A DNA stretch of 64,000 nt from Octopus vulgaris (lineage: Eukaryota). Both the position numbers and the translations under genes were made by a program. The notes under the pieces are model-generated. The model did not search any database and was not told the origin of the DNA. It was given only the letters and a program-made list of their open reading frames with translations. Location: positions 35,340,001-35,404,000 of the forward strand of contig OX597825.1 of NCBI GenBank assembly GCA_951406725.2, given 5' to 3'. This document shows, in pieces, positions 1-64,000 of this stretch (position 1 is the stretch's first letter; every line of letters starts with the position of its first letter).

Positions 1-369
1 TTATTAAATATTATTAAGATTGTTAAAAAGATTGTTAAAATATTTTGTGTATTCTAGAAGTGTAACCAATTTATTGCACATAAATATTAAAGACAAAATT
101 TTATGTGTACCCTACAAGGGCCATATGGACCTCTATTGAGAACCATTGCTCTGGACTGAAGTACATTACTATACTAACAGCTCAGTACACTAACCTACAT
201 CATACTTTATTCCAGTGGAATACATTGCTCTTAACAATTGCTCTAAGTTGCATTACAATACACCAACCCACACTGCTATGTACTGCACTGCAAATCATTA
301 CACAAGATTTTATTACCTAACACTACACAGCCCTGCAATACACTACACTTCAATACTCTACATTATGCT

Positions 370-795
370 GGCGTGACTGTGTGGTAAGAAGCTTGCTTTC
401 CAAACACAAGGTTCCAGGTTCACTCCCACTGCATGGTACCTTGGGCATATGTGTTCTACTATAGCCCCAGATCAACTAATATCTTTTGAGTCTATTTGGT
501 AGACGGAAACTGAAAGAAGCTCGTCGTGTGTATGTGTGCGTGTGTGTATGTATGTGTGTATGTGAGTGTATGTGTGTGTGTTTGTCTTTGTGTTTGTGCT
601 TGTCCCTCACCACCGCTTGATAACCGGTGTTGGTGTGTTTGTGGTTCGGTAAAAGGGGCCTCTAGAATGAATAGCAGGCTTAAAATGAAAATAAGTACTG
701 AGGTTGATTAGTTCGACTAACATTCCTCAAGGCGGAGCTCCAGCATGATCGCAGTCTAAAGACTGAAACAAATAAAAGATAACAGATAAAAGATA
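370..795 (+). mobile_element. tRNA-headed SINE, family A (CORE-like middle, internal TG microsatellite)
   Basis: A-box-like GGCGTGACTGTGTGGTAAG, B-box-like GGTTCACTCCC, CORE-like CCTTGGGCATATGTG, internal (TG)n and a GACTGAAACAAATAAAAGAT tail. The same layout recurs at 5748, 17408, 19419 and 22211. Confidence 0.85.
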
Positions 796-819
796 CCCGA
801 CGAAATATTGCATACACAG

Positions 820-1123
820 CACTTTGATGGACTCTCCCGCCGAAGACGACGTACGAGCGTTCAGGTTTTTGCCGAACGACCCGCACAAATGATTTGCTCA
901 TAAAGATCAAATGTTCATGCCATACACAAGCTCACTCCCGCCATCGAATCGACATTGCATGAACAGGCGCACAGTGCACACATGCTAGGTGTCAAAGTGA
1001 TCGCAGAGCAACGTGAGATGAAGTGTTTTGCTCAAGAGCACAGCGTACCACTTGGTCTACGAATCGAAACCACAATCTCGCGATCGTGCATGCAAAACAC
1101 CAACCACTAGGTTATGCGCCCTC
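820..1123 (-). mobile_element. tRNA-headed SINE (head shared with the 29427 and 59718 SINEs)
   Basis: The minus strand reads GAGGGCGCATAACCTAGTGGTT...GGTTTCGATTCG...CTTGAGCAAAACACTTCATCTCACGTTGCTC, collinear with the heads at 29675 and 59718. Confidence 0.7.
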
Positions 1124-1459
1124 ACAGCACTATACTACAATATATGAGATTATTCTAGCCTCTGCTACATTATATTACGATAATCTACGCTACACTACAT
1201 CACAGGGTTCTATATTAAACAGTACCACAATACACTGCAGTGCATTGTACAACACTGCCTACACTGCAGTGCATTGTACAACACTGCTTACACTGTGTTG
1301 CACCAAACTATGCCACATAACATGTAACTGCACTTTAGTACAGTGCATGTATTATACTACACGGTATTACGAAACAACAATACATGACACTTGACCTCGC
1401 TATCCAATACTGTCATATACTACAATTTACTACTCTGCGGAATACTGACATGCATTACA

Positions 1460-2540
1460 GCATCATAATCATCAACATTAATCGTCGTCGTCGTCGTCGT
1501 CATCATCATCATCGTCGTTGTCATCATCACCATCGTCATCATCATCATCATCGTCGTTGTCATCATCACCATCGTCATCATCATCATCGTTGTCGTCATC
1601 ATCATCATCACGAACATAATCTTATCATCATCATCGTCATCATCATCATCATTTTACATCTCGTGACTTTCTTTCCATCTACACCCCCACCGCCAACCAC
1701 TACTGTAACAACTCCTAACTGTAACCCATCACCACTACCTGTAACAAGAACAGCAGCAGCAGCCACAACAACATCCACAACAAGAACAACAACCACAACA
1801 TCAATAGCAACAACAATGACAATGTGGACTTAAACAACAGTGATAATGCCCAAATCTGCAAAGACAATAACATAAACAGAAAGTGTACAACAATAGCAAC
1901 AATAGCAACAACAGCAACAACAGCAACAACATCCGTAAATCTACAGCAACAGGCACTGCAGCAGCAATAACAACAAAAACACCACCAGCAACACAAGTAA
2001 CAACGGAAGCAGCAATATCAAGAACAGCTGCAGCAGTAACAACAACAGAAGCAACAACGGCAATAATTATAAGAGCAGCAGGAACAGCAATTGTGGCAAG
2101 AACAATAGCAACAACACTAGCGACAACAACAATAGCAACAACAGCAGCAGCAATATCAGAAGCCAAAAAAGACAATAGCAATAGCAACAACAACAACAAC
2201 AACAAAACCAGCAGCAGCAGCAACAGCAGCAACAGCAGCAGCAGTAGCAGCAACAGCAGCAGCAGCAGCAACAGCAGCAGCAAGCACAGTCGCAACAACA
2301 GCAACAACAACGGAAACAGCATTAAGAACAATAGTGGAAGCAACAACAGTTAGAACAAGAATGAAAGCATTAGCAACAAGAAAAAAGGAACAGTTTGCAA
2401 CAATAACAATATTAACAATTGCAACAGTGACCAGAACTACAACAACAACAGCAACAGCAGCAGCAGCAGCGGCAACAACAACAACTGTAGCAACACCGAC
2501 AAAGAAGGCAACAATAACAACCACAACAAACAGTAGAAGC
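1460..2540. repeat. Degenerate trinucleotide field (CAT/CGT, then CAA/CAG/ACA)
   Basis: Continuous low-complexity sequence. It explains the poly-H/T/N/S/L ORFs found on both strands. Confidence 0.9.
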
Positions 2541-2752
2541 TCAGTTTTACCTAGACAATTCATGAGAAATGTCAACTAGAGCGACTCTATGCGGTCAGAC
2601 AATCTGCTAGAAATAGCAACAGTGTCACCTTCAAATTAGGTTCAGCTGCTTTTGGAAAACGAGGGACACTTAAGGGCAATGCAATTTACTGACACACACA
2701 CACATAGACACAGACGTACCCACACATACTCTCTCTCTCTCACACTCACATA

Positions 2753-3058
<306 letters not shown>

Positions 3059-3065
3059 TGTATAT

Positions 3066-3278
3066 CCGAAGTGGTGCTGAAAAGTTTCTGGTTTTGGATG
3101 AAAGAAAATACGGGAGGATCAGTTAATTATGATTTTATTCAACATATTCCTCTCCCAGATCCACACACTTACTGCAGCGGTCCTTCATCTTTTCTACGTC
3201 CTGTAAAAGAACTCGTTGGGCCTCCAACCAGGCCTTTCGCGACACCCATAAAGCTAGGAACTTTTCAGCAGTCCCTCA
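3066..3278 (-). mobile_element. Mariner-derived MITE
   Basis: TIRs GTGCTGAAAAGTTTCTGGTTT / AAAGCTAGGAACTTTTCAGCA. It is the reverse-complement counterpart of 55065-55277. Confidence 0.85.
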
Positions 3279-3369
3279 TGTGTGCAAAGAAAGTCACGGA
3301 TGGAGCACCTGTTGTTACAAGTGTTCTTGGTTACGGCTCACTTGTGATTAAACAATAAAAACCATAGAC

Positions 3370-4170
3370 AGCTGCTGATAGCAGTAATAGCATTAACGCC
3401 AATAATGACACTGCAGTAAGAAAAATATACAGCAGCAGAAATTGCAGCAAAAACTGCAGCCCAAGAACTGCAGTAGCAACATCAGCAGCCTTAGAAAGTA
3501 GAACTGCAGCAACTACGGCAGTAGCAGAACAGCAGCTACAAAACTACAGCAACTATAGAAGCCTGAGCTACAATAACTTCGGCAACATCAGAAGACATAA
3601 GTGCAGCAACAATATCAAAAATGACAACAACAACAACAATAATAGTAGTAACAACAATAAGTACGGTTACAACAATTATAAGAACAATACTATAAACATT
3701 AACAGCTCCAGCATCAGCGACGACCCAAACAACAACAAGAATAAGGAAAGCGACTACAATTACAATAACAACGATAGTAACTGTATAACCACAACAACAA
3801 CTACAATAACAATGACGATTGCAGTATCAATAGGAGAAGAGGCAAGAGCGGCATATAACACTTGCACTCGGAGCAACAGGTGCAACAAGAGTATAAATTG
3901 CAGATGTAATAACTACAACAACTGCTGTATCAGTAGAGTAACCGCAATGTCAAAAACAGCAGCAGTAATAGCAGCAAAGATCGCAGTAAAGCTCCAACAG
4001 TATGAAGGCAGTAGCAGTAATAACAACTGTTGCTGCAGTAGGTGCGAAAACAGCATAAACAATGCAGCAACACTAGCAGCAACTTTAACAATAACGGTAG
4101 CAACAAGTGGAGGATATAAGCGTTGTAATAGCAGCAACAACATCTTCAATATTAGCAACAGTGGCAATAC
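3370..4170. repeat. Degenerate CAA/CAG/TAA field
   Basis: A/C-rich triplet-derived sequence. It continues at 4740-4790, 5030-5620 and 7376-8000. Confidence 0.85.
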
Positions 4171-4174
4171 TTTG

Positions 4175-4553
4175 TTTTATTTCTTTATTGCCCACAAGGA
4201 GCTAAACATAGAGGGGACAAACAAGGACGGATAAAGGGATTAAGTCGATTACATCGATCCCAGTGTGTAACTGGTACTTAATTTATCGACCCCGAAAGGA
4301 TGAAAGGCAAAGTCGACTTCGGCGGAATTTGAACTGAGAACGTACCGGCAGACGAAATACCTATTTCTTTACTACCCACAAGGGGTTAAACACTGAGAGG
4401 ACAAACAAGGACAGACAGACGGATGAAGTCGATTATATCGATCCCAGTGCGTAACTGGTACTTAATTTATCGACCCCGGAAGGATGAAAGGCAAAGTCGA
4501 CCTCGGCGGAGTTTGAACTGAGAACGTAACGGCAGACGAAATACCGCTAAGCA
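4175..4553 (-). mobile_element. SINE family B, dimeric form (5'-truncated)
   Basis: Two head-to-tail units, each with GAGTTCAAATTCCGCCGAGGTCGACTTTGCCTTTCATCCTT...-type cores, joined near 4361. The dimer has the same structure as 13171-13580. Confidence 0.9.
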
Positions 4554-4574
4554 GTTCAATAATAACATCTGTAC

Positions 4575-4723
4575 TAGCCATGGGCAAACTGCTGCCCAAA
4601 AGGCTTTCTGGATGGCAGGGTTAACGAAAAATTAGCTGCAAATTGTTTTTTGGTAGTGCGGCCCACTTCATGATGAGTTATGTCTCATGCGGCCCGTTTC
4701 TCGCGAACGGTTGCTCATGCTTG
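4575..4723. mobile_element. Probable hAT-type MITE
   Basis: Imperfect TIRs TAGCCATGGGCAAAC / GGTTGCTCATGCTTG and internal GCGGCCC motifs. No clear 8-bp TSD. Confidence 0.5.
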
Positions 4724-4797
4724 TACTACGACCAACATATTCAGCAACTACAACAACGACAATAACAACTGATGCGACAATAGCTAACAGTAATACC

Positions 4798-5025
4798 TAT
4801 TTCTTTACTACCAACAAGGGGCTAAACACAGAAGGGACAATCAAGGACAGACAAACGGATTAAGTCGGTTATATGAACCCCAGTGCATAAATGGTACTTA
4901 TTTAATCGACCCCGAAAGGATGAAAGGCAAAGTCGACCTCGGCGGAATTTGAACTCAGACAGTAGCGGCAGACAAAATACAGATAAGCATTTCGCCCGGC
5001 GTGCTAACGATTCTGCCAGCTCGCT
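4798..5025 (-). mobile_element. SINE family B monomer
   Basis: Head GCGAGCTGGCAGAATCGTTAGCACGCCGGGCGAAATGC, B-box GAGTTCAAATTCC. GTAATACC flanks both sides. Confidence 0.9.
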
Positions 5026-5698
5026 GTAATACCAGCACCATCACCACCACCACCACCACCACCACCACCACCACCACCAACAACAACAAACACAACAATA
5101 ACAAGTGTTGCACAACAGTGGTAATAACAACACCGGTAACAGCTGCAGCAAAAATAACAGCAGCAGTAGTAGCAGCAGCAGCAGCAGTGGCAGCAACAGC
5201 GTCAGTAGCCTAAGTAGAGGTATTAACAACTGCACCACCAGCAAGAACAACAACAACAACATCAACAATTGCAGTAACAAAAACAACAAATGGACAGCAA
5301 CAAAACGTCAAGACTAATAACGAAATCTGCAGCACCAACAACAACCTGCTGCAAAAACGGCAGCAGCAAAAGAAACTGCTGCAGTCACAGGAACAACAGT
5401 TGCTACACCGACAACAACGACAACAACATCAAAAGGTGTCGAGAGCAGAAATCTGTAACAGTTGCTGCAACTACTGCAACATAAACTGCAGCAGCACCAA
5501 GAACTGCACAGCAACTAGTATAATACGATGCATTGATTAACAGGTACTGCAGTAGTAGTTGAAATTTGAAACAGAGATTCAGCTAAATCAACGACAACAC
5601 TAACATAAGCGACAAGAACATTATTATTATTGTGGTGCCCCAGCATGGCCGCGGCCTTCGGGCTAAAACATTTTAAAGGATTTTAAGGATTTTTAAGG

Positions 5699-5747
<49 letters not shown>

Positions 5748-5749
<2 letters not shown>

Positions 5750-6156
5750 TTACTTGTTTCAGTCATTTGACTGCGGCCATGCTGGTGCTGGAGCACCGCC
5801 TTTAGTCGAGCAAATCCACCCCAGAACTTATTCTTTGTAAGCCTAGTACTTACTCTATCGGTCCCTTTTGCCGAACCGCTAAGTTACGGGGACGTAAACA
5901 CACCAGCATCGGTTGTCAAGTGATGTTTGGGGTGGGGAGGGCAAACACAGACACACAAACATATACACACACACATATACATATATATATATACATATAT
6001 ACGACGGGCTTCTTTCAGTTACCGTCTACAAAATCCACTCACAAGGTTTTAGTCGGCCTGAGGCTATAGTAGAAGACACTTGCTCAAGGTGTCACGCAGT
6101 GGGACTGAACTCGGAACGATGTGGTTCGTAAGCAAGCTACTTACCACACAGCCACT
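5748..6156 (-). mobile_element. SINE family A
   Basis: Complete head, CORE-like segment, internal (TA/TG) repeat and CAGTCAAATGACTGAAACAAGTAAAA tail running into (TAA)n. Confidence 0.9.
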
Positions 6157-6157
6157 C

Positions 6158-6376
6158 AAGGCGGTGAGCTGGCAGAATCGTTAGCACATCGGGCGAAATG
6201 CTTAGCGGCATTTCCTCCGTCTTTACGTTCTGAGTTCAAAATTCTAACGATGTCGACTTTGCCTTTCATACTTTCGGAGTCGATAAATCAAGCACCAGTT
6301 ACACACTGGGGTCGATGTAATCGACTTATCCCCCACCACCACTAAAATGTCAGGCATTGTGCCTATGATAGAAAGG

Positions 6377-6377
<1 letters not shown>
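6158..6377 (+). mobile_element. SINE family B with (ATT)n(AGT)n tail
   Basis: AGGCGGTGAGCTGGCAGAATCGTTAGCA head and the conserved core; followed by (ATT)n(AGT)n to 6506. Confidence 0.9.
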
Positions 6378-6452
<75 letters not shown>

Positions 6453-6453
6453 C

Positions 6454-6506
<53 letters not shown>

Positions 6507-6550
6507 ACAACAGAAATAAAAATATTATCAACAATGTAGAGTGGCAATCA

Positions 6551-6770
6551 GACTAACGTGGGAGCCTTTATGTGGTCGTTCAATCTACAAGAAATGCTTG
6601 CTCCCTTGAATCTTATAATGAGAAAGGAGCATTGTGCAGTGTATTTCAAGATCTTATAGGTCTGAAAATAAGACGGGATGGTCGTCGATTGAATGCCTTT
6701 GACCGTAAGATTCTTTGATGAAAGCTGACCGGGGGATAAAAAAGAAAAATGACAGCTGTGTTTCCAACAA
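6551..6770 (+). mobile_element. Old dispersed repeat, unclassified
   Basis: Motifs TGTGGTCGTTCAATCT...GAAAT and GACGGGATGGTC...GAATGCCTTTGA. Diverged relatives lie near 2575-2690, 8835-8940, 10205-10360, 10425-10590, 13600-13685(-) and 39690-39845. Confidence 0.55.
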
Positions 6771-6924
6771 CAAATCATGTGGCACTGCACTGATAGCAAT
6801 ACATTCAACTGCAAGAACAATAACAACTATATTCACGGTAGCAGCAGCAGCAACAGCAGCAGCAGCAGCTGTAATGTGTACAAGCTCATTAGAAAAAGAA
6901 AGGCTGCAATATTATCGGTTATAG

Positions 6925-7359
6925 TGAGACGGAGAACTGGTAGAATCGTTGGCACGCCGGAAAAAATGCCTAGCAGTATTTTGTTCGTCTTCATGCTCTG
7001 AGTTCAAATATCGCCAAGGTCGACTTTACCTTTCATTCTTTCGGGGTCAATAAATTAAGTACCAGTTAAGCACCGGGGTCAATGTAATTAACTTACCCGC
7101 TTCTTCGAAAGTGTAGGTCTCGCGCCAAGATTTGAAAGCGATATTATCAGCCTTAGAAAGGTGGCGAGCTGGCAAAAGCGTTAGAATGCCGGATAAAATA
7201 CTTAACGATATTTCGTTTGTCTTTACGTTCTGAGTTCAAATTCCGCCGAGGTTGATTCTGTCAGTCATTCTTTCGAGGTTGATAAAATAAATACCAGTTG
7301 AACACTGGGGGTCAACGTAATCGACTTACCCGCTTCCCTGGTGCCAAAATTTGAAATTA
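6925..7359 (+). mobile_element. Two tandem SINE family B copies
   Basis: Copies at about 6925-7140 and 7157-7359, separated and flanked by a 16-bp repeated target. Confidence 0.88.
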
Positions 7360-7472
7360 GTATTATCGGCCATAGCGTTAGATGCAGTAACAACACCAAC
7401 AAGAATGGCATTAGCAACTACAATAACTACAATGGCAGCAATAGCAACGTCAAGCCAAACAGTTGCAACAGT

Positions 7473-7505
<33 letters not shown>

Positions 7506-8139
7506 AATAGTAGCAGCAACAACAATAGCAGCCACAGCGGCAGTAGCAACAACAATAACAACGGCAGCAACAACTGAAAGCCTGTTGCAACAGTAGCAAC
7601 GGCAACAGCAGCAGCAACAGCAGTGGCTGTAACGAGCATCATCGACTGCACAACAGCCTCAGCGAACCAACATGATCGGCAGCAGCAGCAGTAGCAGCAG
7701 CCAGCACCACCAACAACAGCAGTAACCACAACAACAGCAGCAGCAGCAGCAAAAGCCAGTGTCAAAACAACAGCAGTGACCAACACCATCAACGGCAGCA
7801 ATAACAATAACTGCATCAGCAACTAACGCCTTCATCAGTAGCAATAACAACTAATTCTAGCAGATGCAGCAGCAATTACAACAGCAACCGTATCAACAAT
7901 AGAGGTATCATTAGCATCCTCACCAGCATCACCTCAATCAGCAGCACCGCTAGCAACCACACAAATAGCTGTCATGGCTGCAACGTCCTAACTGCTATCG
8001 ACAGCTGCAAATCTATGGAAGCTATCCCAGGCTTTGTACTTTTATACAAAATACTCAATACCCCTTTAAGAACTAATTCACAACTCTGTCGTTTGTAAAC
8101 TATCTGTCAAATCAACAAACTTATGTTGTATTATAAATG

Positions 8140-8465
8140 GACCTCCATTGGTTTTGACGATGAGTATTCAGTTGTTCGAGCAACAGAAGCTCATTGAATT
8201 ATTTTGTCAGTCGTTGCTAAGTAGCTCAAAAACGCACTTAGCCATAACATAATCTACAGCCTTACCCAATGAGACAATGTGTGATCTTTGAAGTATGCGA
8301 ACAATATATCCGTCTAGTTCTCAAGCAGTTCCTGTTCTGTGCTGTTTCACTCACAAAGTTTGAAGTCACCTCGAGTCTATGATAAATAGCACCTATCTTA
8401 GAAGCCAGGCTGTAGAAATCGAACCTGTGACCACTTTGTTGTAATGCACATTTAACTAATAAGGA
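8140..8465 (-). mobile_element. Highly decayed SINE related to 59718-60102
   Basis: CTCCATTGGTTTTGACGATGAG resembles the reverse complement of that SINE's tail, and GAAATCGAACC is a reverse B-box. Confidence 0.45.
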
Positions 8466-8967
8466 GTGTTGCAAACTACTATACAGTATATACAACAGCA
8501 ACAATCTATCTAAAATTTGTATTTTTCCCTGAAGTACAACAAAAATCGTTTTTCTCACTCACTTTTTAATCTGTACCTGCACGACCTTCCTATACCTCAA
8601 AAAAGCATATCTCAGTCCCAGCTGTAGTCGACAAACCACACTCACATCCTTCTATCATTCTCCAAACACAGTTAGCTACACAGCTACTCCAACCCTACAT
8701 CTCTTAACTTGGAACCTGTCTCTAAAACAGAATTAATGTAGCACTATCCAAATTCATTGTCTTTTATTTCCAGCAACATCAGAGAACATAAAATTCGAAC
8801 AACAATCAACTCAGCAAGATAGAAATACTACAAAGACAAGGGAAGCCTCTTTGAGGGCATTCAACCTATCAAAAGTAACATTCAAATCTTCCTCAAAATA
8901 TACCCTACCGTTATAAAAGAGGGCACATTGAGCACTGTATTCGAGAGGTAATATTTATGCCCACTAA

Positions 8968-9180
8968 GGCGGCGAGCTCCCAGAAACGTTAGCACGCCGG
9001 CCGAAATGCTCAGTGGTATTTCGTCTGTCTTTTACGTTCTGAGTTCAAATTCAACCGAGGTTGACTTTGCCTTTCATCCTTTCGGGTTCAATAAGTTAAG
9101 TACCAGTTGCGTACTGGGGTCGATCTAATCGACTGGCCCCCTCCACCAAAATTTCGGGCCTCGTTCTTAGAGTGGAAAAG
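8968..9180 (+). mobile_element. SINE family B with TSD
   Basis: Complete copy flanked by AATATTTATGCCCACTAAG (8950) and AATATTTATACTCACTTAAG (9181). Confidence 0.9.
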
Positions 9181-9403
9181 AATATTTATACTCACTTAAG
9201 CGTGGATGTTCTCTTTAGAACAAACTATATTGCGATAGTTGTCATGAGAGAAACCCTCATATTGGCTTTTGGTACAAAATGCACTCTTGATTAATATTGT
9301 GTGCATTTTGCACCAAAAGCCAATATGAGAGTTTCTTTCATGTAACTACCGCAGTATAGTTTGTTCTAACAGAACACTGGCATTTAAGTGGGAATAAATA
9401 TTT
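9181..9403. mobile_element. Foldback/MITE-like inverted repeat
   Basis: Arms of about 104 bp (9181-9284 and 9301-9403), e.g. CTCATATTGGCTTTTGGT / ACCAAAAGCCAATATGAG, with a 16-nt spacer. Confidence 0.85.
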
Positions 9404-9869
9404 TCTATCGGTATTAATACTGCCTCTTTCGTAAATATATATATATTTACAAATGTATTCTAGGTTGCACAATTTATGGAGAAAAAGACAGAGTAATTAT
9501 GGTTTGAACACCTCTTAAAACCAAACATATCTGTAACGTTCTGGAGCACCACTACAATACCATCTTAAGACTCCAATACCACTCACTTTAGTCTAGATAA
9601 ACTTAAACAAAATCACATGTAAACAGAAATATATCTCCAACATCACTATCCCCTGTCTTGGGATGTTTACCATTAATTGGTCCATAGGAGCAGCAACTGA
9701 CGAACCCCAACTACGTCCTTCTTGGTCTCCTTATAAGACATAACTAACAGAAAATATAAACACAGAAGAGCCAACAAGGATGCTCTTACGCTGTCACCCA
9801 ATCTAAACAGTCGTCCAACAACATTATAGGCACTGGGCAAAGTAATGCTCAGGGTTTGAAAAATACAAG

Positions 9870-10090
9870 ACCGCAGCCTATATAGAATTTTTATGTGGGC
9901 GTGCTCGTTTAGGGTTAAGTTTAGAGATGTGTTCTTTAAGTTTAACGTTGGTTATAAAGCTAATCTTCTGGGAGAATCCACAGTAGCTAGGGCTTCGTTG
10001 TAGTAAGTGGCGTAGTTATTAAATATTTCTTCGGTGGCGGATAGGTCGGATATTCTGATGGATATGCCTTTAATTATACTCTCGAAAGTA
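9870..10090 (-). mobile_element. Penelope-like element ORF fragment (post-RT/thumb region)
   Basis: Manual translation gives TFESIIKGISIRISDLSATEEIFNNYATYYNEALA, then after a frameshift CGFSQKISF. This resembles the PLE thumb pattern RIS.LS...EIF......Y..AL...G(F/Y). Confidence 0.6.
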
Positions 10091-10865
10091 CACCACCGAA
10101 AGATACGTACACCATCTAATTGATAGAAAAATACAATATAGGTTGTTTTGGTTCCCTAGACTCGTGGGGCCGCCGGGCGATAGCCGAATTATACCTTCAG
10201 GTGGTACTGTTGACCTCAATTCACAACCTACTCTCTTAAAAAGAGAACACTCTAGATAATTTAGTTTTAGGTAAACCTAAAATCACAGGTTGTACAAAAG
10301 TGGAATGTTTTAAGTCATTAGTCTACTCATTCGTTGTTGACGTGGAGTTAAACAACAACAGCAGTCGAACCTGTAAAACGAGCCTGTAACAATCTTATAA
10401 CAAGCCGAGTCAACGACGAATCTTAAATGTGGTCGTTTGACCAAGTATAACAGTAGCTAAACCACCCCGAAACCACATACTATCAACTTAAAAAGAGCAC
10501 GTAGACAATGTAGTTTTCGATATACAAAAATTCGGGTGGGTTACCATTAGAATATCCTATATCAATGGCTCTCAAAATAAAACTTACCAGCCAAGCAACA
10601 AAAAGAATATTAGTGAAAACTTTTTTGTCTCTCAGCAATTATGCTACGATTCTTGCCATAGCCGAACATATTTTCTATAACAATTACCGTACACAAGTTA
10701 AAAGTATCTCAAATTTGACATAGAAATGTGAATTGCCTATTTTATATAATCGTCACAGACATACTCCTATGACAATTACTGCTTCAAATCATAGTTCTGA
10801 TAAATCAAATATAACACCTAACTACTACATTCATATTAGTGTAGGTAACAACACTATGTTACCAT

Positions 10866-11087
10866 TGGTTTCAAATTTTGGCAGAAGGACAGCAATTTCA
10901 GGGGAGGGGGTAAGTCGATTACATCGAACATCGACTCCAGTATTCAACTGGTACCTATTTTATCGACCTGAGAGGATCAAGGGTAAAGTCGACCACGGCG
11001 CAGTTTGAACTCAAAACGTAAAAACGGTCGAAATGCCGCTAAGCATTTTGTCCGGTGCGCTATCGATTCTATCAGATCGCTGCCTTA
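10866..11087 (-). mobile_element. SINE family B (older copy)
   Basis: Family B core and head on the minus strand. ACTATGTTA occurs on both flanks. Confidence 0.85.
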
Positions 11088-11370
11088 ATAACTATGTTAA
11101 TATTACTAATGTATAACAACGCTAGTTTGTGTTATTGATATATAACAACGTAACGTTAGTATTACTAATGTATAATAATATCATGTTAGTATCATTGATA
11201 GTATTAATACTATGTTTGCATTACTAATGGTAACAACATTGCCTTAGTATTACTGATAGAAGCAACACTATATTACGTACTACTGACTTTAACAATGCTG
11301 TGTTAATGTTACTGATGGTAACATTACTGTTGGTAACAAAACCAGTTAGTTTTACTGATGATGATAACTA
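11088..11370. repeat. Degenerate ~29-bp minisatellite (~9-10 units)
   Basis: Approximate consensus ACAACACTATGTTAGTATTACTGATGGTA; the units are contiguous. Confidence 0.75.
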
Positions 11371-13170
11371 GACAAAATTAGTGTTAGAGAAATCTGTCAA
11401 TTTTTCAAATTAAGCAACATTACCTTTCTATTACAAGTTGTGAAGTATTTCGTTCTTAATCACATACTTTATTTCACCGTGTTTAATTTTCGAATAAATT
11501 TACAGGGTTATAATGAACTTAGGTTAATTCCATTACTTTATACACATGTAAGATCATCGGTCGACAATTACCTAACGATATAACTTATATCTAAATATAT
11601 TTTCAATTGCCAGTGCTGTTATCTATTGCGGATTGACAAAATTGGTAGAACAACGAACAGGCGAAATACTTTGCATTATTTAGTTACATCCGTCTGTTTT
11701 ATTCTGAGATCGAATCCCGTTGGGAATTTGCTGTTTCTATAATTAATTTATCACTAATAAAGACAATAGCGGTCAAATACTGGCGTCGATATATTCTGCA
11801 GTTCTCTATCCTAAAATATAAGACCGTGTACTTTTGTTAGAAATCAATCATGATTGATTGGTTGACATCGGTTCAGGATTTCAGCTGCAATTAATCAGCA
11901 TCTCAATTGGTGTTAATCAGGATCTCAGCCAGTATTAATTTTGTTGTCACCTGGTGCTAATCCCCTGATGCTATACATACTGCTCCTTTTTTTCTGTAGT
12001 TCTCCCATCTCTGTGGTCAGGTGACTAAAGTGATGATTTACCCTAATATGGTCTCTGGTTACCATTTTGTAATCTTATTTGGCCAGACATTACTGGCGTT
12101 TAAAAACTTCGCAAAATAAGATAAATTCTTGTATCATAAAGTGAAAAGAATTCAAAAGAAATGAGGAGAGATAACAATAGCTTTTCAGGAGGCAACCTTT
12201 CTTTGAAATGTAAAAGGGAAAAGAGAACATAAAGTAGGATGTATGTAATCTTTTATTACGTGAGATGACCAATGGAGTATCTCGCGTACCAAGAGATTCG
12301 TGGCAAAGTGACATTCTTCGAATTATAAAAAGGAAAGATACAGTTTGAAATGTTGGAGCGTAGTCCCACCTTTCCCCAATGAAAGGAAGCGTGAGGTGAA
12401 TTTTGAAGTCTTGTAGGTTGCTTCTTTACAGAAGCGTAAGCAGAACGATAAATTTTGACACTTTGAGTATATTTCTTTCCCGAAGAAGGGAAGACATTAA
12501 CATTTTAGCGAGGGCTTTCTTTATTGAAGTATGAGAACAATTAAACATTGACACTTTGGATAGTTGTGTTTATTGAATAAGTGTGAAGGCAGACGAATAC
12601 TAATGTTTCGAACAGGGTTCTTGTACGATGAAAGAATGATAAAAAGAACGAATTCGGATTTTGCAATTGGAATGCTTCGTTTTTATCTCCCAAAGAAATC
12701 ATTGAAAACCATTATATTGTTTCATCCCTAATAAGAGGGGCTTATCTTTTTCTCTCTCCGTGTTCTGTAAATTTAGTCTATGAACTGTCATGTTTATCTT
12801 TAGTAAGTTCTTCAGCAAATGGGGTTCGTCTTGTAAATTGCAGCAACACCAGTGTGTTATTACGTGGATAGCTGTTTTGAAAACCGAGTTCATAGAATGA
12901 CTAAATATTTTATCAGTGGATCGAGTGTTTATATCCCGCTCTTGACACTATCCAGTGTTCATAACTAACAAATTTGACTTTTGTTTGTTCAGAAATACCC
13001 AGCTGTAAAGAAATGATAGTAATAACGATGTGGAAAATGATGGTGATTGTTTTTGCACAGTAATGATTGTAGCAATAACGGAAATGTATTGCTGCTTGCC
13101 CTGATCGCACACCAGTCGTGACGGTCCCGTCCTTTTCTTGTTTCCATGAAACTTAGCATTACGTTATCGA

Positions 13171-13580
13171 AGGCGCCGAGCTGGCAGAAACGTTAGCACG
13201 CCGGGCGAGATGCTTAGCAGTATTTCGTCTGCCGTTACGTTCTGAGTTCAAATTCCGCCGAGGTCGACTTTGCCTTTCCTCCTTTCGGGGTCGATAAATT
13301 AAGTGCCAGTTACGCACTGGGGTCGATGTAATCGACTTAATCTGTTTGTCTGTCCTTGTTTGTCCTCTCAGTGTTTAACCCCTTGTGGGTAGTAAAGAAA
13401 TGGGTATTTCGTCTGCCGTTACGTTCTGAGTTCAAATTCCGCCGAGGTCGATATTGCCTTTCCTCCTTTCGGGCTCGATAAATTAAGTACCAGTTACGCA
13501 ATGGGGTCGATGTAATCGACTTAATGTCCTTGTTTGTTCCCCCTATGTTTAGCCCCTTGTGGGCAATAAAGAAATAAGAA
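13171..13580 (+). mobile_element. SINE family B, full dimeric form
   Basis: Head, then unit 1 ending GTGGGTAGTAAAGAAAT, then unit 2 ending GTGGGCAATAAAGAAAT. Flanks CATTACGTTATCGAA / AATCACGTTACCGAA. Confidence 0.92.
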
Positions 13581-13689
13581 TCACGTTACCGAACGGATCC
13601 TTTTGCATAGCAGTATGGTGTTATTTGGGGGCAATTTGGCTGCTAGTTCTGGCACTTCGAATGACCACTTAGAGGTTTCCTCTTTGGAT

Positions 13690-14345
13690 GGTGGGGCGGC
13701 TGTTGATGTTAATGGAGTTCATAAAGTTGATAATATTTGTAGTGTTGGTGATATTGGGTGGTGTTGATGGTGTTGATGATGATGATGATGTTATTAATGA
13801 TGGCGATGATCTTTGCCATCTTGATGTATAGTGTTTGCTGATGTTGTTTGCGGTGCTGGTGTTGGTAGAGATCGTTGCGAGTTTTTTTGGAAGGTTGGTA
13901 ATATTTTCGGTGCTAATGATAATACTGATGATAGTGTTAACTGGTGGTAGCGGTGGTGGTGGCGGTGGCGGTGGAGGTGATTATGGTGGAGGTAATGGTA
14001 ATTGTGATTGGTGGTAGTGTTAGTGATGATGAGAGCGGGGGAGGAGTTGGTGATGCTAATGGTGATTATGACGGTGGTGGTGGCGGCAGTAGTGGTGGTG
14101 CTGATAGATGGTGGAGCGTTGGTGATAGTGGTGTCGATGGTGCTGGTAAAGGTGGTTGTGGTTGTAGTATTGGTGATGGTGTTACTCATAGTGGTGTTAA
14201 TAATGGTGGTGATAGTGGCGGCGGCAGTGAGTGTGGTAATTACAATGTGGATGTTGGCAGTGGTGATGTTGGTGATAGTGATGGTGTGGGTTGTAGTGAA
14301 GAGGATGGCGATGACGGTGTTGGTGGTGGTAGATAGAGGTGTTGA
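13690..14345. repeat. Degenerate GGT/GAT trinucleotide field
   Basis: Low-complexity sequence that accounts for the poly-G/V/T ORFs. Confidence 0.9.
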
Positions 14346-15180
14346 GTGATTTGGAATTGTAAAAACGCGGCGAAGAGATTATTAAGTAAAAAATGTGAAA
14401 CAGTATCGAAATTTTGTGAAAACGCTGGGAATTCCAGATAAAATTGGAGGATGGACGAGAGGAGAGGAAAGGAAGGAAGGAAGAAGAGGGAAACAAAAGA
14501 GAAAACGAGCGGGTAAAATGCAAGAGAGCAAGAAGGAGATATATAAAGAGAAAGACGAGATTAAGAGAGAGAGAGATGGGGAAGAGAAGAGAGGGTAAGA
14601 GAAGAGAGGGGGGAAGGAGGCAGATAAAGTGAAAAAGAGAAAGTGAGGCTAAGAAGATTAGGCAAATAAAACAAGTTTTAGAGGTCACCTACAGTTAAAT
14701 ATCGACTATAGACATTAAGTATAAAAGCATATGGTTTATACATAATCACACACACACACGCATGCACACACACATACACACACATGCACTTACTCACACA
14801 ATACTCACACATATATACACTCAGTGTGTGTGTGTGTGTGTGTACGTGCGCGCGTATATATATAAGGCTATTTAACAGTGGGCTAGCATGCACGACACAT
14901 TGATCTTAAGGCTGAATATTTGATTCTACATTAAACCCCTATATTCTATGCTCTGTGAATCTAAACATCACATAGGAAGGAAGGCCAAAGTGCAACGTAT
15001 TTTTGTCAAAATACCGAGGAAGTAAGCCGCCGGGTCAATGAAACCCGTATATGTCATTAAAACATAAGAATACCTTAACCTCTTTTCTGCATATTTGATA
15101 CACATAAACATGCATGTATGTATGTATGTATGTATGTATGTATGTATGTATGTATGTATGTATGTATGTATGTATGTATG

Positions 15181-15713
15181 AACTTATTAATATGCTGTTC
15201 ATGGAGCAAGTTATACTAAGGCTAAACAGGAAACAAAATATTGGACCTCTGCTTCACAAATAATGTTGTCGTTATCCATAATGTGAAGGTGACACCAACA
15301 ACACTCACAGATCACAACATCGTTGAACTAATTGTGTGTGGTCCTGCGCGAGCTGTTGGTATCTACCCTATCAGGAGGACTCAAGCCTTATCCAACCTGA
15401 ATTTCTATAGGACAAACTGGAAATCAATCCGCAAAGAGGTCCACAAATGAAACTGATCCAACATTCTATGCATGCAAGACATGAAATTCAGACAGTTTAT
15501 GTCCAACAGTGCAAGCTATATGCACTAAATATACCACAGAAAGAAAGGCCGCTGACAAACAAAATTTCCGGGGACAGAAAAATTCTTATGAGATGCAGAT
15601 CAAAGGTTTCAAAGTGGCTGAATAGGCAACTGAAGGATATGGAGAAGTCTGTCTTAATATGGACACTCCTAAAAATCGAAAACAAGACCAAAGTCTCACA
15701 CGAACGGGAAAGA

Positions 15714-15799
<86 letters not shown>

Positions 15800-15960
15800 G
15801 GAGGGAGAAAAGAACTATGGAAAGCATAAAAAGAAATCCCAAAGGTTTCTATGAAATAGGACCATTGTTCCACGGCAATGACCCACAGACAACGGACCCA
15901 GGAAGGATGAGTGAGATACTCAGTGAACTATTTAAAAGTGTCTTTACTCTCTCCACCCCT
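15181..15960 (+). mobile_element. APE-type LINE ORF2 fragment (CR1/Jockey-group-like), interrupted by (GA)n
   Basis: LDLCFTN...TDHNIV is the endonuclease C-terminal motif, followed by NFYRTNWKSI. Multiple frameshifts. Confidence 0.75.
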
Positions 15961-15999
15961 TGACACACGCAAATAAAAAATCATCAAGGTACAACATCC

Positions 16000-16740
16000 C
16001 CATGCAATATCGTCATGTCGCATAGGGAGCTAGTACCTTGATGACATTTTTGGGCAGCTGCTAAATCACGTGTGATGTCTCCCACAGAAATATGACATAA
16101 CCTACATTTACGGTTGCATCTTGGAACTCCAAGGGCTTAATTGTCTCTTCTGTTGATTAGGTATTTAGTAGCAATTTCCTGTTCTTGGATTGCAAATGCA
16201 TAGCCTTCGAAGTGTGATGTGATGTAGCGGTCACGAGAAGCTTCGTTACATGTCAATGTTACTACCTCCTTCAAATCTACGACAAACACACCCATGCATC
16301 GTCTTTTTTTTTTTTTTTTTGGCATGCTGAGTGTTTCACTTTCAGGTATTCTTTGAGGTATGCTTGTTCGGTTGATTTGGGGTTGCATGGAAGGACATCA
16401 GGAAGAGAGTACTTCCTGAGGAGCTCACTTCCAACACGTAGGATATTGTTCTCTTCATTTTTCAGCACTAAGTTAATGTATTTATTTTTGCTGCTGTTGT
16501 TTAGCAAGCGTTGTCTGGGAAAGACTATGTGACATTCGAAGGCTGTCTGCACTGATCCCAAGTCCCTACCGCCTTTATCTCTTCTAAGGTAAAAATATTA
16601 AAATCTTGCTGGTTTTCATCTCTATGGAATGGATTTCTTCTACAGAGCAGTCAAGTATCCCAAATGTTGGAATCAATACTGGTACTGCAAGTGAATTGTG
16701 GAATATTGTCTTGTTGTAAGAGGAGTGTTGGGACTGCCGT
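16000..16740 (-). mobile_element. R4/Dong-type RLE LINE fragment (subfamily 2)
   Basis: HNSLAVPVLIPTFGILD, DKGGRGLGSVQTAFEC, TSHFEGYAFAIQEQEIATKYL, and the zinc knuckle CRLCHISVGDIT...SSCPKMSSRY*LPMRHD. Confidence 0.88.
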
Positions 16741-16856
16741 GTGTATGTATGTATGTATGTATGTATGTATGTATGTATGTATGTATGTATGTATGTATGT
16801 ATGTATGTATGTATGTATGTATGTATGTATGTATGTATGTATGTATGTATGTATGC
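16741..16856. repeat. (TATG)n microsatellite
   Basis: Seen directly; many similar arrays occur across the window. Confidence 0.95.
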
Positions 16857-16884
16857 ATGTACGCTTGTGCGCATGTATGTATAC

Positions 16885-17115
16885 TCAGATGGGAGGGCTT
16901 ATTATTGTGAATTCTTCGTATGCACAGACATTAGCTTTTAGAACAACGATGTAGAACGTAGCCTTGATAGCAGAATAGCAGAGAACGCTTATAGATAAGG
17001 AGTTATAGATTGTGGCTCAGAGACGAAGAGAATGAGAGGCACGAAGTGATAGATGGAATCCATGTTGGAGCGAGCGAATTAGACGAATATTCGTGAAGAG
17101 AAAGCTGAATCTTCC
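16885..17115 (-). mobile_element. Decayed APE-type LINE, ORF2 N-terminus
   Basis: Manual translation across frameshifts gives FSFLFTNIR..RSNMDSIYHF..PLILFVSE...QGYVL...ANVCAY, resembling the N(I/V)RGL / E motifs at the start of APE domains. Confidence 0.5.
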
Positions 17116-17407
17116 AACATATGTTTTGTTTTAAGTTTTCATTGTTTTGAACTGATTAGGTTGTGATAGAAACAATATCAGCAGTTGCTGATAGATCTAT
17201 TGGAATGTTGTACTCGTTAGAGCTCCAGTTACTAACCAGGGAAGAAGAGAATAGATCAAGGATGGCCAAGCTGTCAGATAAGAAGAAATATACAAGTATT
17301 TCCTCACATCCTTCAAACGTGATTTATATTTTAAAAATTATATTTGTAAATAAGGAAATATATCGTTACATACTGTTCATAAAAGTATGTTGATTAATCG
17401 CTGCTTA

Positions 17408-17631
17408 TCTTTAACTTGTTTCAGTCATTGGACTACAGCCATGCTAGAGCACCACCTCGAAGAGTTCAATCGAATAGATCAATACCAGTACTTAATTTTT
17501 AAAAATACAGTACTGATTCTATCGGTTTGTGGACCTGCTATGTTATAGGGACGGAAACAAATCAACACCGGTCGTCAAGCAGAGGGGCGGGCGCAAAAAC
17601 AAAAGCACTAGTATACACACACATACAAATA

Positions 17632-17723
<92 letters not shown>

Positions 17724-17891
17724 TGTGTTTATACAACGGACTTCTACACAGTTTCTGCCTACCGAATTTACTTCCAAAGCATTAGTCGGCCCGGAGTTAT
17801 GGTTGAAGACATTTGCCTAATGTTGTTTAGTGGGATTGAACCCGAAACCACATACTTGCAAAATGATCTTCATAACCACAGCGCTATGCCT
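17408..17891 (-). mobile_element. SINE family A with expanded internal (GT)n
   Basis: Tail at 17408-17610, (GT)n at 17634-17726, head ending near 17891. Confidence 0.85.
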
Positions 17892-18705
17892 ACCGTTGAA
17901 TATTTCTGTTTTGTTTTCTTTCTTTCCATTTTTGCTACTAATGTTTCAAATTCCGGCTTAAAGGATGTTAGCTCTTTTGAGCCACGCAGTGTTTTGGCAT
18001 GTGTAGTCAAAGAGACCAAAGTATTTTTCTTTTTTTCTGTTGAAATTTAAAAAATTGCATGTAGAAAACAAAAGATAAAGTGCCTAAAACTATTTCATTA
18101 GTATGTAAAACTATATATATTATATAGCTTTATATCATATCTACCGAAAGACTATCCCTGATAGGCCCACTTCAAAGCGTTTGTTTCATTGGGCCAATGA
18201 ATCAGCCTCGAAGTCCTTTCAGCTTGCATCACTTGGGCCCATCAATCGGTCCGGGTGTCGCAAGAGGGTTAAAGTTGTTTTAATGAAAATAGCACTAAAT
18301 CTCAGTATTATCTCGGGAGCTGCATATAGAAGATTTGAGAGCCGCAGTTTGACCTCTGTTACACATTAGAGGGTAAGATTTATGATTTCTCTCACACTTA
18401 ATCATCACTGAGAGACTTTCTGCACCTGTACTTTAAGATAAACACTGACACCAAGTAAAAGATAACAAAATCGTAATTGGTTTGTCAAGAGATTATGTTA
18501 TCCGCAGCTGATAGCTTGACTTCTGACGATTGCAAGTTAGTGTTCTATTAGATATAAGTTGCAGACTATATAGATTTATTCGGAATCGAAATTCTACGTC
18601 ATTACTGCCCTGAGCACCCAGAAATTAGTTGTGGGGGAAGCGGTAAGGTAAAAATCAGATTAGAAATGGAGTGGAACTGTAGATATATATGTATACAAAT
18701 AAGTA

Positions 18706-19219
18706 CTGTAAATCCTCGAGTATAGTCTGCCCTTGAGTATAATACGCAGGGGATTTTTAGGGGGCTGTACCTCTGAAAAAGCTAAACTTTGTGCATAATA
18801 CGCACCCCTTCTCTAACTTGAGTCGTGCGTAATTAAGCCAGCAGCATCTAGTCGAACAAACACTTCCGCGCATGCGTAATACAATAATGGTGATATTCTT
18901 AACTGTAATGTAAATATGTTTGCAAATTGTTTTAGTTACATGTTATTCTGTGATCTGAATACTTTTATTTTAATAAATGTTGCTTAATGCAAGTTATAGA
19001 TGATTCTTTTACGACTTCATTACTTTCAGGCTTAGCTCAAGGTATTTTCGCGCCCGACATCACAAAATGCGTCTGAATGAACATTGCTGGACAGTAAATA
19101 AAGACTGGGACATTGCTTGGAAAATATCTTTCATTTTTAACCTCGTATACAGTACGCACTAGGGATTTTGACCTTCAAATTTTAGGAAAAAAATGCAGAT
19201 TATACTCGAGGATTTACGG
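18706..19219. mobile_element. Tc1/mariner-superfamily (pogo/Tc2-like) MITE
   Basis: 25-bp TIRs CTGTAAATCCTCGAGTATAGTCTGC / GCAGATTATACTCGAGGATTTACGG (23/25), TA on both sides, and a subterminal repeat of the TIR motif. Confidence 0.9.
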
Positions 19220-19418
19220 TATATACATATATGTTCGTGTATGTTGATGCATTTAAACATACACACAAACACACACACACACATACAAGATGCGTGTGTG
19301 TGTTGTATTTTCGTGGGTCAACTGCGCTTTTAGGCATTAGAGAATATATTCTCAATGTACCAGGTGTCAAAAGCACACATGAAAGTAAGTCAGAGGCAAG
19401 CGAGACAGCTCACATCAT

Positions 19419-19759
19419 GCGTAGGAATGTCTGTGTGGTAAGTAGCTTGTTTACCAACCACATGGTTCCGGGTTCAGTCCCACTGCGTGGCACTATGGGC
19501 AAGTGTCTTCTACAATAGCCTCGGGTCGACTAAAGCCTTGTGAGTGGATTTGGTAGACGGAAACTGAAAGAAGCCCGTCGTATATATGTATATATATGTG
19601 TGTGTGTATGTGTTTACGTCCCCGTAACCTAGCGGTTCGACTAAAAGACCGTTAGCATAAGTACTAGGCTTACAAAGAATAAATCCTGGGGTTGATTTGC
19701 TTGACTAAAGGTGGTGTTCCAGCATGGCCTCAGTCAAATGGCTGAAACAAGTAAAAGAG
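19419..19759 (+). mobile_element. SINE family A
   Basis: Head with GGTTCAGTCCC, GGGCAAGTGTCTTCTAC, and the standard tail. Confidence 0.9.
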
Positions 19760-20455
19760 TATGCACTATGCGTCTATATGAGAGAACGTCCCAAGGCTTA
19801 ATACCGCTATATTTGGTGTTCTAAACAAAAAATCCACGTTAAGTTGGATATATGGATTGTTTTTTGGTACTAATACTGCTTTCGTCGGTAATAATGCTGC
19901 ATGCATATGTGTGTGTGTACGTGTATATGTATGTATACATATATATGTATATATATATATGTATACACACACATACACACACACACGCACATTTGTAGCA
20001 GTCGTGCGCCTATTTTACATAAAAGATACACTATATATGTGTGTGCGTTTGCATAAGTGTGTGTGTGTGAGTGTGTGTTTCTGTGTCTATGTAAGTATGT
20101 ATGTACATGCTACATTTTATATAAATCGCAATTTTTAGCAAATTAACCTAGACATTAGTGCATTAAGGAAGAGGAAATATTTCTTTTCAGCAAAACAATG
20201 ACTCTCACAAACCTAATATCCTAGCCATCTTAGGAAATATTTTTTAAAAAAATTACCCTTTGAAAAAATTTTGTAAACGTCGGAAATATGCGTAGACAGG
20301 TTGGCCTGCAACCGATTATAGCAAAGTCTGCTGTCATATGGTGTGGCTTCACCCGTAGTAGTGAATCCAGGCAGCTGAATGGAAATTTACATAGATTTAT
20401 ATATAAAAAATGTTAAAGTGAAACACACACACACATACATACATACATACATACA

Positions 20456-20489
<34 letters not shown>

Positions 20490-20645
20490 CATACATGCAT
20501 GCATGCATACATAAATGTATACATATATCATTTATGTGTGTGTGTGAGTGTGTAGTCAGAGATGGAGGTATATATGTATGTATGTGTGTATGTATCTATC
20601 TATCTCTATATCCACGCGCGCGCGCAGGCACACATATAGTAGATC

Positions 20646-20688
<43 letters not shown>

Positions 20689-20892
20689 TGACAGGTATAC
20701 ATATAGACAGATGCACATAAATATATATATATATACAAGCGCATATACACACAAATACACTTATATATGTGTTGTCAGCATAAGTCTAAATTTATATAGA
20801 CATACATACATACATACATACATACATACATACATGCATGCATATACATATACATACTTGCTAACACACACAAACACACATACACACACACG

Positions 20893-20929
<37 letters not shown>

Positions 20930-21065
20930 TCTCTCTCGCGGGCCCAGCTGATGTTATCTACATTCCAATGAAAGTTCCTTGTTCCTGATTTAGAAGCTGC
21001 TTCTTCCTCCATCGGTGAAGGCTCAGAAAAAAGCCAAAATATACATACATACTTACATACATATC

Positions 21066-21145
<80 letters not shown>

Positions 21146-21649
21146 CATGTGTATGTATGTGCGCATGTATTTGTGTATGCGCGTCGGTATGTGTGTATGT
21201 GTGTATATATGAGTCTGTGTGCTTGCGTTTGTATATGTGCGTATATATACTGATTCCATGGAATAGGTAAGTTTATGGCAAGTAAAAGCATTACAAGGCG
21301 TTTGTAATTTGAAAACTACCTTGGAATACTGTCAACAACAAACAGGCAGTTGAATAGAAGAAGCAGACTTCAACATTCCGATGAAGATTAAACAGAAGCC
21401 GCAAATTTCTACAATTTTTGCTCTTCAGGTGATGATTCTGCGGAGAGATTTTTCAGTAATTGAAACTGTTGTTGTTCATCATCAGTAATCTCTGACTGAT
21501 CAAGGTATTCCAGCCATGACCATCTTGTCTTTGTACGGATTTCTACGATGTGTGTGTTTACAACAATTTCAGTTCAGCCGCTACGCGGGTGTGATTCGAT
21601 TGCTGAAAACTATAAAGAAGCGCGTCGTATGCATGTTTGTGTGTGTGTG

Positions 21650-21731
<82 letters not shown>

Positions 21732-21769
21732 TGTATGTATGTATGTATGTATGTATGTATGTATGTATA

Positions 21770-21932
21770 CTCTTTTACTTGTTTCTGTAATTTGACTGTG
21801 GCCATGCTCGAGCACCCCTTTTAGTCGATCAAATCGACCCCAGGACTTATTCTTTGTAAGCCTAGTACTTATTCTATCGACGTCTTTTGCCGAACCACTA
21901 AGTTACGGGGCGTAAACACACCAGCATCGGTG
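21770..21932 (-). mobile_element. SINE family A, 3' half
   Basis: Matches the family A tail. Confidence 0.8.
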
Positions 21933-22082
21933 TGTGTATATATATCTTCGTTACAATATCATAAATCAGGAGAAGAGCATGTCCCATAAAATATAGAGCA
22001 GTTGTTTATTTTTGTATGTGTAACGTAATAGTTTAGAAAAAAACCCATTGGCGTACATACATATATAGGTACACACACACAC

Positions 22083-22113
<31 letters not shown>

Positions 22114-22450
22114 CATACATACATACATACATACATACATACATACATGTGTATGTAGAGAGAGATAGTTCTGTATGTAAACGTCTATGTTTATATTTTT
22201 TGTGTTTTTTCTTTTACTTGTTTTTGTCATTAGACTGCGGCCAAGATGGAGCACCGCCTTGAAGAAATTTTAGTCGAATGTATCGACGTAAGTACGTTTT
22301 TTTGAAGCCTAGTACTTTTTCTATCGTTTTCTTTTTGTCGAACCTCTGGGTACAGACACGTAAACGAACCAACATCGGTTGTTAAACGGTGGTGGGGCAC
22401 GAACACAGATAAACACGTGCGTACAATCAGACATGCACAAACACACATAT

Positions 22451-22506
<56 letters not shown>

Positions 22507-22685
22507 ATAATAAATATTAGGGAATAAATCCAAATTTACAGGGAAAAAATCAGATTTAGGATTAAATCCAATTTTATAGTAAAATATTATATAATATTAA
22601 TTCGAGACAAAACCACTATTTTGCAAAACAAACAAGGAAAGACTTAATCAATACATAAAAATTTTAATATAAAATAAATAAACCG

Positions 22686-22729
22686 CCACTACAATCGTTT
22701 CATGTCTTCCAATGACATTCATCAGGTGG
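22686..22729 (-). ncRNA. Minimal type I hammerhead ribozyme (PLE-type)
   Basis: CCAC CUGAUGA AUGUC auuggaa GACAU GAA ACGAUUGU A GUGG. Stem I is CCAC/GUGG, stem II is 5 bp, stem III is quasi-palindromic, and the cleavage triplet is GUA. Confidence 0.8.
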
Positions 22730-22797
22730 ATTTCCGTTCTTCTAATCAGTTTTAATTTATGAAGTCATAAATAAAAACTGATTAGAAGATCGGAAAT

Positions 22798-22841
22798 CCA
22801 CCTGACGAATGTCATTTGAAGACATGAAACGATTGTAGTGG
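22798..22841 (+). ncRNA. Minimal type I hammerhead ribozyme (PLE-type)
   Basis: CCAC CUGACGA AUGUC auuugaa GACAU GAA ACGAUUGU A GUGG. The CUGANGA, GAAA and NUH core motifs are all present. Confidence 0.8.
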
Positions 22842-22926
22842 CGGTTTATTTATTTTATATTAAAATTTTTATGTATTGATTAAGTCTTTCCTTGTTTGTT
22901 TTGCAAAATAGTGGTTTTGTCTCGAA

Positions 22927-22987
<61 letters not shown>

Positions 22988-23193
22988 ATATATGTATAAA
23001 TGTATATATACATATATATATATTTATTCAATGGGCTTCATTCAGTTTCCGTCTACCAACTAAATCCACTGACAAGACTTCCGTGGGCTCGAATCTATAG
23101 GAGAAGGCACTTGCCCAGGGTGTCGGCTGCGTGACTGAACCCGGAAACATGTGGTTGGGAAGCAAGCTTCTTACCGCACAGCCATATTTACAT

Positions 23194-23284
<91 letters not shown>

Positions 23285-23645
23285 CAATTCGTGAGAAAAA
23301 ATATAAATTCTCGAAAATTAATTTGCTAAGATATTATTAATTTTGTTATCATTTGGAGTGACTATTTTAAAAAGTGATAACAGAATTAATAATTTAGGCA
23401 ATCGCAGGCCCAAGAAATAGCTGTGGGATAAAAATTAAAATTAATCAAAGGTCATACTAAGTATGTCTGCCTGCTGGAAATAACAGTCAAAATTCTTATA
23501 CTGAAATGTATAATAAGAGATTTTATTAGCTTAATCTGCTTTCGATTGATTTCTGTAGTTATCATCAGTGTACTTTTGTCGATATAAACAAGAGTTTTGA
23601 CTGTTATTTCCAGTAGACAGACATAGTAATTTGATTAATTATATG

Positions 23646-23692
<47 letters not shown>

Positions 23693-23730
23693 TGTATGTA
23701 TGTATGTATGTATGTATGTATGTATGTATG

Positions 23731-23773
<43 letters not shown>

Positions 23774-23914
23774 ATGTATGTATGTATGTATGTATACGAG
23801 AAATTATATCGAAGTCCCAAACAAATTTGTTTTCTGCAAAATGATCAACCATATTGGACTTCCAAATATTGCAAGTTTGCATAAGCGCCTCTGCCAGGCT
23901 CTTATTCTTAAATC

Positions 23915-24030
23915 AGGCGTTGCTCTGTGGTAAGAAGTCTGTTTTCCATCCTCATGGTTCCTGGCTCAGTCTCACTGCGTAGCGCCTTGAGCAGGTGTCT
24001 TGTGCTATAACCTCGTGCCTATCAAAGTAT
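23915..24030 (+). mobile_element. SINE family A head fragment
   Basis: CAGGCGTTGCTCTGTGGTAAGAAG...CCTTGAGCAGGTGTCTT. Confidence 0.7.
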
Positions 24031-24780
24031 CTTGAAGAACAGGTTATTCACGATTATGTGATACTCAAATAGTACTGGCAAGCTCGCTTGTTACTCTACG
24101 CTGATGAAACATTTCAAAAATTAATTCACTTCTGACATCTGAAAATGGCAAAGGAAAAGATATTCAGAGAAAATTACAACGCATAGATCTATGCATGTGG
24201 CTTGTCAAAAGTCACTCTCGGAATATTGGTAGAGTGAAATTTCACATTTCAATAAGGAAATTAATATCCTAGTGCTGTAATATATATTATTTTTAGTTAC
24301 TAAAACTGAAGAAGCATAAAGGACACAGACGGCAGCAATAACAGAACATTCTACTTCGTATATAGGATTAATAAAATACGATAAACAATAATTTTCTACA
24401 CTATTTCTGTATTTTAAACTTTCCCTAAGTTATTTCAAGCTTTACATGAGAAATATATCAGTAAATTTTTATGTTTGATTTCGAATACAGCTCCAAGTCA
24501 AAATGGCTGTTAACCATAGCGATGAGCTATTAGGCAATATATGCTTTGCAAGGTATGGTTAGAGCCCTTTACATTTTGAAATCAAACCTCGCCAAGGTCG
24601 AATTAACTACTTTTTATCCTTTCAAAGTCAATTTAAGTAAAGTCGGCTACTTAGAGGCAAGGGTTCGATATAATCGAGTATTCAATCACTTATCCATTAA
24701 AATGAATAACACTGGTTACTCGTTCCTGCAGCTGATCAAAGTAAAGTTTCATACATACCAATAACCAGTATGGATAAATA

Positions 24781-24781
24781 T

Positions 24782-24860
<79 letters not shown>

Positions 24861-24879
24861 CCGCAGCAGCAGCAGCTGC

Positions 24880-24914
<35 letters not shown>

Positions 24915-24930
24915 CAGCAGCAGCAGCAGC
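24781..24930. repeat. (TAG)n/(CAG)n compound microsatellite
   Basis: Seen directly in the sequence. Confidence 0.95.
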
Positions 24931-25311
24931 CGTTCAAGAATTTGGACCTGGAGATCTCCATTTCCAGCGACTTCGAGGGCCACCTCCCAGTGGTGTCGGG
25001 CGTCAACGAAGAGCCCTCGACTACAACAAGACGACCAAAGTTGTTTTTTTTTTCCAAGGTCAGGGGTCTCCCGCCCCTAAGCCCTAGACCATCACCTAAT
25101 CACCCTTACTCGTCTTGTTGCTTAACAACAACAACAACAACAACAACACCAGCAGCCTCTGTACAGGTACTCAGGGACAGCGACGTTTTATGCTCGGAGA
25201 TGTCCTTTGCCTCGTCGGGAAGCTTTCCAAGTCTACCGAACCCAGACCTCTTGCACCCCTATGTATGTATGTATGTATGTATGTATGTATGTATGTATGT
25301 ATGTATGTATG

Positions 25312-25372
<61 letters not shown>

Positions 25373-25468
25373 GTCTGTTTGTCTGTCTGTCTATCTATCC
25401 ATCTATCTATTTATATATCTATCTATATATCTGCCTGTTTGTCTATATATATATATATGTATATATAT

Positions 25469-25528
<60 letters not shown>

Positions 25529-25966
25529 CTAGTTAAGTGGTTCGACTTACGTCATTTCCTAAGATACGTCGGTCTTTCTAAAATATTAAATAAGTATTAA
25601 ATACAGTATTAATAACATTAATAACATTCATACTATACTGTACTGTTAGTTCTGGGTTGTATCGATTGGTTACGTTCGTATTCGTCTCCAGGAAATAAAT
25701 AAAAAGCAAAAGAAACATATAATCTGTATAGCATATTAAAATTAATGTTAAAATCCAGTATGCATCATAAAAAATTAAAATTCATTTTAAAACAAAGACC
25801 ATAGAAGTTACAGTTTAACGGCAATATAAATCAGAACAAGTGTACTGGTTCAGATATTTTCCAATAGGTGGCATTCGTGCTCCAGCCACGAGCTTTTCTT
25901 ATGTGTTCACGTCGACAGTGCTGTAAAATTTTGTACAATTATTTTTGTGATTTACATTTTAGTCCC

Positions 25967-27560
25967 ATGGCTCAGAAGATGAATCCCAGTGAAAGTGGTA
26001 AACGTAAAGCCATTTTGTTGGAAGATAAAGTGGATATGATAAAACGATATTTAAAAGGTGAAAAGATTATAGCCATTGCACGATCGTTTGGGATGAGCCG
26101 TACGGCTGTATCAACGATTGTGTACGATAGAGATAGGATTATAGTACATGTAAAAGATGATGGTTGCAAGGATGACAAACACCATCATCAAGAAGAGAGG
26201 AGGAATCTACGAAGAGATGGAGTAACTTCATGCCCTTTGCGCTGAAAGGCAGAATCGTTAGCAAGCAAATTGTAGTCAGGAAATAATTCAGAAGAAACCA
26301 TTGTCTTTGCTTGAAGGTTTTAAAAAGAAATATCCAGATGAGAAAGACGTAGAATTTAAAGAAAGTTGGGGATGGTTTATGAGGTTTAAGCAGCGGCAGG
26401 ATTGCACTCTCCCTAAAAATAAGGTGAAGACGAATCAGCTGACGATGTTGCTGCAGCGGAATTTCCTGCTACTTTACCGAAGATTATTGAAGATAATGGA
26501 TTTCTAACCGAACAAATTTCTGGCTACAAAGTATCAAAAGAATGTTGGACCTTAATGTTGAGAGGCAATTGTGCAGGTGACTGTAAGCTAAAACCGCAGC
26601 TTGTGTATCATGTGCCGAACCGCTGAGTTCTTAAGAACATACCCAAGGATTCTCTTCTTGTAATATGGATGACCAATTCAAAGGCTTGGGTCACAGTCAT
26701 TATTTTTGAAGAATGGCTTTTTCGATCATTTTGTTCCTGAAGCAGAAATGTACCGTAAGGCTAAAGGGATTCCTTTTAAAATTCTTATTGTCTTAGATAA
26801 CGCTCCTGGCCTCTCGAAAAACATCGGAAATTTTCATCCCAAAGTCACCGTTATCTTCCTCTCTCCTAACACTACTTCGCTACTGCAACCAATGGACCAG
26901 GGGATAATTGCTATCTTTAAGTGCTATTATATGAAGCTTACATTACGCCAAGCAATATCTGCAACTGACGTCGACGGAAACATCACAGTCCGTAACTTTT
27001 TGAAAAGTTACATCTACAAAGCCATAGTGACCATGACAGCTGCGTGGAATGAGATGACGATCACGGCTATGAATGGGGTGTGGAAGAAGCCGTGCCCATT
27101 ATTTGCCAATGTCTTTAAGGGCTTTAACAGTGTTAAAGTGAACAAGACCGTGATGCAGTTGAGCAATGAACTGGAAATGGAGTTGGAAGAACAGGATTTT
27201 AATGAATTAATTAAGAAAGATAAATAGCCCCTGACAGCAAAGAGTTGATGGAACTTCATGAACAACAGGAAAAAGAAGAAAAGCCTGATCCTGAGCCTCG
27301 TCGTCTTACTTTGAAGAAAATGCAAGAGGCTTTTTCTCATTTAGATAAGTGTCTTGCTTTATTTGAGGAAATGGATCCCAATGCACAACGTTTTGTAAAA
27401 ATACTGGGCGGGTTGCCAAGATACTATTGCACCTTATTACTTAGTCCTTGAAGAGAAGAAAAAGATAATTCAAGGAACTTTAGACAAGTTCGCACAGCGG
27501 TCTACACCATCACAAGAGGAGTCAGCTGACGACCCTCAGCCATCGACATCTAGTGTGTAA
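25967..27560 (+). pseudogene. Tigger/pogo-family transposase pseudogene (element about 25530-27810)
   Basis: N-terminal HTH KRKAILLEDKVDMIKRY...IARSFGMSRTAVSTI, CENP-B-type SWGWFMRFK, and DDE_1 motifs ILIVLDNAPG and FLSPNTTSLLQPMDQGII. Many stops and frameshifts. TTCGACTTA subterminal motifs lie near both ends. Confidence 0.92.
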
Positions 27561-27877
27561 TCTCCGCCTCCTCCTGCAGGTAACACCGATGTCAATCATC
27601 AGGTAGGCAACGGTACAGTATTTGAAATGATTTCTTTCTCATATAAAAGCAGCCTAGGCTTGCATGCCTAACAATTTACGGAATTCGTAGGCTAACATAA
27701 AAACAACCTAGGCTAGCTTAGGTTTGAACTATTACATGTATATACATTTAAATAATGGTTATTTCGACTTAAGTCGTGTCCTCTGGAACCAATTAAGACA
27801 AAATCAAAATCCTTTTTCTCAATATACAATATATGTATACCACTTCAAACACACACGCACACACACTCTCTCTCTAC

Positions 27878-27956
<79 letters not shown>

Positions 27957-28096
27957 TGTATGTATGTATGTATGTATGTATGTATATATATATATATGTA
28001 TGTATGTATGTATGCGTCCTCGTACTTAACAGTTCGGCAAATAAAACCTATAGAATAAATATCAGGCTTAAAAATAAATAAGTACTGGGGTCGATT

Positions 28097-28229
<133 letters not shown>

Positions 28230-28566
28230 AATTAAATGAAGCGACCGTGTTAACACAAGAATTACTTTGAACCTGTTTCACACCGTTATCACCATTTCTG
28301 ATGCAGCATTTATTACGAGTGAAATAATTTGAAAACGGTTAACTTGTCTGGGAATAACGGCAGCCGGTAACAAATAATTCCAGGAACGAGATTTTCACAC
28401 CAACTTATTTCTCGCCTAGTCACACACACAAGCACAGAAATACTCTATCTCGATCTTTGTCTCTCTTTCACCCACTTTTATATATGCCTCTCCCAAACAC
28501 AAACAAACATACATTTATGTACATACACATACACACAGAGATTAAAAACCCAATGGCACAGTATTC

Positions 28567-28597
<31 letters not shown>

Positions 28598-29426
28598 TGT
28601 ATGTATGTATGTATGCATGCATGCATGTAAATATGTATGCATCTACGCATGCATGCATGTATGTATGTATCTATGTATGTATGTATACAGATACGCTTTC
28701 AAAGGCCTAGTAATACAAACATACATACATAAATACACACCGACACACACAAATTCAAAAGTTCCTGGCACCAAAATCTTGGACTGATCAGCATGATCAC
28801 GTCTTTTAAATCTGCTATGGGGAAATGTGTGCCACCTGACAGCTGATGTAATCCTGTCATCCTCCAGCTATCATATTCTGGATGTACCGATAGAATTAAT
28901 GCACTTATTAAAAGCATGGTACATACTACGAAGTGATACTCAATTCCAAGTTACAACCACAGTGTGTATGTATGAGTATACATATATATATACCTGCATA
29001 GTAGACAAACATGCATAGCAAATTTAACTATTTCTCCGTAAAAACTGAAGTATAATGAACTACCTTGATAGACTTCTGAACTTTATAAGTATTTCATTTG
29101 AGGTGTCTGTGCCAGTTGCCTGATACCACAGAAATTGTCAATTTGTTTATGTTCACTACAAATCTGGTAGATTCAGAGGACTGGATTTATTAATTTGTAT
29201 TCCATACGCATTTAACAATTTACATAATTCCAGCGGCCTGTCAATGGGGATCTCAGTTGTGAAGACAGCTTAGAATGTCAGGTAAATACCTATTACAAGA
29301 CAGTAAGCCTCTCTGTAGAGGCTTGCTGCCCACTTTTTTCCGACTTCTAAAGGATATTTACTAAATTCTCTGTAGAATACCGACACACGCGGTGCTTATA
29401 TGTTTTTTTGATATATAATATATAAT

Positions 29427-29675
29427 AAATGCGCCCTTTTAAAGCCTAGCCAGGCTCATGGGCCCGGTTTCCCGGTTTCAATGGCGTATGTGTTCCCCAG
29501 CTGGACGGGACACCAGTCCATCGCAGCGTTACTCATTTTTGCCAGCTGAGTGGACTGGAGCAACGTGAAATGAAGTGTTTCGCTCAAGAACACAACGCGT
29601 CGCCCGGTCCAAGAATCGAAACCACAATCTTACGATCATGATGCTGTCACCTTAACCACTAAGCCACATACCTCC
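29427..29675 (-). mobile_element. tRNA-headed SINE (CORE-like middle, distinct tail)
   Basis: A-box TGGCTTAGTGGTTAAG, B-box GGTTTCGATTC, then TTCTTGAGCGAAACACTTCATTTCACGTTGCTCCAGTCCACTCAGCTG and GATGGACTGGTGTCCCGTCCAG. Confidence 0.85.
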
Positions 29676-29762
29676 ACAAACACACACACACACACACACA
29701 TGTATGTATGTATGTATGTATGTATGTATGTATGTATGTATGTATGTATGTATGTATGTGTA

Positions 29763-29796
<34 letters not shown>

Positions 29797-31449
29797 CGAA
29801 AATAGCATTCACGAGAATGTTTATCCCAACCACTACAATTGCTTCGACTCACCCAGCATCTGTACCTGACAGATGAGATGCTGTAAATGCATTATTTTGC
29901 ATCACAGATACAGATTGCGTTCCCTCAGTTGTTTTTTTAAACAAGTTTCTCGTTCTTTCTCTCTAATTCACTGAGATCTATTAAGATATACATTTGGGTA
30001 GGCTTCTATATTGTAGCAGTTTTCATAAGGAACTGAGAGATGACAGCCTCTTCTACATATGTATATGTACATATGTGTGTGTGTGTATATATATGTGTCA
30101 CGTATGCTTGGACAACCTATCATCATCCACTTCAACACGACTGGCCATTCCATCACTCACTCATCAGTATGCGGATCTACCGCATACCATGGATCCACAT
30201 TGACAAAGAAATAAAGGGAATAAAGTTTCCTATTTGAACTTGGCACCATGTCACCGACAGGTTTAAACAAACGTTTGTTTTCCTTCTCCTCCAACACTTA
30301 GTTCATTAATTCCTTTCTTATTCTTCAACTCCGCTCTTGTTTCATCGTTTCTCTTTGTCTCACTCTCAAGTTTGCCTGCTTCTGCTTATTCCATTATTCC
30401 TTCCTTCTTCCTTCTTACACTGTTTCTCCTACCAATTCTTGGTTCTGCGTTATTTATCAGCTGCACCCATTTATTATATTTTTTTACTTGGAGGATGTAC
30501 AACTCTGTTGTCTCTCATTTTAATTTCTCACTTTTCAAATTTTCCCTGAAGAAAGAAACAGTCCAAAACGTTAGATTTTCCGCTCTGCAAGGCATTTACG
30601 CCAATCTTTTTATTGGTTTTAGTATAGACGTTCATACATACATACATACATACATACATACATACATACATACATACATACATACATACATACATACAGA
30701 CAGACAGACAGACACACACACACACACACGCAGACACACACACACACACTCTCTGTCTCTCACACACACACATATATATATGCATACACATATGTACATA
30801 TATATGCATGATATATGTATATACATGCATATTTATATACATATGTACGTAATGTCTTATTGTGTGTACACACACGCATATACACGCACATACGTATGCA
30901 CACATATATACTCAAGACTGGATTTAAACCATAGGGATCCGGGACACTTCAATTTCAGTGGACCCTTCATACACAAGAATTACCAAATTTAAATATCTAT
31001 TTGTATGTAATTGAATTTGACGAGTTAGCAGACACAGTTTAATTAAACTGAAAATGTCGCTTTATTCAAATTAAATGTTTTTCTCCCTTATCCACTTAAT
31101 AAAACCTTTAATTACCATTTCTCCTCGGCCCTGTCGTGGAACGTAGCTCTCTTACAGGGAAGATACTCTGGCATAAAAATAATACCAGTTATCAATGCTT
31201 GTTACTGGGACATTCATGGCGAGAGAGAGAATGGTTAAAGTGTTGAACAAGCTTTTGTCTCTTAAATCCAAAGACATTGAACCGTCTCACTATCCTTTCA
31301 TTTCTTGATCCTCTTTTGTATTCTATAAAATCCTATGGAGATGGATATCTGTGTATATGCAAGGATGAAAGTAAATCAGTACAATCAGGATTAATGTGAG
31401 ACGACTATTATCTGACAAGATGTGGCAATCATCACATTATATTACTTGC

Positions 31450-32100
31450 TAAACTTCTGGAATGTGCAACATAATTTCAGTTCCATTAATAGCATGTAAT
31501 TGTAATTTTCTAGCCGTTTCCTTACTGGCTTTGTGAAGCCCAGTTTCTCAAGATTGTTACAGCAGCAGTTAATTACCTAATTTGCCCTAGTTATCACAAA
31601 TGCATGCAGTCCTGATGTAATATCTGCCGATTATTCATTAGTTCGCCATAGATTTTTTTCTTTTATCTTCAACATTATGTTCATGTCTGCTGGACAATTG
31701 ATTTCTATTACTTTGTACAATATTTTTCTCTGTCTCAGATCATTACGTCTGATCAGTTGCGCAACCATTTTACACAAGTTTTGACAGGAACAGTCTCTGA
31801 TTACGCTTTCATATTATTAGTGATTATTGGCCACTACAACACTAAATTTTTATATTTTGGTCTCCAGGACTATACTTTCTAGGACATGAAGTCTATACAG
31901 TTGGATTTTGGCCACTACATCCTGTCTCGTAGATAAGTATAATCGTTAACACATTTTCGGATAGTGGCTTTTATGTGAATCCCGCCTTCGGTGGCAACCA
32001 AACAGTCAATCCAGGTTATCACATCTAAATGTTTTACCTGTATTCTTATTTGTCTTCTAAATTGGATATTGTTATTTTCTATTCTTCAATGTGAGAGATA
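31450..32100 (-). mobile_element. Decayed R4/Dong-type RLE C-terminal fragment (subfamily 2)
   Basis: Manual translation gives RQDVVAK, VPVKTCVK, IEINCPADMN and NLEKLGF, parallel to 63240-63545. Confidence 0.65.
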
Positions 32101-32634
32101 ATATATAGGGTATATAATTTTTCATTTCTGACTAAAAGAAAAAAACTGAATTATACCTATAATGTTTGCATTTGGCGGAAATCTTGATAACAAAGCTCCA
32201 TCGATAAAGAACCAGTTCAGGGCAGAATCATAAGAGCTTTGCACAAAATGTCTTACAGTATTTCTGCTAACTCTTTACGCTGTGAGTTCAAATCCAGCTG
32301 ATGCAAACTTTGCCGTTCATTCCTCCAGAACCGAGAAAATATAATACCGATCCAGAGAAGTAAATTAATAGAATTATTAGAGCCGTATTGGTTCCAGTTT
32401 ATTATTTTCTGATAGTGTGCTGGCAGGTGTAGCGAACTTATCTGTATTTAGCCAACAAGATAAAGTCAAATAAAAAATATATTCGAAGAAAGGCAATAAG
32501 TAACCATCTTTATATTCTCCCACGAAAATTCCATCACAGACACACAGAGTTTGTCAAAGACGACTCAGAAATGAAAGATTCTGCTAAAGACACTGAAGGA
32601 TCCAGTGGTAGCCGTACTAAACTGAGCAATGTAT

Positions 32635-33540
32635 TACGATGATAGACTGAAAACTTCATAGGCTGATTAGGAAGGAGTGATACTAGAGCATACGTTCATT
32701 CCAACTCTTCGTATTAATCTCTGCAATGTTTCTTTTTTCATGTAGAAGACTTCAAAATTTACGAGCAGCTTCTTCATTTGAAAATAGACAAAATTCGACT
32801 TCGTAGTGTTATCAAGTAGCAGCAGAAAAAGGGTTTAAGCCCCCAAGGACATTCATGCTGACATGGTTGCTGCATTAGTGAGAAGGCGCTCCAGGTTTAT
32901 CAACAGTGCAAATGCGAGCAGCTAAATTCAGGAGGGGAAGGAAGAGCCTTGAAGATGACCCAAGGTCTGGATGTCCTGAAACTACTACCAGCGAGGAAAA
33001 CGTCGATCGTGTTCAAAATATAGTGACGGATGACAGGCGATTGACTATACATCAAATAGTCAATGCTATTGGCATATCTCGTGAAACAGTTGAGAATAGT
33101 CTACTCAATGAACTTAGCATGACAAAGGCTTCTGCTCGGTGGGTGACACCTGACCAAAAGTATACCGGGTTAATCACATCACGGGAAAATCTGACACTGT
33201 TTGAGGCAGATCAAGCTGGTTTCCTTGACAGTTTCCTAAGCCAGGGTGACTGTTGGGTTCATCACTTTGAGCCAGAGACAAAGTGATAATCCTTGCAGTG
33301 GAAACACTTCTCCTCACCTGCTCCAAATGCTGCCAAGTCGTTTCATCTGCAGGGATGGTAATGACCTCAGTATTTTTGCGATGCAAAGGCATTGATTTTA
33401 TTGACCAACTTCTAAAGCGCCACACCATCAATGGAAAGAACTATATCAATTTACTGAAGCAGTTACGAATGGCTATCAGGACTAAACGTCCATCAAAACT
33501 GACGAAAAGGGTCTTGTTTCATCAGGACAATGCTCTATCA
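32635..33540 (+). mobile_element. Mariner transposon, 3'-truncated pseudogene
   Basis: TIR-like TACGATGATAGACTGAAAACTTCATAGGCTGA; FRRGRKSLEDDPRSGCP, DRRLTI..I, ARWV, WVHHFEPETK, VLFHQDNA. It ends at a SINE. Confidence 0.92.
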
Positions 33541-33711
33541 GCTTAGCAGTATTTCGTCCGTCTTTAAAGTCTGAATTCAAATTCTGCCGAGGTTGACTTT
33601 ACTTTTCATCTTTCCGGGGTCTATAAAATAATACCATCTGGTCGCTGCGGTCGACGTGATTGAATAGTCGTGCGTCCCGAAATTTCAGGCCCTGTGCCTA
33701 TAGTATAAAGG
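33541..33711 (+). mobile_element. SINE family B (5'-truncated)
   Basis: GCTTAGCAGTATTTCGTCCG...GAGGTTGACTTT core; the tail runs into (TAA)n. Confidence 0.85.
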
Positions 33712-33960
<249 letters not shown>

Positions 33961-34080
33961 CGGGGACATTTAAGAGAGAACAGACCGGGGACATTTAAGA
34001 GAAAACAGACCGAGGACATTTAAGAGAGAACACCGGGGACGTTTAAGAGAGAACACCGGGGACGTTTAAGATGTGAGAAC
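33961..34080 (+). repeat. Five tandem 23-25-bp repeats at the LINE 5' end
   Basis: CGGGGAC(A/G)TTTAAGAGAGAACA(GA)C units start at 33961, 33986, 34011, 34034 and 34057. Confidence 0.95.
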
Positions 34081-37000
34081 GATAAAACAGCGCTCCGAAA
34101 TCTATCCACAAACATCGAAAACAAAGACATCGTATCTTGTTTTTAGCAAAGGATTGGACTATATCCGAGTAAGTAATACTCATTGAAATTATTACTATTT
34201 TCCAAACGAAATGGTGTATTTTAACTCGATATCATCTCCACCTCTAACACAATACAAGTAAACATGCGTGAAACATTACGATCCATCAACACCAGATCAT
34301 CTCCGACCCCAAACACCATGTACAAAAAAACTACAAAGAAATTAAATAACACCGATAATATTCAACCCAAGAATAACAATCGGGAAGTATGTACTTTAAA
34401 CTTACAACATAAAATGTACGAAAAACTACACGTGCAAAACAATGTGACAACAGAAATAAACGGACCGGTACCCTACGAAAATGACGACCGTTAAAATAAT
34501 GGGCCGGACGTTGTTCCTCATGTCCCGCAAATAAAACCCAAAAGACATAAATGGACACGTGAGGAATACATTTCTATCCTACACGCTTACTTTACAGCAG
34601 TGCTCTATCCAAAGAATGAAAACACAACAACACATACATATAAAATATGGAAGGAAAATAACATAAATATAGACTTGGACACAGCAATGAACCCTAATAA
34701 ACTAGCTAACGTACGAAGATACATTCTCAACGCAAAAAATATCAGAAATAGAAATAGAACATCTAAAAGAAAAAATACATCAGGAAAATGTAGATAGAAG
34801 CCACACAACAATGCCCAATAATATAAACACTGAAACAGTAAAACACGAAGCCAAACGTAACATTTCCAACAAAAACAATGTAAACAAAAAACAACAAACC
34901 CAGACCGTAAGGATGCATAATAATACACGACAAACAGCAAGCCAAAACACGACAAACAAACATACAAATAAGAAAGAAAGTGACACAAATCTAAAACCTG
35001 GAAACAACGAAGGGGAGCCTAATGATTATGAGACTATAAAAAGTAGAATAATCAAAGAACTGAAAACCACAGAACTCAAAATGGACCACCGACCATACCT
35101 CCCAAAAATCAAAATAGACGAAACAACAACACCAATTATAAACAGCATAAACCTAGCCGTCACGGAACTAATGCCACTGAAACAAAAAGCGATATCACTG
35201 AGCTAAATGACTTAGTATACGCAGCAGCCACTGCAGCCACAAAAGAAGCTGGATACTCACTCAAACCCATCCAAACAGGAGTACCACCACCCAAACAAAC
35301 CCTGTGGATAAATAACATCCAAAGCAAAATACAAAAAATGAGAAACGATCTGTCGATTCTTAATGAAGTCAGGAGACAACCAACGCTTCTGAGCAACAAA
35401 AAGAAAACAAAAATACTCCGCAAATACAACATCACAGAAAAAGATTTACCTGAGATAAAAGAAAAGCAAAAGCAAGATATCCTTGCCAAAGCACAAAGGA
35501 TCCGCCGGTACGAGAATCGCCAACGTTTCTTTGAATAAAACAAAAAGTTCAACTCCAACTCCAAAAAGTTCTACCAAGAACTTGACAAAAATAAAATAGA
35601 AATCACTGCAGCACCAACGGCAGAAGAAGTGGAAGAATTCTGGAGAGAAATATGGTCGGCGAACGAACAACCAAAAAAAAGGGGTATTAAAACAACAAAC
35701 TCAGCATCTGAGCAACTTTGGACCCCCATAACAACTGAAGAGGTCACCCAGGCACTGCAAAGACTAAGCAACTGGAAAGCACCTGGGCATGACAAGATCC
35801 CCAACTTCTGGTTGAAATATCTAACAGGAATGCACAAAAAGCTGGCTGAAAACTTTAACAACATACTAGCAGAGCCAGAGACAATGCCTGAATGGCTCAC
35901 GAAGGGGAAAACCATCTTAATTCCCAAATCAAATGAGACAGCAAAACCAGAAAACTACAGACCTATAACCTGTCTCCTTATAATGTACAGCAGTAATATC
36001 GCAAAGATTGAACAAGCACCTGGACGAAAACAACCTGCTTCCAGAAGAGCAGAAAGGATGCCGCAAAGGCTCATATGGCTGTAAAGATCAACTAATGATC
36101 AATAAAGCCATAACTGAAGACAGCCACAGAAAGAAGAAAGGCCTCTGTATGGCCTAGATCGACTACAAAAAGGCGTTTGATAGCATCCCCCACACATGGA
36201 TCCTCGAAACACTAGCCATTAACAAAGTAGCACCAACAATTATAAAATACATAGGACACTCTATGAATAAATGGCAAACAGTGCTACAGCTCCAAACAAA
36301 AGACGCACTCATGAAAACCAAAGCCATCCCCATTAGAAGAGGAATATTCCAGGGAGACACGCTCTCTCCACTCCTTTTCTGCTTGGCACTGTCACCTCTA
36401 TCTGATATGCTAAATAGAACTAGATGCGGATATAAATGTTACGGCAAAACGATCAGCCACCTTTTATATATGGATGACCTAAAACTATACGCTGCAAATG
36501 ACAAACAGCTGGAAACACTATTAAAGACAGTTCATGGATTTACCAAAGAAATAGATATGAAATTTGGATTAGAAAAATGCGCCAAAGTAACCCTGAAAAG
36601 AGGAAAACTAGTTAAGAGTAGCAACATCACACTAGATAAAACCAATGAAATAAAAGAATTAGACCATAGCCAAACTTACAAATACTTAGGAATCCATGAA
36701 CTAGATAAGACACAACACACACAAATGAAAGAGAAAATAAAAAAAAGAATATTATAGACGAATTAGATCAATACTAAAAACAGAGCTCAATGCTAAAAAC
36801 AAGATAATAGGTATTAAAACTTTAGCTGTCCCAGTTATAAGTTACAGCTACAATATCCTTAACTGGACACTAAATGAACTGACCAAAATAGATAGGAAAA
36901 CAAGAAAAATAATGACAGGATCTAGGATGCATCACCCAAAATCTGACATAGAAAGACTATATATACAACGTATAGAAGGTGGTAGAGGCCTTATACAGCT

Positions 37001-38169
37001 GGAAAACTACTATAAAATAGCCACCATAGGACTGCAAAAATATCTACTTCAGAAGGAAGGAAAGCTGATACAAATAGCGGCAAAACACGAGCAAAACAAA
37101 AAACTGTCCTCAGTATTTAAGGAAGCTGACAAATACAAACAAGAAATCATACCACCTAACAAAGAAGAAGAAGAAGAAGAAGAAGAAGAAGAAGAAGAAG
37201 AAGAAGAAGAAGAAGAAGAAGAAGAAGAAGAAGAAACAACAAAAGCTATAAAACAAATGAAATCCAAACTAAAACTAGAACAACAAAGAACCATGATAAA
37301 ACGATGGCAAGAAAAGCCCCTTCATGGTAAATACTGGACTAATCTAAATGCAAAAGAAATAGACAAAGAAAAATCCCAGCAATGGTTGAGAAGCTCAGGA
37401 CTCAAAGCAGAGACAGAGGGATTTTTAATTGCAGCACAAGACCAAAGCCTCCCCACCAGAAATTACCAAAAACATGTAATGAAAAGAAATATAACAAGTA
37501 ACTGCAGAATATGTGGAGATGGACAAGAAACAATAAATCATATTATCTCTGGCTGGCCAGTCCTGGCTAAGAAGGAATATATTCACAGACATGACAGAGT
37601 TGGGACCTACATACACTGGAAGCTATGCCAACATTATGGAATAACAACAGAAAAAAGATGGTATAGGCACACACCAGAAAAGGTCACAGAAAACGAGAAA
37701 GCAACCATACTCTGGGATATGCCGATACACACAGATAGAGAAATTAAGGCCAACAGACCAGATATAGTTGTCAGAGATCATGAAGAAAAAAATGCTTTCT
37801 AATTAAGGTATCAATACCAGCAGATGACAACGTGTCTCTAAAAGAAATGGAGAAACTTTCAAAATACAAAGACCTGGAAATAGAGGTAACCAGAATGTGG
37901 AATCTAAAAACAGAAACAATTCCTATCATAGTAGGTGCATTAGGCATGATAAACAAATATTCAGACAAATACATAACAAAAACACCAGGACTTACAAACA
38001 CATATAACATACAGAAAATTGCACTACTAGGCACTGCACACATCCTACACAGAACACCTTCCATACAATAACCATCAGAGCATCACAACAAATCACAACA
38101 CATACCCAAGGCACACAGAGCTGCGCTCGGTAGTGAAGTGAAAGCACGCTATAAAAATAAAACTACGGA
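33961..38169 (+). mobile_element. Near full-length R4/Dong-clade RLE non-LTR retrotransposon (disrupted single ORF, about 34264-38071)
   Basis: Myb-like HKWTREE; RT motifs NWKAPGHD, NYRPITCL, IDYKKAFD, GIFQGDTLSP and YMDDLKLY; GGRGL; CRIC..ETINHIISG(W); RHD; ILWD; NRPDIVV; ALLGTAHIL. (TAA)n on both flanks. Several stops and frameshifts. Confidence 0.95.
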
Positions 38170-38199
38170 ATAATAATAATTATAATAATAATAATAATC

Positions 38200-38355
38200 A
38201 TAGTCGTCGAACAGTATACAATATCGCGAGGTTGTTGATTGAAGATATTGTGTCCACTGGGGGTTTGCACTGTTTGTCAAGTCACAACAAGGATGTCAGA
38301 CGGACAGTATTGTTATGCAATATGTGTGCAGTTCCAAGTAATGCCGACTTTTGGA

Positions 38356-38357
<2 letters not shown>
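38200..38357 (-). mobile_element. 3'-terminal fragment of a Dong-type LINE
   Basis: Encodes QKSALLGTAHIL plus a 3' UTR; lies between TAA/TTA arrays. Confidence 0.8.
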
Positions 38358-38409
<52 letters not shown>

Positions 38410-38493
38410 GTTATCGTCATTATTATTATCATTATTATTATCATTATTATAAAAGAATTAATTATAATAAAAGAATTAATTATTATTATTATT

Positions 38494-38531
<38 letters not shown>

Positions 38532-38533
<2 letters not shown>

Positions 38534-38695
38534 TACTTCTCAGAGCGCTCGTTCTTCTAGTTGATTCTGTGAGAGCGGACAGCAACCTGTTGCCAGAGGT
38601 CTCGCAGGGTGTCTTTCCGTGCATTATACGCTTTGATGATTGATAATTACCGTGGAAGACATTCAACATCCAAGTACCAATCTCAAAACCCTAGC
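38532..38695 (-). mobile_element. 3'-terminal fragment of another Dong-type LINE
   Basis: The minus strand starts with ARVLRLVLGC* (an ORF-end motif), followed by a structured 3' UTR and a (CAA)n(TAA)n tail. Confidence 0.65.
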
Positions 38696-39011
<316 letters not shown>

Positions 39012-39565
39012 GAGTGAGAGAGCAGTTCATGCCAACAAAGTGACACTGGGGTAAAATATACGAAGCCCAATATACCCATCATGACTACCCGTCTGATAAA
39101 GGTACACCAGGCACATGCATCACAACCATATGTACGCGACATGGTGATCTCATATCAAGATAAACAGCACATGACCTTGCAGGTGGGGCCCAGTTAGAAT
39201 TTTCTTCAGGTTGAGTAACCCATCCCGCTCAAACGGTCCCTGAATAAGGGTTGTTTAAGGATGTTGAAAGAACCACCCATGTTTCTAGAGGTGAACTATT
39301 CAAACCCCAAAGAATCCCTCTCAACACATGGCTATGATGCTCCACCACTACTTCTGCTCGTGATCAGAGATGCACATATCGTCAGCCACTAAGGGACATG
39401 CTCAACTGGTTAAGGTCAAACAACTGACAAGCAAATCTGTGGTATTGAGCAGAATATTTGCTGTAGCCCATCTTTTATACCAAGACAAAACAATGTACAT
39501 GATAACACTTCCAATCAGTTAAGATCAGAAGCCATGAGAGCCACTGCCTGGTACTGCATCAGGGC

Positions 39566-39568
<3 letters not shown>
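39012..39568 (-). mobile_element. ~560-bp non-coding element embedded in (TAA)n; probable non-autonomous retroelement
   Basis: Clean (TTA)n on both sides. Its terminal ~75 bp recur at 44121-44195. No ORF or Pol III boxes recognised. Confidence 0.65.
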
Positions 39569-39619
<51 letters not shown>

Positions 39620-39954
39620 CATTATTATTATTACTATCTTTAGTGTGCAAAGAACAAAGAGTAAAACAGAATAAGGGGTAATAAGGCAGCTACTGCGTGA
39701 TCGCTCAACCTGCTAAGACTAACGACAAAATCACCTTCAAATCAAGCCAAATCAATTAAAGCATAGGAATCCATTGAATAATGTTTTCAAAAAAGACGGA
39801 GTATTCATGGTTCAAATGTCTTTGATAAAAGGCCTATTTAACCCTCCCTACCTCCATGGTTGACTCGAGACTTCAATAGAAAATAGGAGAACTGCTTGAA
39901 TAATGGAGTTTTTGATACACCTTGTCAGAATAAAGTACACGGTTAATATTTCTT

Positions 39955-40538
39955 CCTCAATTTGGCATGAGCCTCGTAATTTTTTGAGGGCAGCTGGATG
40001 TCGATTTCGTCGACCACAGTAGTCAACTAGTACTAATTTTATTAACACCGAAAGGACGAAAGGCAAAGTCGATTGGGCAGCGTTTGAACTCAGAATATAC
40101 AATATAATTAATATTGATTTCAAGTTATGGTACTAGGCCAGCAATTTCGTCGGTGGAGATAAGTCGATTACTTCAACCCCAGTGCTTGGGTTGTATTCGT
40201 TTTCTCGACCGCGAAATGATGACAGGTAATATCGACTTCGGCAGAATTTGAACTAGAAACCTAAAAACGGATGAAGTGCCGCTAAGCCTTTTGCCCGGTG
40301 CGGTAATGATATGATTAATATTGATTTCAAATTTTGGCACAAGGCAAGTAATTTCAAGGGAGAAGTAAGTCGATTACATCGACCTTTAGAGTTCAGCAGG
40401 TACTTATTTTATTGAGCCCCGAAAGGATGAAAGGCAAAGTCGAACTCGGTGGAATTTGAACTCAGAACGCGAAGACGGACGAAATACCGCAAAGCGTCTC
40501 ACCCGGCGTGCTAACAATTCTGCCAGCTCGTCGCTTAC
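39955..40538 (-). mobile_element. Three tandem SINE family B copies
   Basis: Copies at about 39955-40100, 40118-40308 and 40325-40538, separated by ATAT(A/G)(A/G)TTAATATTGA. Confidence 0.88.
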
Positions 40539-40582
40539 GATATGGTTAATATTGAAATGACTTTTGAGTTGATCTATATTAA

Positions 40583-40675
<93 letters not shown>

Positions 40676-40745
40676 ACTACTACTGCTGCTGCTGCTACTA
40701 CTACTACTACTACTACGACGACGACGACGACGACGACAACAACGA
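40583..40745. repeat. (CTA/CTG/CGA)n compound microsatellite
   Basis: Seen directly in the sequence. Confidence 0.95.
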
Positions 40746-41097
40746 TACAAGGAAGTATGGAACCTGGTGCGCGGCGTCAACTTATTGATATTTTATACAA
40801 CCCTACAGTGCTGTTGAAGTGCTGTTGAAGTGTCCGCCTTATTGATACGAAATTGATTACTCACGAGTGCTTGATAAACATCAGGTTTCATAACTGTAAA
40901 TCTTATTTCAACAAGAGCTGCGAAGTCTTTTTTTTTCTTCCTTGGTTTCTTCAATCCAGTTTCCTGTGTAATGTCAAGTCACTGTTACTTTGGTAATATG
41001 TCGTAGGGTAAAATTAGGATCTTACATAACTGGATGATAAATTGATTATATCATTAGACAGATGTGTAGGTGCACACACACACAAACACATACATAC

Positions 41098-41229
<132 letters not shown>

Positions 41230-41296
41230 TGAGAGATATGTGTATATACACGTATATACATATATATTAAAGTATATGTATGTATTTATGCGTATA

Positions 41297-42152
41297 CGTG
41301 GGGCTACCCAAAAGAAACCGGAATTTTGCGATATTTTATTTATATGTTTACACTTTTATCGCCTTCAGAGTATTCTCCATTTGAAGCAATGCATCGGTCC
41401 AGGCGCCTTTTCCACTATTCGAAGCAGTGCTGGAACTCTTGCGAAGTGAAGCCTTTTAACGCCTCCATCGTTATTTTTCTTCACATCTTCTATATCTGTA
41501 AATTCCGTAGCACCAGCTTTCGTCACCAGTGACGGCCTTCGAATAAAGGTCCAGATCAACTTCCAACTGTTATTTCAGTTCACGACACGCATTCAGTCAT
41601 GACTGCTTTTGATATTCCGTGAGCAAGCGCGGCACTGTTTTTTCTGCAACTCTTTTCATTCGCAATTCTTCGATCAAAATTCGTTGGCAGGAGCTCCAGG
41701 ACACACCAGTCATATCAACAAGTTCGTCAATTGTTCGATGACGGTCTTCCAAGATAAGTTCATGAATTGTCATGATGGTTTCATTCGTTCGGGAAGTCGA
41801 CGTTCGTCATGAACGATGTTGGTCTTCAAGCGACAAATGACTATTCCTAAAGCGTAAAAACCACTCGTAAACTTGTGTTTTGCTCATAGCAGCATACTTG
41901 TAAGTTGCTTGAAGCATGACATCTGTTTCAGCCGCCATTTCCTCTAGCAGAATACAGACTTTCACGGAAGCAGGCTGTCTCTTCGCATCAGCTATTGCAA
42001 AAATCGACGAACAAAAACGCACCACGTGGCGGTCCGACTCCACTTGACGCCGCTGTTCGGTAGACTAATGCCTGAGGGTCGCACCAAGTGGCTTCTAGCA
42101 GCGGAAGCCTGAACTACAGAGAACGTTTCCTGTCACTTTTGGGTACTCCTCA
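41297..42152 (-). mobile_element. Internally deleted mariner element
   Basis: TA-flanked TIRs CGTGGGGCTACCCAAAAG / CTTTTGGGTACTCCTCA. N-terminal MLQATY...MSKTQVYEWFLRF..SLED and C-terminal WKRRLDRCIASNGEY. Confidence 0.9.
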
Positions 42153-42774
42153 TATTTTCCTCGAGTTTACAACGACGATTTCATTTGTGTGATTAAAATA
42201 GCCTATATTTTGACATATAATTCTTAGCGGAGATATAAAAAATTTTATTTATTATTTTTGCCGGATATGTCATTTTCCTGAAATGGCCTGCTTGTTTGCT
42301 TTCAATTTTAATCGATCTTGAGAGACTCTTCTGTGAAGTAAAATAAATGTGAATTATGTCGTGTCTTCTGTCATACGTACTATTGTTCTTTTGATATTTA
42401 TTTCCGATAAGAATTTGTTGTTGCTGTTGTTCATATTTTGGATTTTATTGTAGCTGTCTCTAACGACGAGCGAATTTTGTGTCAGATTTTTTGTTATATT
42501 TGTTACAGAAAATTTAAAATCCTCTCATCTTAATTGCTTAAGGATAACCATAACACACTTCTTGATTGTAAGCAATAAAAAGAACAAACGCAAACAAGGA
42601 AAATAATCCCTCGAAATGCTCTCGTAACAAAAATAAAAGACTGTAAAGATAAAAGCGAAAACAAAAAGAAAATACGACTCAGAAAATATTATGCATGCAT
42701 CCATCTATCCAACCGTACATACATACATGCATACATACATACATACATACATACATACATACATACATACATAC

Positions 42775-43010
42775 GTCTGTGTTTGTCCACCCAACGTCGC
42801 TTGACAACCGATGCTTATGTGTTTACGTCCCCTTAGCGGTTCGGCAAAAGCGACCGATAGAATAAGTACTAGGCTTACAAAGAATAAGTCTTGGTGTCGA
42901 TTTGCTCTCCTCCATCTTTTTTTCTTCACCTCTTCAGCATCTGCAAATTCCGTAGCACCAGCTTTCGTCACCAGTGATGGCCTTCGAATAAAGGTCCAGA
43001 TCAACTTCCA
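42775..43010. mobile_element. SINE A tail (+) fused to a ~105-bp piece of the 41297-42152 mariner
   Basis: 42908-43010 matches 41463-41566, including GTAGCACCAGCTTTCGTCACCAGTGA..GCCTTCGAATAAAGGTCCAGATCAACTTCCAA. Confidence 0.85.
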
Positions 43011-43033
43011 ATAATAATAATAATAATAATAAT

Positions 43034-43079
<46 letters not shown>

Positions 43080-43081
<2 letters not shown>

Positions 43082-44196
43082 GACTACAAAAAAATATTTA
43101 TCTCAACTGCGGCATTTTCCAAGGTGGCCCACTTTCACCTTTAATTTTCTGCATAGCCTTAATACTTCTTACAAGTAAACTCAACAGAACAAGGTATGGA
43201 TAGAAAATTGGAGACAAGAAAATTTGTCATCTATTTTATATGGATGACTTAAAACTCTATGGTAGAGATAGCAATGGGCTTGAAGGCTACTACGTACTGT
43301 GAAATCATTCAGTGATGACATTGGGATGGAATTTGGTCTTGATAAATGTGCCAAGGCGACTTTCCAGAATGTGGTGTTGGATGTTGACACAATCATAAAA
43401 GAACTCAAGCAGGAACAAACAAATACTTCGGAATAAGTGAGGGCTTTGGCATTCAACATGCAAGTACGAAAGAGAAGATCAGGAAGGAGTGTTACAGGAG
43501 AGTTCGAGCAGTCCTAAAATACAAGTTAAATGCTCGTAACAAGGTGTTAGCAATACACTCCTTAGCCGTTCCTGTTGTTATTTACAGTTTCAATGAGTTA
43601 AATTGGAATATGAATTAAATAAGGAAGATTGGCAGGAAAATCCGTAAGCTACTGACTTGCAATAAGATGCACCGCCCAAAGGCAGACGCAGATCGTCTTT
43701 ACCTACTCAGAGCTCAAAGAGTTCGAGGCTTGATCCTATTTGAAATCTCCAACAAAACCATCACAATTGGATTGGCAAAATATCTTGAAACATCTAACGA
43801 CTGGATGCATGCTCATTGAAAACCATGAAAGACATGTTATGAAGGAGGGCAAAAAAATCTTTCATGTATGTTTATGCATAATACCCACGTTGAAAAGCAT
43901 GATAGAAGTGCAGCAACTGTAGTTCCAAAGAAGGTTAAATTAATAGCAAAGCAAAATGCATTTGAACAATTGGCTGATAGGTGGGAACGAAAACCTCTGC
44001 ATGGCAAATGTGTGGCCCGTGGCAAACAAGCTGATGAAGACCAGAAGCACACCCATCAGTGGCTAGAGAGCTCATGGCTAAAGTTAGAGAGTGAAGGCTT
44101 TATCTTGGCTCCCCAAGATAATGATGGGTATACTGGGCTTCGTATATTTGTACTCCGGAGTCACCTTGATGGCATGCGCTGTTTCCACACTTCATA

Positions 44197-44233
<37 letters not shown>

Positions 44234-44860
44234 GGATGAGGATGATGATGATGATGAGGAGGAGGAGGAGGAGAAGGACCTGGAATTATCAAGCCAATGT
44301 GATGAAAATGGTGTAGACCCAAATTGACGATACTGCAACAATGGAATACGACCATCTCTGGATGTAAGGTTTTAGCACCTGTAGAATACAAATCAAGATA
44401 TGACAGAGTTGACCAATATCTACATTGAGTAACATGTCGGCATTATAAAATCAAAACTGCTAACAAATGGTACAAGCACCACCGTGAGGCTGTAACTGAG
44501 GGATAAAATGTAACTATTCATTGGGATTTCCCAGAATGTACAGACCGGACCATCGAGGCAAATAAACCAGATATTGTTGTGAAAAACAAAAGCAATAAAG
44601 TCTGTTTGTTGATTGACATGAGCATACTCTCTGACCATAATATCTTTGCAAAAAAAAATTTGATAAGCTAATCGAAAAAGGAAAGATGTGGCAACTCAAG
44701 ACGGTTATAATACCAGTGATTGTAGGAGCACTTGGAATGGTCAAAAGAGAAACTGAAAATTATTTATGAATGATCCCTGGCTTACTGTCCATGCAGGAAG
44801 TGCAAAAGATTGTCTTAACTGGTGCGTCATACATATTGATTACAACATTGTCACTGTAAA
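43080..44860 (+). mobile_element. 5'-truncated R4/Dong-type LINE with a nested insertion
   Basis: Preceded by (TAA)n. GIFQGGPLSP, FYMDDLKLY, WERKPLHGK, ESEGFILAPQD, ANKPDIVV, VIVGALG, QKIVLTG. Confidence 0.9.
44121..44275 (+). mobile_element. Nested 3' end of the 39012-39568 element plus a (TGA)n(GGA)n tail
   Basis: ATGATGGGTATACTGGGCTTCGTATATTT matches the reverse complement of about 39053-39081 and interrupts the LINE between APQD and TWNYQ. Confidence 0.8.
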
Positions 44861-45299
44861 TTTTCTTTCCTTTTCTCCCTTTTATTTTATTTGTTTATTT
44901 TTCCATTTTTGATTTTTTTTTTCCTTTTTCTCTCTGTCTTCTCCTTTTTCTCTATCACAGTATAAATGTATGAATTTCTATGTGCATGTTCCATGCAAAA
45001 AACTAAACATTTTATTCATCCAGCTGAAAAAAGTCTTTTGAGGAGAAACATATCTTTTGAAGCTGAAATTAATCAATCTGAATTAGAACTGAGATAGGAT
45101 GGAGTAGGATTAATTCTGTAACAGAGCCACGCTAATGTTAGTTGCACTGGAATCTACTGCCAGCAACTCTAGTGTTGGTAACTATAAAACTACCGAAAGT
45201 TTGAAATTTCAAACTAAACCATTGCCAATTTTCGAAATAAACCGTTGGAAGTTATTTTTTTTTTAGGTGCCTTGACTGAAATTTCGGAAGTGTACTTGC

Positions 45300-45570
45300 C
45301 TGGCAATTAATGCGATCTGTGACCGTGTGTTAAAGTAAACCAATTGCTGCGTGGAAGATACACATTAGCCATTCAGAAACTCATAAAAAACTGTTAGCTG
45401 TGTTTAAAAATTCATTATTTGGTGTCGAGTCAATGACCGGATTGCAAATTGTTGCGACTCAAACTTTGACACCAAATAATAAATATTTAACTGAAGTCAA
45501 CAGTTTTTATCTTTTTAAATTGCTAATATGTCTTCTGCGCTGTAATTGTTTAAATTACAATCATTGCCAG
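45300..45570. mobile_element. Old foldback/MITE-like inverted repeat
   Basis: ATTATTTGGTGTC / GACACCAAATAAT, AAAAACTGTT / AACAGTTTTT and ATTAGC / GCTAAT occur in nested symmetric order. Confidence 0.7.
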
Positions 45571-46089
45571 ATTTAGATGAAGAGAGGTTCAAGTCTATTC
45601 CACTTTTGAAGCCATTCCCAACATGCCTTCTACACTAAGAAATATTATACAAATTAACCGGAAGCCACCTTGATTTTGAAGCCCAAATCTTAAACCCGTT
45701 GAGCTTATAGGTAAATATGGCACTGACTGAAAAGTTTATATTTTACTGTGTATATTCCTAACATAATCTGTCTTTCATTCTTATCGCCGTAGAAATATTT
45801 TTTTATGATAAAAAGGCTACGGGGTGGAGAGGGGCGGATTTACTGGCATTCCAGGCTGACTTAAAAACAAATAAGATAGATGTAAATTGGGCAATTATAC
45901 AAAAAAATATGATATAATGTAATTTATTATATACACTTTTCATACGTCAATTTAATTCGCATCTCAAATTTATGGATGTGTTATCTCGCTCAGTTTTCAT
46001 TGGTTAATAGATGTAGCTTGGACGGCCTACATCGAGACTTCAAAGTGTCTGTGAAGGTGATATCAGCAAGTATTTGCAAACTGGTATCA

Positions 46090-46161
<72 letters not shown>

Positions 46162-46167
46162 CACACG

Positions 46168-46195
<28 letters not shown>

Positions 46196-46198
<3 letters not shown>

Positions 46199-46333
46199 TA
46201 TCGTAGCTAAAATGTATGCCGTCCGGGGCGACCTTCCGTTTGCCGCCCCTGGACCCCACAAGAAACATATTGCCTACAGCCTACAGCAGACCCCCCGGGA
46301 CGGACCGCCCAACCGCTCTCCTAGCTTCGCTAG

Positions 46334-46335
<2 letters not shown>
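46196..46335. mobile_element. 140-bp hAT-type MITE inserted in (CA)n
   Basis: TIRs CACTATCGTAGCTA / TAGCTTCGCTAGTG (12/14), 8-bp flanks CACACGCA / CACACACA, and GC-rich subterminal motifs. Confidence 0.75.
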
Positions 46336-46371
<36 letters not shown>

Positions 46372-46745
46372 CCCCTTTATCCCTTTACTAGTTTCAATCA
46401 TTGGATTCTGGTCATGCTGGAGCACCATACTTCACTAGTTCTCAAGAGCTTAAACTTTCCTGCCAAGGCACAATTCAAGAGGTTTTGAACTGGAACTTCA
46501 TTCGATGCTTCGTAAGATAATCTAAATCCGTGAGCAACACTTGTTTTATTCTCAAGGGGTAAAAATGCCCAATCTTTTTCTGCTGTTTTCACAGCTGTAT
46601 TGCATTCGAAATTTCCTTTCACCTCTCTAAAATATAAACATAATTATAAATATACGCCTTGAAGAGTTTTAGTCGAACAAAAACAGACACAAAAAAAACA
46701 CATGCATGTACATATACACATACATAAATACATACGTACAAACAG

Positions 46746-46824
<79 letters not shown>

Positions 46825-46884
46825 CATACATATATTTCCTTATTATCTACAGAGGGCTAAACATAGAGGTGACAAACAAAGGGT

Positions 46885-46963
<79 letters not shown>

Positions 46964-46974
46964 CATGTATATAT

Positions 46975-47138
46975 AGGACGTACTGCTTTCAGTTTCCGTC
47001 TGCCAAATCCACTCGCAAGGCTTCTGGCGGCCCGAGGCTATTGTAGAATACACTTGCCCAAAGTGCCATGCATTGAGACTGAATCTGGAACCATGTGGTT
47101 GGGAGCAAGCTTCTTACCACACTACCACGCCTACACCT
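46975..47138 (-). mobile_element. SINE family A head half
   Basis: TTTCAGTTTCCGTCTGCCAAATCCACTC...CACTTGCCCAA...CTTCTTACCAC. A tail remnant lies at 46385-46428. Confidence 0.8.
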
Positions 47139-47159
47139 ATATGTATGTATGTATGTATT

Positions 47160-47194
<35 letters not shown>

Positions 47195-47323
47195 ATGTAT
47201 GTATGTATGTATGTATGTATGTATGTATGTGTGTGTGTATGTATGTATGTATGTGTGTGTGTGTATGTATGTATGTATGTTTGTGTGTCTGTGTATGTAT
47301 GTATGTATGTATGTATGTATGTA

Positions 47324-47356
<33 letters not shown>

Positions 47357-48719
47357 TGCAGCATACATCAGAAGATTTCTTTTTAATTATTTAAATTTTG
47401 GAAAGCCTTATTACATTTGGTCTAATATAAATTCTCACAAGTTTAAGGTAAAATTTATTGCAGGGGCACTCAGTAATTGAGTGGACCCGAGTTGATAGCA
47501 TTTTAACTTTCGCTTGATGACTTTTTAAATATAATCCTGTTGAATTGATGAATAAGCCATGAGGCGAAATTTAAAGTCCTGGTTACAATGAATTGGTAGA
47601 TAGATATATAAGTAAGGCTCACTACACAACAGGAGTTCTTCGTTTAACTTGCATTTCAGAGAGTTTGTTAACAGATATGTGATCCCTCCGGTATTATGGA
47701 GGTCAAAATTTCCCCCTCGATGACAACCAAATATTTTACAAATAAAGGGAAGATTCGGGACATTTGTGACAATGTTCCGGTTTTGCTTACCAAGACCTTG
47801 TCAGAGGGCAGAACTCAATATTTACCGAGTAAGATGTAAGACGTTATGCGTGAGAGCAAATTAGGGATGTATTCAGTTGGAGAACTGACAGGTTAAAGAA
47901 TGTGATGAGCAAGAGAACGCTACGTGTAGCATGTTCACAACTTATGGATGTATTGAAATGATTGGATTTGCAGATTTTATCCAATTGTTACGTAGTTACA
48001 CAACTGCGGCGTTTGCAAGTAAACGCAAATGTTTTTTTTTTATTTTTGTATAGTTCATAGTCAATTCTGATTGCAAATCTATTGTCAAACTCTGCGTGGA
48101 AAAAGATAAGAATGAATAGTGCAAGGATTGCGCGAGAGAAAGTTGTTAGTGAGTATGCACGCGCGCGAAAACTAAATCTTTGACTTCCATGATGACGGAA
48201 GCAAACCTTCTATAAGCGACAGAAGGAAAACAACATTTTTTTTTGTTTGTTTTACAAGTATTGCGCATATATACTTGTGTTGAATTCGAACCAGGTTGCT
48301 GAAATTAGACCTGAATGGGTTTACCTAGATTAAACTTTATCTCACCTAAGATGGTGGCTAAACCAGTATATTTTAAGTGAAAATTCCGAGAACAATAGAA
48401 TCAAACGTGAAGTCCGGGGTTTCGATCCCTAGGTAATCATCCTTAGTGTGTTTCTTACACTTCTTTCAGAGTAGTCGAACAAATAGAGAAGTCATTTTCA
48501 GTTCGAAGATGTCACCTGAATATTTGCAACAGTGTGTACATCATCCAAGACCCAGTTGTTGAAGTTGTTGCTGTAGTTGTTTGTTTGTTTGTTGTTGTTG
48601 ATGATGTTATTGAAAGCGGGTGATATGAAACTATTTTGGTCTAAAAATTAAACCATTTCATCACTTCGATTTACTGGGAGATCGATTTATTTAGATTCAC
48701 GACGAAGTAATGGCCACTA

Positions 48720-49455
48720 CAAAATATTTTCTCATCCAATATAGACAAAACCTAAAAGTTAAAGAAAGAGCAGAAAAGCATTGGAATGAAAAAATGTACG
48801 TTGAGTTTGCAAGAGATGTGAACGCCAAGACAGATACAGAGGACCGGTGGTTATGGATGAGGAAGAGTGACCAGAAGCACTCATATGCGCAGCTCAGGAA
48901 CAAACGATAAGGACCGACTATATGAAGAGCAGAATAGACAACACTTCCGATAGCAACAAATGCAGAATGTAAGGTGAGAGGGGTGAAACGGTATGGCACA
49001 TCGTTAGCGAATGCTCGAAATTGGCATAAGGCGAATACAAAAGACGCCATAACTATGTTGCAAGAATGATCCATTGGGAGCTCTGTGAAAATCACGGTCT
49101 ACAAAAAGAAAGATGTGGTATGAACAAATCCCAGGATGGGTTACCGAAAATGAGAACTGCAAAATCCTGTAGGATATAATGATCCAGTGCGATCCCTCGA
49201 CCAGACATAGGAAACTGGACATTGTTGTGGTGAATAAAAGAGAAAGACCATGTATGATAATCAACATAGCATGTCCCGGTGACAACAGGATCAATGTGAA
49301 AGAAGTAGAAAAAATATACAACTTCGACGATTTAAAGTGGCAAATACGAAAGTTGTGGTCAATGAAGAGAGTAGACGTGATACCAATAATACTTGGTGCA
49401 CTTGGAAGCATCAGCACTCAACTACTAGCATGGCTGAATAACATCAAAAAGGTAA
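48720..49455 (+). mobile_element. Dong-type LINE fragment (zinc knuckle + RLE)
   Basis: RWLWMRKSD, ETVWHIVSECSKLA, YKRRHN, RKLDIVVV, INIACPGD, IPIILGALG. Confidence 0.88.
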
Positions 49456-49464
49456 TTCGGTAGA

Positions 49465-51030
<1,566 letters not shown>

Positions 51031-51039
51031 TATAAAAAT

Positions 51040-52800
51040 AAGAAGAACTGCATCGAATATTGAGAGATTGCTTGGAAAAAGTATGGCGAATTAGAGGACG
51101 GACCTGAGAACATACGGAAGAAGTTTAGGGACAGTACAAATTAGGAGGGGTATCCTCCAAGCGGACTGCCTGTCCCCACTAATCTTTGTACTGTGCTTGA
51201 TACCACTAACACTGATTCTGAAGAAAGCAAAAGCTGGGTATGTATTCAAAATCCGCCAATAAAAAGTCAACCATTTGTTATTCATGGATGACCTCAAACT
51301 TTATGATAAAGATGAAGCCCATGTCAGTTCCCTCGTTGATACGGTGTATAGCTTCAGTGCTGATATCAGAAAGGAGTTCGGACTGAGAAAGTGTGGTGTG
51401 TTAGTATTGAAGAGAGGCAAAATCAAATTTATGGATGGGCTAACGATACCGTCGGGAGAGGTTATGAAGTAGATAGAAGAGACGGGCTATAGGTACTTGG
51501 AGATTTTGGAAATGGATAAATTGATGGAGAAAGAAATTTAAGCTGGAGTACTTGCGCAGACTGAGACTGATCCTTATCTCAAAATTAAACGGACAGAATA
51601 AGATCGAAGCAATCAACGCCTGGGCGGTTTCACACCGTAGATATGGAGCAGGGGTAATCGCATGGACAGTAGACGAACTAAACAGTTTAGACAGAAAGAC
51701 AAGGAAGTTGATAAGTAGATATGGGTCACTCCACCCAAAAAGTGAAACAGACAGACTGTATGTACCAAGAAAAAGAGGGGGAAGAGGACTTATTGGATGA
51801 GAATGCAGCATTAGAGCAGAAGAAAACAACATAGCATGGTATGTAAAAAACGCCACAGAACCGCCATTATTAGAAGTAAGAAGGTCAGGTTTGTGTAGGA
51901 TGAAAAATTGTAAAGATAAAGCACTATATACAAGAAATTGAAAACGAATGAAACTGAAAGTAGGTGGGTAAAGAAAAGAATGCATGGTCAATTTCATTGG
52001 GATGTTGAAGCCAAGATAGTCAGAGAAAAAAGATGGCTGTGGGTGACTATAAGTGATTTAAAACCGGAAACGGAGGCTCTAATCTGTACTGCCCAAGAGT
52101 AAGCACTAAGAACAAACTCCATAAAGTACAGAATAGACAAAACAGCAGAAAGTGATAAGTGCAGAATCTGTGGACAAAGCGGTGAAATCGTATTGCATAT
52201 TACCAGCCAATGTACGCCACTAGCCCCAAAGGAATATAAGAGACGTCACGACAATATAGCCAGGCTTATCCTTTGGATACTTTTTAACAAGTATGGATTT
52301 GACAGAGCAAAAAATTGGTACGACGACAAACCTGAAGGCATCGTCGAAAATAGAAATGTAAAGATCCTATGGGATTTTATAATTCAGTGCGACCATGAGA
52401 CAGAGAATAGGAAACCGGACATAGTCTTAATTGAGAAAGAAAAACTATGCTGGATCATAGATGTAGCATGCCTAACTGACCACAAGGTATGCGATAAGGA
52501 AGAAAGAAAAGTCGAGAGATATGACAGGTTAGCTTGGGAAGTTAAGTAGCTGTGGTCGATGAAAAAGGTAGCAATGGTACCAATAATTGTCGGAGCCCTG
52601 GGAACAGTGAACAAAAATCTCGAAAAGTACATGGAACAAATAGGGGTTGCAATAAGGGTGAAGAACTTGCAGAAAAAAGCACTGCTTGGAACCGCTCGAA
52701 TACTCCGGAATGTGCTCGAAAAATAAGAGGTGTTACATTAGTTCATTGGTAGTGAACAACTGACACTGTAGTACATCATCATTAGAAGCTGTGCAAAGGC
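51040..52800 (+). mobile_element. 5'-truncated R4/Dong-type LINE
   Basis: IRRGILQADCLSP, LFMDDLKLY, LYVPRKRGGRGL, CRICG, YKRRHDNIA, ILWDF, RKPDIVL, IDVAC, LLGTARILRNVL, and a (TAA) tail. Confidence 0.93.
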
Positions 52801-52855
52801 AATAATAATGATGATGATAATAAAAGGCAATAATAATAATAATAATAATAATAAT

Positions 52856-53027
52856 GGTTTCAAATTTTGGCAGAATGCCAGCAATTTCGAGGGAGGGGTA
52901 ACTGGATTACATCGACCTCAGTGCTCAGTTGGTTCTTATTTTATCGATCTCGAAAGGTTGAAAAGAATAGTCAATCTTATCGGAATTTGAACTCAGAACA
53001 TAAAACCGGAAGAAATGCCACTAAGCA
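52856..53027 (-). mobile_element. SINE family B
   Basis: Family B core; followed by a GAC/GAT triplet field to 53250. Confidence 0.8.
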
Positions 53028-55064
53028 TGACGACGACGACGACGACGACGACAATGATGATGAAGACCACAACGATGACGAAGACAATGACGATGACGTC
53101 GATGATGATAATGAGGAGGATGGGGGTGCGGATGGTGATGACAATGATGACGACAATAACGATGACGACGACAATTATGATTATGACTATGATGACAACG
53201 ACGATGATTATAACGACGATGAAATTAATAAGAATAATAACAACGAATAAAAATTAAAATGCACAAAATATAATACATAATCATGGAACCGTTTCTAACT
53301 CCTTCCACTATTTGCCTTCTTACTCAACTATTATCGATTTCTTATGCAGACTATTGATTTCTTTCATAGTCACAATTTTTCGTACAAGACAACGTTCGTC
53401 TGCGGAACATTTCCATTTTGCTTCGCCAAAATAAGTAAACAACAATAACAGTGATGATGATTTCATCATACTCAGGTATATGCCGTTATACGTTTGCACC
53501 ATTCTCAATAAACGACAGGTCGCGAATCTAAGAGGAAAGCTCTATAAAGCCGTTCGAAATGTAGGAAATATCAGTTAAAACTTATTCAAATCATATCTTT
53601 CAGATGTAAAAATTCGGTAATACAGTACGAAATCAATAGTTGTCAGTTGTCAGTTGTATTTTATTCATTGTGATGCAGTGGAGATCAAACTGGAAATTAC
53701 TGGAGCAAATCGGGTAGAAGTATATTCAAAGCTGTACTTTAACATTAAAACTGTTTCATAAAAATATAAAAGTCTATTCTTCATCTCATTTCATTGATTA
53801 TAAAATTAATAAGACGTTTGCAAGACGTTCAAACATGTGTTATTTCTAGTAATATAATTGATAGAAAACTAGTTTACTTTAATAAATGATTATTTGAAAG
53901 ATAAAAGCACGCATAAGCATTTGATTTTTTTCTTTATTTTGCTGAAGTTATAAACAAGAGCCACAATGTTGTTAGACTCATTAGTCTGGAGTAGCTATGG
54001 CTGAGAAGGTACAACTATGTCGAAACAACGGTCGTCCTAAATTCTCCTTATGCTAATGAATTGGTTGTGTTATGAAAATATATTCGTTTGTAGGAAGTTG
54101 ATCTCCAGTGACGAAATACAACAGCGATTAGCATATTTACGTTCGAATATACCGGAACGTTTTAAGAATGAATCAAAGCAAAAGAGGGTTCTTTGACGGA
54201 AACGAAAAGCGCCAATTTGGTTATTTAAAAACGTATCTAATTTTGACAAACTAGCACAAAAAATATTGATGTGCCTTTGCAATTGTAATTGGTTTTAAAT
54301 ATCTTATGTACCTCCATGTTTTGTAAAGAACTTTGCAAAACAGTTAACACCTTTGATACTCTCTAGACAGAGTATATTTTTGTTTTGGAAAGAGTAATCC
54401 TTCTAAAATTCTTTCATAAATATATATACAATTTATTGCATGGTAAAAATAAAAGTAAAATTTTGAAAACAAAATCATTATAAAACTCAATGAAAATGTT
54501 ACGAAATGAATCCCTGTTAAGATAACGACGATTTACATATCTATTCTTAATACGTTCCGGTTTATTCAAGCGTAAATATGTTAGTCATACTTCATGGACA
54601 TATTGTTACTTCAACAATATGTCCATAATATGCTCGGTTCATTGGTGCAAAGTATTCTGGGACCTCAGTTTTTCGGGATGTAGTATCTCGTCACCCAGAA
54701 GTACTGCGACTTTTGAGCCAAAACAAGTCAATGGATTTGTTTATTATTTCAGCGAACAAATTGATTGCTAATCAGTCTTGATATCTACCAACCAATTAAA
54801 AATTATAATTTCCACTATGTACAGCGACAATTTAAATGATGATTTGCATATTTATTTTTGATATATTCCAGTAGATTCGGACGCAAATATGCCTGTCAGT
54901 CTTGTGTACGTAATAGTCTTAAAGTGAAGATCGAAACTTATTGAAATCAGAAAAATATAGTGACATATTAATAACCACCTCGTCAATGCACTGTAACATT
55001 AAAGTTAGAAAAAAAAGTTGCACACAGTTCTTTCATTTTTTTTTCAGACAATAAAGAGAATTTA

Positions 55065-55277
55065 CAAGAGGTTGCTGAAAAGTTCCTTTAAGGATATCGC
55101 GAAAGGGCTTGTTGGAGACCCAAACTTTTGAATTCTTTTACTGGGCTTAGAAAAACTGAAGGACAGTTGCAATAAATGTGTGAATCTGAGAGGGGATTAT
55201 GTTGAATAAAATCATAATTAATTGATTTCCCTTTATTTCCTTTTACCCAAAGCCAAAAACTTTTCAGCGCACCCTCG
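55065..55277 (+). mobile_element. Mariner-derived MITE retaining the transposase C-terminus
   Basis: TA-flanked TIRs GCTGAAAAG / TTTTTCAGC; encodes GLEKLKDSCNKCVNLRGDYVE*. Confidence 0.88.
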
Positions 55278-55543
55278 TATTTTATTGTGTACCAGTTAAA
55301 ATCTGACTAGTATCAGTTCTTTGCACCTTTGTTGTCAAATGGTTCAAGATATACAGTAAAGAAGCAAATTAATTAATCGATTGATTAATTAGCTCGATGT
55401 AATCAAACTTAAAAAGTATTGGCAGCTGAAAAAAATCAATATTTGGCAAATAATTAGTATCTTTAATATTTTTGTTAAAATAACACAATATCTTATCTTT
55501 TATATCTATACACATACACGCACAAACACATATGCACACACAC

Positions 55544-55797
<254 letters not shown>

Positions 55798-56471
55798 ATA
55801 TATGTATATATATATATATATATATGTACAGAGAGACGTAAAGACAGGCAGACAGAAAGAAAGATAGATAAATAGATAGATGGATGGATAGATAAATATT
55901 GACCGAATTGGCAGGGCAAGAGAGCATTGTCGACTGTACCATAATTGTTTCCAGAAGCAGAACCGTAACCAATACAGTACGTGATGTTCATACAAAAGGA
56001 CTCATTTGGATAATAGAAGAGTCGCTATTCCCATCCAATCTCCATTATATGTACATAATATACATACATACATACATACATACATACATACATACATACA
56101 TACATACATACATACATACATACATAATACATACATACATAATACATACATACATGTATATATATATATATATATGCATACATGTGTATATGGGTATATA
56201 CATATGTAATGTATATAGGCATGGATACACATAAACACACAAATACTTGTCTATCTATGTGTGAGTGCTTGCTTATGAAGAGTTTTTTTTGTCTATACAA
56301 CGATTTATTCGCATGTGTTAGCTTTATTCTTTTAGGAATTTGTTTCTATGTATGTGTGTGTATATATATGTATATAAGCATACATGTGTGTATATGTGAA
56401 TATATATGTTTTTGCGCGTGTATGTATGTGCGTGTGCATGCGTATGTGTGTAGGTGTGCATGTGTGTGTGT

Positions 56472-56536
<65 letters not shown>

Positions 56537-57333
56537 TAGTTCTGTGTATAATACTTAAGTCAGATACACTGTAGAAAGACTTGAAACTGCAATATTCGTC
56601 TCACGAAAGGATTTCGTATAGATATAAAATGCTAAAGATACAGAAATAAAAATAGCTGACCATAACTGTCTCGCATCGACGCAGTGGTGATGGAATACTC
56701 GAATACGCGTATTTAGTTTTGTTTTTTTTTTTTTTTGAATGCCATCAATAACAATTATTTATTAGCGACCACCTGCTAAGACAAATTTAACCTTTATTGA
56801 TATAGGAAAAAATAAGTGATTAACAAATCACTAACCACAATTAGCTGGTAGGGTGGATAATATTCGTTATGAGCAATGGAAGTGGTATTAGTTCAGAATA
56901 GCATTTTGTATACTATTCTTATTCAGATATACTGCAGAAGGTCTTGAAACTGCTTTCAGGGTATATTTCTCCTTAGAGAACATGTATGAAAACATATTTG
57001 GATTGTGAATGCTCTCATCAGATCGAGGAACCCACAAGTGTCTACGTTATTATAAGTCATCAACTGCGAATGTGGAGTGTATGAATTCTGTATTCAAGAC
57101 TGATGTTGCATTAACAATGCAATGTAGAAACGCATGCGTCACGCGATCCCATGAAGCTTTTCACTCAAGTTGTCTACGAGGAGAACTTTCTCTTATGACT
57201 ATTTCCACAGCAAAATATCTTCTCGCGTTCGAATCTATACCAACGTGTAAATATCATTGCATACATGCACACACACACACACACACAATATATATATATA
57301 TATATATATCACATATATATAAATATTTATATA

Positions 57334-57395
<62 letters not shown>

Positions 57396-57408
57396 GTACA
57401 TACATATA

Positions 57409-57440
<32 letters not shown>

Positions 57441-57443
57441 TGC

Positions 57444-57498
<55 letters not shown>

Positions 57499-57629
57499 TG
57501 CGCGTGCGTGCATGTGTATAATATCAATGTTTATTCTGACGCTGATGTCACAAATGGCTAGTGGGCATATAGAGAAATAACTAACAGCGGCAGAAGCAGT
57601 ATGAACACTAGAAAGGTACTCACAAAGAT

Positions 57630-57748
57630 ATGGGCGGCCCAAGGCTATAGTTGAACACACGTGTCCAAAGTGCTACACAGTCAAACTAAACCCGGAACCA
57701 TGTGATTGAGAAGATGACTTATTACCACACAGCCATGCCTACGCCTGC
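57630..57748 (-). mobile_element. SINE family A head fragment
   Basis: GGCTATAGTTGAACAC...CCCGGAACCATGTG...TACCACACAGCCATGCCT. Confidence 0.7.
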
Positions 57749-59717
57749 ATAGAGACAGGGTGCTTATGTGTATCTTTTTATAAAATCTATAAATATACTC
57801 TTTTGCTTTTATAATAACGTTTACATGACAATTGATTTCTGCAACTGTTTTTTTTTCTCCGCAGATCTTTAAGCTTCGTCTGATGTGTTTATATTTTTTC
57901 AGAAATTTTTACACGGACTTTCCGTCAGTTTTCTTTTATTTAATAGGTAAACTGCATCCTATAAATCACTTAGACTTCTTATATATTTTGAGCTTCAAGA
58001 CTATACTTCCTACGGGTTGCAATGTACCGTTTTCTGATCACTACATCATTACTTGTGGGTTTTTAATATCGTGATGACATTTTCAGACAGTATCTTTTAG
58101 ATGAATGAATCTTAGATTTCTTCTAGATTTACGACATCCTGGGTTAATCATTTTTCAGTTACTCTCTTCTGAGACGGAGCGTCTCGCTAATAGCTTTCAA
58201 CTCGGGTTTCAGAATCACATATAAATCTATACTAGTGGCCAACTTTTCATTTTTATTTTTCAGTTTTTGGCAATGAGGAGTGTTGTTTGCATTTGATGAA
58301 TATCACCTGGTAGCTGATAATCTGCCGTGGACCAGAGATCATTTTTACTGACTTCCAAATCTACGATTACATTTTTTTTTTATTATATTGCCTTTGTTTA
58401 ACGCTTGACTTCTAGTGCCATTACTCAGATGTAAATATGTTCGGTTGTTATTGTTAAATACTGGCAGCATTGACTCAGTGGATCGCTTATCAGCCCTAAC
58501 GACTTATCGGTTTTGCTATGGGAGTTTCAAAAACAAAGTAGTCTTTTCTTGAAACATTTTATTAAGAAGACATACCAGTTATTTATATCTCCCATTCCAT
58601 AATACATATAATTACTGTGGTTACTGCTTTAGTCATAGGCGAGGCAAATATCGTGACAGTCGGGTCTGGTTTATTGCACACGTAGACCCATACATACTCT
58701 AGATATATGTATTCGGGAAATATGTCTGTTTACTATTATTTGTGCATTGTTCCCACTTTGAGAAATGAAATTACAATCAACAATCTTTCTGTTGTGTTTA
58801 AGCAATATCGTTTTCTATAATAATTGTTTTGTCGTGAAATAATTTAGCTCAGGGCGAAGTTCGACCAAGTATAATTTCATTCTATTCAGATAAGCAACAC
58901 AAGGATGCGTTTTTTTTTCCTCTTTTAACTATTGAATAGCTTCGACGTAAGTCATTACCATGTTTACAACACCAAGAAAAATGCACTTTATAACTTCGAT
59001 TTCTTCTCTAACTCTGACTAATAGCATTCCGTTTACCTTTGTCGATGTTGTTTTTTCATCGATTCTTTCCAATTTTGTCCATTCTGCTGTCATTTCAAGC
59101 TCTGTTATTTTTTGTGATTCTTCGCATGACCAATTCATATTTAAGACAAATATTGAAACGAACACGAATAAATGAATGCGATCCGAAGAATAACAAATCA
59201 TTTAACAAGGTAGATAATGGGGGCATTAATGTTCAAAATGGTCATCATCGGACATAAATAGATAGTCCCTCATATTGATCACATAATGTCTTATATATGT
59301 GTGTATATACAGATGCTTGTATGTCTATACGTGTATACAAGTACATGCTATAGATTAAAATTTTATAATTCTTGAAATATTTTCACAGTTCGGTTCATGG
59401 TTTGTAGTTGTAATTTCCTAAGGAGCTGCACCCTTCCTAGTTTTGTGGAGTAGAACTTCTCAAGATTGATACTAACACGGGTAGATATGAAACAACGTTC
59501 CTCTCTAATCAGAAATCTAAATCGAAAACTATAGTCCGGGAGTAGTACCGTTAGATTTCTCTTTTAATTTGATGTAGATATTTCCCTTTTCTTTTATGTC
59601 TAACATTTTGATATTTAATATTAACGATTGCTGAACAACTGAATTTTACTGTAGTGCGCACCTTCTGTTCTCCGTCCTGTGCCATTGCATCATGCCTGTT
59701 GTGCCTACAGTTTGGAA

Positions 59718-60102
59718 GGAGGCGCAATGGCCCAGTGGTTAGGGTAGCGGAAACGCGGTCGTAGGATCGCGGTTTCGATTCCCAGACAGGGCGTTGTGAG
59801 TGTTTATTGAGTGAAAACACCTAAAGCTCCATGAGGCTCCGGCAGGGATGGTGGTGATCCCTGCTGTACTCTTTCACCACAACTTTCCCTCACTCTTACT
59901 TCCTGTTTCTGTTGTACCTGTATTTCAAAGGGCCAGCCTTGTCACTCTCTGTGTCACGCTGAATATCCCCGAGAACTACGTTAAGGGTACGCGTGTCAGT
60001 GGAGTGCTCAGCCACTTACACGTTAATTTCACGAGCAGGCTGTTCCGTTGGTCGGATCAACCGGAACCCTCGTCGTCGTAACCGACGGAGTGCTTCCACT
60101 CC
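59718..60102 (+). mobile_element. Full-length tRNA-headed SINE with 11-bp TSD
   Basis: A-box TGGCCCAGTGGTTAGG, B-box GGTTTCGATTCCC, and TSD ACAGTTTGGAA at 59707-59717 and 60103-60113. Confidence 0.92.
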
Positions 60103-60162
60103 ACAGTTTGGAAAGAACACTCCAGCAGTATTCATTCATATAGGTGAGCATATCCGCTGCAT

Positions 60163-60414
60163 CAACGGTACCCAACCTTTTCCCACCACGGACCGGGGAA
60201 TCTCGCGTATAACAAAACAATTAAGTGCATTATATATAATTGAATTATTACAAATATAAAACATATATATTACATATGTAATACATGTATAATGCAAAAA
60301 CACTTTGAAGTTAATGAAATAAAAGTAAAATTTAAAAATTAATTAATGCGGTCCGGTGCCTAGTACTGGTCCACGGCCCAGTACTGGTCTGCGATCCGAT
60401 GGGTGGGGACCGCA
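60163..60414. mobile_element. hAT (Charlie-like) MITE
   Basis: Ends CAACGGTACCCAACC / GGGTGGGGACCGC with repeated GGACC/GGTCC subterminal motifs. TSD not resolved. Confidence 0.6.
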
Positions 60415-61070
60415 TATATTTTGAGATTCAGCACCATTTGCGTTGTATATTGTTTTGGTTACTACATATATAGCACATAGGTCGATATTAATGTGTAACA
60501 TGTTCGGTCTAAGTCCCGCAGTCATATCTTTGCTGTTAATTCCATAGAATCAGCAACGTCTATCATATACAAATGTTTCACTTGCATCCACAGTCATTTC
60601 TGCATTCTATTCTTGGATTGCAGGAGCATATACTTCAATGCAAAAGCTAATATAACGATTGTTGGTTCAATATAAACTACTTTTCTATTTTAATATCTTT
60701 CTGAAGATTTCTGGCAATATTGATATGCATGGGATTGTGTTGAGAAACAGAAATTCATTGTTTTCTTAATCTGTTGCGGTGAAACTGTGAAACTTCCCTG
60801 GATGTGTATCTATGATGATCAGTCAGTCACATCCGAGAAAACTCTTTCCAAATCTCATGATGTTATTTCCCTCGAGCTTGGAGAGTTGGTCCATGAACGT
60901 GCTTCGGCAACGAGCGCTTCAGAGGATTCGTAGATAGTCAAAGGCTGCTTGCGGCGGGGTTAAGCCGCTCCTTCTGTTTTTCGTTTTTTTTCCAAAACAG
61001 ATTGAAAAAGACTATATCACTATTGGAAGAGACAATGGTGAGGGTTAATATGTCTCCAAGTTTCAACTTC

Positions 61071-61925
61071 TATGTATGTATGTATGTATGTATGTATGTA
61101 TGTATGTATGTATGTATGTATGTATGTATGTATGTATGTATGTATGTATGTATGTATGTACGTACGTACGTATGTATGTATGTATGCACGTATGTATGTA
61201 TGTATGTATATACGTACGTACGTATGTATGTATGTATGTATGTATGTATATACGTACGTACGTATGTATGTATGCATGCACGTATGTATGTATGTATGTA
61301 TGTACGTACGTACGTACGTACGTACGTAAGTATGTATGTACGTACGTATGTATGTATGTATGCATGCATGTACGTACGTATGTATGTATGTATGTATGTA
61401 TGTTCGTACATACGTACGTATATATGTTCGTACCTACGTACATATGTATGTATGTTCGTACGTACGTATGTATGTTCGTACGTACGTACATATGTATGTT
61501 CGTACGTACATACGTATGTATGTATGTTCGTACGTACGTATGTATGTTCGAACGTATGTTCGTACGAACGTATGTATACGTTTGTGTATGTATGCATGCA
61601 TATATGAATGTATGTATGCATATATGTGTGTGTATGTATGTGCGTGTATGTATTTGAGTGTATGTATGTCTGTGGGGGGGATGTGTGTGAATAGACTTGT
61701 TTATCATTTCTGCTTTTCGTCTCTCCAGGAAGACCATGATTTCTTCCAGAAGTTTGAAATATTAAAACAAAATACAATTTAAATACATATACCTACATAC
61801 ATACGTATGTACGTATGTACGAACGTATGTATGTATGTATGTATGTATGTATGTATGTATGTATGTATGTATGTATGTATGTATGTATGTATGTATCTGT
61901 GTGTGTGTACGTATGTATGTATGTA
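61071..61925. repeat. Complex tetranucleotide array (TATG/TACG/TTCG/TACA)
   Basis: Seen directly; interrupted at about 61680-61790. Confidence 0.95.
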
Positions 61926-62434
61926 TACAAACTCATTCGAGGTCTGTGCATTGAATACTCAGCGCTAGACTAGGGGAAGATTTGCTCACGGCAAATGCAT
62001 TTTATTCTCTATAGCACAGTGGTCCATCGCAAAAGTTACAGTTCACTACAGTAAGCAGTAGAAGTGTCGCATCATAAAATTCCTGTTGTGTTGAGATGTA
62101 ACAGCAAGAAGTGCTTTCGAAGTGAAAAGTATTTCGTAAATCTATCACCTACACCCCAGATTGTACTTGAAAGTAAATAAATCTCACATCCGTGCCACCA
62201 ATGGGAACAATGAAGTGAGTAGCTGAGTGAATAAAGTTTCGGATTACTGTCTCATGAGACTCAGTATCTCTTAACAATAAAGAAGATAATGTTTTTATAG
62301 ATAGTCGCGGCTTAAATATACTGAATGTTGGAGGAAAAACAATACATACATACATACATGCATACAATGTTGTTATATGGTTATGAAAAGGGGGAAAACT
62401 ATAAACCAGACTAGCAACATCTCCATCAATGATA

Positions 62435-63548
62435 CCCCTATATCTGACGATAAATGTTACAGGTATGTAGGGGTAGTTAAAACATATCTTACAATGGCAC
62501 CTGTAACAAAACACGTGTCACTAAAGAATATTACAGCCGAATAAAGAAAATTTGAACCTCAGAATTTGAACCTCTCTGCATTCAATAAAACAGTGGCCCG
62601 CAATGTATTTGCAGTGCCAGTACTCATATCAACATTTGGGCTACTTGATTGGATGAGATTCGAGCCATTGATGTGAAAACCCGAAAAATACTAACAAGCA
62701 CACATAATTTCCACATAAACAGTGACGTAGGCCTCCTCTAACTAAAAGGAAAACAAGGTGGCAGGGGTTTGACATCGATCCAAAATGCCTTTGAATGTTG
62801 TATCATATCCTTTCGGCAACATCTTTTAACCACCAAGTGTCGAGGGGGATCCCTTGACCAAGTTTGCATACATGAGGTAGATAACATCACAAAACTTGGA
62901 AGGCAGCTCCTTGAACAACATTCTTTGTCTGATAACCAAGAATACGTGCTCAAAGAAGTCGCACGACTCTACGGCAACGTATCATCAGATGAAAGGATGA
63001 GCCTATATGAGCAGAAGACTATACATGGATATGTTAGCAGAAAGCTTTGAGATGATAGTAACATTGACCATCAAAGCAGTCGATTTCTACCTCCCACTTT
63101 GAAGGGTACGCGTTTGCAATCCAAGGAATATCAACCAAGTACCTGATGCACAAAAGGGATAGAGATGAAGGAAAAGCAGTAAAATGTGACAACTAATGCA
63201 GACTTTGTGGAGTTAACACCGGAGATATCACCCGCATCATAAGCAGGTGTCATCACGGTATTATCTACCGATGAGATATGAGGTTATAACTAGGACACTC
63301 TGTAATGAAATCCTTCAGAAGGATAACCCTGAGGACAAAGAGATAAGAACTCACAGTATGGTAGAAGCCACAGTCATTCATAATAAAATGGAGTACTAGT
63401 GGAATGTCCCAATGAAGACCTCAATAAAATGTAAGCACAACAAATGTAATATAATGATTTGGGATAGAGAAGAGAAATTGTGTACAATTGTGGGAATTAG
63501 CTGCTCAGCAGATGTTAACAAAGCTGAAGATTAGCCAAAAAGAGAATA
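62435..63548 (+). mobile_element. R4/Dong-type LINE fragment (subfamily 2)
   Basis: FAVPVLISTFGLLDW, GGRGLTSIQNAFEC, TSHFEGYAFAIQ, CRLCG, GISCSADVN; homologous to 16000-16740. Confidence 0.88.
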
Positions 63549-63549
63549 C

Positions 63550-64000
63550 TAGGCCATCCCGTGCATTCCTCTCTGAATATGTCCTCATATCGTCTGTAAT
63601 ACGCGGTAAAGGTAGTTCTTTCATCCGGTTTGTACTGAAATTCTTCGATGGGATTTGCAACACTGTCCGTTGAAAATGATTCTGTCGTATTTCTCGACTG
63701 AAGTAACAAATCTGTTAACTTCTGTAGCTGTTGCTGACGCTTCTATTGTTGTTTTACGACTGGTTTCAGAAACTCTTCCATTTCGGTATTATTTTCAGTT
63801 TCAATATTGTTCGAATCCTCGGTACTGTTCGAAACCTCGACGCCACTGTCGTATGAGTGGCGATATTGTCCTCGTCCTCGTCGCCACTGTTGTATCGCAG
63901 GTTCGACGTACGATATAACGGGATAATAAATAACGTCGTCGCAAATCGCTCCACTCAAGATAAAAAATACTTGTAATTACATTCGACGATTCGCAATTCT
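63550..64000 (-). mobile_element. Ty3/gypsy LTR retrotransposon 5' end: LTR end, PBS and truncated gag
   Basis: LTR-like ...TACAACA ends at 63888, then G TGGCGACGAGG. Gag starts at the ATG at 63781: MEEFLKPVVKQQ*...SVANPIEEFQYKPDERTTFTAYYRRYEDIF, with one in-frame stop. Confidence 0.8.

Follow-up and report, generated by a model that had tools for sequence, protein, structure and literature searches.

Within the window, by which we mean the whole 64-kb stretch of Octopus vulgaris DNA analysed here, a ribozyme-bearing palindrome consists of two intron-less copies of the leader of a Penelope-like element (PLE), lying head to head in (TA)n DNA and likely produced by the PLE enzyme reverse-transcribing its own spliced sense RNA twice. 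As judged by alignment, the arms are the 5' leader (pLTR) of an autonomous EN+ Penelope-like family of the same genome, and the palindrome is one of hundreds of such insertions; on the same grounds, both arms bear the mark of a precisely removed intron, a feature absent from an earlier, sequence-only reading of this DNA.

That reading had described a 340-bp palindrome with 169-bp arms, about four mismatches, no indels and a 2-nt spacer. The arms (22594-22762 and 22765-22933, each of 169 bp, with 0 indels) are indeed so arranged, with exactly 4 mismatches (22710/22817, 22721/22806, 22737/22790 and 22754/22773); as for the spacer, 2 nt do lie between them, but these are element sequence, the minus and plus arms both beginning at 22765, where they overlap by 1 nt. 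The palindrome is asymmetric, the left arm running 91 bp further (22503-22593), and (TA)n is present at both outer ends of the element. The features are the following:

22460-22502, no strand: (TA)n target, left flank
22503-22765, minus strand: long arm, spliced pLTR leader running from +1 (22765) through the hammerhead to the far (tail) end, aligned to exon 1, exon 2 and tail of the parent copy L104
22503-22593, minus strand: one-sided tail, ending 54 nt before the parent ATG
22686-22729, minus strand: minimal type I hammerhead, predicted cut after 22690, with private changes at N7 (C>U) and in loop II
22739-22765, minus strand: exon 1, 27 nt, fused to exon 2 at 22739/22738, where a GT-AG intron of about 1.1 kb interrupts the parent
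22765, no strand: head-to-head junction, minus-arm +1 / plus-arm +4, with a 1-base overlap
22765-22788, plus strand: exon 1 remnant (+4 to +27), fused to exon 2 at 22788/22789
22765-22933, plus strand: short arm, spliced leader stopping at the near end, without tail; exon 2 identical to that of the intron-bearing copy L061
22798-22841, plus strand: minimal type I hammerhead, predicted cut after 22837 (GUA), with the self-complementary stem III strand at 22829-22836
22934-22957, no strand: (TA)n target, right flank

Measured in the parent between the two modal ends, the tail is about 86 nt long. The locus is most likely an inert insertion. Next to its TA tracts, at 22230-22420 and 23020-23190, lie repeats which we take to be SINE-like, similar sequence being found beside many other copies. 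Elsewhere in the window there are a non-LTR retrotransposon fragment unrelated to the palindrome (36158-37802, plus strand; RVT_1, E 3.9e-21, then a weak zf-RVT), a DDE_1 transposase fragment (26673-27227, plus strand; E 1.9e-14) and a 315-nt inverted pair (4239-4553 and 13211-13525), 93% complementary and 8.7 kb apart, in which a dispersed repeat is probably present twice.

The earlier suggestion of a PLE remnant with minimal hammerheads, inserted as an inverted duplication in AT-rich DNA, is borne out by a parent family, possibly Neptune-like, that carries the same pLTR around an RT/GIY-YIG ORF. Near-complete elements were reached through L061, an inverted pair with a 2.2-kb spacer, and its upstream sequence; in the parent, an upstream region precedes exon 1 (27 nt) and the GT-AG intron, after which come exon 2, which holds the hammerhead, the near end, the tail and the ORF. 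The copy L104, arranged as pLTR-ORF-pLTR, contains the intron, exon 2 with the hammerhead (2907), the near end (about 3049), the far end (about 3135), an ATG at 3189 and an ORF that extends to 5602 with one break, followed by 1.75 kb of non-coding DNA and by a downstream pLTR in which exon 1, a 1078-nt intron, exon 2 and the tail occur again. Direct pLTRs bearing the hammerhead flank the ORF in L104, L199, L201, L203, L204, L205 and L208. Open ORFs of 837-851 aa were found in 5 of the 11 loci fetched for whole ORFs, all belonging to a sister subfamily; in the parents of the window's own subfamily (L104 and L201) the ORFs are broken. The 837-aa ORF displays the RT motifs DIDNYY, PMG and YRDD and a C-terminal VYKC..YIG (GIY-YIG endonuclease); atlas clusters of the parent ORF are HTH_animal, GIY-YIG and RVT_1 (at 0.95-0.98), its homologues are cephalopod and carry PF26215, and a Pfam scan and a PDB sequence search with it returned no match. 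Contigs from four runs, guessed to be RNA, cover pLTR and ORF on part of L111, a stretch without exon 1.

Some further traits of the parent are worth recording. Between RT and endonuclease there is a long Asn/Lys-rich stretch (L104 4660-4890; about residues 500-600 of P0001), recalling the N-rich inserts of Adineta Penelopes; the 1.75-kb post-ORF region and the intron have duplicated blocks in common (L104 5600-8450; L103 5061 and 6085); and several parent copies contain two units of exon 1 plus donor, about 1.0-1.2 kb apart, intron length varying from 0.6 to 1.8 kb. Before the endonuclease lies a C-x-C-x4-C-x5-C stretch; in Neptune and Nematis, a zinc-finger-like linker preceding GIY-YIG has been described with a formula other than that of the octopus parent (PMC8557442).

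In the parent, an Inr-like TCACT precedes the 27-nt exon, after which come GT and an intron that ends in TTTTAG just before exon 2 and spans 561-1849 nt among the 19 exon 1/acceptor pairs listed. In both window arms exon 1 is fused directly to exon 2 and, in the alignment, the parent intron is exactly absent; where a subfamily has AAA or TAA as the last bases of exon 1, the exon junction is unambiguous. Since the intron is absent from both arms, these were likely copied from ordinary spliced RNA of a Penelope-type element. Exact patterns matched at least 725 spliced junctions in the genome versus at least 291 intron acceptors, and each subfamily has its own intron-bearing parent; among the best 30 of 299 candidate ORF-start loci, 21 have the intron, none is spliced and 9 end before the junction.

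The ends of the arms were analysed in a sample of 100 spliced arms from 79 loci, nearly all the loci behind the first 100 listed spliced-junction matches (one listed arm at a locus edge was swapped for one beside another match), the sampling pattern requiring part of exon 1. Ninety-eight arms could be placed, and their 5' ends fall between -4 and +15 relative to the A of TCACT; the 3' ends of the 100 lie at the far site in 49 (long arms), at the near site in another 49 (short arms) and elsewhere in 2, while none of the arms enters the ORF leader. The ends are sharp, a single position accounting for 53 of 67 short ends, and (TA)n of at least four units occurs within 30 nt after 124 of 125 sampled element ends. 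Long and short arms are combined, in inverted orientation, in 60 loci; two loci are short+short, none is long+long, 16 are one-ended and one has no such end. One tailed and one tailless arm are therefore coupled in 60 of the 62 two-ended loci, pointing to the use of one start site per target strand.

Whether copies are tandem or inverted had been posed as a check, and the 65 loci in which two arms could be aligned all have them head to head; at their junctions the arms overlap by 1-11 nt in 33 cases, abut in 3 and are separated by extra letters in 29. The +1/+4 junction of the window is also present in L153, L185, L188 and L194, and six junctions use an 11-nt near-palindrome, exon 1 being partly self-complementary. 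On the two contigs (C1 and C2) where the lists of both spliced and unspliced copies are complete, 32 of 32 neighbour pairs are inverted: 21 are spliced/spliced, 11 unspliced/unspliced and none mixed. Variants private to a locus were found on both arms in 6 cases versus 28 on one arm only (43 loci); together with the absence of mixed pairs, the six shared variants point to one template molecule or source, although variants common to both arms of a locus could also stem from gene conversion. Genome-wide, with patterns that cover some subfamilies only, 263 spliced arms reach +4 and 14 reach -6, versus 239 donor-bearing copies. The start site is therefore not a single one: of the 12 examined among the 14 arms that get to -6 or past it, seven run 56-110 nt upstream, none further and none into the ORF leader. 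This minority start 56-110 nt upstream of +1 (L210-L218, L221) suggests minor start sites in upstream repeats. The base before +1 is G in 8 cases, A in 8, C in 5 and T in 1, and most of the G, candidates for a cap-derived G, may come from the partner arm.

A mechanism that would yield such stubs can be proposed on the model of the anole PLE, whose biochemistry (PMC11167929) suggests that the octopus protein would nick both strands of the TA target; extension of one strand would then begin at the far start site and that of the other at the near site, the leader containing both. If +1 is the start of transcription, the distance of the two sites from the RNA's 5' end would, after splicing, be about 180 and 265 nt, so that each cDNA would run off that end, at the start site, after at most 265 nt, which is how the stubs look. 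The two cDNA 3' ends would meet via a few nucleotides of microhomology, followed by fill-in. A single RNA molecule, or a single source locus, would have given rise to both arms; the template RNA would be uncut, the hammerhead travelling in the stub as a passenger, and the stub would be a dead end. ORF-bearing copies would be primed at the downstream pLTR and may keep their intron because at that place, far from the cap, it would not be spliced; put otherwise, only the cap-proximal intron would be spliced, and RNA spliced in this way would yield only stubs. In its most inclusive form, for which our confidence is only slightly better than even, the proposal is that the stubs are hundreds of fossil run-off cDNAs, left by a dimeric enzyme copying one spliced sense RNA from both sites onto both TA strands; inversion, one-sided tail and intron-keeping coding copies would thereby be explained with no antisense template.

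A different origin is unlikely but deserves discussion: a single far-site cDNA, once extended as far as the spliced RNA's 5' end, would fold back and serve as its own template, with cutting or resolution of the second arm at the near site. The lack of mixed pairs, the six private variants present on both arms, the partial self-complementarity of exon 1 and the near-palindrome at six junctions are all in its favour. It predicts, however, that the tailed arm is always the fuller at its 5' side; of the 29 strongly asymmetric loci, whose arms have 5' ends at least 20 nt apart, 15 have the fuller 5' side on the long arm and 14 on the short one, and in these 14 neither arm can therefore have been copied from the other. 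Arm asymmetry could be due in part to later deletions at the hairpin centre, which on this account would have generated the asymmetric copies and could mimic a fuller tailless arm; the exact stop of most short ends at one near-site position would still demand a separate reason.

Much less probable is an independent non-autonomous mini-element, SINE-like or retrozyme-like, with a spliced master and its own transcription, mobilised in trans. Hundreds of near-identical short copies with defined ends would suit such an element, and Penelope does have an internal promoter (PMC2377424); against it, the spliced copies are not one clade, a comparison of their 94 distinct exon-2 sequences with the 55 of intron-bearing copies requiring 27 changes (AU p=0.0004; overlapping loci may count twice in this set). 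Indeed, 75 of the 94 differ from an intron-bearing copy by at most 2 substitutions, and the two classes have 7 exon-2 sequences in common, that of the right window arm being identical to the one of L061. Junctions differ from locus to locus, no tandem arrays occur among the 79 sampled loci, and the stubs are devoid of the sequence past the far end that the anole protein requires (PMC11167929). The retrozyme-like, protein-free mini-element envisaged in the sequence-only reading thus finds no support, given head-to-head copies that are not one clade and an intron-bearing parent for each subfamily.

Scarcely tenable is self-priming on an antisense template, which Arkhipova et al. (2013; PMC3846280) put forward as an origin of head-to-head palindromes and of retained introns, with an unspliced sense template also left possible. 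Such priming would account for the head-to-head polarity and for the 11 intron-retaining inverted pairs; for the spliced stubs it is refuted, because antisense RNA cannot lose a sense GT-AG intron, and in 21 of the 32 inverted pairs, as in the window pair, both arms are spliced and begin at the Inr-like site. Since the arms are spliced, the palindromes need sense, processed RNA, and antisense RNA made from already spliced stubs is disfavoured as a template by the non-clade result. A MITE or DNA foldback transposon is dismissed, the arms being unequal and matching the spliced leader of an RT element.

Each arm comprises stem I CCAC, the core CUGA(C/U)GA, stem II AUGUC/GACAU, GAA, the self-complementary ACGAUUGU, A and GUGG, so that a minimal hammerhead on each strand, as claimed before, is present in core and stems on the basis of its motif, with the predicted cuts falling after 22837 (plus) and 22690 (minus) as had been put forward. 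The core pattern has only two matches in the 64-kb window, one per arm, and 546 exact matches in the 2.8-Gb genome versus none for a reversed control pattern, and it is therefore not due to chance; as to the linkage check suggested earlier, the pLTR is linked to RT/GIY-YIG ORFs. The covariance-model scan suggested at the same time gave no support: the 58 Rfam matches at E<=10 include no hammerhead family, hairpin and low-complexity matches below gathering scores being the only ones returned, and the assignment consequently rests on motif and family conservation. The definition of a minimal type I hammerhead (CUGANGA / GAAA / UH, short stem I, self-complementary stem III) fits 145 of 147 arms. 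As to the conservation check proposed earlier, core, stem I and four stem II pairs are nearly invariant across these arms of several subfamilies, gathered with patterns that demanded part of the core and hence biased the estimate; variation is found mainly at N7, in loop II, at the 10.1/11.1 pair, at the stem III centre and at H17 (A or U). Within these bounds, conservation suggests selection in the parent lineage.

At the window locus the hammerhead is most likely a passenger, as far as its sequence and computed folding indicate. The computed stem III duplex between molecules is worth -5.8 kcal/mol, and in monomer folding the hammerhead conformation has less than 1% weight; in cofolding, the stem III dimer was obtained for the minus-arm copy and a different pairing for the plus-arm one. 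A transcript through the palindrome is computed to form one long hairpin (-262 kcal/mol); a cis dimer of the two hammerheads was rejected, a transcript of either strand having only one of them in sense, locked in the 169-bp hairpin. Copies run intact across the predicted cut site, and ribozyme cutting was rejected as the source of 5' ends, there being no clear enrichment of truncations: 8 at the cut site, against 5 (in 4 loci) and one further point change for a control site lying 9 nt upstream of it, in two subfamily groups only. Also rejected was an ORF start within the hammerhead, as in the Poseidon element PAc of Anolis, both ATGs there meeting a stop within 10 codons.

Counterparts of many of these features are found in known systems. 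EN+ PLE insertions with inverted pLTRs, as far as covered in the passages available (PMC3846280, PMC8557442), are similar in their head-to-head pLTRs with a tail on one arm, in the AT-rich or (TA)n target, in the Inr-like TCACT of the pLTR and in an Asn-rich ORF stretch; their tail measures 30-40 nt against about 86 nt in the octopus stub, and the two articles stress intron retention and propose an antisense template, whereas the octopus stub has no ORF and is spliced on both arms. In vitro, PAc was shown by Frangieh et al. (2024; PMC11167929) to cut and extend both strands of AT-rich DNA, RT starting at two internal RNA sites whose spacing equals the genomic tail, with uncleaved RNA as the substrate. 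The likeness consists in the two internal RT start sites that set the tail, the use of both target strands and the uncut template, all as proposed for octopus, and in the hammerhead in the pLTR; unlike in PAc, both ends of the octopus family lie before the ORF start, in AU-rich stretches resembling the TA target. In the anole assay the start site was the same for both strands and one-long-one-short coupling was not demonstrated, and the available portion of that text contains no treatment of introns or inverted products. Penelope of Drosophila virilis (Schostak et al. 2008; PMC2377424) likewise has a pLTR intron just past the start, ending beside the hammerhead; it is 75 bp long and 46 nt from the start, versus 0.6-1.8 kb after 27 nt in octopus, most transcripts are spliced and genomic copies are described as intron-retaining.

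The minimal PLE hammerheads of Cervera and De la Pena (2014; PMC4209133) are, as here, of type I, with a 4-bp stem I, a self-complementary stem III and a mostly solitary occurrence, and pairs 100-700 bp apart on opposite strands were already reported there for Schistosoma. In place of the canonical G10.1-C11.1 pair and a stem II of 7-8 bp, the octopus stem II has 5 bp closed by A10.1-U11.1 (sister subfamilies have U-U, A-G or U-A). Metazoan non-LTR retrozymes (Li et al. 2026, bioRxiv 10.64898/2026.07.22.740005) are similarly non-coding, hammerhead-bearing and pLTR-derived; they are head-to-tail tandem repeats, as opposed to the inverted pair with an identified parent seen in the octopus stub. 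At a separate locus of the octopus genome, G000:C5:64451601-64451842, three spliced exon 1/exon 2 junctions follow one another at intervals of about 108 bp, all in one orientation; this small head-to-tail array of spliced leader is possibly the seed of a retrozyme-like repeat.

Minimal pLTR hammerheads and opposite-strand pairs (PMC4209133), inverted pLTRs with one-sided tails (PMC8557442) and the start-proximal pLTR intron (PMC2377424) had thus been published, while the origin of PLE inverted repeats, one-sided tails and intron-retaining copies is treated as an open question (PMC3846280, PMC8557442). A literature search, outside which lay Repbase/Dfam, supplements and some older papers, found no account of spliced, intronless run-off PLE stubs or of a one-long-one-short arm count, and the accessible text of the Octopus vulgaris repeat paper (PMC13282606), in which Penelope families are counted, contains neither "ribozyme" nor "hammerhead" nor "palindrom". 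In the octopus family, the intron, by being present or absent, is a natural marker of the polarity and processing of the template, and two counts, 60 of 62 loci with one arm long and the other short and no mixed pair among 32, have to be met by any PLE model. Such palindromes are better annotated as PLE leader stubs than as MITEs, microRNA hairpins or retrozymes; their value lies less in the locus itself than in what the family says about the PLE mechanism.
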